Shown: piece by piece, positions 1 through 64,000 of the stretch
How the letters are laid out: each line of letters starts with the position of its first letter
Position numbering within the stretch: position 1 is the first letter of the stretch
Assembly (NCBI GenBank): GCA_964234715.1
Contig: OZ174283.1
Reading direction: 5' to 3' (one strand)
Source: Podarcis melisellensis
Lineage: Eukaryota
Length of the DNA stretch: 64,000 nt
Position numbers and translations under genes: made by a program
The notes under the pieces: generated by a model
Database searches by the model: none
Seen by the model: the letters and a program-made list of their open reading frames with translations, nothing else
Told to the model about the DNA's origin: nothing

Positions 1-183
1 GGCCCTAAGCTATAGGTTGTTTAGCTTATACGTAAATCCGGCACTGCCTGGCAGCCAGTACCGGTGCAGCTGAAAGAAACCACCTTACCACAACCCTGCA
101 ATGTAGTCTACTGACGGTTGATATAGTCCAACAACTCTGTGATGTAGGTCCATGTCTTGTGCAGGTTGGTCCAAGAGAGGAGC

Positions 184-332
184 ATAGAATCATAGAATTG
201 CAGAGTTGGAAGGTACCACAAGGGTTATCTATTCCAACTCCTTGCAATGCAGGAATTTCTTTGTCCAATGTGGAGCTTGAACCCACGCCCCTGAGGTTAA
301 GAGCCTTATGTTCTACTGACTGAGCTGTCCCA
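184..332 (-). mobile_element. tRNA-Lys(CTT)-derived SINE with CR1-type 3' tail
   Basis: Head AGCTCAGTCAGTAGAACATAAGGCTCTTAACCTCAGGGGCGTGGGTTCAAGCTCCACATTGG resembles tRNA-Lys-CTT; tail ...CCTTCCAACTCT...(ATTCTATG)2 matches CR1 3' ends in this window. Confidence 0.85.
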
Positions 333-2239
333 GTGGATGGCATGCAGAATTCGGCAGTATTATAAACCCCAAGTTGCACCCTGGAGAACTTTGTTTAGGG
401 GGGCAGTCACAAAGGACACTGTGTCCACTATTAAGGTTGTGGGGGCTGGGACCAGTTTGGATTCCCAACCAAAACTCCTTACAAAACACTTCCTCCTATC
501 GCTGCAAATCCAGTGCTCAGGTTCATGCAGAAGCCTTGTTTGTCCCAAACTGGCTAGACTGAATTACAGTGTTCAAACTGGATGGGCACCATACAGACAT
601 ATATGCCAGCTGGTATCTGTGTTGGATTTGAAATTGTTGTTATAGATGCAGTTGTTTTAATATATGCTTATACTGTCCTGTGAAATTGCTTCAGGGTGCT
701 TGATAGGAAGCAATTCATAAATTAAATAAGTAATATTTAGTATTTGGTTGGAATGGCTTGCTACATATTGTAGTTTTTATCAATGTACTTTTCCTTTCAC
801 AGTGATTTCATCTCCAAATAAATACCCTCCCCCATTTTTCACTCAGATTATGCTACATTGAGAAATGTAAATTATTGGAGAAAGCCTTTAAAGAAATCTT
901 TTTGAATAACCACCACTTGTTTCTACATATTTCTTGCAATCTGTATTATAGGAGATAAAATATCTGACTTCTTTCTAAACGTGGATGCCAGCGTATAGTC
1001 CTTTCAGTAAACCTAATACAGATTAGGATGGTCTCCCTCCTCCACTTACAGTAAATCGTGTGTTTTAAGACACATTATTTGTGATGACATACATCAGATA
1101 ACCTCATTCTTTCTCCCTGAAATTTGGTTTAGACTGTGTGTGATCTGCCTGAAAGGCACCTGCATTAATTTTTCTAAAAATATATTCTAGTACCCAACCA
1201 ACCATAAAATTTTGAAACCGGAGGTCCATTTTGGCATGCACGCGGGTATTTGTTTACCTATGCATGCACACCTTTTGAACTTATTTCATTTTTGAAATAC
1301 TAACAGATTTACACAAAAGAGCAATAATAAACAAATGTGTGTGTTGCTCCAGGCCAGGAAGGATTTGGAGTTGCTTCTATGAAAGACTGCCTTTTCCTTT
1401 CCTGCTTCCTGTACCAGCAAGGGCAAATTTTATTTTTAATGCAGCTTATCAGTGCAAGAACAGCTTGTGCAAAAGAGCTGTTTTGATTTAAAAAAAATAC
1501 TGCAAATGTGTCTTTAGTAACAACTATTGAAAAATGGTAGGTTGCATACTCTCATTTGAGCTGAAAGAAACAGAATGTAAGTAGGGGGTGCAGCAATGCA
1601 TGGTACCTGAAATGTTTTTTTTTTAAAGCACCCCAGCCACACAGTGCATCCACATTTGAGCAACACACAATTTTATAATAGATTTTCTTCCCTTAACGAA
1701 TCATCCGTAGATCTGGAAAATCCAAATTTCCTGGAGGGAGGGTACAGGCTTCCACTTGGATGAGGCCAATGTCATGGGTTTGCTGGGGTGGAGGAGGGAA
1801 GACATAAAAGCAGCATCAAATCCACATTAAACTCCAGTGTAGATGAACCCTTAATGTTGTTCTTAATGCATTAAAAAAATGGGTGGCTAAGACTGCTCAA
1901 GGTAAAACTACATAAGAAGTTATCTAGATGTCAAAACCTGGGTGAAGTCACAACCCAGAACATGTAACAGGAGTAGTGTCCACTGCCTGAAGACTTGGCC
2001 TTCTGCCATTAATAGATGGCAGGAGAATTTAGCCCAAGTGACATGCTTCTGCAGTGCCAATAGTGTGCTTTTTTGCACCCACTCCATCACAGGTGCCACC
2101 CTTCTGTTTTGATAAAGTAGATTACGCTATATAATTTTGAGCAATGTTTTGGGCAACCTTTTCCACATCTATACATCGGACTCTGCAAACATCTGTTTTT
2201 GGACAACTAACCTTATATGTGTACATTTATGCCAATGCA

Positions 2240-3835
2240 TTTTTTTACCAAGCAGGTTTAATGTAAGACAGCCATAACACTCATGCCAGCTCACACCTTA
2301 CTCAATTTGGGTATTGGTTATGATACTTATCATTTGTGTGTGTGTACTTGTATGAATAAGGCATCACAAAATCATTTTTTAAATGATAACAAACAGGACA
2401 GGACTTATACACTGAAGTAGAATGCCATTTCCCCTTTAAACTAATAGTTAATTGTGAACTTCAAAGTTCAGAACTGTATTAAAAAAATACAAGTGTGCAA
2501 AGACTATTCGTCAGACACATTCCATTTACTTTCAGGAAAAAAGAAATCCTTTAGTTTACATATTCAGATTTTTTCAAGATAAAGTACAACAGAATGTTAC
2601 ATAACATATTTGAACACGTAAGAAACAAGGCACAAAAGAAAATATAAAAGTTTCATAGAGCACTTGGAACGCCCAAGTAATTCTGAGTAGTGTAACAAGT
2701 CAACATAAGGCAAATACTAAAGAAAATCTATTACAGTATTAAATAATTTAGTTATGCAAGTCTGATCCTTGGAAAGACTGTCAGTCTTTTTGGAAGGAGC
2801 TGAGCACCCCAAAAGGATGCACCAGTTGTAGGGTAATGCCCACTTTTTGCTAAAGGAACACTTGCTAAAAATGGCACGAGTTTTCACCTTATAAAAGTGT
2901 ATTAAGATTTGTGCAAACTCCTATTTCAAAGTAAATTAAAGTTAGCTACATATAATTTCAGATCATGGAATGCTTCAAAAACCACAAATGAAAGTCACTT
3001 TTAATGATGCATTAGAATGCACCCCCCCAACTCCAACTTCTGAATTTCTTTCAGGAAGAGACCACTCAGTGAAACTGCAATCAGGCTCAGAAGGATGAAA
3101 TGATATATAAATATTTATAGAAGAGAGAAAGTTCCATAAAAGATTAGAAAATCCAGTAAGTGTGGTGGATGCTGAAAAGCTCTTGAAGAAAGTATCCTAT
3201 AGAACAAACACTTCCATAGCATACTAAGTCAGTAATTAAAGTGAGGCTTTGGTTAAAAAACAAAGGCTGCAAAATGTCGGCTGTGGTGAGAAGAGTTCAA
3301 GCATCAAATGTATAGCATTTCCCAAGCAAGAGGTACCCTTGAGACTCTGATTCCATCTGCATTTGGTTTGTCTTTGTACCATGTAAAAATAGTAACAATA
3401 ATATTCCAATAGTCAAGACAAATTATTTGGAATGAAAGCAATGTCAATACCTGCATCCTGAACATGCCAAAAACATATATGGAAATGGAAAGGAAATGGT
3501 ACTGTGCCCAGGCTTATTACAACAAAGAGCTCAGGGCCTCCTAGAGCAAGAACCAAAATTTGTAAGCGCCAATTATTTTTCAGTTGCCGCATTTCTAATG
3601 TAACCTGCCAGCTGGCTGCAGAGTATTCCATTACAAATAAATGTACATAAATTGCATTACTCATTTTTAAAAAGTGCATAATGTTGGTCCGTTTTGAATT
3701 AAAAAACATTTTAGCTAATAGATTAAGACCAAACTCTTTGCCCTGTGAAGATACACAGTACCTTATATGATTATAATTTAGTAACTTGGGGGCACCCCCC
3801 CCCCGAGTCTATAGAAGAGAAGGATATCTTTGTAA
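2240..3835 (-). other. KLHL5: KLHL5 3' UTR (3' end uncertain)
   Basis: AT-rich, repeat-poor sequence after the stop. Candidate poly(A) signals are ATTAAA at 2262-2257 and AATAAA at 1434-1429; sequence alone cannot decide between them. Confidence 0.45.
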
Positions 3836-3892
3836 TTAGAGCTTTACAGTCACGACACAGGCCCCAGCTCTTCCGAGGCACAATGGTGCAAC
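3836..3892 (-). CDS. KLHL5: KLHL5 last coding exon (VAPLCLGRAGACVVTVKL*)
   Basis: TTTCAG| acceptor; TAA at 3838-3836. Summed CDS is 2130 nt = 709 aa + stop. Confidence 0.96.
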   Translation of the reverse strand, partial: VAPLCLGRAGACVVTVKL

Positions 3893-4265
3893 CTGAAATG
3901 GTGAGAAGAAGGTGGAAAAGGGTCAGTGACAAAGCACGCTTGCTAGTGTCGCAAATATTTTATTTTAAAAAATTAAAGCCACAGTAATATGAATGTTGAG
4001 CAAGAGAACGAATCACTTGCTACCTATTTTTCAATCTGCGCTTAATTTGAGCCAGAGGTCACCTGGACTCAACCCCATCGTTTTTAATATACAATGTCAA
4101 CGCTCAATTATATAAATTATGGAGCAGGACATTAATACAGGGCATAGGTTTCCTGTTAGCAGGGACAGGAAGATTATACTTTTTATGCCACCTTTTGCAT
4201 ACATCAGATCAAGGATACACTACCTTCTAGGATTTCAGGGGCCATATTCCAGCCATGGTTAGGGT

Positions 4266-4450
4266 CACAGAATCATAGAGTTGGAAGGGATCCCAGGGGT
4301 CAACTAGTCCAACCCCCTGCAATGCAACAATCTCAACTAAAGTATCTGTGGCAGATGGCCATTCAACCTCTGTTTAAAAACCTCCAATGAAGGAGAGGAT
4401 CTACCATTTCCAAAGGGAGTCTGTCCCACTAACAGCTCTTACTGTTAGAG
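4266..4450 (-). mobile_element. CR1 LINE 3' fragment
   Basis: Reverse complement of the CR1 end: TTGGAGGTTTTTAAACAGAGGTTG...GGACTAG...CCCTTCCAACTCTATGATTCTGTG. Confidence 0.8.
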
Positions 4451-5112
4451 AGCTCTTACTGTTTTACCTTTCCAGAGGTAAAAATGGACAGAGCAACTCT
4501 GTTCTTCATTCAAGCAAGCAAGAGGCATTACCAGAGTTCAAGGACATATTCCATCCAGGCAAAAACGTGGAGGATGCATGGCCAAGGAGGAGTTGTGGCC
4601 AGAGAGAGGCTTGGACAACTGCATTTAGCCCCTGGGCGTGAGGTGCCCCCACATTAGAATTATTCTGCTGGGTTTACAGAGAAAAACTTGATTACTTAGC
4701 TAGAACAAAAAGAGCAACTTCTAAGTTTAGATTTCATTTGCACTTTCCGGTGGTAGCCACTGGATATGAAGGGGCTACCTATCCTGGGGCAGATGGTAAG
4801 GTTTGCTCTGTGCTCCCAAGTTGGATAAAAATGCGAGCGATTCTACATATATGGAGAATGCTTTCACCACATATCTGTCATCACATACAGATGATGAATT
4901 TTTGAGATATGGAATCAGTTTTTTGGTAGGCTTGAGTTTTTTGGTTCCAGTACTTCCCATTTTAAATAATCGCATTTCCCTTTTCTTTCAGAAAGCATGT
5001 AGGAAAGGACAGAGGCTTGGTTGCATCAGGAAAAGAAGATGTTTGACATGCTGCTCAATCATATGTAGGGAGGGGCAGGAAGTAGCAGAAGAATCAGAAG
5101 TCTGTTCATGAT

Positions 5113-5257
5113 GGATGGCTCAATCAGTGGAGCATGAAACTCTTAATCTCTGGGTCATAGGTTGAAACCCCACATTGGGCAAAAGATTCCTGCATTGCAG
5201 GGGTTTAGACTAGATGTCCCTCAAGGTCCCTTTCAGCCCTACAGTTCTGTGATTCTT
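5113..5257 (+). mobile_element. tRNA-Lys(CTT)-derived SINE with CR1 tail, second copy
   Basis: GCTCAATCAGTGGAGCATGAAACTCTTAATCTC...CCCCACATTGGGC followed by AAAAGATTCCTGCATTGCAGGGG...TTCTGTGATTC; homologous to 184-332. Confidence 0.85.
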
Positions 5258-5536
5258 ATTTACACATGGTTTCACTTACTCACCTGGGATGACTGAATTT
5301 GAGCTGAAGGCAGGCTTCTCAAAGAGGCTGAGATTACTCTTAAAAACAGCAACACTTGAACACTGATGTTGCCTTCTACTAACTGAGTTGATGGAGCCAA
5401 CTACCTGCTATTGACTACTATGACTTGAAGTGGCCTTCCCAAGGTCACAGAGAGCTCTGCCAGCCAAACTTGAACAGACGATGCCAGAAATTCAACCCAC
5501 CATTGATGTATGAACCCTCCAAACCTTAAGCAATAC

Positions 5537-5708
5537 CTGTGTCCACTCATTTGTCTGGGGGTCATAAGACTCCACCGTGTTAAGGTAGGTCTGTCCATCA
5601 TATCCCCCAACAGCATACAATCTGTCTCCAAGAAGGCAGACTCCCACTGCATCTCTGCTGATGCTCATGGAAGCTACGGCAGTCCACATGTCAGTTTTGG
5701 GATCATAC
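5537..5708 (-). CDS. KLHL5: KLHL5 coding exon 10 ([14 protein letters not shown]...TNEWTQ), 172 nt
   Basis: TTCAG| acceptor, CAG|GTATTG donor, phase 2-0. Confidence 0.97.
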
Positions 5709-6766
5709 CTGAATTAAAAACAACAGTGTAAGGGTTAGTTCCATATGTCTGAAGTTCTGCCAAGAGAGTATTATATATGCTATTCTAATTTTTCCTGTTA
5801 CTCCACACCCCGTATACTGTAGTATTTCAGAACTTCTTCTGACGGATTTCATTGCAACTTCACCTAGATCTTTTGCTTTCTTTCATCACTGTTGGTACCG
5901 TTCTTACACATACACAGACCCTGTTTGGAAGTGCATTCCCGGCAAGCTATTTGTCAAATTGAGAACATGTTCATCCTACCCCTTAACACATTTATCTGAA
6001 TCAGCTTAATCCACTTTTCCCCATTTTGTCCAAGATGAAGATCTGTGGTTTAATGCCATGGTCCAACATAATGTTTTCAGACATTCGGCCACGTCTCCCC
6101 ATTCTGGACATAATAGAGAACTGTAGTTTTAAGCTAACCAAGATATGAATACAAACAGGAGAGCAGAGGAATGAAAGCACAGGCCTGGTGCTCATTGCCA
6201 GCTTACTAAACTGACTTAGCAAGCCAGGAATCTACATCTGAGCTGGGTGAGACGTATGATAGATTCTCTTGCTGCAGACTGCTTCTGAAAACGAATTCTT
6301 TATAGAATTTGACATCTCTCATATAATTTCTTTTTTGCTGCTTTATTTTTAAAATATCCTCCATAGAATTTGCACTTCTGTTTCGGTTAACTAATGTCTT
6401 TGTTTACCAACATTCTGACCCAAGTTGGTGGATTTTTACTACTATCCTTTTAGTTAACAGCATCTTGCCCAAAGCCACACAACAAATCTCCAGTTGTGGT
6501 GAAACACAAACCCTGGCCCATGCCAAATCTCTCTGAATGGTGTCTCTTGCAACTGTTCTATAAAAAGTGCTACCATTGCAGAAATACTCCAAATCAATTG
6601 CTTCTACATAACCTGTATCTTTTACTTTTTAACCTCCTTTTCTGCATCCTCCTGCACTATATGCTCAAGTGTTAAATGCAGATAATTTTAGGATGCTGTA
6701 AATGAGGGAAATGGGACAGCGAGAACCTTAAGTATCTTCATAGCAACACATTATTGCGTTAATACC

Positions 6767-7201
6767 TGTCAGGGAACTGCCATCGGAGCTAGAGGTGGAG
6801 GGAAGGCTCCAGAGGGATGCCGGAGAGGGTCCCAGTAGGGAGAGAGGCAGCCCATCTGCTGGGGAAGGAAATCAGCTTAACACCAGTGGAGAAGGGGGGC
6901 AGATGGGGGAATCGGAGAGGAGGCTCCAGGACTCTTCACTGGAGACCAGCGGGGAGAGCACGGGTACTCCGCTGCCCACACCCTCCCTGTGCAGAAGACT
7001 TCCGCGCAGGGAGAGTAGGAGGAGACTTGGCGTCAAAGAACTTCTTTGCTGGAAGAAGTTCAAGAAACGCCCACTGCCGGATTCTGCCAGCGACTGAGAC
7101 AGCCACAAAGTGAAAGGCTGCCCAGACAGAAAGGGTTCAACCAGGTAACCTAGCCAGGAGTGGCGGCAACTTACGCACGAGCAACCCCTATAACCATTAC
7201 A
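6767..7201. mobile_element. Solo LTR (435 bp) with 5-bp TSD ATACC
   Basis: GC-rich block bounded by TG(TCAGG)...(ATTA)CA, with identical ATACC at 6762-6766 and 7202-7206. Confidence 0.8.
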
Positions 7202-7205
7202 ATAC

Positions 7206-7418
7206 CTTTCCACACAGTCAGACAGCCTGGATGTCAAGTTGGAAGCTGGTGCATCATGGCCTCCAATAGCATAGAGAAACCCATTCCAGGTGGTCACCCC
7301 AACGCCACCTCTTCGTTTTGACATCTGAGCACAGAGTGTCCATTTGTTAGTATGAGGATCAAAGCATTCTACAGATTTGAGACAAGAACTTCCATCTCGA
7401 CCACCAACTGCATATAAC
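7206..7418 (-). CDS. KLHL5: KLHL5 coding exon 9 ([17 protein letters not shown]...LSDCVER), 213 nt
   Basis: TTACAG| acceptor, AG|GTATTG donor, phase 2-2. Confidence 0.97.
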
Positions 7419-8475
7419 CTGTAAGCATACAAATACGTGTATGAAATACTTTCTGAACACACACACAAAAGAGTCAAGCAGGCATTGAATTAGATGGCTT
7501 ACTGCGGAATAAAAATAGCATTAAGTCTAACACTTTAAAATCTTCCTCAGGGACAACGAAATCTGCTGCTGCCTTTGCTTCAGAGAGAACTCTCTTGGGA
7601 TCCTATTTCTGAAAGAGTAAGTCTCACCCATTTTCTGATGCTTCTCTTAAAACCTACCTATAGTTTCTTGGTAACAAAGTAGCAGTTTTAAATAACATCT
7701 TTGTCTCAATTCATTTCCACCTCAGTAGGTGGTGCAGCTTGCCCTTTGATGTTGCATTTAAATCTGAAAGTAATAATGTAATTCTAAGCACATTTATGGG
7801 CTCATTTGTACAACAGATTTGAAAGTTTTATATATGTTACATTTTTCATCCCATTACTTGTGGGATTTTCCATTTCTAAATAAACGAAGATGCAAAAAAA
7901 TTCAAAAATATCAAAAAAGGAAGCATATAATTTATGAAAAAGTGCATTATAAAAAACAACACAGTAAGAGGGTTTCCTACAATGATAGCTATTCCGATAC
8001 TTCAAGGAAGGAATAATATTTCTCAGAAAAAACAAGAACTTCTTGTTTTTCTTTCTTAAAGTGGATAAAATTGTCAGTTTCTCTTCAGCCATCTTACTGC
8101 TAAAGACAATTGCTTATGTTACCATTTGAGTTATTTGTTATTAAAAATACATTGCTAGATTTGACTAAGTCAAATTACTGGAACCATTTCTAGGACAAAA
8201 GAAGTCCTGCCTGCAGTCCTGAAACTATTAAACATCCAAAAGGAAATTAACAGTAAGGATTTAATGAGCACTGGATGTTTCCTGATACCCACTGAATATT
8301 TTAACAAGAAGTGGATAGGACAAAAACATGCATACACAGCATCATTCAAAAGCCAGACACGCTGAACTTCTGGTAGATGACTTCATTCCAGTGTTACTAA
8401 ATTTCCTTTATATATGAGTTTTGAGTAAAATGTTATGGAATATTTGCCCTTATTTCTCTCTTTAGTCCTACTTAC

Positions 8476-8638
8476 TTTCCACTTAATACTGCTACACCCA
8501 CTGTGCTCCTTGGGGTTGACATACTAGCCACAAAGTTCCACTGGCGTGCTTGTGGATCCCATCTTTCGACGGTATTCAGATAGCTCCAGCCATCATGTCC
8601 TCCTACAGCATACATAGGACCTTCCAGTACTGCCACCC
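8476..8638 (-). CDS. KLHL5: KLHL5 coding exon 8 ([34 protein letters not shown]...VAVLSGK), 163 nt
   Basis: Translated by hand; CAAAG| acceptor, AA|GTAAG donor, phase 1-2. Confidence 0.96.
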
Positions 8639-9341
8639 CTTTGAGTTAAGAAGACACTATTATTTCAGAATGTGAAATGGCCCAATTGTGTATGACATAC
8701 CGCAGTGGTTTCAAACGGTCACATCATCAAAAATGCTTCCCTCGTCTATTTTTCTGATGAGGAAATTGGAACTAGGGCTTCTACAGAGTATTTTGAGACT
8801 CAGATGGAACCCTGGCCAAACTACTGAAAGGCATCCTACAATACATTCAACAACTTGTCCATCCGTATCTTCACTACATTACAACATATTTTTAAAGGAA
8901 CATCCATTCATTCCTTTAGTAATTAATTCATTAATTTTCTGCCAAAGGAACCGAAGCTGCAGTGTTTATGGGGATGGATAAACTGCCTCTCAGGAAAGCC
9001 TGCCTACTGTCATTGATCACCTCATTTAAGAATCCTGATAATTTCACCCCAAAGTTCAAAAGCTGCTGATGTACAGGAACAGAGAAACACTTGAGCCTTG
9101 ACAAGCAGACATATCACAATATTTCTGTAATATCCCTATCCTGCAACTGCCAATTAAGAATACGAAAACTCTCCAGTCCCTCACTCAAAATTAATGAAAT
9201 GGGAAAAGGGGGGGGGGGAGAGATTGTCTCTTGGTTTTGGAGCCATTAGGTTTTGACTGCTACAATGTTTCCAGTCTTCTTTCTGTCAAAAGAAGGTCCA
9301 GTGACTTTCTCCCACTCTTCAAAGGAAAGTCAATCTCGATA

Positions 9342-9575
9342 CAGTGGTACCTCGGGTTACATACGCTTCAGGTTACATACACTTCAGGTTACACACTCCG
9401 CTAACCCAGAAATAGTGCTTCAGGTTAATAACTTTGCTTCAGGATAAGAACAGAAATCGGGCTCTGGCGGCGCGGCAGCAGCAGGAGGTCCCATTAGCTA
9501 AAGTGGTGCTTCAGGTTAACAGTTTCAGGTTAAGAACAAACCTCCGAATTAAGTACTTAATCCGAGGTACCACTG
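9342..9575. mobile_element. Tc1/mariner (pogo/Tigger-like) MITE, family A
   Basis: TIR CAGTGGTACCTCGG...CCGAGGTACCACTG with TA target duplication; same family as 45548, 56406 and 63024, in the opposite orientation. Confidence 0.9.
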
Positions 9576-9880
9576 TATTTGGGGGTGTGTGTTTTAAGAT
9601 GCCGTATAAAAAGTGTCTCAGAGAACTGCACATACCTACATGCAATATAGTGACCATACTTTTACTTCCCAAGCATGACACATAGGAAAGGATAATGCTG
9701 GAGATGACAATTAAATTAAAACCTTTAAAGTTTGATTCTGATTTTTGTCTCTTACAAATTACCTACTACTGATATCAAATGTACCAAAGAAACCCAAGTA
9801 GCAATTTCAAGGAAGCATGTCATTGAAATGAGCTGATCACACCACATATCTTGCTTTTAGTTATAAAAATAGATACATAC

Positions 9881-10105
9881 CCAGACCATGTCGGTGAGTG
9901 GACATAGGTGGCATCACACTCCAAGTTTTTGTTTTTGGGTTGTAACACTCCACTGTATTCAGTGTTTTCAGTCCATCTCTACCACCAACAACATACAACT
10001 TATCATCTAATACTGCCACTCCAAATTGTAGTCTTCTTCCATTCATATTTGCTACAGGAGTCCACATATTGGTACGGAGATCATACTTTTCAATGCTTGT
10101 TGCTC
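9881..10105 (-). CDS. KLHL5: KLHL5 coding exon 7 ([15 protein letters not shown]...STHRHGL), kelch repeats, 225 nt
   Basis: CTAAG| acceptor, G|GTATGT donor, phase 1-1; kelch GG/Y/W motifs. Confidence 0.97.
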
Positions 10106-10592
10106 CTTAGCAGTAGTATAAAATAATATTAATTTAAAAACTCAAATCTTTGTGATCACTGTCCACAAAAATACAATAGATTTGGTTCAGATAGTGATAA
10201 ACAATCTGATTACTTCTTTAAAAAAAGAATTATTCCCAACATACACACACGATACATTAGTTCTCATGTAGTTTCAAAGTGCATACTTGAGATGTGATGT
10301 CAATAGCGATTACATAAATAAGGTTCCAAATAATCATTTGCTAAATATTTTGTCCTACCAAATCTGAATGGACTGTGAACAACAATTTATGGACAGATAT
10401 AAAATCAACTAGTTTGTAGAACTATGTTCTGTCTCACTTTCCTGGAATTTATATGTGCTCTATCCTCAATATGTGTAACAAAATTTCTTCATTCATGCAA
10501 TATGAAATACTAACTGAAGCTATAAAGAAATGTTCTGCAAGTTCAGCTGTATATTCAGAATCCATATTCAACACAGCATGAATGGTCACTTA

Positions 10593-10902
10593 CAGGTGAA
10601 ACTCGGAAAATTAGAATATCGTGGAAAAGTTCATTTATTTCAGTAATTCAACTTAAAAGGTGAAACTAATATATTTGCAATCCTTGTTTTGCTAATTTCA
10701 TTTAATCTAATTTTCTGAGATGGCTAATTTGGGGTTTTCATCAGCTGTAAGCCATGATCATCACAATTATAACAAATAAAGGCTTGACATATCTCGCTTT
10801 GCATGTCATGAGTTTATCTCATATATTAGTTTCACCTTTTAAATTGAATTACTGAAATAAATGAACTTTTCCATGATATTCTAATTTTCCAAGTTTCACC
10901 TG
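10593..10902. mobile_element. Tc1-like non-autonomous element with long TIRs
   Basis: CAGGTGAAACTCGGAAAATTAGAATATCGTGGAAAAGTTCATTTATTTCAGTAATTCAA... mirrored at the right end (~80 bp inverted repeat); TA at the left flank. Confidence 0.85.
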
Positions 10903-11209
10903 AATGCAATCATTACAAGAACTTTTAAATAAAATACTTTGGTAACTAGTAATTATTTAAATATACTGAGATAGCTTCGGGGTTTTTTGAACTACGAATA
11001 CACAGCATTGTATGTATACATCTTTATTAACAATATTAATTTCTAGGATTATTTTTAGTCTTATTGCATTGAATATTTGTGTGCACAGTGGTGAAATAAT
11101 ATCATATAATAGTTTACTATAACTTCTTTTTCACTTGCATTTTTTCTTAATCAAAACAGGCAAACTTGTTGAACTTGATTAAGGTAAGGCTGGTATATTT
11201 TCACCAATA

Positions 11210-11462
11210 CAGTGGTACCTCGTAAGACGAATGCCTCGCTAGACGAAAAATGCGCAAGACGAAAGGGTTTTTTGTTTCTGGAGTTGCTTCGCAAGATGAT
11301 TTTCCCTATGGGCTTGCTTCGCAAGACGAAAACGTCTTGTGGGTTTGCTTCCTTTTTCTTAAAGCCGTTAATACCCAGGCAATCCGTGCTCCGCAAAACG
11401 AAAAAATCACAAGACGAAGCAACTCACGGAACGAATTAATTTCGTCTTGCAAGGCACCACTG
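11210..11462. mobile_element. Tc1/mariner MITE, family B
   Basis: TIR CAGTGGTACCTCG with TA flanks; internal CGCAAGACGAA repeats; inverted relative to 26633-26858. Confidence 0.9.
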
Positions 11463-12045
11463 TAATATAACGGCCATCATGTGGTTATGTTTCCATTGAT
11501 CATTTATTAGATGAAGAAAGATATGAGATTGTAAAAGCAATGAGAAGTTCTGCATCCATATTGTAAGCCTAGGTGTGCTATTTTCATGGAACACATACAT
11601 TCCAGCAAGCTGAACCCTTCAGTTCCACCCACCCAAACCCCACCCTCCTGTATTTCAGGTGGGTTTACAGGAAGGGGGGGGTTACGTGGTTGATATACAT
11701 TAAAATGATATACATTTATATGTTCATACTTAATCTTATTACTATAAGCCACAAATATTTTAAACACAGTTGCATAGTGCTTCACATGTTTTCCTTTGGG
11801 GGGACGTGGGGGGGGGGAGAGAAGAGAACAGGGTGGTATTTACAAAATGCTAGCTAACAGGCAGCCTCGCAGCCGGCTTTTATCTGGCTGAAACTAAGTC
11901 ACACATTCGTAGGGCCAGTTTTCAGCTCTTGCACAAAGAGCAAAAAATATACTTTTGCACTGAGCAGGTGAAAACACTTACAAATTAGCCTCTCAAAGTT
12001 ATATGTGCATTTTCATCTGTAGTACAGGCATCCTATAATCCCTAC

Positions 12046-12232
12046 CTTTAGTCGCATCCATGCCTCCAACTGCAAACAACACACCAACTGTAGATTTTCT
12101 AGGTTTTGTACGAGGACTTTGCAACATGGGCCGCCTCTCTGGCAACAGATGGTATTTCATGGCTTCCATAATGAGTTTTTGACATTCAATGTCATCTCTG
12201 AAGAGTGCATTGTTTTCCATATCTGCTAAAAA
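12046..12232 (-). CDS. KLHL5: KLHL5 coding exon 6 ([11 protein letters not shown]...AVGGMDATK), 187 nt
   Basis: TTCTAG| acceptor, G|GTAGGG donor, phase 0-1; end of BACK and start of kelch repeat 1. Confidence 0.97.
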
Positions 12233-12992
12233 CTAGAAAAAGGAGAAGACGATGTGCTGAACTTGAGTAAAGCAACAGGAATATTCTGAACATAAAATGC
12301 CAAATTAACACAACTAACCCACAATCAATACAGAGAGTAAAATGTTGGTGTAAAGGCAGGGATTTTGATAGAGAAGATTACAGAGATAAATGAACACAAC
12401 TTCTGTCTCTTTAAAGTTTAGCTAATACCTTCCCTGGGTGGGCATTTGGATCAGTATTGCAGTACTAAGGCTGTTTTCCTGATTAAAATTTACACACACA
12501 CCCCACTCTGCTATTTGTTCTGTTACAGGAAATTACATGTACACAGGTTTTCGTATGTGCATGCCCATCATTTGGAACAGCATTTATGTCTTCCTATTGT
12601 TATGATCTTTCAAACATACAGATAAAATTTTATACAGTACTGCTATCTAGTTGCTAGACTCCAACCACTGCCATCCTCCATAACACTTTATAATGAAAGG
12701 AACAGAATACAGAATGAAATCACATTGTACTGTGTCAGTTTTCAACAAAGACCAATAAACCTTGGTCAAGGTTGACTTGGCATGCTTTGTTCCTAACATA
12801 CCTGTACTGGCTGCAACATAACACTTCTCCCATAATGTTATGGCTCCTTTGAATAAATTATTGTGATTCTTGATTTAGTGAATCTTGCTTCAGTTTGCAG
12901 TATGTAACATTTGCTGTATGCAAACCATTAATAATTCAGCATACTGTCTATCTTAGTTTTGATCTTGGTCACTTTCAACCACATGCTACAAA

Positions 12993-13395
12993 TTCAGGTG
13001 GATAGCCGTGTTGATCTTTTATAGTCATAATAAATAACAAGATGAAAGATGAAAAAATCATCTTCAGATACTCTGAAGCAGAGGTCGCTTCAACCTTATA
13101 ACTGTTGATGACTGTTATGGCAGTTGGTTCCATAGGGAAGGGCAAGGGGTTTTTAAAGGGATAGATGACCAAAATTAGCTTTAGTATGTATAAAGGGACA
13201 TGAATCCAGTATCCCTATTAAGACCATGTCTCTCCATAGTTTTTAGTTTGGTAATTAGTATCTGATGAAGTGTGTATTACACATGAAAGCTCATACCTTG
13301 AAAGCTTATATTTAGTCGATCTTAAAGGTGCCACTGGAATCATTAAAAAAATTATTTTCCATCTTTCATCTTGTTATTTATTATCACATGCTATA
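12993..13395 (-). mobile_element. Neptune-like Penelope retroelement remnant with inverted pseudo-LTR
   Basis: Minus strand 13258-13181 encodes LITKLKTMERHGLNRDTGFMSLYTY* (Penelope GIY-YIG C-terminal GLNRD motif). Tail AACACGGCTATCCACCTGA at ~12994-13012. Plus-strand pLTR 13258-13390. ~30-bp inverted repeat at 13027-13057 / 13355-13384. Confidence 0.75.
13258..13296 (+). ncRNA. Minimal type I hammerhead ribozyme motif (Neptune-like pLTR)
   Basis: GUAU-CUGAUGA-A-GUGUGU-AUU-ACACAU-GAAA-GC-UC^AUAC: helix I GUAU/AUAC, 6-bp helix II, palindromic AGCU in place of helix III. Confidence 0.7.
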
Positions 13396-14366
13396 AGGCA
13401 TACTTTTAGAAAGATGTTCATGGCAGGTGGCCTTCATCTTGGTGAATCATGTTTGAATATGCTGCTTCATTAGCTTTAAGTGTTTTACTAAATTTTGATT
13501 TTCTTTTGCAAGCTGTCCTGGGAATTGGTTTTGAAGGGCAGGGTAAAGAGAAAACAATTTGCACTGGCTTGTTCTGTAACAGGGATGGGGAAATTCCAGC
13601 ATACAGGCCAGCTTTGGCCTTTCCTGAAGAAAGCAGGACTGAACTCCCCAGGCATCAATTGATACAAACCATTTCCTAGTAATTGAAACCCCTGCTAAAA
13701 TGGGGGACACACTCAATTTTAGCTGTGGTTTCAGTGGAAATCACTCCTGGAGCAAGGATGGACAACTGAATAAAACAGGAAAGCCAAATCTGCTTTCTGA
13801 TTGGTGATGGGGGCAGATGCACCTTGCTGTTTGCCCAGTGCTTGGAAGTCCAGATATCAGAACTTCAAAGTGCCAAATCATCTGACAACATTGTGACATC
13901 AGGTGATCCGACAGGTGGGGCTGCCCACATGCCAAATTTCCCCCCTTGATGTCAATCCTGAAACAGATCTGCCCCACAGAACCAAAACAATTCCCTACTG
14001 CTCCTCTAGAATAACCATGGATGCAATTAGTTTCTTTTCCTACACAAGACCCATATACAAAATTAATCAGAATCTTTGTCTTAAGAACATTGAGTAAATG
14101 TAAAAGATGAAAGATGTTCAAAACAAACATTTATTTATAAAAGAACCAATTCAGCTATAGGTCCTGGGGGAAGCCACTTCCTAATTGTTAAAAGCTTACA
14201 TTACCACAGTGTGTTATGGGTGGCACTGTATTAATGGTAAGCTGATTCCCTGCATGAATGCAGAGGTTTCCAAGTGGGAGGCAACCAAACCATATCACCT
14301 TAATTTACTGGTATCAATTGGTGAAAGATGAAAGAAGAGCTGTACAGATTGCAAGCATTTATTTAC

Positions 14367-14579
14367 CTGTGGTGCAAGTAATGGCAGCCTGATGTATGCC
14401 AGGAGGTTGCTGAGATCCATCTTTCTTTGTTCCAAATCATGTCTCACCCATGTAAGCAATGCATTGAGGATGGTCTCTTCATTTGGAATATTCATATCAT
14501 CACTTGCTAAAAGCTTTGCAATTTCAGTGGCTGGTAACAATAAAAATTCTTGGTTTCTAATTACTTCCATGAAATGATC
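14367..14579 (-). CDS. KLHL5: KLHL5 coding exon 5 ([12 protein letters not shown]...IRLPLLAPQ), BACK domain, 213 nt
   Basis: TGTAG| acceptor, CAG|GTAAAT donor, phase 0-0. Confidence 0.97.
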
Positions 14580-16741
14580 CTACAAAGTTTAACAAACAAA
14601 ACATCTCGATATTAATGGGGAGACAGACCTTGTAAGGTATAGCTGCAGGTGGATATGTATGCTGGAAAATAAGAACTGCTTGTTATGTAACTTCCCACTC
14701 CAGTTTTACCAAGAAGTTTTACCTCTTTTCAGTCTCAGTCCCTTGTGGCAGGAAACTGCTGCCACCATGGCTCTGGAGTTAGTGCTGGTAGGTATGGCAT
14801 TACAGTTGTGGGCCAGACAACAAGCTTACAACCCCAGCTTAAATTTGCAAATACCTGTGTGCCTTGAAGAAAGGCAGAAGGGGAGAAGTCCAGGTCAGGA
14901 TGCACATAACAGCAACTCCTAAAGAGTTGCTTAAGAAAAGTTGGGGTAGCCTCCCCTTTCCCTGGAGGTACTTAAGGGCTCTGTGTCCTTGAAGGAAACA
15001 GAAGCAAGAAGACGTAGGCCAGCAATCTCATGCTCTCAGCTCCTGAGAGAACCCTATTCTTTATTTTGTAACATATGTAGCATTTATGTATATTTAAAAC
15101 TGTCAACTGCCTTGGGTGGCATGGGAGAAAGGAAGTATATAAAGAAAGCAAACAGAGGAAGCTTCATTCAGCACTCAAAAGCTACCCAGATAAATTATTT
15201 GTCTGCAGAAAGTAGCACAAGCTACATGCTCCTTTGTGAATGTTTTTAATGTTGTACAGGGATTTGCATTTTCTTCCCTGAATCGGTGTGTTTAAGGCTT
15301 GTGGAAAATTTGGAATTTTTGGCAAGAAGAAAGATAAATGAAGGCACTATGTTTTATGGAGCAGGTCCAGAGAACGAGCATTCCCTCTGACTGATAACCT
15401 TGGGGCATTATAACAACAATCTTCTTGGGACGTGGGTAGCCAGGACCAACATACATACTGCCCAGGCTTGTGCCACGGGTGCTGCTAACACAGCAGTTTG
15501 GTGCTGCTAACACAGCAGTTGGACTTCACCCCTGGAGGCACACTCCATTGTCTCTTGAGACAGACAGATGCCCACTATTCTAGGGTTAATAGTAATAGTC
15601 TGCATCATACCACACACTTGGAAATCTTATTCAGTCATTACTTAAGAGTTTTAAGAGTCATCAGATATGGCCCATGTATTTTCTTTTCACATCTTTAATT
15701 TTTATTTGGTGTTTTCAACATTACATCAAATAATGAAAGATACATTTAATACATAGAACAAAACAGAAAACGAAAGATAGGAGAAAGAGTAAAGAACAAA
15801 TTTTTTAACTGGGGACAAATCTCCCATAGTATATATAGGGTTCACAAACTGACATAAAGAGAAGCTAAACTATATTATTATTAATCATTTATAAACTGCA
15901 GTGCACAGATTAAAAATACAAGACAGTCCTTACCCAAAGGCTTACAACAGAAATGACAGAACAGAAAAGGATCAGATAGCAGGTTATGTGAATGGTGAAA
16001 AATCTTTTCTATCTGAAACCTCAGAAAGCCTTTGCCAGTCAGAGTAGATGGCTACTTGGGCAAATAGACTTGATATAGGGCAGCTTCCTATGCCTCAGGT
16101 CTGTCTGTATAAAATCACAATGTCACTGGAGATTGGGATCTTCTTTCCATTGCACTGCTATTTCTATCCTAGCTGCTGTCACTGGATGGGAGGTAAGGCC
16201 CTTGTGTGGTACTGCTTCCTTGCGCTCAAATCAAACACACAGAGAGAAATTAAAATTCATGAACAAATCAACAACACAGAGTCAAAACATTTCTATTACA
16301 ATTTGCACGTAACCATCAAAAGCCTGGCAAAATAAATACATTTTGAGTAGATTCCTATTGCCACCAATGTGGGGAGAAATTAGATCTTGAGCAGGAGGCA
16401 GTCTCATAGATGGGGTGTTGTCAGAAGAAAGGCCATGGCTTTTGTCCACTAATGACAGAACTAGTAGGACCACATGTGTAGAACTTAAAGCATGGGTCAG
16501 AAGGTATCCATGAAGACAGTCCTCAAATACTTGTGCCAGGATGCATCATAAATCACTGACCTCACAAACAAACAATTAAAAGTCTGTCACTGAAATCCTG
16601 GATACTTGGAGAAGACCACAATGTGGATGAAAGCTCTAGACTCTTAACCATCTGCCCAACATTTATTTATTATTCTCACATTTATACCTCACCTTTACCT
16701 CTATCATGGAACCCATGGTGCCATGCATGTAGTGCACCTAT

Positions 16742-16830
16742 CCTCAAACTGGCCAGATCCAGATCTGCTAAGCTAAGGCAGACCATAACCCTGATCTGCC
16801 TGAAGACAAGCAGGGAATATGCTGAGCTTC
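16742..16830 (+). mobile_element. Possible degenerate 5S rRNA-derived fragment
   Basis: CCAGATCCAGATCTGCTAAGCTAAGGCAG...AGAC...GGGAATA resembles the 5S A-box/C-box region; highly diverged. Confidence 0.3.
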
Positions 16831-17959
16831 GAAGCAAATGAGAGGTACTAGGATTAGGTTTTGCAGATCAGCTCCTACACCCTAGTACTTAGTGAGTGCA
16901 CTTGGTTTGAATGAATTCATGCCTCCCATTTACTGTCACCAATTTCCCTCTTGCAATGCAATCTTTGCATATTTACTTAGAAGTTAATTCCTATTATGTT
17001 CAATGGGGTTACTCCCTAGCAAGTGAGTATAGATAGATGACTTCAGCCCAAGCTCCATTTGCCAACACACTTGCAGAAAATTTGCAAAAACATTGCAAGT
17101 AGAATCAACTATCTCATATACTTCAAGCTCCTATTGGCCACCATAAGGGCTAAAATGTGGAACACTGAATTTTGTACATCACATCACATTCTGCACTTGG
17201 GCTTCTAACAATATAATAAAGATATAAATCTTATTGCTTAAAATGAACAGTGCAATGAATAGAGTATAAAAATTGAGGAACATTATATTATTTTAATACA
17301 GGAGCAACACCCTCTTGTAAACTGAAGTGACACAGAACTGAAATCTGTCTTACTTATTTATATGTCAAGCTTTGGTACGTTCAACAAAACCATGCCAACC
17401 TTTTCAAGAAACACTAAACGTACTGTTCCATTAATGAAAGCCTATTAGTTTAGATCAGTCCTCTTGAGATTACTTGCTCGAAGATCTCATAAACCAAGAA
17501 ATACTTCAAGTGAATCTTTGGCAGGCCTGCACACAGTTGTTTTCGTTTAAAATTAGTTGTGAAGTTGCATTATTGAACAACTCCTAGTTTCATATAAAAG
17601 CCTTACAAAAGATCTTTTTATAAGACTGGATGCTTTAACTGCATATATATACATCCTACATGGAGTAAACAGCTGCTTAGATAAGGCTACATATGAACAG
17701 GGCCAACTGGAATGCCAAAACAGGTTTAAATGGAACTATAAATATTTCACATTTATTATACATTAATATTTTTTAAGCCTTCATAAGAAGCAAAACAGTG
17801 TGGAGATGCAACAGAAAGCGGCTCGGGGGGGGGGGGACTCCTGCTCACCCCCTTGGCTGTTGGCCTGTGGGGTTCCAGGGTTTTTTTGTTTGTCCGCCAT
17901 GCTGCGATGTCATAAAGATGTTTGGAATCTGTGCCACCAATGGGTGGATGACACTCATC

Positions 17960-18016
17960 TCTCCCTCCCTCCCTCCCTCCCTCCCTCCCTCCCTCCCTCC
18001 CTCCCTCCCTCCCTCC
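17960..18016. repeat. (CCCT)n microsatellite
   Basis: Direct observation. Confidence 0.95.
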
Positions 18017-18027
18017 TTTCCATCACA

Positions 18028-18200
18028 TTCCAGGGAAGCTGTGGAAGTGCTGAACCAGTGTATGAAGTTGGTAATAGATTGAATGATAGCAAGAAAACTA
18101 CAACTTAATCCAGACAAGACAACATGCTCTTGGTTAATAGAATAGGAGATCTAGAAATAGGAGTTCAACCTGTGCTGCATGGGGTAACCTTTCTCTGAAA
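18028..18200 (+). mobile_element. Degenerate L2 RT fragment
   Basis: Remnant EAVEVLNQC...KLQLNPDKT, typical of the end of L2/CR1-clade RT. Confidence 0.55.
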
Positions 18201-19334
18201 ACACAGCTTTGTACTGTTTGTATTGAGTTGTATTTTACTAATTACCCTCCTTAAAGGACACTGAGGAAAGGCAGAGTGTAAATATTTTAAATAAACAAAT
18301 GAAGCAAGCATGCACAAATGCTCCCTACTTTGCCTTTTCTGCTATTTACCACCCTGTGAAACACAATGCACAATAAACTGCTTTTAATAAGGTACAGTGT
18401 TTTAGCATTGGTATAGGTACATTGCACACTTATTATAATACTTTTAAAAATAAACATAAAATGGTTGCTGTTTTTACTGCCAACATTTCCTTGCTTTAAA
18501 GCAGTTTTTAAGCAAATGAAATTAGTAGGGGGTTTATTCTACATGAACATTCAATTGAACTACAGATTTCTATTCTGTTTCCATGGCAACATTCGTTTCA
18601 AACCATTATTACTAAAATTGAATTTCACGTCTCTGTTGGAACTAAACAACATTAAAAAAGGCCCTTGGAAGGGTTCATCTAGCACAACTAATTACTCTGG
18701 AAAATAGCTTTCTAAAATCCAACTAATTTAAATTTCATTTCTGTCAAACTATTAAAGGTTATAATTGTGTCACTGTTTATTGCAGTGTCAATAGCTTCAA
18801 GGTAGCTATTTCAATGGCCACAGCTTTATAATTTGTCTCAAAAGCTTCTTAACAGAGGAGGAAATGGTGCATCAAAAGCATACAAAAGATAGAAAGGCAA
18901 ATGATCACGAACCACTGGGAAAAACAGAAAGGATATACCTTGCCTGTCTGAATTCTTGAGATGAAATCTTTAGCAAAAGTAGGAACAATTCTTTAACAGT
19001 TTGAATCTAACATTACTCTAGGGAGAATTCAGACAGATGGAAAGGATACAAACTAGTCTACTGCGGATACTGCATAGGCTCAACAGAGCACTGTCTACTC
19101 TCTCGTTCTATGCACACATGCACAGGAAGTGTAGCAGGGTCACCCCCCAAAATCAGTTCAATCTTAGTTATTTGTACGCTGAAACTGTGCCAGAGTACGT
19201 TATGCTCAAAGTGTGCTACTGGAGAACTGTCCAAACCTACTTATAATTATGTGGGCAAGTAAAGGTGAAGGATCAAGTGCAAAGTACTAGACCTGCATTG
19301 GATTACCCCAATGAAATTGACTGGCAACAGGTCA

Positions 19335-19510
19335 GGGCAGACAAAAGAAAGTACTTACTTGCATAAGATGATTGATTTATGGAATTCCCTGCCAGAAGAT
19401 GCAAGGGCGGCTGCTGGTTTCAAAAGGGATTAGAGACATTCGTGAAGAAAGGGTCTACCAATGGCAACTAGCTATTATAGCCAAATAGAATACATACTTC
19501 TGAATACCAG
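19335..19510 (+). mobile_element. Old CR1 3' fragment
   Basis: GACAAAAGAAAGTACT...ATGGAATTCCCTGCCAGAAGAT...TTCAAAAGGGATTAGA resembles the CR1 ORF2 end. Confidence 0.55.
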
Positions 19511-19721
19511 GCACCACTAAGCTCTCTTGTATAGATGCTCAGAGCATGTACTTTACACATTACAACAGGTTCACCGTATAGCTGCAAATCTGTGGAAGTA
19601 CTGAGGACCAATTTCATATTTTGCAAAAGTAACCCAACTTGAGAGCAAGATGGCAGGTGAGTGGTAGAACACAGAGATCAGTTTATCTCTGTACCACACA
19701 TCTGCCAAGTTGTTCTGAATA

Positions 19722-19960
19722 CAGTCATACCTCAAGTTAAAGAAGCTTCAGATTGGGCGTTTTCAGGTTGCGTCCCGTGGCGACCCAGAAGTAACGGAAG
19801 GGTTACTTCTGGGTTTCGCCGCTCGTGCATGCGCTCAAAATGACGTCACGCGCATGCGCATAAGCGGTGAATCGCGATCTGTGCAGATGCGGGTTGCGTT
19901 CTGCTCAGGTTGCGAACGGGGCTCCGGAACGGATCCCGTTTACAACCAGAGGTACCACTG
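19722..19960. mobile_element. Tc1/mariner MITE, family C
   Basis: TA|CAGTCATACCTC...GAGGTACCACTG|TA; CpG-rich interior with GCGCATGCGC; related to 39915-40127. Confidence 0.85.
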
Positions 19961-21178
19961 TATACTGATATAATTTATTAAATACATAACTTGCCCTTCA
20001 ACCCAAAGGAGCGCAGGGTGGAAAACACAAGAACTAGTAAAAAAATAATAATACTAAAAAAAAAAAGATAATGTATTTGAAACATTTTAAAAACAGGAAT
20101 ATCGAAAGTTTATATATCATTAAATCAGATGAAAAATATTTATTAGAATACAATCAAACCCCCATATACAAATCAGGTTGGGGGGCGGGGTTGGATTGAG
20201 CAGTGGCATTCCTCTGCTTGCTTCTGCCAGCCTCCTACCACTCCACTGGCCCAGACCTTTCCCTTCTGCCTGAAAGTGCAGGAAGGTGGAAGGCCTGCCA
20301 GCAGTATCCCTGATGACAGAAAGTCCCAAAAGAGGTCATTCTGAAGGTGGAACTGAGCTGGCCTCCAATTCACTTGATCTGAGCTGCTCTCATACCCCGC
20401 ACAGGCTCATTGTGAGACCAACTGCTGGTGCAAGGATCGTGCCTGATTTGCCTGTCCCCTTTGCCCACTTTTCCACTGCTGCTGCAATGAGCAACTCAGC
20501 TCCAGAAAGCCTCAGCGACAGCAACTGAAACTTTGGATTGCTTTGCCAGTGAGTGTGCTAAACCAATTGCATCAGAAAGGAAAATACCAGATGAAAGTGG
20601 AACAGAAAATACCAAACGACTGACCCATCCCAAGTGTGTGTGTATATAGGAGTGCTCTTTCTAAGTGCTAAAAGCACTTCAGGTATCATCACCACAAATA
20701 TCATTATCCCAGCAATCATCAGTCCCCTAGGGTAGGCAAATTTCTTTTTCATGTCAGACATGGAGCAGCTTGCCCAAAGCAAATCAGTTAACAGCAGAGA
20801 TTACGTGAACTGGGAGTTTCCAGCTCACTATATTATCCATAAGCCATGCCAGCTATTCAGGGGACTGTTATTCTCTTCCTTAGATCCCTATAAAATAAAA
20901 TAAATCCAGAGGGCAGAATTCAATGGGTCCTACCAATGGAAGCCCTGCACAAGAGTTTCTGCTTGAGCAGTGGGACTTTCTGTCCCTTTCCTCCCCCTGC
21001 AACCACTGAAATTGGTTTCTGTGAGTCAGAGAACTTGCAGAAGAGTGGGGGGGGGGAGAGGGGGGAATCCTTCGGTCTGGCAAGTCAAAATGCTTGCTCT
21101 AACAGAATGATCACCTTAACACAATGTTGAATTCCTTCCTTAATAAACAGACAGTAGATGCACATATAAACAACTTAC

Positions 21179-21375
21179 CATGGTGTAATTGTGGGCTACT
21201 TTGTGCAAATCCGTGCAACCCTGTGCATCCGCAAAGGACCGGATTCCAAGGCAATTTGATGGATGAAGCTGCTTCATTAAAAATTTACAGCAAGCTTCTA
21301 CAACCTGAGAGAGCTGAAGAATACATGCTGTAGATAACAGGCACTCAATATTATCTTCTTTTAATTCAAGGCGAC
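21179..21375 (-). CDS. KLHL5: KLHL5 coding exon 4 ([65 protein letters not shown]), 197 nt
   Basis: Translated by hand (absent from the ORF track); TCTAG| acceptor, ATG|GTAAG donor, phase 1-0. Confidence 0.96.
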
Positions 21376-22233
21376 CTAGAAGAGTCAGAAAGAAGTTTAA
21401 GGTATTTAGGAAATAATAATATTACAAGAGCAACGCTGCTAGATCAGACCAATCCAAGGGAGGGGAGAGAAAGCTCTGGAGTGGACCCAGACTAAGTTAG
21501 TGGAACTTGGGTCCCAATTAAATCAATGGGAAAAGTAAGTCATGACCAGTTATATTGATTTCAATGGGAATTTAGCGGAAGTGCAAATTAGTTAGTCTGC
21601 AACCCATCCAACCCATTCTATCCACACCATTCAAAATTTAACAAACCTCTATTTATTATGTCCTCCTAAGTCATATTTTTTCTAAATGAAGAAACCCCAA
21701 ATGAACTAGTCTTTTCTCATAAGCTAGACTCCTAGCCTCCAGCAAGGACAACTTTGTGTTCATGAGGTTGGAGGTGCATAGAGGGAAGAAGCTGTGTTGC
21801 CATTTTAGCTGCCTGGTTTCCAGTTACAGGTCGGAGCTGTGTCCCTGGCTGGTACAGGGATGAGACTAGCTCCGACAGGCCAAAAGGAGACCTTTTCACT
21901 CAAATCCTTTCCTGGGCCATAAAAAGGAGTTTTTGCAGTCTTCCCTATTTATATATTTACTTATACTTTCACACTGCTAATAACTGAAGTTATCAGCATG
22001 GTTAACAATAAACACCAATAACGCAAAACAGAATAAACATGTACCCCACAGTTACCAGGTTATTGGTAAGAGGAAATAAATGAGACAGTACAGATTTGGG
22101 GGAACCACTGTATCAGGAGTTGGGTTTTGTTGATATTTGAGTAAACAGCCCCTTCCCTTCACAGCAGGTGAGAAAGATAATAAAATAAACAAATGTACAT
22201 ACATTAGACAGCTTTACCAGCCACTGTCATTAC

Positions 22234-22370
22234 CTGTATATGCATATTGCACCAAAGCCCATAGTGCATTTGGCTCAACACCTTCCATTTTGATTTCTTC
22301 TTGTCTTGCCTCTCTTACATCATTAGTAAACATGGCGGCAAAGTAGTCCGAGACAGAAGACAACACTAAT
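22234..22370 (-). CDS. KLHL5: KLHL5 coding exon 3 ([14 protein letters not shown]...QYAYTG), BTB, 137 nt
   Basis: TTACAG| acceptor, G|GTAATG donor, phase 2-1. Confidence 0.97.
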
Positions 22371-22733
22371 CTGTAACCATATGAAACAAAAGAAGTGAAA
22401 ATGACATTCACATTAATGGCTTCATTATTCACCACCTTGAAAGAAGAATATTTCTGAAAACATTTTGAACTTGACAAACTATGATATCATCTACTTCTCA
22501 ATATGTTTCTTACCCTACCTCTTTGGTGCTTTACAACTTCACTGCCCAATAAAAAAATACCACTTAAAGCTAATCTGAATTTTGAGACAAAAATAAGAAC
22601 TTTTGGGCGGAAATGCAGTTCAATGGGTTCTAGGACTGGGCAATATATAATCCAAAACCAGTTTGAAGTTCACATCATGGTAACTGTTTCATAATATTTG
22701 AGCTGGCAATATATCGCGAATTACAATGAGTAT

Positions 22734-24167
22734 AAGGGCTAGGCAACATCTGGTTTTCAACACTGCAATAACTCACCAGCTAAACATTGTGATAACTCAT
22801 CAGCTAAAAACTGCAATGTTATCAGCGGCTAAACCTCACAATATCACCAGCTAAACCTTGCAGTGTTATCACCAGCAACGGTGCAATGTTATCACCTACA
22901 ATATCACCAGCTAAACACTGCAACCTACCACAATGTCAGAAATAAGGATGGAACTATACAGAGGCGAAATGTCCTGGCAACTGCTAGTACTTAGGGGACT
23001 AAAACAGATAAATGACAATATTATCAATCATCACAAACAGTTTCATCAGCAGGCAAGCCAAAATGCAACCCAATAGGACTTTTGGTTTTGGGCTTGGCTA
23101 CCAAATGGTGGTATTCAGGACAATCCAAAGTACAGCGATGAGACATAGTAAATACAAATAATCTGGGACTGCAAGGCCTCAGGGCAGTGACAGGGAATGA
23201 TAGCAGCAACAGCGGACTGCAAGGCCTCGCGGCAGCAATGCAAAATCACAGCAAAAGCAGTGGTGGCCTGCAGGGACTTGCAGCAGAGGCCTGCAGAGAC
23301 TCGTGACTGTGACTGGAGGTGACAGCAGTAGCGGCATCCTGCGAGGCCTTACGACGAAAACGAGAGATAGCAGCAATAGTAGTGGCAGCCTGCGAGGCCT
23401 CGTGGCGACACAAGCAGTGGGGCTTGCGAGGCCTCACCGTGGTGGCAAGAAGTGGCGGCAGCCTGCAAGTCCTCCTGGCAGCAGTGGGAGGCAGTGGCAG
23501 AAGCTGTGGCAGCCTGCCTCAGCAAGGCCTTGCAGGTCACCTCTGCTTCTGCCACCGTCTCCTGCCGCCACCACAAGGCCTCACAGGCCGCCGCTACTGC
23601 CACAGCCATGACAAGGCCTTGCAGGCCATTGCTGCTTTTGCCACTGCCGCAAGGCCTTGCAAGACCACCACCACTACTGCTGCCACCACGGCAAGACCTT
23701 GCAGGCTGCCGCCACTTCTGCCAACCCTGCCCACTGCCATGGTGAGGCTTAACAGGCTGCTGATTATTGTGCCACTACTGCCAGGCTGCCACTGCTTCTA
23801 ACCCCCCCCCCAACAACGTTGATTCTGCCGCTGCTAGGCTGTTGCTGCTGCTGCCTAGTAGGCCTGCTGGCAGTCCCAGATTATTTGTATTCAATCATCA
23901 CCGTACTTTGGATTGCCCTGAATATCACCATTTGGTAGCCAAGCCCAAAACCAAAAGTCCCATTTGGATGCATTTTGGCTTGCCTGCTGCTGAAAGTGAC
24001 CATGAGGTGATTGATAATATAATCATTTATCAGTTTTAGACCCTTATGTAGTAGCAGTAGCAGTTCACCTCTGCGTAGTTCCTTCCTTATTTCAGATATC
24101 ATGAAATTTCGTGATGTTTACCTGGTGATATATCATGATGTTGAAAACCAGTTATCGCCCAGCCCTA
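22734..24167. mobile_element. Fold-back non-autonomous hAT element
   Basis: TIR-like AGGGCTAGGCAA..CTGGTTTTCAACA / TGTTGAAAACCAG..TCGCCCAGCCCTA; subterminal ATCACCAGCTAAAC repeats; two inverted copies of a BED-finger-like N-terminal fragment; central GC-rich minisatellite. Confidence 0.75.
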
Positions 24168-24645
24168 ATGGGTGAAAACATCTACTTCCTAGTAGTAATA
24201 ATAGACAACCAAATGGTATGGGGAAGTTCATGAATGAAAAATAAACAAAAGGCTAGCAACAATTCAATAAATAAAATTTGCCATGTAGATCACATTTGCC
24301 ATTATAAGCAGATGTGTTTACAAACAAGTGCTTTGTTATGGCTTTTAGCTAAATAAATAAAATTATTACCTTACCTACAGACAAATATGCACCAGCAGCT
24401 CCTTTTTCACAAGCAGTGAAATATTTATGTAAAAACTACCCATGTGCTTAGTTTTTCTATGATTTTCAAATTACTGCAAATATTTCTTTTGGACAAGACT
24501 TTTGCATTGACAGTTGTTAGAAAAAAATATTTTTGGTTCAAATCACCACATGAACATATTGCAAGTGGACTAGTTATGGAACTTTTTCAAACAGTCAATT
24601 TGGGAAGTTTGTTATAACTTAAGAAAAGTCTAATTGCATATTTAC

Positions 24646-24828
24646 CTGTGTGCTGGAATCCGACGGTCACCAGCAACTAATACTACATCACATAACTGTT
24701 TGTGTCTCAGGTAGTTTTCCATCTTTTTAAAGGTTTGCTCTGCATGGTTAAGAGCCTGGAAAAATTCATCGGATGTACAAGGCTCCATCGTATGGCACGA
24801 TGACAGAGTCTGGCTGCTACTAGAAGTC
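24646..24828 (-). CDS. KLHL5: KLHL5 coding exon 2 (TSSSSQTLSSCHTMEPCTSDEFF...LCDVVLVAGDRRIPAHR), start of BTB, 183 nt
   Basis: TTCCAG| acceptor, AG|GTAAA donor, phase 2-2; BTB motif LCDV.L...IPAHR. Confidence 0.97.
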
Positions 24829-26632
24829 CTGGAAGCACAAAAGATATACATTTTAAACTCATATTCACAGCCTGAGATAAAAGATGTTTGTATTATGCAT
24901 TTCAGAAAATGATAGACGAATTCATTTGTAGGCATTTTTGACAAAGTACAGAATCTCTAACAGCTTCTTCCATATAAGACTTGCTGTGACTGACAAAAGA
25001 TTGGATACTAATGACACATATCATGAGAATTTTTTTAAAAAGTTATAATTCTTACAGCATTTAATCATTGCATTCCCACCAACAAAGGCATGCCAGTTTG
25101 TTCTACACTGCAAACTGCCTTTGTACTCCATTTGTATTATTCAGTTTCCACTTTCAAGTGCTACTCAGTTAAAGCAACCATACAATGTAGAATAACCACA
25201 ATTCATGAACTAAGTAACAGGTCAACAAAATACATATATATTTAAATGCCTCTTGCACTCCCCTCTTGTATTTCCAATGTAATTTTATTTTCCCATTGAA
25301 CTTTGTCAATATAAAACTAGGTGTATGTGTGGAAATGGTTTAAAAGTACATGACAGTATTTTTATAGAACAGTATACCAAAGAAGTCAGACTAGCTAACA
25401 AAGACTTCTTTACAGAGCAGTTTATTTTATTTACAGTTTTGCTGCTAGGTGTACGCAAAACAAAAACACTCTCCTGCACGTACAACCAAAGAGATACTGA
25501 AGTCCAAGCATCATTTTATGAGCTCCAGCCATCTCTCTGAAGGCAACTGGAGCACCATGCTAATGAACATCTTACGCCAGGAAAAGTGGTTAATTGTTCA
25601 GCAAAGATGCAATTAATGCCTCTGGCAATTATGTGATCATAATTAGGTTTCAAAATTAACAGCCTATTAAGAAGATATATAGATGGATGGTAGAAAGAAA
25701 GCAGCAGTGACCTCTAACATGTCTTCCCACACCAGCGAGAAGCAAAGCAGCAGGAGGCTCAGCTACAGCCAAGGCTGCAGGCAGTATGGAGTAAAAAAAC
25801 CCACACACATTGCTGACTGGAAGAAGCTAAGTGTCGATGCCATCCCACCTATGCCTTTAAATGAGTGATGACTATATACATGCTTGAGAGAAGGGCCATC
25901 GTCCACTTCTAACAGAGTGCACAATAGAGAAGAGTCATGTCCCTTCCCCCCCAACGAGTGTGGGTTTATTCTGCAAGCTGTCATTCACACAATAACAGTG
26001 CATCAGTGGTGGAGTTATACAGGACTACCTACACATCATTTAGTTTTATTACTTGTTATGCAATGCATCCCCAGTGTTTTCACATTATTGGCGTCTGGAG
26101 AAGCACTAAAACACAACAAAAGCAGGAAAGACACACAGAGAACATTTGTGGATTCCAGCAGGACATAATGGGACATGCACTGATGAAGCAGCATGTCCAC
26201 ACTGAGTATTTTGCAGGCGCAAACTGCATTTTTAAATTGTTTTCACAGAATACAGAAGGAGTACAAGGTAAATAAGCAAGAAGGAGGAAACAAGCCCCCT
26301 CTGCACAACCTCCACACCCACCCACCTCAGAAAGGTCAGCCATCAATGAAATAAAAGATTAAAAATCAACCCAGAGTACTTTCCCACATGCAACCATGGG
26401 AGCCAGGCAGACAAAAATCATGTTTCTTCATAGTCACATAAGCTATCAAGCTTCACCAAGTTAAATAAACTTTCCCAGTCTGCAGAGCACCATTTTGTGT
26501 GTGTTATACTTTCTATCAAGGCCAAGTTCCTTATCTGGGTAGTCCATTCCATCATTAAATTGCCTGTATATGGGATAACTGATTTAACTTGTGATTAAAT
26601 TGCCTGCTAATGTACTCCAGTGTTTGGCTATA

Positions 26633-26858
26633 CAGTGGTACCTCGCAAGACGAAATTAATTCGTTCTGCGAGCTTTTTCGTCTTGCGAAGCACGGATTCC
26701 CATAGGAATGCATTGAAAATCAAACTTGCAAGACGTTTTCGTCTTGCAAAGCAAGCCCATAGGGAAATTCGTCTTGCGAAGCAACTCAAAAAATGAAAAA
26801 CTCTTTCGTCTTGCGAGTTTTTCGTCTTACGAGGCATTCGTCTTGCGAGGTACCACTG
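26633..26858. mobile_element. Tc1/mariner MITE, family B
   Basis: TA|CAGTGGTACCTCGCAAGACGAA...TTCGTCTTGCGAGGTACCACTG|TA. Confidence 0.9.
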
Positions 26859-27634
26859 TAGTTAGTTGGGCAACCACAATTAGGAACATGGTAATATAAG
26901 CCTTTATGGTTCTATGACAGCCTTAATACCTGTGTGTAAAGGTGGAAATAATACCATGGTTCACATCAGGATACTCAAATTTTGTTGACATTTGAATAAG
27001 GCAACTGCAGGTCTGATATTTTACAAAGTAACAATAAAAAGGTCAATGATATGACAAAGGAGGGTCATACCAGACAATTTCCAAAAGCCCACATTTTTCT
27101 ATTAGTGCTACAATTGGCACTAGAGCTGATCCAGCATCAACGATGCAATGTTCTGCAGTGGAAGAGGGTAGTCTTGCTAAACGAGGATTCTGTTTGCACC
27201 AAAGCATATCTAATCAATTGTATGCTTTAGCACTGGAGAGGAGAAACAGCTTATGTAAACTATTTTAAACAGCAAAAAAAGTTCACAAAATGTCAGTGTG
27301 ATGCTATGGAAGCCAAGTTACTCATGCTGGTGTTTGCCAATTTTGTACAGGGGGAATACATGAAATTAGTAAACTTCTGATTTGCAGCAAATCCATTTGC
27401 CAATGCATCTGAACAGGAAGGCTGTGGCTTACGCTTGTCAAAGAAGACTGAAAGCCAGGATCAAAATGTAGTTTTGGTGCTTGGCTGCAACAGCAAATGA
27501 TGGTTAGCTGCAAGCCAGGAACGAAATAATTAAGCAGATCCGAAGGAAGGAGGAGAAAGTATACAAGCACAGGGCTCAATCCCTTAATGCCAAACTATGG
27601 TTTGTTGTTCTGTGATATGGTGAGTGCAGACGTT

Positions 27635-27638
<4 letters not shown>

Positions 27639-27674
<36 letters not shown>
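27639..27674. repeat. (TG)n microsatellite
   Basis: Direct observation. Confidence 0.95.
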
Positions 27675-27677
<3 letters not shown>

Positions 27678-27969
27678 TACAACTATGCTGATGGACTCCA
27701 AGGTAGCATTCACTAGATGACATAGACATGAGCAACTATGTTCTTCCCAACATTCACACCACTAACCTGAACATAAAAGAGGAGACCGGATAGATTAGAC
27801 CCTAGTCCAGCATTTGTTTCCATAGTAGCTAATGAAAGCAGGACATCAGCACAGTCAGTACATTACCACACACTCCTCCATTGTTGGACCCCAGCAACTG
27901 GTATTCAGCTGCACGCTGCCTTTGATCCAGGATGCCATCAGGACTAGTAGCCACTGAGAGACAAATTCA

Positions 27970-28100
27970 TGGGGGCTAAGGCCTGATGTCTTCCAGATGT
28001 TTTGAACTACAACTCCTATCAGTCACAGGCAGCATAGCCAGCAGTCAGGGATGTTAAGTGTCATTCAGAAACATCTGGAGGACTAATAGTTCTGTACCTC
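27970..28100. mobile_element. Degenerate palindromic hAT-type MITE
   Basis: TCCAGATGTTTTGAACTACAACTCC...AAACATCTGGAG; related to 39825 and 56880. Confidence 0.6.
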
Positions 28101-28477
28101 TTGTTTAGTGCCCTGTGTGAAGTACTTCTTTTTGTCTGCCCTGAATCTAACATCTCTCCACTTCATTGAATGACCCTGGGTTCTAGAATAATGAGAGGGA
28201 GGAAAACCTCTCTAGTCACTTTCCAATACCATGCAAAATCTGAATTCGGTCAACTGAGATGGGTGGGGAAGTTACATCTTTTTCAGATCAAAGTGTATCA
28301 GTTTGAATTCTAGGGTCATACGCTTACAGTATCCTGAGGAAAGATGCCCAGTTCCCCTGCAACAATTGAACAACTGTGTTCATTACACAAAATGTCATAT
28401 TTCTTCTGTAACTATCTTTGACAGCACGATTCTGTGCATATCTACTCAAAATTAAGCCCAACTAAGTTCAATAGAAA

Positions 28478-28838
28478 GGGACGCAGGTGTAGCTGTGGTC
28501 TAAACCACAGAGCCTAGGGCTTGCCAATCAGAAAGTCAGCAGTTCGAATCCCCGCAACAGGGTGAGCTCCTGTTGCTCTGTCCCAGCTCCTGCCAACCTA
28601 GCAGTTCGAAAGCACGTCAAAGTGCAAGTAGATAAATAGGTACCACCCCGGCGGGAAGGTAAACGGTGTTTCCATGTGCTGCTCTGGTTAGCCAGAAGCG
28701 GTTTAGTCATGCTGGCCACATGACCCAGAAGCTGTCTGCAGACAAACACTGGCTCCCTCGGCCTATAGAGCGAGATGAGCGCCGCAACCCCAGAGTCGTC
28801 CATGACTGGACCGAAAGGTCAGGGGTACCTTTACCTTT
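28478..28838 (+). mobile_element. Sauria-type SINE
   Basis: tRNA-like head GGGACGCAGGTGTAGCTGTGGTCTAAACCACAGAGC...GTTCGAATCCC; ACCTTT tail; TSD TAAGT(T/C)CAATAG. Confidence 0.92.
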
Positions 28839-29835
28839 AAGTCCAATAGGTCATACTCTCTAGTACTTGTGTATAAGGTTGCAGCCTAAATCTACTGCAA
28901 GAGTGAAGGTGCACATAAAAATATTAATTAAATTTTATATTTTCATCCTAACATGTTTCAAGTGCAGAGACTTTTTCAAAGGACTCTTTCAAAAGGATGT
29001 GGATTTTAGTTGATAAACCACAAGCAGCTGGTTCACTTGGTGGTGAATATAAGAGTAAACTTGCTAGGTGATTTAAATATACAATTTAATGAAACCACCC
29101 ACAGTCTTGTGTGAAGTCTGTTGTTCAAGAACACTTAAAATCTGTTACAAACACACTACTGTCAAATCCTGCTAATTTAAAGAAGAAAAGCATGGTATGG
29201 TCACAAGAGCCCTTCTACTTCTTATCTTCTATCCTTGCAAACAACAACCAAGGGGGTCAAATAAAGTACCCACACCCACATAAAGCACATATACAAGATC
29301 TTGAAAAAAAGATGCTTGAGAAACATCTTTTCTGACAACACACAGTGCAGTTGAAATATGAACAAATGTAAGAGAGTGCAACTGTCACTTCACTACAGGT
29401 TTATTTATAACCATATACAGTATGCAAGATCTCAAAGTGGCATGTAATTTTTATTATTTTTGCCAAATTAGTTTAGGGATACTTGAGGAACTTGATCTTT
29501 ACAAATTCAACTAGAAATTGCACCTCCTATACATCAAACTTGGCTATCCACTGTATTTCCCACTTCCCAAATGTTCTAGTACAGTTCTCAGCTAAAAGAA
29601 AATCAGAACAGATTAAAAACATACATATTTTGGTAGAAAATTAACGTAGAAATGTACTTCAAGGTGCAATTTTGTGCATGAGATTAATGCAGAAACAAGA
29701 TAGAATGGACTTCTGGGTGAATACATGAGAAAGTGACATAAACCAGAGAAAAATTGGTTTCTCCAATCCTAACTTTGTTCTGAGACTTTTGCAATTCATA
29801 TCTATAAGATAATTTAGAGATTCTCAAATTTAAAA

Positions 29836-29889
29836 AAAGCAAGCAAGCAAGCAAGCAAGCAAACAAACAAACAAACAAACAAACAAACA
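29836..29889. repeat. Compound (AAGC)n(AAAC)n microsatellite
   Basis: Direct observation. Confidence 0.9.
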
Positions 29890-32627
29890 GAAAATACATC
29901 ACTATAAAGCAACTAAATTATTTCAACCATTTCAAGTATGTGCATAACCTACAACTGAACACTAAGGTGCAGACAGCACCTTTGGCTAAATTTTGCATCC
30001 ATAATTTTACATTTTTAAAGAAATAGCACCCAGGAGAGGTTGCGAAAGAAAATCTTCTACGCCAAGGTTAGGTTCTATTTCCAGCAACATGGCAGGTAAT
30101 TTAATTATCCCCAGAACAAATAGTAGTACACATTGACACCATCATCACAACTTTTATTTACATGAATGCTTCAGCTACCAGCTTTAGCTGTTTCTGAACT
30201 GCAAGCATCTCTGTTGTTAAGATACTACAGTAATTCTGCAATCCAACTCCAGAAGTCTAGGCAATTTCTGGTATGTCTTAGGTCCCTATCAATTGTAACA
30301 CTACAAATGGAATTCCACAGGAAAAGTCTACATTTCATTAGATCCATAGGAGAAAGGAGATTTAAATGCTAATGAAAGACATAGGTGTGCATTATTTTTG
30401 TTTTTATTCATCTTTCACTACTCATATCTTAAGTAAAAATTATGAAGCAAAAGATTTTGATAAAGTTTTTGACATCATAAAATATTTCTAATGAAGAAAG
30501 CTATGCCTTGTTTTACAAGAAAACACAACCAAAATTCTCGTTGACAGCAAGTAAAAGTAAAATAAGTAAAATTAAAAAAAGATGAAGGGAAAAAATACTA
30601 AATACTGGCAACACTCCAGCCTTTATAAACAAAGAGATGAATGTCTACTTACATGCTGTTCCCCATGCCAATGGATTTCATGCAAGAAGGTGGCATCACA
30701 AGGGGGGAATCTCAAAAAGTCCTAACTAGGCAGGCAATCTAAGCAGCCAGAATAGTGGAGAAGGAAGCCTTTTGAACCAGAATGCTTTGACCACTTTGGA
30801 CCCAACCTTCAGCAGACTTAAGACCTGAGTGCATTGTTCTACCAGACCTTTCCACCTCTTCTTAGCTAAAGTGATAAATCCTGTAGGGTCAGAGACACAC
30901 GTGGTGGCCACATCTCACACAATAGGCCCTCTTACTCCTAATCAAGTTGATGCAGCTGGACACTGAGCATGTTGTGATTATTGGCAAAATGCATGCCTGG
31001 GCTGGGAGCTGGCAGCCGTAAGGGGAGAACTGCAAGAATGGATTGACACCTTGTTGGAAAGTGTATAGCACTTTATTGTAGCGTGCCTGGTGTTGTTTTG
31101 TAACTTCACACAGCTACAGAGGGCTGGATGAATAAATGGCATGTACCCTTGACCTCCAGACTTTGCACTTCTCTACAGTCATCTTCCATTGCATGCAAAC
31201 ATAGGATTGGATCATGCCCATTAACCTGCATATACATTAGCATGTTTGCAAGTGCAAATGGAGGTAGTGGTGGGGATACAGTATCTCTATTATCTGGGGA
31301 TGCTGTATCTGGAGAGATGCTAATGTTTTCTTCCACATTTATTATTTAACCAGCCCCCGGACCACTTTAATGATGATCACCAAGAAACCAGAATTGCTGT
31401 TCTGTGCTACTTAGTACTCCAGATAAACATCTCTACAAGAATGGGACATTTCTTTTACATAATTCATTTGACACCTTGCAAATAATTTGTGTACTAACAG
31501 TAATGTCTTTGTACAAACACTGAACAGATTTTTTTTAAACACTAAAATCAGTCCATGTAGCCTGAGCTACAAATATTACTCTAGCCATCTACTTTTATTA
31601 TTTACCTAGTTACTTTTTCAAACATTTTGGATTTAAACCTTCAGCTTCCATACAATTTTTCCACATGGCACTTCTTAAAAAATGCATTGAAAAAATAAGT
31701 CAAATTTGTGTTTTTCCTTCCAACTCTCCTACCCTTCTGAAATATGATTTCTTGTCAGTGCAAAAAATCAAATACACTTTGACTGGAGGGATCAATCAGC
31801 AACTAGCTTCACCAATACACAACATTACAAAGTGCAAAGTAGCAAAATACATTTTAAAAGCACCACTTCTGTAGTATACAGCTGAATAAATTAAAGAAGA
31901 TAAAAGAAAACTTGACACCTCCCCCCAAAATAAAATTGCAATTAAAAAAATTCTACTGGAAAATAAACACAGTAGGGTAAATTATTACAGAGCAATCAAA
32001 TATATGTCTTCTCAGTAAGTTCAATTGGATTTACTCTCAGGTAAGTGTATATAGGATTGCTGTCTCAAATACCACAAAATACCTAAAATGTTCAACTAGC
32101 ATAATGTTATGGCAAAATATTATTTTAATTTTACCATAAATGCAACCCCAGTCATATATTCTCTACAGTATGACACCCAGCCTTTTTTCGGCTAGACTGG
32201 TTCAAACAGCCTCAAAAACTAACCTTAAATATTACTCTGTTTCTGCCTCATGTTCAGAACACAAGTAGTAATTTCCAGAAAAAAATAGGTCAAGGTAACA
32301 CATTAGAATGCAGAACATACCTAGAGATTACAGCTAAAATATCTGCCTCCTAGTTCCATCAACCCTTCTTCACAGAGCCTTGAAAATGTAGCTGCTACAG
32401 AATGCAAATTCCATCTCCAGCCTCTTTAGAAATACTTTTGATACAGGTTTCCAGTACCAGTGAAAGAAACATTATATATACACTGCAAAATAGTTAGAAT
32501 TCCAGTTCCTTGGCTGCACCATGGTTAAGTATTTTTACAGCACCACAGTGGAAGGTGTACCCCCTCCCCCATTTTATGCATATAAAAATAGGGCACAACT
32601 AATTTCTCACAATAAGGAAGTAACAAC

Positions 32628-33010
32628 CTGCATGAACTGCTGTCAGATACATTTTCTTCTTCACTAGCTCCATCTTCAGCATATGGTCTTTCAAGCCAAT
32701 GTGCACCTTCACAGTCCTCTGCGGTGATCTCAAATGTAGGCACTTCAGAGCTGGATGCCATTGGCCAAGAAGGTGAATTCTGGAAAGCCTGTTGGTTGGA
32801 CTTCGGAAAACCAATTGATGTAAAAGGCAGTGGTAGGGTGCCCGGGTTCAGGAACTTTATCCCACCAGTAGTTGCATTATGTCCTCTGTCCCAGAAGTCT
32901 CCTGGCTGGCAGTCGATGCTAGGTTTAGGAGTAGATTGCTGGTGCCCAAACCACCTCCATCTGATTTTTAAAATCTGCTTCACGTCGAACTCTTTACGAG
33001 AGCCAGACAT
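32628..33010 (-). CDS. KLHL5: KLHL5 coding exon 1 (MSGSRKEFDVKQILKIRWRWFGHQ...SDSSSCR), 383 nt coding
   Basis: N-terminus matches vertebrate KLHL5 as recalled; donor CAG|GTTGTT at 32628, phase 2. Exon probably begins near acceptor AAACAG|G at 33111. Confidence 0.95.
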
Positions 33011-33026
33011 CTTCAGTGAGAGCAAG

Positions 33027-33104
33027 TTATCGTCTAGGCAACAGGGCAAGCAGCAATGCACATAAAGAAGATTTGTTCATCCAACCAGGACAAGAGAAAC
33101 ACAT
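33027..33104 (-). promoter_or_regulatory. Upstream ORFs in KLHL5 5' UTR
   Basis: ATG 33104 (ACCATGT) and ATG 33080 share a frame ending at TAA 33029-33027. ATG 33063 opens MCIAACPVA* ending at 33034. All are out of frame with the main ATG. Confidence 0.55.
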
Positions 33105-35802
33105 GGTCTGCCTGTTTATGAGTAGATGGTTGTCACTCCCCCTTTTCCTCCTTTTGAAAGAATACTATTACATTCAAATATGGAGCACAGAATTTTGTAG
33201 GAAGCCCTCTTATCTTAATAATTAGAAGGGGTAATTAAAAAGAAAACGAACAGAGAAGGCTGAATTGCTACTTTCATCAGGAAGGACACTAATCAGCTGC
33301 ATTAAAGCATCTACTGCCTTTTCTCTCGCTTGTCTCCTCATCCTCTTACCATTAACTCCTGCCAGCACTAACAGCTTGTATAAAAGCACTTTCAGAGACT
33401 GCCCACAAGCTCTTTTTCCTAAACCACAAATGACTAAGATCACAATTCCTATGCTCTCTCAGAGGCTCTGTTACTTATCCTGTTAACCCTTTCCTTTACA
33501 AATATTGGGGTGGGGGGGGGGAGAGAAGTGGGAGAAAGAACTGAATCACCACCATGATTTCAAAACCCACTAAAATATTCTGCTTCAGTTAATGACCACA
33601 CATATGTAAGAGTCATTCCAATACAGGGTAAACTGGACATGGAACAATTCCAAAATTGGTTTCTATTGTGTCTTTCTCCATTATAAAATATTGATGTAAC
33701 TTTTTAAAAAAGAGAATAGATGGCTAATGAACTGCAGGCTTTCCCCTATCAGTTATTTTAAGCACACAAGACGGCTGTCTTTAGAAGGGACAAGCCTTCC
33801 CCCCCAATGACATGAACAAACAGGAACACAAATCTGACAAAACAAATATGAGTGGAGAGGCACGATTTTTGAGCCTGGGGTTACACACTTGGTGGGGGCC
33901 AACCTAGTCAACCCATAGGTATGCCTCTGTGGACAATTTCCCACCCCACATCACTGGTGTCTCGGAACTAGCAAGTACCCAGGTTCTCTGACTAAACCCT
34001 TTTCCATGTTTGAGTGTACAGCTTACTATAGACAGCAACTTCCAAACACTTATTTGGACAGAGTATGTTAACATATATGCATAGTCTATTATTTTCAGAG
34101 TAACTAAGTAATATGGATGTGGCCCAACAGTGCTTTTTCTCAGCAACGTAATTCAAGCATGGCTCCTGCTTCATCCCCCCTCCCTTGGTTTCTTCCTTTC
34201 AATTATTGAATGTTGTCTAAAAGAAGAAAAAGCAAAGCAAATATAATAAAACATGAACAAAAACTTTTCTGACTACTACAAGCCATGAGGATTTGCCCTT
34301 TTATGAATGGGGGGCAAAAAATTGCTCATCTTTTGCTTGTGCTTATTTCAGCTTGAATCAGCATTTCCCGTCAAGTTTATATACTTGTGAAAATACAACT
34401 CCACAAGCACTGCCTTTCAGAGGAAGGTCACTGCAGATTTCTCTCCCCCAAACTATGGCTGGTAACATTACATTTTTACCTCAGTGACAGAGTCATTTCA
34501 CACATGGCAGACAATTCAGCTAATCTCAGGCCAAGGGCTTCCAGTTCCTTCAGCAGTCCTGCATCACATAAGCAGCCTTAATCAGTATATGCTACGCTCA
34601 GCCTTTGGGTCAGCTGGTCCTCTTCAACTGATACTGTCTGAATTTTTGCGATACCGCAGCTAATACATATTTACTAGCATTCTAGAAACCTAGACCATTA
34701 TGCAGGCATAACAGCTCTAAAACATTATTTACATTGTCTGAACCTTCTGTAAGAACTGTAACTTACAAATTTTTAGAACATGCAATTGCAAACAATCACA
34801 CCGTAGGCCAACCCCAACCTCTCTCACCACCAAGGAACACAAGTGAACAACACAAGCACGCTGACACCAAACTCTACATACATTAAGCATAATAGAAACA
34901 CCACTACCCGACCCCACCCCCATCCATCTCCCCTCCCTCCACCCCCTTTCTTTTTTTTCTTTTTTTTTCTTCTCCCCCTAATGCCTCAACAAATGAAACG
35001 GATTTGTAAAAATGTTACATGGAGGGGGAAAAAATACGAGGCATTACACTTACACTGTAAAACAAGAAAACCTTTAATAAATTTTTTTTTTAAAAAAAAA
35101 GAACATGCAATTGCACTGAAAATTAGAAAAGATAACCAATTAGAGATTCAGCAACCCCAGGTATGCTTTGGCTAGATTCAAATAGGTGGGTTGATTTTTC
35201 TGAAGAATTTATACCCCCTCTAATTGTTTCCACACATGCAAAATTGTTGAAACAGAGTATTGACTTCTATTAACATTAAATTTGCATGGGCTAAAAAAGC
35301 AGGGATTTTCCATATTGCACTGGGTTTCTAAATTGATTAAATTAGAGCTGCCAACCAAGTGCTCTACTTTTGCTCAGCACATGCTGTTTTAAAAGATAAG
35401 ACAGCAGAACAACTTGCAATGTAATTAATCATCATTTCTCAACATATGTGGCTCCTGAATAATAAGCAGACTGAAAAAAGGCTTTGCATCAAAGCAGAAT
35501 CCTAAATTTGACAGGAAGTATGGAGTTTAATGATAAAAACTCACATAGTCAATGCAACGTATTTTAAGAGTGTGAGGCCTGATTCATACAACCAATTTTA
35601 AAACGATGTGCAAAACTGCCCTCATACAATCATTATGAGCTGTTGTTAAAAATCTAGCACAAGTTGTGCGAGATGGATGGATAGAAGGATTAAAGGTTGA
35701 TGAAGGTTTATTCATATATGCCGGTACCATCCAACTCATGGTGAACAGCTGAGAAGAGATTCACAAAACCTCACATCCCCAACAGTGGTTACCTATATAA
35801 GA

Positions 35803-36215
35803 AGGGATGTGGGTGGCGCTGTGGTCTAAATCACTGAGCCTCTTGGGCTTGCCGATCAGAAGGTTGGCAGTTCGAATCCGCACAATGGGGTGAGCTCCTG
35901 TTGCTCTGTCCCAGCTCCTGCCTACCTAGCAGTTCGAAAACACGCTAGTGCAAGTAGGTAGTGCAAGTCTGGTTTCTATCACAGTGTTCTGTTACGCCAG
36001 AAGCTGTTTAGTGGCAGGAAGGTAAATGGCGTTTCCATGTGCTCTGGTTTCTATCACAGTGTTCTGTTACGCCAGAAGCTGTTTAGTCATGCTGGCCATA
36101 TGACCCGGAAAGCTGTCTGTGGACAAACGCTTACTCCCTCGGCCTGAAAGCGAGATGAGCGCCGCAACCTCACAGTCGCCTTTGACTGGACTTAACCATC
36201 CAGGGGTCCTTTACC
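35803..36215 (+). mobile_element. Sauria-type SINE with internal duplication
   Basis: Head GGGATGTGGGTGGCGCTGTGGTCTAAA; tail CCTTTACCT; TSD CTATATAAG; ~45-bp segment present twice (~35968 and ~36043). Confidence 0.9.
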
Positions 36216-36628
36216 TATCTATATAAGCCCTACCTCCTCTACAAAAAAACAATTATCAGTAGTCCCTAGCTTGACTGCAAGTTATAATCAGTATTTTCAA
36301 TTGAGCCTTTGATTCCCCCCCCCCTCATTTATTCTACTTAAGATGTTTATATAAAATTACTGGTAGCATTGTTTTGGGGGTGTCTTTACATGGTAAAATA
36401 CAATTTAACACACAATGGCCCATTCACATAGCACAGTAAGCCAAACAATGGCTTACCAGGACAGTGTGAATGTGCGGGATCCTGGAGAGGAATGCACAGA
36501 CACTTTGCTCTTCCCAATCTTTTTTTACTTCTGCAGCACACTTACCTAAGCTTAGGTTTAGCTGAGCAGGTCACCTGTGGTTAAGGTCTTTCCTCACTAA
36601 CTGCAAGGAAGTTCATGTGAATCTCACT

Positions 36629-36989
36629 AAAGGTAAAGGTACCCCTGACTATTAGGTCCAGTCGCGGACAACTCTGGGGTTGCGTGCTCATCTCGCTCTA
36701 TAGGCCGAGAGAGCCGGCGTTTGTCCGCAGACAGCTTCCAGGTCATGTGGCCAGCATGACTAAGCCGCTTCTGGCAAAACCAGAGCGGCACACGGAAACG
36801 CCATTTACCTTCCCACCAGAGCAGTACCTATTTATCTACTTGCACTTTGACGTGCTTTTGAACTGCTAGGTTGGCAGTAGCTGGGACCGAGCAACGGGAG
36901 CTCACCCCGTCGCAGGGATTCAAACCGCCGACCTTCTGATTGGCAAGCCCTAGGCTCTGTGGTTTAGATCACAGCGCCACCTGCGTCCC
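36629..36989 (-). mobile_element. Sauria-type SINE
   Basis: Full-length reverse copy; TSD CTCACTAA. Confidence 0.92.
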
Positions 36990-37430
36990 CTCACTAATTC
37001 CCCCAATTAAGAAAGGTTAGAATGACATTTCTAGGAACCATCAGGTCCAATGCAGTTATGCTTGTGTATCCAGTAAATTTCCCCCAAGAAACAGGTTTGT
37101 TGACACACTTGTAAAATACAGGCATTCTTCTTGAAGAAGCCACCTCCCCCCCATGCAAAATAACTGGCATTGAGAGCTAATCCACACAGTCACTTCTGAT
37201 TCTGGCTGTCAATTCATGGCAACCTTGACCACTCCACTAAAATGAAATTCCCAAAGCTTGGTGTGTTTGGTGAGTGTCCATTTCTCATAAAAACATATGC
37301 ATTCTGGGCTCAAGTTCCAACTCTCCAAAAAGTTGGATTAAAATAAGAGTTTCACTTTGACAGTTCATAGGCTATGACAAACTGTGGTTTGGTATCCCTC
37401 CCTCCTTCCCACATGTGCAACTGTTTCTTC

Positions 37431-37682
37431 CATGGGTAGACAAACCAAGGCCCAGGGGGCCGGATCCGGCCCAATCGCCTTCTAAATCCAGCCTGTGGTT
37501 GGTCCAGGAATCAGCGTGTTTTTACATGAGTAGAATGTGCCCTTTTATTTAAAATGCATCTCTGGGTTATTTGTGGGGCATAGGAATTCATTCATCCCCC
37601 CCAAAAAAATATAGTCTGGCCCCCCCACAAGGTCTAAGGGACAGTTGACCAACCCCCTGCTGAAAAAGTTTGCTGACCCTTG
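37431..37682. mobile_element. hAT/Charlie-like MITE
   Basis: CATGGGTAGACAAAC...GGGCCGGATCCGGCCC...AAGTTTGCTGACCCTTG termini. Confidence 0.7.
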
Positions 37683-39807
37683 TTTTCTTCCCTCCCCTAC
37701 TGGCTTGAGACAAACTACCCCAGTGTCTGTCCTCTCCCCAGCTGCCTTGTACAACAGCTTCACTACGCAAGAAAGTAGCATAGCAGAGATACTGTTGCAC
37801 ACTACCCGAATTTTAACAGTTACTGAATCCAGGAATTTAGGGTGTCAAGCACCCACAAATTCATAACAATACCAATCATGGCAGAGGGAGAAATGATGCA
37901 ATTTGTGCTTTTCACAAACACAGAAAGATCTGTTTGCTTGCTTCATATATAGTCTACTTTTGGATCAAATTGCATTTGTGGTGATTTAACACTACAACAC
38001 CAATTTACCATACAAACACAATGACTGAAATATATATACAATTCCATACATACATCCTTTTAACTTAGAAGTTGTTCCTTTATAATATCTAACACTTCCG
38101 AAGGTCTTACCCATTTTTAAATATTAACAAAATTGGCATCTATTTTTCTTAAAGCCATCAACAAATGGATTTCAAACCCTAAAAGCAATTCTTTCTTTTA
38201 AAAAACAAGCAAATGACATTCTAGTTAACCAATCAAAACAGTCAATTGACTCTTCTAAACTGTATGCCACTCTGCTTTAGAAGCATAATATACTTTCCAT
38301 CAAATGAAATTTCAAGGCATTGCATGGTTTTTTTATTAGTGGGGAACGTGTTATTTTTTAAAAAAAGATTTGGAAATTAAGGGGGAAATGAAACAAGGTA
38401 GTCTGAATATCTCAAGATTTTACATGATTTCATTCATTTCATTTGTGAACTGTGACCAAATCAGTCAGTGCATAAAATACAACATAAGCTGACAACAGCT
38501 TTTCCCCCAGCATGTAAATTCTTTTGTCAAAAGTTTTTCTACCAACGTTTAGAGTGGGAGCCAAGTTGTGTGGAAGTTTTGTTATGGCTTTAACCTCTGC
38601 TAGTGCTATGATGTTTCAAGGGCTTGCATCACACGGATGGAGCCAATCACAAGGGACTTTCCTACACAACAGCCTCCAGCTTGGTTTGGAGAAATGATCA
38701 GGTGAGTAGAACCTTTCTAGCTGGCCCCATTCACAGCCTGGGTCTGTGGGATGAGGTCACAGAAAACACCTTCCATGTTGCACTGCAACACTGAAAAAAG
38801 ACCTGAAGCCTATTACTGACTGGATGCAAAAGTGCAGCTACTGTGGCATGCATTATTCACTTGGATTGGGGAAGCAACAACCCTTAGAATTACATTTATG
38901 CAAATTATATTAAACTTTTCTACACCAATAATTGAAATGCAAATTGAAAACTGCTCACCCATTTAAAAAGGCTCCCTTTGAACAACCTCTATGCTTATTC
39001 CTTGCTCCCGTTTTATCACTCAGATGCTTGATCTGTTTATCTGCATACCTAGCTGTGCAAAGTTGCACAGAGGTTATACTACAGACACCGTAAGAGGGAA
39101 TCTTCAGAGGAATAATTTGCTCTGAAGCATTTATTCCTAAAACAAAATGGAACTCAGTGCCTTAGACAACTTGACCAGAATTTTCTACTATATGGCATTT
39201 ATTGAAAATAATTATATATCACCTAGTAGTAGTATTTATCAATTTATAATTGGTATTGTATTTATATAAATTTATATACTGCTTACATGCCAAAATATTT
39301 TCAAGTATAAAATCCAAACACAAAATACAATTCCACATTTCAATTCAAATTAAATTACATCAAAATTCCATCAGAACATTATAGAGATTGACAATTAAAA
39401 TTTATTATGAAACGAGGCTGCTGCAGGCACAGCAATTAAAACAGTTTTTTTAAAAACCAATTTAAACAATGTAATCAGAAAGTTCAAGTTCTGGAATGTT
39501 TGCCTAAACACGTACATCTTCAAGAGATGAATTATAAAAACGTTAAGGCAACATTAACAGTGAGTACAAAAATCAACTTTAAAAAAAAATAGCAACCAGC
39601 AAAGGTCTGGATAAAATGCTAATTTTCTGGTGTCACTGGTGCATTTTTTCCCTAGGAAAAGGCTACTCCAAAGAGGGGGCACCAAAACAGAAAAGGCCCT
39701 CTCCCTGGTTGCTGTAAGATAAGTTGATGCAGGCTGCAGCAGCACCAGGAAGGTTTCAGTACATGCTCTTACTAACTGGACAGGTTTTTATCTCAAATAA
39801 CTTACTC

Positions 39808-40165
39808 CTGGGGTAACTAACACGGTGCCCTCCAGATGTTGTGGACTACAACTCCCATCATCCCTGACCAATAGCCATGCTTGATGGGACCAAGGTGAGC
39901 TGCAGTTCACAATACATTGGTACCTCCAGTTGCGAACGGGATCCGTTCGCGAGGTCCTGCCACATCCCAAGGAATTTGCAACCGGATGACCGCTTCTGTG
40001 CATGCGCGCAGTTTAACGCTTCTGCACATGTGCGCGCGATGAAACCCAGAAAAATACTTCCGGGTTTGGCACGTTCGCATCCCGAAGATTACGTATCCAG
40101 AGGGATATGTAAGCGGGGGTACAACTGTATCTGGAAGGCACCATGCTGGCTGCCAATGACCTAGG
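39808..40165. mobile_element. Palindromic hAT-type MITE interrupted by a family C Tc1/mariner MITE (39915-40127)
   Basis: Outer: GGTGCCCTCCAGATGTTGTGGACTACAACTCCCATC...TCTGGAAGGCACC. Inner: TA|CATTGGTACCTCC...GGGGGTACAACTG|TA. Confidence 0.8.
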
Positions 40166-43100
40166 CTCAAGCAGTTTAGGACTCTATAGTCCAATACCGC
40201 AAACCTGAACTGTAGTTTATATCATCAATTAAGATAGTTAAGGCCTTGACTAGGAGAAAAATCTACCTCCTAAGGACAAGTTCAAACAAGATTTTATACT
40301 ACAGTACAAGAAATACAGACTATACAGCATGCTCCAATTGTGCACAGGTGTATTTGCTTTATAAAATACATGCAAGAGGAAAAGGTAATCCCCACCCCAT
40401 ATATCTATTTTAAGAAACAAATGGCTAAAGATAAAAGAGTATGCAAATAAAATCTGGTACATAGTGCATGTATGCAGGTATCACTCCAAAAGCCTCATTC
40501 AGAGAGGCTGCAGTTAAATTTCCTTACTCACGTGAGCAATATATATTTTTTAAGTACAGGATTAAGGTGGCTACCATTCTAGCGAATGATCAATATTCAA
40601 CCACAAATAAATTACGGTAGTTTACTGTAGTTATTTTTTCTTTCAAACCAGCCACTTTAGATGAACAAGTAGATTTATCGCAACTGAAAACATGCATAAT
40701 TCATCAAAATTCTTCATTGTCAAGACTGCAACACCAAAACCACCATGACTACTTTTCTCCTGTAAACCGGTTGGAAATAAGCACTAATACTGTGAATTTA
40801 TAAATTGTTTAACTTACACACACCAAAACACACACACTACCAGAAGGCAGATGAAATAGAAGTGTTTTATGATTCTTCTAAAAGATTTTCTGGCTAAGGC
40901 AAGTCTCCTTAAAAAGGATTTCCTGTTGTAGGAAAGCTGACAGAGAACGCTCCTTTACAGCTTTAAAACATAATGCATACAACACAACACACATTTGTAA
41001 TGTGAACTTCCTGATGAGCACGCACATCTGCCTAAGCATCCTTGCAACTCCAATATAATGTCATAACTTGTGACAGCACATTAGTGCAGCAGTCATAAGA
41101 TCCATCTTAAACATTCATTTACTGACTCAACAAGTTTGAGAATCGGGCCATTAAGTTGTAAAACACTGCTAAATATCACATGCCTATCTCATTAATTCAT
41201 GAATGACATTAACAGTTTCAAGCCAAGGACTGGATCCACATAATCTTGCAACAAGGGAGCTTTGGAAAAAAGAAGGGGAAGGGGGAAAGAAGGAAGCAGT
41301 GATTTTTGCTTTTTAAAACAGTTTGGCATAATTAGTTCATTCAGCAATTTTGGCAAAGAATACATTGGGCATTATATCTAAACTTGTTAACTTGCACTTG
41401 TCCTAGAAATCAGGTTTGAATCTTGGTCTGCATGGCAAGCACAAACCATAGTTTGACAGCTTGGGTGTAATGGTTTGCTACAAGCCAGAAAATAACTCAT
41501 TCCCTTAAGTACAGTAGAGGAGGAGGGAGTGTACAGGCATGTGGTCTCTTCTAGCGTCACAGTCCAAGCGCCAACCATGGTTCAGAATTATTGCTAGACT
41601 GAGCCATAAAGAAGCTCTTTCAATCCTGGCCAAAGAAAGAAAGAGCTCTCCACCAGAGATGTTATTTCATTATTGGAAAAATAGCCTCTATGAGCTTGAA
41701 GACAGTTTTATGGGTCAAAGAAATAGAAACTAAACACCTTCATCCAATCAGACAACCTTACTAGGTGGGCTTGAATGTTGTCATCTCTCAAGATATGTAA
41801 AATATGATATTAACCTATTTCACAGGATTTTTATTACAAAACAGCGAGGCTTCTTATAGATTAAACATGCACTGGATTGGGCTGTAAGCCACTTAGTTCA
41901 GAACACGTTCTGCATAATAATGGTAATAAATAATATAACATTAGTCTGGAATGTTTTTTGTTTTCGTTGACAATATCACAAAGAAAAGCATGGACAACTA
42001 ATAAAAGTTCATTAATATGGAAAAACTTGTGTGTAATACAAGGTATCAGACTGTTTTTGGTTATTAAGTACATTTGAGAAAACAATCTAAAATTATGATC
42101 TATATATACCAAACAGACTTAATATTGCAAATGGGCTATTACTGCAAATATACATACATGCATACATAACATTTAAATATGGCTAATGAATAATTGACAA
42201 CAGGCTTTTTTTTAAGCCTATCACAATTTCAATGGAAATAGTTCATTCAGATTAAATAGGGAGAGGATATACAAACTAGCTTTTTCAAACATAAAACCCC
42301 AAACAAGAGCTTTCTTTTGTGGAAATATGACACAAATAAGAAAAAACAAAAATAAGCCCTAGCAAGAAGAGCCAGTGAGAAATCAATGTACACTGTCATT
42401 TACAAATTACAGTCCCTCTTACCAATTCATAACCTGAATTGAATTACTCCAGTGAATCCTTCCACTATGAACTGTAAGTGAATGGCGGTCTGCAACAATG
42501 GTCTTTTGTGGTAATGCAATCAATAAAGTTGCAACAAACTACCTAAGACAGATTGGCTTTTTGATAATATTGTGCGGATGCTGCAAAAAAACCTGCACTC
42601 TTCAACAAACACTCATATGGAGGCAACTACATATTCTTTTTCACTTCCTCCATTTCACTCCTCTTCCTTTGTTGTGCCTGCTTGCTAGATTATGAGTCCC
42701 AGAGGGAAAGGGATCCTTTCATACATTTTAACATACCTTGATGACACTATACAAATATTGTTTTCTAAGCATTTTTAATTTGTTGTTTCTGCAAGCTAAT
42801 GCTATAATACTATTTCTATGCTCAAGTAATACTCTCTTCCTTTTTGTTTCTGACAAAAATATGCAAAGAGGAAAGCACAGATGGCCAGGAACTGAAAGGG
42901 TGAAGTTCACATTTGGTCTGAAAGAGCGTCTAGTCTTATTATAAATATGAAAAAGATACTCTTGAACTTTAGAGAATAACCAAAGGCTTCCTAACCCAAC
43001 ATTAATAGCACACTGTTAAAACAAAATACAACCATGCCCTCCAACTTTGAAAATGTTTGAAAAAACATCTGTCTAATTACCACACAGCACCATTTTCTTC

Positions 43101-43614
43101 TGTAATGCTGAATCAGGCCAAATAGTCTGTTTGGCCAATGTACTGAACAATCAATATAAACTACAACAGTTTTTCTCGCTAACTGCATGTAAAGTTCTTC
43201 CAGATTAGTTCATTAAGCTCTTTGGGCCTGCTAAGCTATTTAACATTTGCTCCAAATTCAAAAATATTTATGATGGCATTTCTTAAACCTTGTGAAAAGA
43301 ATGCATGCCACAAGTCTGACCCAGGTAAGATGCTGATCCCAAAAGCATTAAGAAAATAGTGGTGCCATTCAGAATCATGTTAGGAAATCATGACTTGTAT
43401 TTGCAAACTTCATGGAGTGAGTGCTGATGCGCATGTAGCCAAAACACCACAACCAATGCACAAGCAGGTGGTATCAGCGGAACAACAACATTTTCAGGAG
43501 TACAAAAAGCACTAGGGACCCCTGCTAGTGGGTTGCATTCAGTGAAATTATCCCATTTTCATCCTGTCCCTCTACTCCCCTTTCATATCTTCCAAATCTG
43601 GAAAGGAGATTCTG

Positions 43615-44056
43615 ACTAAACATCAGAAAGAATTTTCTGACAGAAAGAGCTGTTTAACAGTGGAATGGTCACCTCCAGAAGCTGTGGACTCTCCTTCCTT
43701 CGAGGTTTTAAGCAGAGGTTGGATGGCCATATGCCATGGATGCTTTAGTTAAGACGATGATGGTGAAGATGATGATGATTGTATTTATATCCCGCCCATC
43801 CGGCTGGGTTTCCCCAGCCACCCTGGGAGGCTTACAGCATATATAAAACACAGTGAAATATCAAATATTAAAAACTTCCCAATACAGGGCTGCCTTCAGA
43901 TGTCTACTAAAAGTTATGTAATTCTTTATCTCCTTGACATCTGAAGGAAGGGCTTTCCACAGGGATGGTGCGACTACCGACAGATTCCTGCATTGCAGGA
44001 GATTGGATTAGATGATCCTTGTGGTCCCTTCCAACTCTACATTTCTCTGATTCTTT
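43615..44056 (+). mobile_element. CR1 3' fragment split by a minus-strand L2 3' fragment (43754-43981)
   Basis: CR1 ...GATGCTTTAGTTAAG resumes as AGATTCCTGCATTGCAGG...CCCTTCCAACTC. The insert matches the reverse complement of the L2 end at 62280-62490. Confidence 0.8.
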
Positions 44057-45309
44057 TTCTCTGATGGAAGGACTCCTTCCTCTGGAAAATCATGAACCTC
44101 TAATGTAACTTAAAAGTTCGGGAACTTATACAAGACAAGTTCAAATGTGCCCAAACACCCCTCATTTTCTGAGGCAGTCTTACAAGAGGTTGGATTCAGA
44201 TTTAATGTAACTTGGATTATAAAGAACCCATATGAAAAGTTAATCCTGATGAAGACCCACTGATTTCAATGAAAAAGTAAGTTGAAATAATGCTGCAATC
44301 CTATATTTCTATATTAGGGAACAAGTCTCCCTAGATTAAATTAAAATTATTTTATTTGTGTGTGTTTTTAAACCCTCAAATCAGTTTCCAAAAAGAATAG
44401 AACAATAAAATTATCAATAAAAACAGTTTGAAACAGCTATTTTTAAATGAGTCATCCTTCTGAGCATGCATGCATAAAACAGGTGTTACTGTCTTGCTTT
44501 ACAAAAACCCACAGGGCATAATTCTGCCAAGTTAAGAACTTGGAAATCCCAATAGTTTCAATGAAAGACTTGAAGCTCTATGCTACACTTGGTTTCTATC
44601 CTATGCATGATTCCTCTGAATCCAACTATTACTGAATTGCTATCTAGTGTAAAACACTGTGGACTTCTAGCATGAAATCAATGGGATTGAAGAATTAAAC
44701 TTTCGCTTGATGGGTTCATAATTTGTAACAATATTTTAAAAGTTACCTATATTCTTGTTTAGATGGCATGCAGTTCCATCCTCATCTCTTTCAAGACATT
44801 CCAGCCCACCAGTTGAATCTTAAGGGAGAAAAAACATCAAAAGATTACTCAGAAAAAGTAAAAATACATAATAAATATATGTCAATGTAAACAATGTATA
44901 AGGAACACATAAGGCATTGCCAAATTTATAATAAACCTGCTGAACATTTTTTTTTTGCATTATTATTATTTTTGGAGCTACATACCAAACCCATTGGTTG
45001 CTCTTGTGAAATTTTATTTTTGGGCATGACATTTTGAACTGGTTCACAAGCAGCACCAGATGATCAAAAAAAAAAACAAGACTTGCACTATTTACTCCCC
45101 CGTCCCCCTGAACTACTCTATTTCAAATCAGCTACTTTTTCAAAACCACTGTTTGCTGATCCCTCCAGACTGGTTGTGCCATCTCTACGAACCAGGACTG
45201 GTTGCCATGTTTTCCTTCATGAAAGTGTAAGGACTGATTGAACACAGGGCACATGTGGTGAGGGGGTTAGAGCAATTTCCTGCGTTCCTATACTAGTTCA
45301 TACTTTTTT

Positions 45310-45466
45310 GTCCTTCTAGTCCAGTATTTACGTGCAGCAGATCTTCAGGGTCTCTGGCAGAGGTCTTTCCCATCACCTGACAGCTGACCCTTTCCAATGG
45401 AAAATCCCAGGCACTGAACCAGGAATCTTCTCTGCATAGGTTCTGCTACTGACCTATGGTTTCCCC
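45310..45466 (-). mobile_element. Degenerate tRNA-derived SINE (Squam3-like)
   Basis: Reverse strand GGGGAAACCATAGGTCAGTAGCAGAAC...CCTGGTTCAGTGCCTGGGA...GATGGGAAAGACCTCTGCCAGAGACCCTGAAGA. Confidence 0.5.
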
Positions 45467-45547
45467 ACTATATGTTGCATGGATGGGTGGGGATTGGAGA
45501 AGCAACTCTTAAACCTTTTTATTTGGAGGTTCCAATTGTGGTGTTTA

Positions 45548-45789
45548 CAGTGTTACCTATGGTTACAAACTTAATTCGTTCCGGAGGTCCGTTCTTAACC
45601 TGAAACTGTTCTTAACCTGAGGTACCACTTTAGCTAATAGGGCCTCCCACTGTCGCCGCACGACTGGGGCGCGATTTCTGTTCTCATCGTGGGGCAAAGT
45701 TCTTAACCCGAGGTAGTACTTCCAGGTTAGCGGAGTCTGTTACCCGAAGTGTTTGTAACCTGAGGTGTTTGTAACTCGAGGTACCACTG
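45548..45789. mobile_element. Tc1/mariner MITE, family A
   Basis: TA|CAGTGTTACCT...CGAGGTACCACTG|TA. Confidence 0.88.
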
Positions 45790-45869
45790 TATTCCCCATT
45801 TTAGACTCACATGACCCCAAAATTGAACTCTCTTCAAGCTGATTGTTAGGCATTCTAAAAATCTATGTA

Positions 45870-46097
45870 CAGTGGAATCTTGGTTCTCAAACTTAATCCG
45901 TTCCGGAAGTCCGTTCGACTCCCGAAACATTTGAAAACCAAGGCTGATTGGTGCAGGCGCCCTGGAAACAATAGCCAACAACCGCACCGGATATTTGGCT
46001 TCCGAAAAACATTTGAAAACACATACTTCCAAGGTTTTAGGTGTTCGGGAGCCGATTTGTTTGTCAACTAAGCCATTCGAGAACCAAGGTTCTACTG
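45870..46097. mobile_element. Tc1/mariner MITE, family D
   Basis: TA|CAGTGGAATCTTGGTTCTC...GAGAACCAAGGTTCTACTG|TA. Confidence 0.85.
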
Positions 46098-47271
46098 TAT
46101 TTGACACTTCATCATACAAAACAGTAACTACTCTGATGCAAACCATATTTACTTGAAGGGAAATCATGAGTGTCAAGGATAATTATTCCAGTTTGAGTAA
46201 CACAAAGCTTAGAGTGTGACCTTGTGTATGTAGGATGAAACATGGAGCTTCAAGAGAAAAATCTTATGGCTAAGGGCGCATGCAGACTTCCTTTTATGCA
46301 ATGTTTCTAGGCAAAGTCTGTGCCTTAAAGTACTGTTTCTAAACATTTTTTTTTGCCCTAGCTGTTTTCTAGTGAAAACCCACTCTTCACCATTGAAAAC
46401 CTGAATTGCCACTTGTTCTGATTCAATGTTAAAAAGTGGGTTTTCCTGGGGAAAGCAGAGGGATGGAAAAAAGTGCACTTGGCCAAGGAGCTTTAAAGCA
46501 CAGGCCTGTGCCAAGAAAGCATGGGGCATAAGTTAAGTGTGGATGAACCCTAAATCCAGCACTTTCCTGCAGTTTAGATGTAACTCTGGGCTTGACACTA
46601 AAACCCTCACAGCATCCTGTCTGGGCTTGTCCGCAGCATAACTATATCCGGATGCAAGATCATGTTTAATGGACAAGCTACATATTACTATCTCAATAAT
46701 ATGAAGCCAGAAGTCATTTTAGTGATTCAAAACAGAGCCACACAGAACTGAGAAGCAAAACAAAAAATGAAATAAAACAAAAACACTTTCAGGATGTAAC
46801 AGAATTATTGTTTCCAGTAAGAGTCATGCTTCCTAGAGAAAATATTGGTGGAGGAATACTAATGTAATATCCCAACAGCACAACTTACTCATGTATACTT
46901 GCCATTTCCACACACCCCAAGCAAAGTGTAAAGGGGTCCTGGTTTTAAAAGGGCACAACAGAAAACATTCCTTGCAGAGTTGTTTTCATTATACAACAAA
47001 CCTGCAACTTATGCACATTTAACCTGTGCACATTCAGCTATATGCACATGGTAAAAATTAAAAAAGAAGAAAGGGGCCAGGGTTCTGGGGGAAATGATTT
47101 TGGCAATCCCACTCACCACTGAATCCAATGGGATTTGACTATAAGCGATTTTGGCTTCATGTACTATCAGCAGAATGCAACCCCCACAAACTGTAGGCTT
47201 ATTGTAGATGTTTTCTAAACTAGGAGTGTAAAATGACTTTAACTACGTATATGGATATTCTGCTTTTCTTT

Positions 47272-47621
47272 AAAGGTAAAGGGACCCCTGACCATTAGGT
47301 CCAGTTGTGGCCGACTTTGGGGTTGAGGCGCTCATCTTGCTTTATTGGCCGAGGGAGCCAGCGTACAGCTTCCGGGTCATGCGGCCAGCATGACTAAGCC
47401 ACTTCTGGCGAACCAGAGCAGTGCATGGAAATGCCGTTTACCTTCCCGCTGGAGCGGTACCTATTTATCTACTCGCACTTTGATGTGCTTTCGAACTGCT
47501 AGGTTGGCAGGAGAAGGGACCGAGCAACGGGAGCTCACCCCGTCACGGGGATTCAAACCACCAACCTTCTGATCGGCAAGTCCTAGGCTCTGTGGTTTAA
47601 CCCATAGCGCCACCCGCGTCC
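47272..47621 (-). mobile_element. Sauria-type SINE
   Basis: Full-length reverse copy AAAGGTAAAGGGACCCC...CGCCACCCGCGTCC. Confidence 0.92.
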
Positions 47622-48412
47622 ATCATACAAACCAAATTGGCTGGAAAAGGCAGCTCAAATGCAACGAGACAGATGTCACTCACACACACACTTCTCCCTG
47701 CCACCGAAGCTCTCGCACAGTCTGAATCTGTCTTTCTTAATAGAGCAAAATAAAGCAATGAGGGAAGGAGGCCCATTTAATCTTTGCACAGGTCATGAAC
47801 CACAGTCCACGGCAATTAATTTTTGATTACTTTTAATGCTGCATTACATTAGCTTCCCCAGATCAGATGACTCATTCACCTGAATGAGAGATGCCCCGGG
47901 TTACAAAATATTACACACACTCACAAAGGAATAGAATAAATTGCCAACGGAACATAACTGAGCTTGAATTTGAAAAACGTAGCTCCTATCAATGTCATAA
48001 ATCTTGACTGAGCCATAAGTAACATGGTTCTCTGGGGTATAGATGGTGGTGCAAGGGCTCCCATTCCTAGAGAAGTAGGCAACACTTGCTAATACTTCCT
48101 AAGTTCATCAAAACTTTAAATTTACCAGTGCAAGGAGAAGGGTAAGGATTTGGGGCAAAAATATCAGCTCCCTTTCTCCTAAAACAGACTGGGAGCGGCA
48201 GAGTAAGAGATCCACAAGTTTTTAGTTCAAGACTATTACACCACATGAATGCAACCTTTAGCTCCAAATGTTAATTCAAAACGACTGTCTTTTGATCATT
48301 CTCTACTCCCAGTCAGATGAACGGATTTGGACTCTCTAATGGGATTCTATTAGCTTTTGCTCAGCGGCAATTCTAAAACAAACCCCTGACATCACTTAAA
48401 GCGGGCTAGTTT

Positions 48413-48540
48413 AATAGAATCATAGAGCAGTTAGGGACCCCGAGGGTCATCTAGCCCAACCCTCTACAATGCAAGAATCTCAACTAAAAACCTCCAAGGA
48501 AGGAGACCCCATTACCTCCAGAGGAAGTCCACTGTCAAAC
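48413..48540 (-). mobile_element. CR1 3' fragment
   Basis: ATAGAATCATAGAG...GGGTCATCTAGCCCAACC...AAAACCTCCAAGGAAGGAGA. Confidence 0.7.
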
Positions 48541-48689
48541 AATGAGAGTCCAATTTTCACCTACAAGCATGCAATGAAAGAGTACGTGGGAACGCCTCCC
48601 CCTTGCCACCCAGTAGGCAGTTAGGTCGAGGGTGGTCCACAGATGGCAATCCTACACTAACTTTAAGCGACCACGGGGGAAAGGCGCTC

Positions 48690-49500
48690 TGCACATGTTC
48701 ATGCGCTCGCTCCTCCTCTGTCGTGACTTCGCGCCAACTCCGGGGTTCGCTTCCCGCATCCGGGGAGGGGAGGCGAAACTTCCGGAGCTCGAACCCAACC
48801 GCCCCTTGCCTGACGCGCGTCCTTGAGGAGAAACCGCCGCCAACCGCCTCCCCTGAGAATCCTTGCAGGAAGGCACAGGATGCCAGCCGCCCCCTCAGGA
48901 CGCCACACGCCGGAGCTGAGGGGGACGGCGCCCTGCCGCGGCTTCCCCCGCCCGAGCCCTTTCCTCACCTCGCTGCCGTCCCCCTGGGAGGGAAAGGCGG
49001 CTCCGGCCCCGTCCCTCTCGGGGAGGAAAAAGGCAAGTTGAGGCGAAGAGGGCGCCCCCTTCCCGGCCCCGACCGCCGCCGGCGGCAACTCCCAATTTCA
49101 CAACAAAGCCCCCCCCCTCCTCCTCGGGAACGTTGGGCCACGCCTCCCAATGGGCGGGGCGATACCAGCTGTGTGGCGGTTGAGCGTTGGCCACGCCCCC
49201 TGACCAACCGCCAACTCGCCTCGGTTCCTTCGCCTCCCCGCCCCTTCGCTGCCACATCGAACGTTGCTTCGGCGAGGAAAGCGGGAGTTGGGGAGGCGGC
49301 CGTTGGTCTCGCGCCGACCACCGCCCGCAGGCGCTCGCGACGGCAAAGCGCGGCGGGCAAGAAGCGGAGCGTTTACTTCCGCGAGCTCCGAGGAAGAAGA
49401 GGCGGCTGAGGCGGCAGATGGGATGGCCCGGAGGGCGGGTTTATGCAAAGCAGGAGCCTGGACGCTTTCTGTCGCCGCCTGAGGGAAGGAGCCGCCTGGG
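48690..49500. promoter_or_regulatory. KLHL5: CpG island, probable KLHL5 promoter
   Basis: Abrupt GC/CpG-rich block in CpG-poor surroundings, upstream of the KLHL5 coding exons. Contains CCAAT plus GC box (CCAATGGGCGGGGC ~49147-49160) and ETS-like ACTTCCG motifs (~48778, ~49375). Confidence 0.85.
48969..49130 (-). other. KLHL5: Probable non-coding first exon of KLHL5 (5' end approximate)
   Basis: Strong donor GAG|GTGAGG at 48969/48968 inside the CpG island, downstream of CCAAT/GC boxes; no ATG in the segment. Confidence 0.5.
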
Positions 49501-50050
49501 TTATTTTTTTGTTTTATTTATTAATTAAATTTGTGCGCCCCCGAGCGCCTCCCTGCATTAAAATACAAGTACGAAAACACGACATAAAAACATGGACAAA
49601 ACAAACCCACTCATTTTACAATCATTTTAACATTTCAAAAACTTGACTTCCTCCTCTTTCGGCGGTTCCTTAAGTTTATTTTTAATATCGGCTGCTTATC
49701 CAAATTAACTTGCTCATTTATTCATCTTCTTTAAATATATGCTTATAAAACTGCAGGTTATTACAATAATCCCGCCAACGTTCTTATCTGTTTACAATTC
49801 CATCTGTAAATATTCAACAAACCATTTCCCTTCTTTTTAAAAAAGTTTCTTATCTTGATTTCTTATTCTTCCGGTAAGTTTCACCATTTCTGCATATTCC
49901 ATCTGTTATTATATCCATTCTTCCTCTGCTGGGACTTCTGCTTCTTTCCATTTTTGAGCAAGTAACATTCTTGTTGCTGTAGTTGCATACATGAATAAAC
50001 TTCTACAATATACAGTACTGGTAGTTCTGACCCTATAATTCCCAAAAGGT
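49501..50050 (-). mobile_element. L1 LINE 3' end (ORF2 C-terminus, 3' UTR, A-rich tail)
   Basis: Minus-strand remnant LFMYATTATRMLLAQKWKEAEVPAEEEWI..MEYAEMVKLTGRIRNQ, typical of squamate L1 ORF2 ends; T-rich tail at 49501-49525. Confidence 0.75.
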
Positions 50051-51817
50051 CATAAAATGTTAATCAGCCAAAGTTTATTTATTTTATTATTATTTTATTA
50101 TTACATTATTACAGCTATTGTTATTACATTTTTATTTACACCGTTGCTGAAAGGCTTGGCCCCGAGAACCATTTTTAAAGCCGCTCCTCATTCTGTATCA
50201 CAATCTCTGATTAATGACAAAGGTGCCCCTGAGCATGTGCAGAACAATCAGCCTTCTCTCTGTCTGCCTCAATACACATCAGATTGTGGGTCTGAACTTC
50301 CTGGTTGAAAGTGGTAAAAAGAAGCATACATAAAATCAAAACGATCCTCTTCAATATGCTTATTAATATTTATTTTTAATTCCACCCCTCCTCCATATCA
50401 AACAACAGCTAAAACTACCCCCCAAGGGAATCACCCTTACAAATAATTAGTACACTGCCATTTGCTGCTGCCATGGCAAATAACATGGATCAGACCATGG
50501 GGCCCAATAGATCTTGATTGTTTTCAATCTGGGATCCTCCCCAAAACAGTGTCAAAACACATTTCATCTGTCTTTACAGACTGGTCAAAAGTAAAATCCA
50601 GTAGAATTAAAATAGATTCATCTGAATTTGCATGATCCCCCCCAAAAAAGATACCATTCCCCCAACCACTATCAAAGTTTCCATTTTGTAAACTATGATG
50701 TACATAGAAGACTAATATTGTTTACTTCTAATGGACCTATTCATGAAAGTCTAGTTGTATGCTTAGCTTACCATAAGGTTGAAGTAGGATAATAATTTTT
50801 CTAAATATAACAAATTACTTCAGCTTTTAAATTACGTTATGAAAGAGAACATTTGTGGCTATGGTGGAGCCAGTGCTTTCTGGCACTGCCATGATGCAAA
50901 AAGAAGGAACCAAGACATGGATCCTCGTTAATTTTACACATATGCTCTCCATAATCTGTGCCAAAGCTATAATCTTGTCCATACCCACAGAACTTTATAA
51001 ACCACAAATCCTGCTCTTCACGGCACTGCAATGGCACAAAACATGGATCCACTGTGGATCTTTTTTTACACAGCATCCCACCAAAACAAACCAAATTACA
51101 GAGTACAGTATGTCCATGGCCACAAAATGCATAGTAAAATAATGGATTTGGTGCTTCATCGCCATAAAGCATGAATCCATGACTGCTATATATACAATAT
51201 GGGATGCCATCAAAACCACTATCAAAGCACTGATCACCTGTGTTGTCCATTTCTTGGGGTTTTTTTCCCCTCTAGTGACACTTTGAAACCCCAGATCTGT
51301 GATTCTAAATTGTAGTACAAAAGTACAGATGTGGTCTAAGTTGACATGTCTTGTATCAATAGCTTTGCATCATAGGTGCTGTGAAACACTGGATCCATGA
51401 TTTTAAAACAGTGGTATGATCTGTGAATATAGACACAATTGGTTATTTGACACTGATATGTATAGCATCATTGCAAAAATCCACAGGATGCACACTCCAG
51501 ATGTATGGTTTTCCCTCATGATAGTGCCAACAAGCACTACTATCAATCGTTTCACAGTCTGTCTGTGGATATCAATATGATCTCTGTAAGTTCATTGTGG
51601 TTTTTGAGACACTCCATATAAAAATCCAGATGACGAGTCATGTGTATGGACTATGACAGCATCATCAAGTGCCAGACATGTGATTTTTATGGTACGTTCT
51701 GTGTTCATTGACCTTAGCTTTGGATAGCATCCTATGTAAAAATCATGAGAAAAAATCATGAGAGTTCAGCCAGTCATCGCCTCAGAAAACATTGAAAGTG
51801 CACCTTTTACAGTTCAG

Positions 51818-51964
51818 CAGTGGTGTAGCGTGGGGGGTGCAGGGGGGGCCGGCCGCACCGGGTGCAACATCTGGGGGTTAGGGTTAGGAGGCGCAAATCC
51901 ACGGGTTAGGGGACGCAAATTACTTGCCTTGCCCTGGGTGCTGACAGCCCACGCTACGCCACTG
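51818..51964. mobile_element. 147-bp hAT MITE with perfect 8-bp TSD CAGTTCAG
   Basis: TIR CAGTGG(T/C)GTAGCGTGGG; TSD at 51810-51817 and 51965-51972. Confidence 0.9.
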
Positions 51965-53529
51965 CAGTTCAGTCCACTAGAACAAATGTGCTTGTAACTT
52001 GATGCCTGTTTGGGATTTATCTCTTGTAAAATTCATACAAGTTCCAGAGGATCCCTTTTTTATTTACTACACCCAATCCATGTCCTCTGTAAAATAGTGC
52101 AGGCCTCTGTGGAGCCTTTCCGGTCCAGAAATTAAGATCCAATACCTGAACCTGTGTGTGCGTGTGTTTAAGGCATCACAATTCCATTGTCCAGTCTAAT
52201 GTGTATCCATCATTTAAAAAATAAAATTACAATGCTTTACAGCACAAAAATAAAAGTTTTGAATCACAGGTCCTGATGGGTCTTCATGATTTTTATAGGC
52301 AGATGCTTCATATCCATAATCTAATTACATTTCGTATCTGTATGAACAGACTGCACCATAAAAATAACTGATCCAGTGCTCCATAGTGCTGGTGCGGCAC
52401 AGAACAGATTTGAAGCAGACACTTGCATGGGTTAGTGTGCATGTGATGTAAATGATCAGGTAATTATGTCAAGTATTTGTGTCATTAAATTGTCACAAAC
52501 TTTGCTGAACGTTGTATCCTTTTGGTTAGAAAACTGGTGCTTTTGAAATACGGTGTTTCAAAAGCAAAAATAAATAAATAACCAAGTTGGCTAAATAATT
52601 TTATTTAGTAAAGACATTAACTGGCTCCACTATACTGTTGCTTTTGCTTAAATGGGGATGAAAAGGCCACTTTTCTGTGTGGTTCTGAGTTCAATAACAT
52701 TGCTTCACTTTGACAGTGTATGTTCAATATTTAATTGGTTTTAGAAGAACGGTACTGAAGAGAGCTTTCTGGGTTAATTAAGGCTATTGAGAGTATGTAA
52801 GTTAAGTCAAACTTAAATATTCATTAGTTAGAGTAATTTTATAGCAAGTCTTTCCAAAAGGTAAATATTTAATTGCACTGCATTTTTCAGAATGAGGGTC
52901 CTTTCTCCCCCCGCCCCCCGCAACCAGCTAATATTGAAAATCTAGGAAATAAGATTATCTCAACATGGTTTAGGTATAGGTAATTGTTGCAAACCACTTT
53001 GACATTTTAAAAAATGAAATTGTAGTATATGAGGATTTTATTTATTTAAAAGCACTTAATAGTTCAAAAATCTTTATTATAAATAAAATAATAAATATGT
53101 ATGCAATACATTAACTATTGTCTCTTCCAATTACAGAAGTAAGTAAATGCCTAATATAAAACTCCTGAACCAAATACAATGGTCCTTAGCCAACAGTTGC
53201 TCTACACATGTAGGGGCTCTTTATTTTGTTGAAATAGGATCCATGTGTACAGATCAAATACTGACCTACAGACATAAGACATCTAAGATGACCTTTCTTT
53301 GTACTACAAGGTCAACTCTCCGTATGTGTATCATTCTTAGCAACATGTTAATGCTCACAACTGCATTTCGATCGGTGCCATAGGCTGCCATTAAATGATG
53401 TGTGTGATAAGTGTAGAGAAAACTCTGCCCGCAGTCATAGCTTTTTTATGTAAATGTTACCGAGAGAACAAAGAGCCTTACTCTTCCTGTCTTCTGGCAT
53501 GAACTTTTGTTGACTATAGAGTCCACTTT

Positions 53530-53646
53530 GCCAGATGAGGAAGTCCACCAACGCTTTCCCCATAATAAATTTCTTAAAGGAGCCACAAGACAACAACACT
53601 TTGTTCTTTTTGCTGCAACACACACCTTGGCTACCAGTCTGGAAAT
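53530..53646 (+). mobile_element. Degenerate Neptune-like Penelope pLTR
   Basis: CATAATAAAT..CTTAAAGGAGCCACAAGA...TTTTGCTGCAACA...GGCTACC..TCTGGAA parallels 13320-13340 and the Neptune tail; hammerhead core decayed. Confidence 0.55.
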
Positions 53647-54608
53647 AACTGAGATAATGTATGACGGATTCTTAGCACTTTACTTAAAGTACAATATGTA
53701 TTTATTCATTTGATGGTTTGTAGGTGGATTTGAAAATGGCTCATCATATTAGAAACTGCTGGGTTTTAAGGATATGTGACTTTCCAGGCTAGGTAGAAAT
53801 TTGATTTAGAATAATCTCAAAGTAGTTTCATGTTGCGATATTGTTGATTGATGCAGCTGTGGTTATTCTTGTAGGTTCTTGGTTGACGTACATTATGTAA
53901 GCTATGAAATGTGATTTTGTGTGTTTTTTATTATATTTTTCTTTGCAAGCATCTATTTCTGGGTTGTTGCCTTTGGTTATGATGGCTCATAGCAATCTGC
54001 CTGCATACAGAGAATAAATGTGCTACACTGAATATATCACATTGTACAAATATTTAAACATAGTAACTGGCAATGAAAGCATTTTTTCAAAGCCCATTTT
54101 AAACCTCTCTGGATTTTATTTTTGTACTAATTTAATTCTGAATACAATATTTGAATACATTTATCTAAATCCTTGTCACTGTAGACTATTCCTAGGATAT
54201 TTTTCAGTCCCAGTTATATGTTTGAGCATTGCTACATGGCTTTTAATGGAGCTGTCATATACCATAATTGGCAAATGTTTACCTTTTTAAAGTCATCTGC
54301 AGCTCAGTAAATGAAAACACATGTCTATTATTAAGACAATGTAAGAAGCTTTTAAAGAAGTTGAATGTACGATAACTAACAATTAAAGTTATTTGAGCTG
54401 ACACAAGGCTTTGAATCTGTGGGATTGGGGTGCTTCCAAATGGAGGTTTATTTTTGGAGTGTCTATGCAACATCATGACCATAAAAATGCCAGCCTGTAC
54501 TTTCCTCTCTGCTTAAATATATATTTTTTCTTACCGTGGAAAATCCAGCAAGTAAAAGTAGCCCATTATACCTCTGTAGTCACCACTGATGTGGATGCTC
54601 ATTAATGC

Positions 54609-54610
<2 letters not shown>

Positions 54611-54655
<45 letters not shown>
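54611..54655. repeat. (TA)n microsatellite
   Basis: Direct observation; continues as TA/CA repeats at 56343-56405 and 56646-56694. Confidence 0.95.
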
Positions 54656-54658
<3 letters not shown>

Positions 54659-54705
54659 GGTTTTGGTGTCCTCGGGTGTCTTCCCGTGTAAAAGTTGGGG
54701 TGTCT

Positions 54706-54747
54706 AGGCGACGTTTCGACGAGGTCTCACTCGTCATCTTCAGGCTG
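54706..54747 (-). ncRNA. Minimal hammerhead ribozyme motif (left pLTR)
   Basis: Mirror of the 56221-56262 copy; predicted cleavage after 54710. Confidence 0.75.
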
Positions 54748-56076
54748 GTGCTTTCGGCTTCTTGTTACTGGAACAGAGCAGGATCTCAGTGTTTGAGTTC
54801 CTATAAATACTGTTGAGGGGGTGTGGTGTATAGCCTCCAATGTTCTGGGCAGAGAGGAAGTTCCCAGGCTAGTGTGCCTTTTCTTCTTTTGTTCCTTAAT
54901 TACTTGAGGGATATCTTGAGTGATTTCTTGAGTGATATCCTGAGTACCACTTAGGTGGGTCATTAGGTGTGGATTAGTTGCTAAAGTCTTTGTGTCTTGA
55001 CCTCTTGAACTTTGTGAAGAGTTTTTCTGAGAAGATGGCTGTACTGCACTTAGTTGTGCTCTGGCTTGGCTTCGTGTATAGGGGCGAGCTGTGGTTTTGT
55101 GGCCTGTGTCAGCCAGATCTGTGTAGGGATTGCAGGGGGGTGCAGCATCCGGAGGTGCCACCATGGTTTGGCTACTGGATGGTGTCTGTAATTTATCTGT
55201 GGAGAGGGTCTGGGTTTGGGTCTGGTGTGGTTGATTGGTGATGGCGTTCTGTGTGCCTCTGGATCTGGTGTCAGTTTTTGTGGGGAGGGCTAATTTCCAG
55301 ATGTCTGGCAAGCGGGATGTGTCGTCACGCTTGTTCATGTTGTGAGGGTGTTTCTCTATCTCGATGGCTTCCATGATTATTCTCTTGTGGTGATGTTCCA
55401 TGTTAAAGAGCAATTTGGAATCTGCAAAATTAATTTCGTGTCCTGTTTCTTTCATGTGTTGGAAAAGAGAGGAAGTTTTTTCTTCTTTTTTGACGGCATT
55501 CTTGTGTTCTGCGATACGTGCATTTATTCGTCTGTTTGTTTGTCCAATGTACGTGGCTGGGCAGACTTTGCAGGGTATTTCATAGACCCCTTGGTTTTCC
55601 AACTGGATTTTATCCTTGGGGTTTCTGAGGATATTGGCTATTTTTTGGTTGGTGCAAAAGGCTGTTTTGATATTGTGTTTATGGAGGATTTTGCTAATTT
55701 TATCTGTAGTGCCCTTGATATAAGGAAGGAGGGCCATGCCATTGTTTTCTTCTGTGTCTTGGTTTTTGGGGGGTGTTTCTTTTTGGATTAGCTTCGTAAC
55801 CCTGTTTTGCTGGTATCCATTGGCAATTAACACATTTGAGAGATTCTGTAACTCAGTTGTCAAGTGGTCTTTGTCAGCCAGGCGTTTGGTTCTGGAGATG
55901 AGAGTCTTGGCTACGGAGTTTATTTGTGCAGGGTGGTGGTGTGATTGTGCATGTAAGTAGCGGTTGGTGTGTGTTTTTTTCCGGTAGATAGTGTGTCCTA
56001 GGGAGCCATCAGGTTTTTTGTAGATTAGGACGTCAAGGAAGGGAAGTTGGTTGTTGGCTTCTATTTCCATAGTGAA
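54727..56076 (-). pseudogene. Truncated Penelope ORF: RT domains 6-7/thumb, GIY-YIG endonuclease, C-terminal extension
   Basis: FTMEIEANNQLPFLDVLI...YRKKTHTNRYLHAQSHHHP; GVYEIPCKVCPATYIGQT...RIAEH...H...EAIEI...MN (GIY-YIG with CCHH); no internal stops. Confidence 0.93.
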
Positions 56077-56220
56077 CAAAAGAAGAAAAGGCACACTAGC
56101 CTGGGAACTTCCTCTCTGCCCAGAACATTGGAGGCTATACACCACACCCCCTCAACAGTATTTATAGGAACTCAAACACTGAGATCCTGCTCTGTTCCAG
56201 TAACAAGAAGCCGAAAGCAC

Positions 56221-56262
56221 CAGCCTGAAGATGACGAGTGAGACCTCGTCGAAACGTCGCCT
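56221..56262 (+). ncRNA. Minimal hammerhead ribozyme motif (right pLTR)
   Basis: CUGAAGA-U-GACGAG-UGAGAC-CUCGUC-GAAAC-GUC^; palindromic ACGU replaces helix III; helix I weak. Confidence 0.75.
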
Positions 56263-56405
56263 AGACACCCCAACTTTTACACGGGAAGACACCCGAGGAC
56301 ACCAAAACCTGCATTCCTGTACCCGTGAAAATCTACGAAAGCATATATATATATATATATATATACACGCACACACACAAACACACACACATATATACAT
56401 ATATA

Positions 56406-56647
56406 CAGTGGTATCTCGGGTTAAGAACTTAATTTGTTCTGGAGATCCGTTCTTAACCTGAAATTGTTCTTAACCTGAGGTATCACTTTAGCTAATGGGG
56501 CCTCCCACTGCTGCCGCGTCGCCAGAGCATGATTTCTGTTCTCATCCTGAAGCAAAGTTCTTAACCCGAGGTACTATTTCTGGGTTGGCGGAGTCTGTAA
56601 CCTGAAGCATCTGTAACCTGAAGCGTCTGTAACACGAGGAACCACTG
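56406..56647. mobile_element. Tc1/mariner MITE, family A, inserted in the same microsatellite
   Basis: TA|CAGTGGTATCTCGGG...CGAGGAACCACTG. Confidence 0.88.
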
Positions 56648-56877
56648 TGTGTGTGTGTGCGTGTGTATGTGTGTGTGTGTATATATATATATATGGTGAG
56701 TGCTTTCTCACATGTGTGATGAGGTTTTAGTGATATTATCTACCACAACCTACTTCTGTTTCTTCCTTCTCTGAGCACAACCTGTTTTGTTTCTGGCAGC
56801 CCACAAAGCCAAATGAAATGCCTGTTTTCATGGATTGCTGCATGCTGAAGGGGCACCTGAACAACCTGGTTCAGAGG

Positions 56878-57011
56878 AGCCATGGCCCAACTTGGCCCTC
56901 CAGTTTTTTGGGGACTACAATTCCCATCATCCCTGACCACTGGTCCTGTTAGCTAGGGATGATGGGAGTTGTAGTCCCAAAACAGCTGGAGGGCCAAGTT
57001 TGGCCATGCCC
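56878..57011. mobile_element. Palindromic hAT-type MITE
   Basis: Near-perfect hairpin CATGGCCCAACTTGGCCCTCCAG...GGGACTACAA.TCCCATCATCCCT / mirror. Confidence 0.8.
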
Positions 57012-57262
57012 GTATCTCAGCATTTCAACATGGTAAATGTGGGAGATTACCTCAGAGACTGCAACCACAAAAAACAGAGGTCTTGCATAAGACTTATCAT
57101 AATTTTGGTGTTTCGTTGCTGCTGAAGGTTTTGGAGAGGGTAGAATGCATGGTTGTTCCATTAACAGTTATGAGGGCCTATGTGGCATTCCTAGTTTTCT
57201 GGATCATTGCCACTTACCCCAGCCCAACAGATCAAATAGCAGATCAGTACAGCCAAATAACA

Positions 57263-58138
57263 TTGCGTGGACAGGCGGAGTCCCCAAAACCCTGGGCGCC
57301 CCCCCATGTGGAATAACGACTCCAGACAACGTGCTATGGGATTAAAATTGGCCACAACTTTATTATATTTCAGATGTGGGTAGACCTTGGCTCAGGCATT
57401 GGGCGTTTATCCCTCCCAGTCCCCCGCTGGGGATCTGGGGAACATCAGGGTTATCCAGTGTGGGGGGGGATGGGCCGGCTCTGGAGAACATCTGTTCAAG
57501 CAGAGATAGCCACCCCCGTTATGCCGCCGTTGCAGTGGAAGGCAATTACGACCTCTAGGCGTACAGTCAAAGTCGCCCCTCAAAAACCCCTTTAACGGGG
57601 AACCCTGGTATTGCCGCTGCAAAGAGGAAGGGGGTGTGGGTCACCGCTGCATGCCCCCGCCCCATTCAGGGAAGATAGACTAAAGGATTCCGCCCATGGC
57701 CTGATACCACCAAAGTTGTGACATTTTGCTACGGGAAAGGCAAAACCTGCCAATGCAGGGGAATTCCTTTCTGGCCCTTCAACAGTGACCTTGACGTAGC
57801 AGCATCTGCGTACCTGTGAAAAAAGGTTAACCTGAAAAAGAAGTCTTAACTGAGGGTGGGTAGGGTGGGAGAAGCTCTGGAGCCAACTGAAGGTTCACCA
57901 GTAAGATCCTCCTTCTATTGTGTGGGCAGGTAGTCCCTCCCCCTACCTGGCCTGGTCACCTTGGCAACGCTTCCCCAGGCGGGATTGGACAACTGACTGA
58001 GGTAGGCGGAGACCTCCAGGTATCCCACCTGGGGGAGACGAAGCCAAGCCTGTGCTAATGGAGCTCCACAGGGTTGTGCGCAACCACGCAAAGGCACCCC
58101 CCCCCCGTTTAATGTGGGGAGCGGTCATTCTTGCGCAA
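57263..58138 (-). mobile_element. Unclassified LTR-like repeat, copy 1
   Basis: Bounded by TTGCG...CGCAA; minus-strand AATAAAGTTGTGGCC near its 3' end; homologous copy at 63543-64000; no TSD found. Confidence 0.6.
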
Positions 58139-58622
58139 GACCTCAGTACAGTATTTAATAAAACACAACAAGATTAAATTAAAATGTATATTGTTGCTAT
58201 TCTGCCTGAAATGCACAACCCTCCATTTTGCCCATGGAAAAACAGCATAACTAAGGGCCGGTAACATTTGCTTGTGCACTTCGGGTGGAAATCTGTCCAC
58301 ACACACGTATAAAGAAATACCACGTGTCCAGAAGCAGAAAAGGGTAAAGAAGGATGAAGCAAGAGTTGTGACTGCATAGCAATGAATATCCATGTCTGGA
58401 AGAACGAAATGTGTGGAACCTAAGATGCCAATCACACACACTGAAAAACAAGATACGGACAATACATTCTAAATATAAAATCCCACCTGGAATCAATCTT
58501 AGAGAAGTGATTCAGCCTATATATGAGGATCCTATATTATAGCAATATCGTAAACAAAATCTGTCCTTTTCCCTTATGGGGTATCCAAGAGCCCATATAG
58601 AGTCCTTATATAGGTTCCCTAT

Positions 58623-59167
58623 TGGTAGGAGAAAATAACAGAGGCCAACCAGAGAATATTCAGAAGCAAAGTAGCTAGTAAGCCTGATCTTTATTGATCT
58701 GTTGCAACAGGGTCCTCACTCACCACACAAAGGAGGGAGGAGGAACCCAGAACAATGGTGCGCAAGGGCTTATATAGACATTTTAAATTCCCTGCCCTGG
58801 AGCTCAAGACCACTCCTCCATACATCATACATACATCACAGAAGGAGTGTAACCTAAGACCACCCCCCAGATATATCATACCTACTTCACAGAAAAGGCG
58901 GTCTAAAACAGAAATTTGAATGTTGTTTTTCCTGTTTGCCAGGTTATCTGATCGTCTTTCCTGATAGTCTGTCACCCATTAAAATGCTGATTACTCAATT
59001 CCTGAGACAATGGAAAGGCTCCCTGACACCCCCCTCCATGCAGGGAAAACATTTGGTCAGTTTGGGAATCAAAATGGTTTCAGGTTGGTCTTCCTGTGCT
59101 GATCTATGTGCTTGGTTGGTACACTTATGAATATTACCATATATCTAAGACCTCAAAATTCCTATCA
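58623..59167 (-). mobile_element. ERV-like solo LTR
   Basis: Termini TGGTAGGA...TCCTATCA; on the minus strand, duplicated U3 motifs, then TATATAAG (~58769-58776), then AATAAA (~58690-58695); TSD not evident. Confidence 0.65.
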
Positions 59168-59963
59168 CAGAAAACATCAGTCTAATGCCCGCCCATCCTC
59201 CCTGTTCCGAGTACAGGAAGATCTGAAGTAGAGCACAGTTTTTCAGCTCTTGGGATGTTGACGGTGTCCACCTCCACCTCTGTTCAACCTGAATATTTGT
59301 AAGTAAGCTGAAAGCACCATAAGTGATCTCTCAGTCCAAAGAAAATCACAGTGCTGTGTGCCCCTAGATTGTCTGAGTGCTCGTGGTTTTGGGAAAAGTG
59401 TAATAATGCAATGAGAGACTGACTTTTCTTTTGCGTTTACATCTTGTTTTTCTTTTAATGTTCTCAGATTATTAATGATCAGAATGAATTTATCTCTTTG
59501 GTGCATTTATGGTTGCAATGCTCTCTTCATTTGCTGCGTTTTATGGGATATCAATTATTTTTTAACTTACTGCTATCACGGGGGAAAGTGCGAGTGGGGA
59601 AAAATAACTTTCTCCTATATGACTGATTCCTGGATGCCAGCACAGATGGCGTATTGCAACTATAAGGATGCAAGTTGGAGTGGTAGAGTTGTTAAGGGAT
59701 ATATTTCTATTTTTTTAAATGAGGATTTATAACCATATACGTCCCATTGGTGCTAATGGGAGCTGAATGCATATTTTTCTATTTATGGAGCTGGCAGTAG
59801 TCAGCTAGAAATGAAGATGAGCAGCTGCATTGAATCAGATAAAATGAACATTTCATTTTTAGAGTAAAGGTCTTTTGCCTTTTGCATTAGAAAGTGTGTA
59901 TCTGCTAGGAATATGAAGTGGCTTATAAACCAGATTTGGGGTATCTCATTTTGGACCCTCCAA

Positions 59964-60135
59964 GCAGGGGTGCCAACTTGAATAAAATGGGGGGGGGGCA
60001 AGTAAGCCCTGCCCCACACAATCACATGACATGACACCCCCCCCCCATTTGAATGGCAATGCCCATCAACTTTGCAGGGTCCCACCCCCCTCAATATTTT
60101 ATTGGGGCTCTTGGTTCCTAGAAGTTGGCTCCAAG
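59964..60135. mobile_element. Degenerate hAT-like MITE
   Basis: CAGGGGTGCCAACTT...AAGTTGGCTCC termini. Confidence 0.5.
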
Positions 60136-60265
60136 GCCTTCAAGTGAAGCTTGGGATTCCCTGAAAGTCTCCTGGTGCTCTGTCAACTCGGATGGAATAA
60201 AAACACTGCAGACATTTGGGTGTATGTGTGCAAAAACCAAGCTGTTAACTTGGCTGGAATAAAAA

Positions 60266-60451
60266 CCTGAAGGGAGGGCGTTCCACAGGGCGGGTGCCAC
60301 TACCAAGAAGGCCCTCTGTCTGGTTCCCTGTAGCCTCACTTCTTGCAATGAAGGAACCGCCAGAAGGCCCTTGGTGCTGGATCTCAGTGTCCGAGCAGAA
60401 TGATGGGGGTAGAGACGCTCCTTCAGGTATACAGGACCAAGGCTGTTTAGG
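60266..60451 (-). mobile_element. L2 fragment
   Basis: Reverse-strand match to 62150-62332 (LQGTRQRAFLVVAPALWNALPS). Confidence 0.85.
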
Positions 60452-61847
60452 ATATCCTAATCATGGATCTCCTGTGTTACATTTAGTCTGGCCCTCAGTT
60501 GTACTAGGCCAATGCCAGGAAGTGTAAGCAAATGGGGGAGGGGGGAGGCTTTGAGGCAGTTCCAGGAAGCTGAAGCTGTGGGAAAGAGAATGTAAAACTT
60601 GGTGGATAATATTTATGTGTCTTGGAACATATAAAAGTTACCGCAGTGTAGAAAGAGTTCAGATTATATATAATTTTTCATTTTATAGCGGCATTATTAC
60701 CGGAGACAGGTTTATATTTGGTAGCAGCTGTTCTCCAAAATGTCACATTGACTGAATGCTGGAGCCAATGCAGAGTTTTGAAACCTAAAGGGAATAATCT
60801 TCTTTATGTGTCCAGATAGGAATTACACAGTGTAGTAAGAAGTGATTTATTTATTGTCCAATCAATAAAAATGTGAGATGTGAAGGGGAATTCTATAAGC
60901 CACACTATATTCGTAGTGAACGAATGGTTCTATGCTCACCCCAAACCTGAGGAAAAAAGCAGTTTTGTTTCAACAAGTCAGTGATTCTTTGTTCCTATAG
61001 AGATTTGAATTTACTATGTTTCCCTTATGACCATTCGTTCAACCAGCGCTGGGCCAAAATCTGTCTGCAGTTTATCAAAAGTTGTCTTCCTCTGAGACAG
61101 AGGCTTCCATTTTTATGCTTCCATTTTATACCTCGTTCCAAGGACAAATGAGAATTTCTTTAGAAAATTCTAAATGAGGGTTTTGAAGCTTACCTTACCA
61201 TTGTGAAGAGGCCAGGAGCGGTGAATTCATTTTACCTTCCAGTAAACACTTCTTCAGCACTCTGCAGCCTATCTGGTTGCCCCTGTATCTTAGAGGAAAA
61301 TGGAGGGAGATTGAGGGAGAACCAAATCAGGTAGCCTGGAAATGTGTGGGGTTCATGATTATTTGAGCCATGCAGACATATGGGACAATCAGGGTAGTCA
61401 CTAATGTTGCTAATATAGTGATAGACAGCTCAACAAAAGTTTGTGATGGGAAGAGTAGAGAGTCCCCAAGGGGCCCAAAAACATGTTCTTGTTATTAGAG
61501 GATTCCATGGGATCACATGTTTGGAGAATAAGAAGGAATTTGGTGGAAGCAGAACACGGCCTTATTCCTGTGAGGCTGAGCAATCCTGCTAACCATGCAC
61601 TTAAAGTTATTCCATGTCAACAGATGGGGATGACAACCCATATTGAGATGATGGAACAACTGCAAGTGCGTAGCCCAACTTTGTCAGAATATGGCACAGA
61701 GACAAACAATGAATAAAGAACAGAAATATGTTTCTGGAGAAATTGCCACCCTGGACTCCTTTGGGAGGAAGGGCAGAATTAATAACGTTCAATACATACA
61801 TACATACATACATACATACGAAAATCAAAAAGACATCCACAGGTCAA

Positions 61848-62525
61848 ATCTGTATCCAGGGCAGCTGTTTACCAGCTCCATCTGGTACATAGGCTGAGGC
61901 CCTATCTGCCTGCAGACTGTCTCGCCAGAGTGGTGCATGCTCTGGTTATCTCCCGCTTGGACTACTCCAATGTGCTCTATGTGGGGCTACCATTGAAGGT
62001 GACCCGGAAACTACAACTAATCCAGAACGCGGCAGCTAGACTGGTGACTGGGAGCGGCTGCCGAGACCATATAACACCGGTCTTGAAAGACCTACATTGC
62101 CTCCCAGTCCGTTTTCGAGCACAATTCAAAGTGTTGGTGCTGACCTTTAAAGCCCTAAACAGCCTCGGGCCAGTATATCTGAAGGAGCGTCTCCATTGTT
62201 CTGCCCGGACACTGAGGTCCAGCTCCAAGGGCCTTCTGGCGGTTCCCTCACTGCGAGAGGCCACGTTACAGGGAACCAGGCAGAGGGCCTTCTCGGTAGT
62301 GGCGCCCGCCCTGTGGAACGCCCTCCCATCAGATGTTAAAGTGATAAACAACTACCTGACATTCAGAAGACATCTGAAGGCAGCCCTGTTCAGGGAAGTT
62401 TTTAATATGTGACATTTTAGTGTATTTTTCATCTTTGTTGGAAGCCGCCCAGAGTGGCTGGGGAAACCCAGCCAGATGGGCGGGGTACAAATAATAAATT
62501 ATTATTATTATTATTATTATTATTA
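61848..62525 (+). mobile_element. L2 LINE 3' portion with (ATT)n tail
   Basis: VHALVISRLDYSN...LQLIQNAAARL...HITPVL...RAFSVVAPALWNALP; 3' UTR GAAGCCGCCCAGAGTGGCTGGGG; ATT repeat. Confidence 0.92.
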
Positions 62526-63023
62526 CATCTTACTGTCTTTTCAAAACATGCTAGTATGGATTGAACATAGGATTGCCCGCCAGTAAAAGAAACCTTCCTT
62601 AACAGATTGGTGGGGAAATAAAAGTAAGTGCTGAAGGCATCAGAGAAAAACAGACTAAGGAATTCCATCATCTGCTGCAGCAGCAATAAACAGCTCAGAC
62701 CGAAAGCTGGCAGCTAGCTCAGACACGAGCGTTTTACTGCCTTAGAGCACAGAGAAGAAAGGTTTGGAAGTTTCTCCCTCTGTGTGTTTGTGTGTGTGTG
62801 TGTGATCACTTGTGCATTATCTTTCTGAAAACAGGCACTTCATAACTAAAGGTTGTATTTATAGATAAAAACTTATGCTACATCTGGTTTTATGTTGGTT
62901 GGAAGATGTTCTCTGAGGATCAGAAGAGAGCATTCCTGGACCAGCTTTGATTGCTATGCATCATTAGCTGCTGAGGATCAGCCAGGCTGGGATCTTCCTG
63001 GTATATTCCCTCCTTGGGAAGTA

Positions 63024-63259
63024 CAGTGGTACCTCTAGTTAAGAACTTAATTCGTTCTGGAGGTCTGATCTTAACCTGAAACTGTTCTTAACCTGAAGCA
63101 CCACTTTAGCTAATGGGGCCTCCTGCTGCTGCCGCGCCACGGGAGCACAATTTCTGTTCTAATCCTGAAGCAAAGTTCTTAACCCGAGGTAATATTTCTG
63201 GGTTAGCGGAGTCTGTAACCTGAAGCGTATGTAACCTGAAGCGTATGTAACCCAAGGTA
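63024..63259. mobile_element. Tc1/mariner MITE, family A, right TIR interrupted
   Basis: TA|CAGTGGTACCTC...; ends ACCCAAGGTA without the final CCACTG. Confidence 0.88.
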
Positions 63260-63536
63260 AAGGGTAAAGGTAAAGGGACCCCTGACCATTAGGTCCAGCT
63301 GTGACTGACTCTGGGGTTGCGGCGCTCATCTTGCTTTATTGGCCGAGGGAGCCAGCGTACAGCTTCCGGGTCATGTGGCCAGCATGACTAAGCCGCTTCT
63401 GGCGAACCAGAGCAGTGCACGGAAACGCCGTTTACCTTCCCGCCGGAGCGGTACCTATTTATCTACTTGCACTTTGACGTGCTTTCAAACTGCTAGGTTG
63501 GCAGGAGCAGGGACCGAGCAACGGGAGCTCACCCCG
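63254..63536 (-). mobile_element. Sauria-type SINE, head deleted
   Basis: Matches 47272-47542, then stops. Confidence 0.9.
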
Positions 63537-63542
63537 GGAGCT

Positions 63543-64000
63543 CACAACTTTATTATGTTTCAGATGTGAGTAGACCTTGGCTCAGGCATTGGGCGTTTAT
63601 CCCTCCCAGTCCGGGGATCTGGGGAACATCAGGGTTATCCAGTGTGTGTGTGGGGGGGGATGGGCTGGCTCTGGAGAAAAATATGTTCAAGCAGAGAAAG
63701 CCCGCCTCCATCGCAGGGGAGAGCAATGACAACCTCTAGGCTTACGGCCAAAGCTTCCCCTCAAACCCCTTTAACGGGGAACCCTGGTATTGCCGCCGCA
63801 AAGAGGAGGGGGGCGTGGGTCACCGCTGCACCCCCCCATTTAGGGAAGATAGACTAAAGGATTCTGCCCAAGGCCTGATACCGCCCAAAAACTGACGTTT
63901 AGCTATGGGAAAGGCAAACCTGCCAATGCAGGAGAATTCCTTTCCGGCCCTTCAACAGCGACCTTGACGTAGCAGCGCCCACATACCTGTGGAGAAAAGG
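63543..64000 (-). mobile_element. Unclassified LTR-like repeat, copy 2 (runs off the window)
   Basis: Colinear with 57353-57827. Confidence 0.7.

Follow-up and report, generated by a model that had tools for sequence, protein, structure and literature searches.

In Podarcis melisellensis, a solo LTR lies exactly in the splice donor of coding exon 9 of KLHL5, and the insertion is probably near-neutral and tolerated, with exon 9 most likely still spliced at its own retained donor. Indeed, the exon keeps this donor and the LTR family favours target words of this kind, so that the insertion is likely to be an ordinary, tolerated passenger. The LTR occupies 435 bp on the + strand (6767-7201) of the window, that is, the whole stretch of 64,000 nt that was analysed, and is antisense to the gene; by direct read, its + strand starts with TGTCAGGG and ends with CCATTACA. 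On the gene strand (-), the five bases GGTAT, which correspond to the last exon base plus intron positions +1 to +4, are present both on the exon side (7202-7206) and on the intron side (6762-6766) of the LTR, and 440 nt separate the proximal from the distal donor, whose junctions are 7206/7205 and 6766/6765. The insert has TG...CA ends and a duplication of the length typical of its family on both flanks. Its solo status rests on this both-flank duplication; LTR-LTR recombination likely lies behind the solo form, and the empty site can be inferred from the duplicated target. The initial annotation had recognized the solo LTR, the 5-bp GGTAT duplication and their coordinates, together with the twin donors AAG|GTATTG and CAG|GTATTA, and direct reading of the letters bears all of them out.

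The gene was identified by protein search, its exon peptide sharing 96-100% identity with proteins named KLHL5 from squamates, turtle, birds and mammals. Coding exon 9 (7206-7418, -) is 213 nt long, has phase 2 at both ends and encodes kelch repeats 4-5, and its gene-strand (-) end reads ...GTGGAAAG directly; given this length and the equal phases, its skipping would stay in frame. Coding exon 10 (5537-5708, -) follows with its own donor CAG|GTATTG, and the last exon (11) contributes its coding sequence, stop included, at 3836-3892 (-). The same AAG|GT closes two paralogous exons of the same genome, presumably those of KLHL4 and KLHL1, and the end of KLHL5 exon 9 is thus ancestral. Exons 10-11, downstream of the insertion, are intact: the last 75 residues that they encode show no differences from Rhineura KLHL5 (P0004) and one to three differences from 50 of the 81 database tails of the same length. 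Intron 8 (7419-8475) and intron 9 without the insert (5709-6765) are both 1,057 nt long, likely by chance, and share no BLAST match. The intron flank gave a single match in G000, with no second copy or other haplotype. A GC-rich stretch at 48500-49500 precedes the first coding exon (33010) by about 16 kb and is likely the promoter island of KLHL5; if it contained a non-coding exon, the exon numbering would move by one.

As to the inserted element, a genome search retrieved at least 40 full-length LTR copies at 97-100% identity (40 were scored among 3,122 candidates), and the genome contains 1,434 exact matches to a 20-letter terminal pattern, corresponding to at least 1,434 LTR ends. Among 30 examined loci, 26 carry an exact 5-bp duplication, one carries a duplication with one mismatch, and three are ends of elements with internal sequence, so that the 5-bp duplication is a trait of the family and not a product of chance. 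In a full element (G000:C19:6353985-6359571), whose two LTRs lie 5.6 kb apart and are 96.8% identical to the KLHL5 copy, the internal order is gag, protease, reverse transcriptase (RT), RNase H, integrase, SH3-like domain and chromodomain. RT and RNase H precede integrase, as in Ty3/gypsy chromoviruses; the chromodomain at the integrase C-terminus matches PF00385 (E 5e-09), with PF24626 before it, and a polypurine tract precedes the 3' LTR. The coding order and the polypurine tract before the second LTR indicate that the LTR reads on the + strand of the window, and hence antisense to KLHL5. An endogenous retrovirus was discarded, as the 5.6-kb element passes from integrase-chromodomain to the 3' LTR with no env ORF. 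The LTR ends TGTCAGG and CATTACA fit the Sushi motifs TGTYANR and CNTNACA given in Table 3 of PMC3601003, and the element is probably of the Sushi type, a clade call made from these end motifs.

Compared with 28 close copies, the KLHL5 copy shows differences at 11-14 of its 435 sites; in the full element, the LTR pair differs at 12 sites, and rare letters number three in the KLHL5 copy against a median of five in 50 other ungapped copies. These values suggest a divergence since insertion of 0.7-1.4%, or a few million years at squamate substitution rates, which are uncalibrated. The time since insertion being so short, the unchanged state of exons 10-11 is weak evidence. Older LTR relatives (70-75% identity) adjoin young copies at two loci (L003 and L014). 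Elsewhere in the window, a 474-codon ORF at 54727-56151 (-) with a weak GIY-YIG match (E 5e-4, below the cut-off) is likely a fragment of a Penelope-like element, two overlapping protein-like hydrophobic frames at 50837-51369 (-), which match no Pfam family, are perhaps a broken processed pseudogene, and a 208-codon ORF at 61786-62412 (+), with no significant Pfam match, resembles the tail of a LINE reverse transcriptase.

The exact placement of the LTR, which the initial annotation had singled out, is real; it is not remarkable in itself, since GGTAT is about 17-fold over-represented among the targets of the family (16 of 1,434 LTR ends versus 0.9 expected). In particular, targets starting with GGT (GGTNN) are found at 72 of the 1,434 ends and targets ending with ACC (NNACC) at 69, versus 18.6 expected for each from flank composition, and GGTRN targets at 57, versus 9.2 expected. 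The target preference of the family is symmetric, for a GGT start or an ACC end, and about four-fold. With this preference, 0.3-1.1 strikes on real donors in this register are expected per genome, as compared with 0.11-0.16 under uniform targeting, both figures assuming 120-180 thousand suitable donors, the order of magnitude of the donor total. Thus, given the preference and the expected number per genome, the exact placement in KLHL5 is not special. A Pfam match was found in one, that of KLHL5, of 77 upstream stop-free stretches of at least 25 codons from 93 loci with donor-like targets, which include 30 of the 31 matches of one pattern and 30 of the 63 matches of the sense-orientation pattern AGGTRN plus LTR start. 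This Pfam scan of 93 loci, which Pfam-less, short and UTR exons escape, revealed no family copy in a real exon or donor beyond KLHL5.

The sense-orientation pattern was dropped as a target count, as 18 of 30 loci have no matching duplication and may be internal junctions. Contig C19 (38.8 Mb of 1,575 Mb) holds 26 of its 63 matches, mostly AGGTAC, an excess that may reflect an accumulation of full-length elements on a contig of low recombination. Two single loci also deserve mention: at L034 (G000:C1:102991776-102991796, -), a solo LTR occupies a word resembling an acceptor (pyrimidine run, CAG|GTAC) with no Pfam match upstream, and at L064 (G000:C10:72247542, -) a solo LTR interrupts a frame that is open for 162 codons before it and 81 after it, has no Pfam match and is perhaps another repeat. 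In the accessible literature, we found no description of landing in a host donor or of the GGT/ACC preference, the latter perhaps listed in repeat catalogues, and no title on the KLHL5 locus or the LTR family.

The most probable course of events is that a Sushi-type gypsy element inserted antisense at a favoured word that doubled as the donor of KLHL5 exon 9, and that the insertion duplicated five bases with the donor core staying on the exon side. LTR-LTR recombination would then likely have cut the element down to a solo LTR. Exon 9 would since mainly use the 7206 donor, while minor products, depending on a +31 donor, a 90/93-nt cassette or the 440-nt extension, would be removed by nonsense-mediated decay (NMD).

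The strength of the donors was evaluated by their pairing to the generally known 5' end sequence of U1, as a crude Watson-Crick count over 11 positions, ViennaRNA duplex energies being too coarse for ranking. The proximal donor AAG|GTATTG (7200-7208, -), in which +5 and +6 are LTR-derived, retains positions -3 to +5, and the insertion altered only +6 to +8. It forms 5 of 11 pairs, as compared with 6 of 11 for the inferred old donor AAG|GTATTA and 7-10 for the other KLHL5 donors, and is by this crude count the weakest of nine scored exon-end donors of the gene, a set that does not include the exon 1 donor. The donor of exon 10 itself reads CAG|GTATTG and the equivalent exon end of a paralog has AAG|GTACCC, which indicates that weak positions +4 to +6 are tolerated here. 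The rebuilt distal donor CAG|GTATTA (6760-6768, -) forms 7 of 11 pairs, and a candidate cryptic donor borne by the LTR, TGC|GTAAGT (7169-7177, -), which would add 31 nt, forms 6 pairs plus 2 wobble pairs. As the proximal donor pairs less than both of these, competition among the three is plausible.

Beyond the twin donors, the LTR brings features absent from the initial annotation, namely the candidate cryptic donor and a candidate acceptor, with other predicted premature-stop products, and an AG|GT geometry typical of recursive sites. In antisense orientation, the LTR is rich in pyrimidines and contains several AGs that resemble acceptors. Among them, the candidate tandem acceptor ...TTTCCTTCCCCAG|CAG| (6856-6875, -; junctions 6858/6855) has 12-13 pyrimidines out of 17, compared with 10-16 for real KLHL5 acceptors, the scores for exons 7 and 8 being approximate (1-2 nt). 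Together with the rebuilt donor, it would define a 93/90-nt cassette exon (6766-6858, -) with an in-frame TAG at 6791-6789, and use of the +31 donor would shift the frame, so that translation would end at the beginning of exon 10. A transcript is marked for NMD when its premature stop precedes the last junction by more than 50 nt. In all four predicted LTR-containing products the stops lie 166-278 nt before the last junction, so that these would be NMD targets.

On this basis, the allele could be a mild hypomorph, in which a sizeable share of the transcripts uses the +31 donor or the 90/93-nt poison cassette and NMD lowers the KLHL5 dose. The sequence of the cryptic donor, the pyrimidine content of the acceptor and the in-frame TAG are in line with such an effect, and antisense repeats are over-represented in pseudoexons according to the accessible part of PMC8819188, citing Vorechovsky 2010. 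However, the LTR-borne sites are family features and would be present on every antisense intronic copy (the cryptic donor is found in 24 of 29 family copies, and the tandem acceptor is identical in 26 of 29), the exonic part of the cryptic donor is poor, and the allele is also found in a second sample. We consider a hypomorph unlikely, and no evidence was found for the dosage effect that had been suggested for the insertion.

A different outcome would follow if the distal donor were used straight from exon 9, giving a 653-nt exon. The extension originally described is accurate, as it amounts to 440 nt and 110 LTR-coded residues, which follow ...CVER of exon 9, and closes with a TGA (6874-6872) that precedes the far junction by 106 nt (initially given as about 105). 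The product would be either an NMD target or a truncated propeller, predicted to lack half of kelch 5 and the whole of kelch 6. Of the three candidates, the distal donor pairs best with U1, and no stop interrupts the frame for 110 codons; moreover, Reed and Maniatis reportedly observed that duplicated donors can favour the copy nearer the 3' site. Yet a 653-nt internal exon between 1-kb introns would be poorly defined, as exon-definition limits disfavour very large internal exons, and by these limits the 440-nt extension is less likely than both the +31 donor and the 90/93-nt cassette. In addition, 27 of 29 copies share the open frame with its TGA, which marks these as a trait of the family, and no Pfam family matches the 110 residues. 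The LTR-coded extension is covered by none of the best 120 of 965 protein matches, a set from which a single fused protein could be crowded out. Use of the distal donor straight from exon 9 thus appears very improbable.

The far junction also allows the LTR to leave as a 440-nt intron of its own, from the 7206 donor to the AG at 6767-6766, which would rebuild AAG|GTATTA and, by recursive splicing, give a normal mRNA. The geometry is exact, as CA, with which the LTR ends, joins the duplicated G to read CAG|GT, and it fits the agGT criterion for recursive sites in the part of PMC8819188 available to us; it also resembles the duplication-supplied acceptors of introners in the accessible part of PMC11282704. 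However, recursive sites call for a strong acceptor, and at the far AG|GT the tract holds 9 pyrimidines out of 17 and another AG, 9 nt upstream, would compete. Moreover, the accessible part of PMC6224609 describes vertebrate recursive splicing as requiring a defined RS-exon and as repressed by the exon junction complex, and the intron is short, with no need for recursive splicing. Recursive removal of the LTR is therefore extremely improbable.

The near-neutral reading is also supported by the presence of the LTR-exon junction in another sample. Run X4, which represents a further sample of this organism and belongs to a different study, yields a contig of 1,856 nt, at depth 10.7, that agrees with 7177-7300 at every position and spans 25 LTR letters, the duplication and exon 9; the overlap is below the 31-letter bridging rule, and contigs of this kind show presence only. 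No joint skipping the LTR is listed in run X4. This junction argues against a private or assembly-only insertion and does not prove fixation, and the suggestion that the insertion is possibly polymorphic finds no support in it. In the filtered record set, run X4 is without most of intron 9, and neither exon 9 nor the intron is covered in relatives B, E and H (X5, X10 and X19); no run examined shows the junction of exon 9 with exon 10. Depth in the left-junction bin was excluded, as other LTR copies could supply reads, and LTR-family contigs in X19 were not accepted as expression, its being RNA a guess.

The KLHL5 insertion can be compared with several known systems. It shares with the Sushi chromovirus solo LTRs of vertebrates the gag-PR-RT-RNase H-integrase-chromodomain order, the LTR end motifs, the 5-bp duplication and the polypurine tract, while no description of the GGT/ACC preference or of the landing in a host donor was found in the accessible literature. 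In introners, a duplicated junction word yields splice sites that flank the insert, as described in the accessible parts of PMC11282704 and PMC3296678, and to this extent the supply or duplication of splice sites by transposon duplications is already known. The duplicated word likewise gives splice sites on either side of the KLHL5 LTR; unlike most introners, which are DNA transposons, the insert is an LTR retroelement. Since it lies at the start of an existing intron and not within an exon, no intron was gained, and a transposon-derived intron was rejected, as the insertion is at an ancestral exon end common to two paralogs. One may still ask whether the Sushi family is an LTR-type introner in waiting, with a one-step young recursive site or NMD switch at KLHL5. 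In this view, the integrase prefers G|GTR and the antisense end CTGACA plus the duplicated G reads CAG|GT, which would make exact splicing-out or a poison exon possible; as a whole, we regard this proposal as quite doubtful.

Retroelements at splice sites can disturb splicing, through skipped exons or pseudoexons, as reported in the accessible parts of the accounts of a LINE-1 at MET exon 14 (bioRxiv 10.64898/2026.02.19.706876) and of Alu/MIR pseudoexons (PMC8819188). The similarity lies in a retroelement duplication that overlaps a splice site and in an antisense repeat that brings cryptic sites; in contrast, those cases were found through a splicing defect, whereas in KLHL5 the donor core is kept and the allele is germline and present in two samples. 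As in recursive sites and RS-exons, the juxtaposed AG|GT would rebuild a donor with the upstream exon; unlike them, the KLHL5 intron is short, the acceptor is weak and there is no conservation.

All in all, if the insertion is near-neutral, as we consider probable, a conserved gene has survived a direct strike on a splice site, the duplication preserving the donor core on the exon side. The locus would also serve as a minigene provided by nature for the study of donor competition, in which three donors lie within 440 nt and the ancestral state is known, and, were poison or recursive use true, it would document how an LTR can give rise to a splicing switch in a single step. The GGT/ACC preference is the more general result, as it lifts the donor strike rate of the family several-fold.
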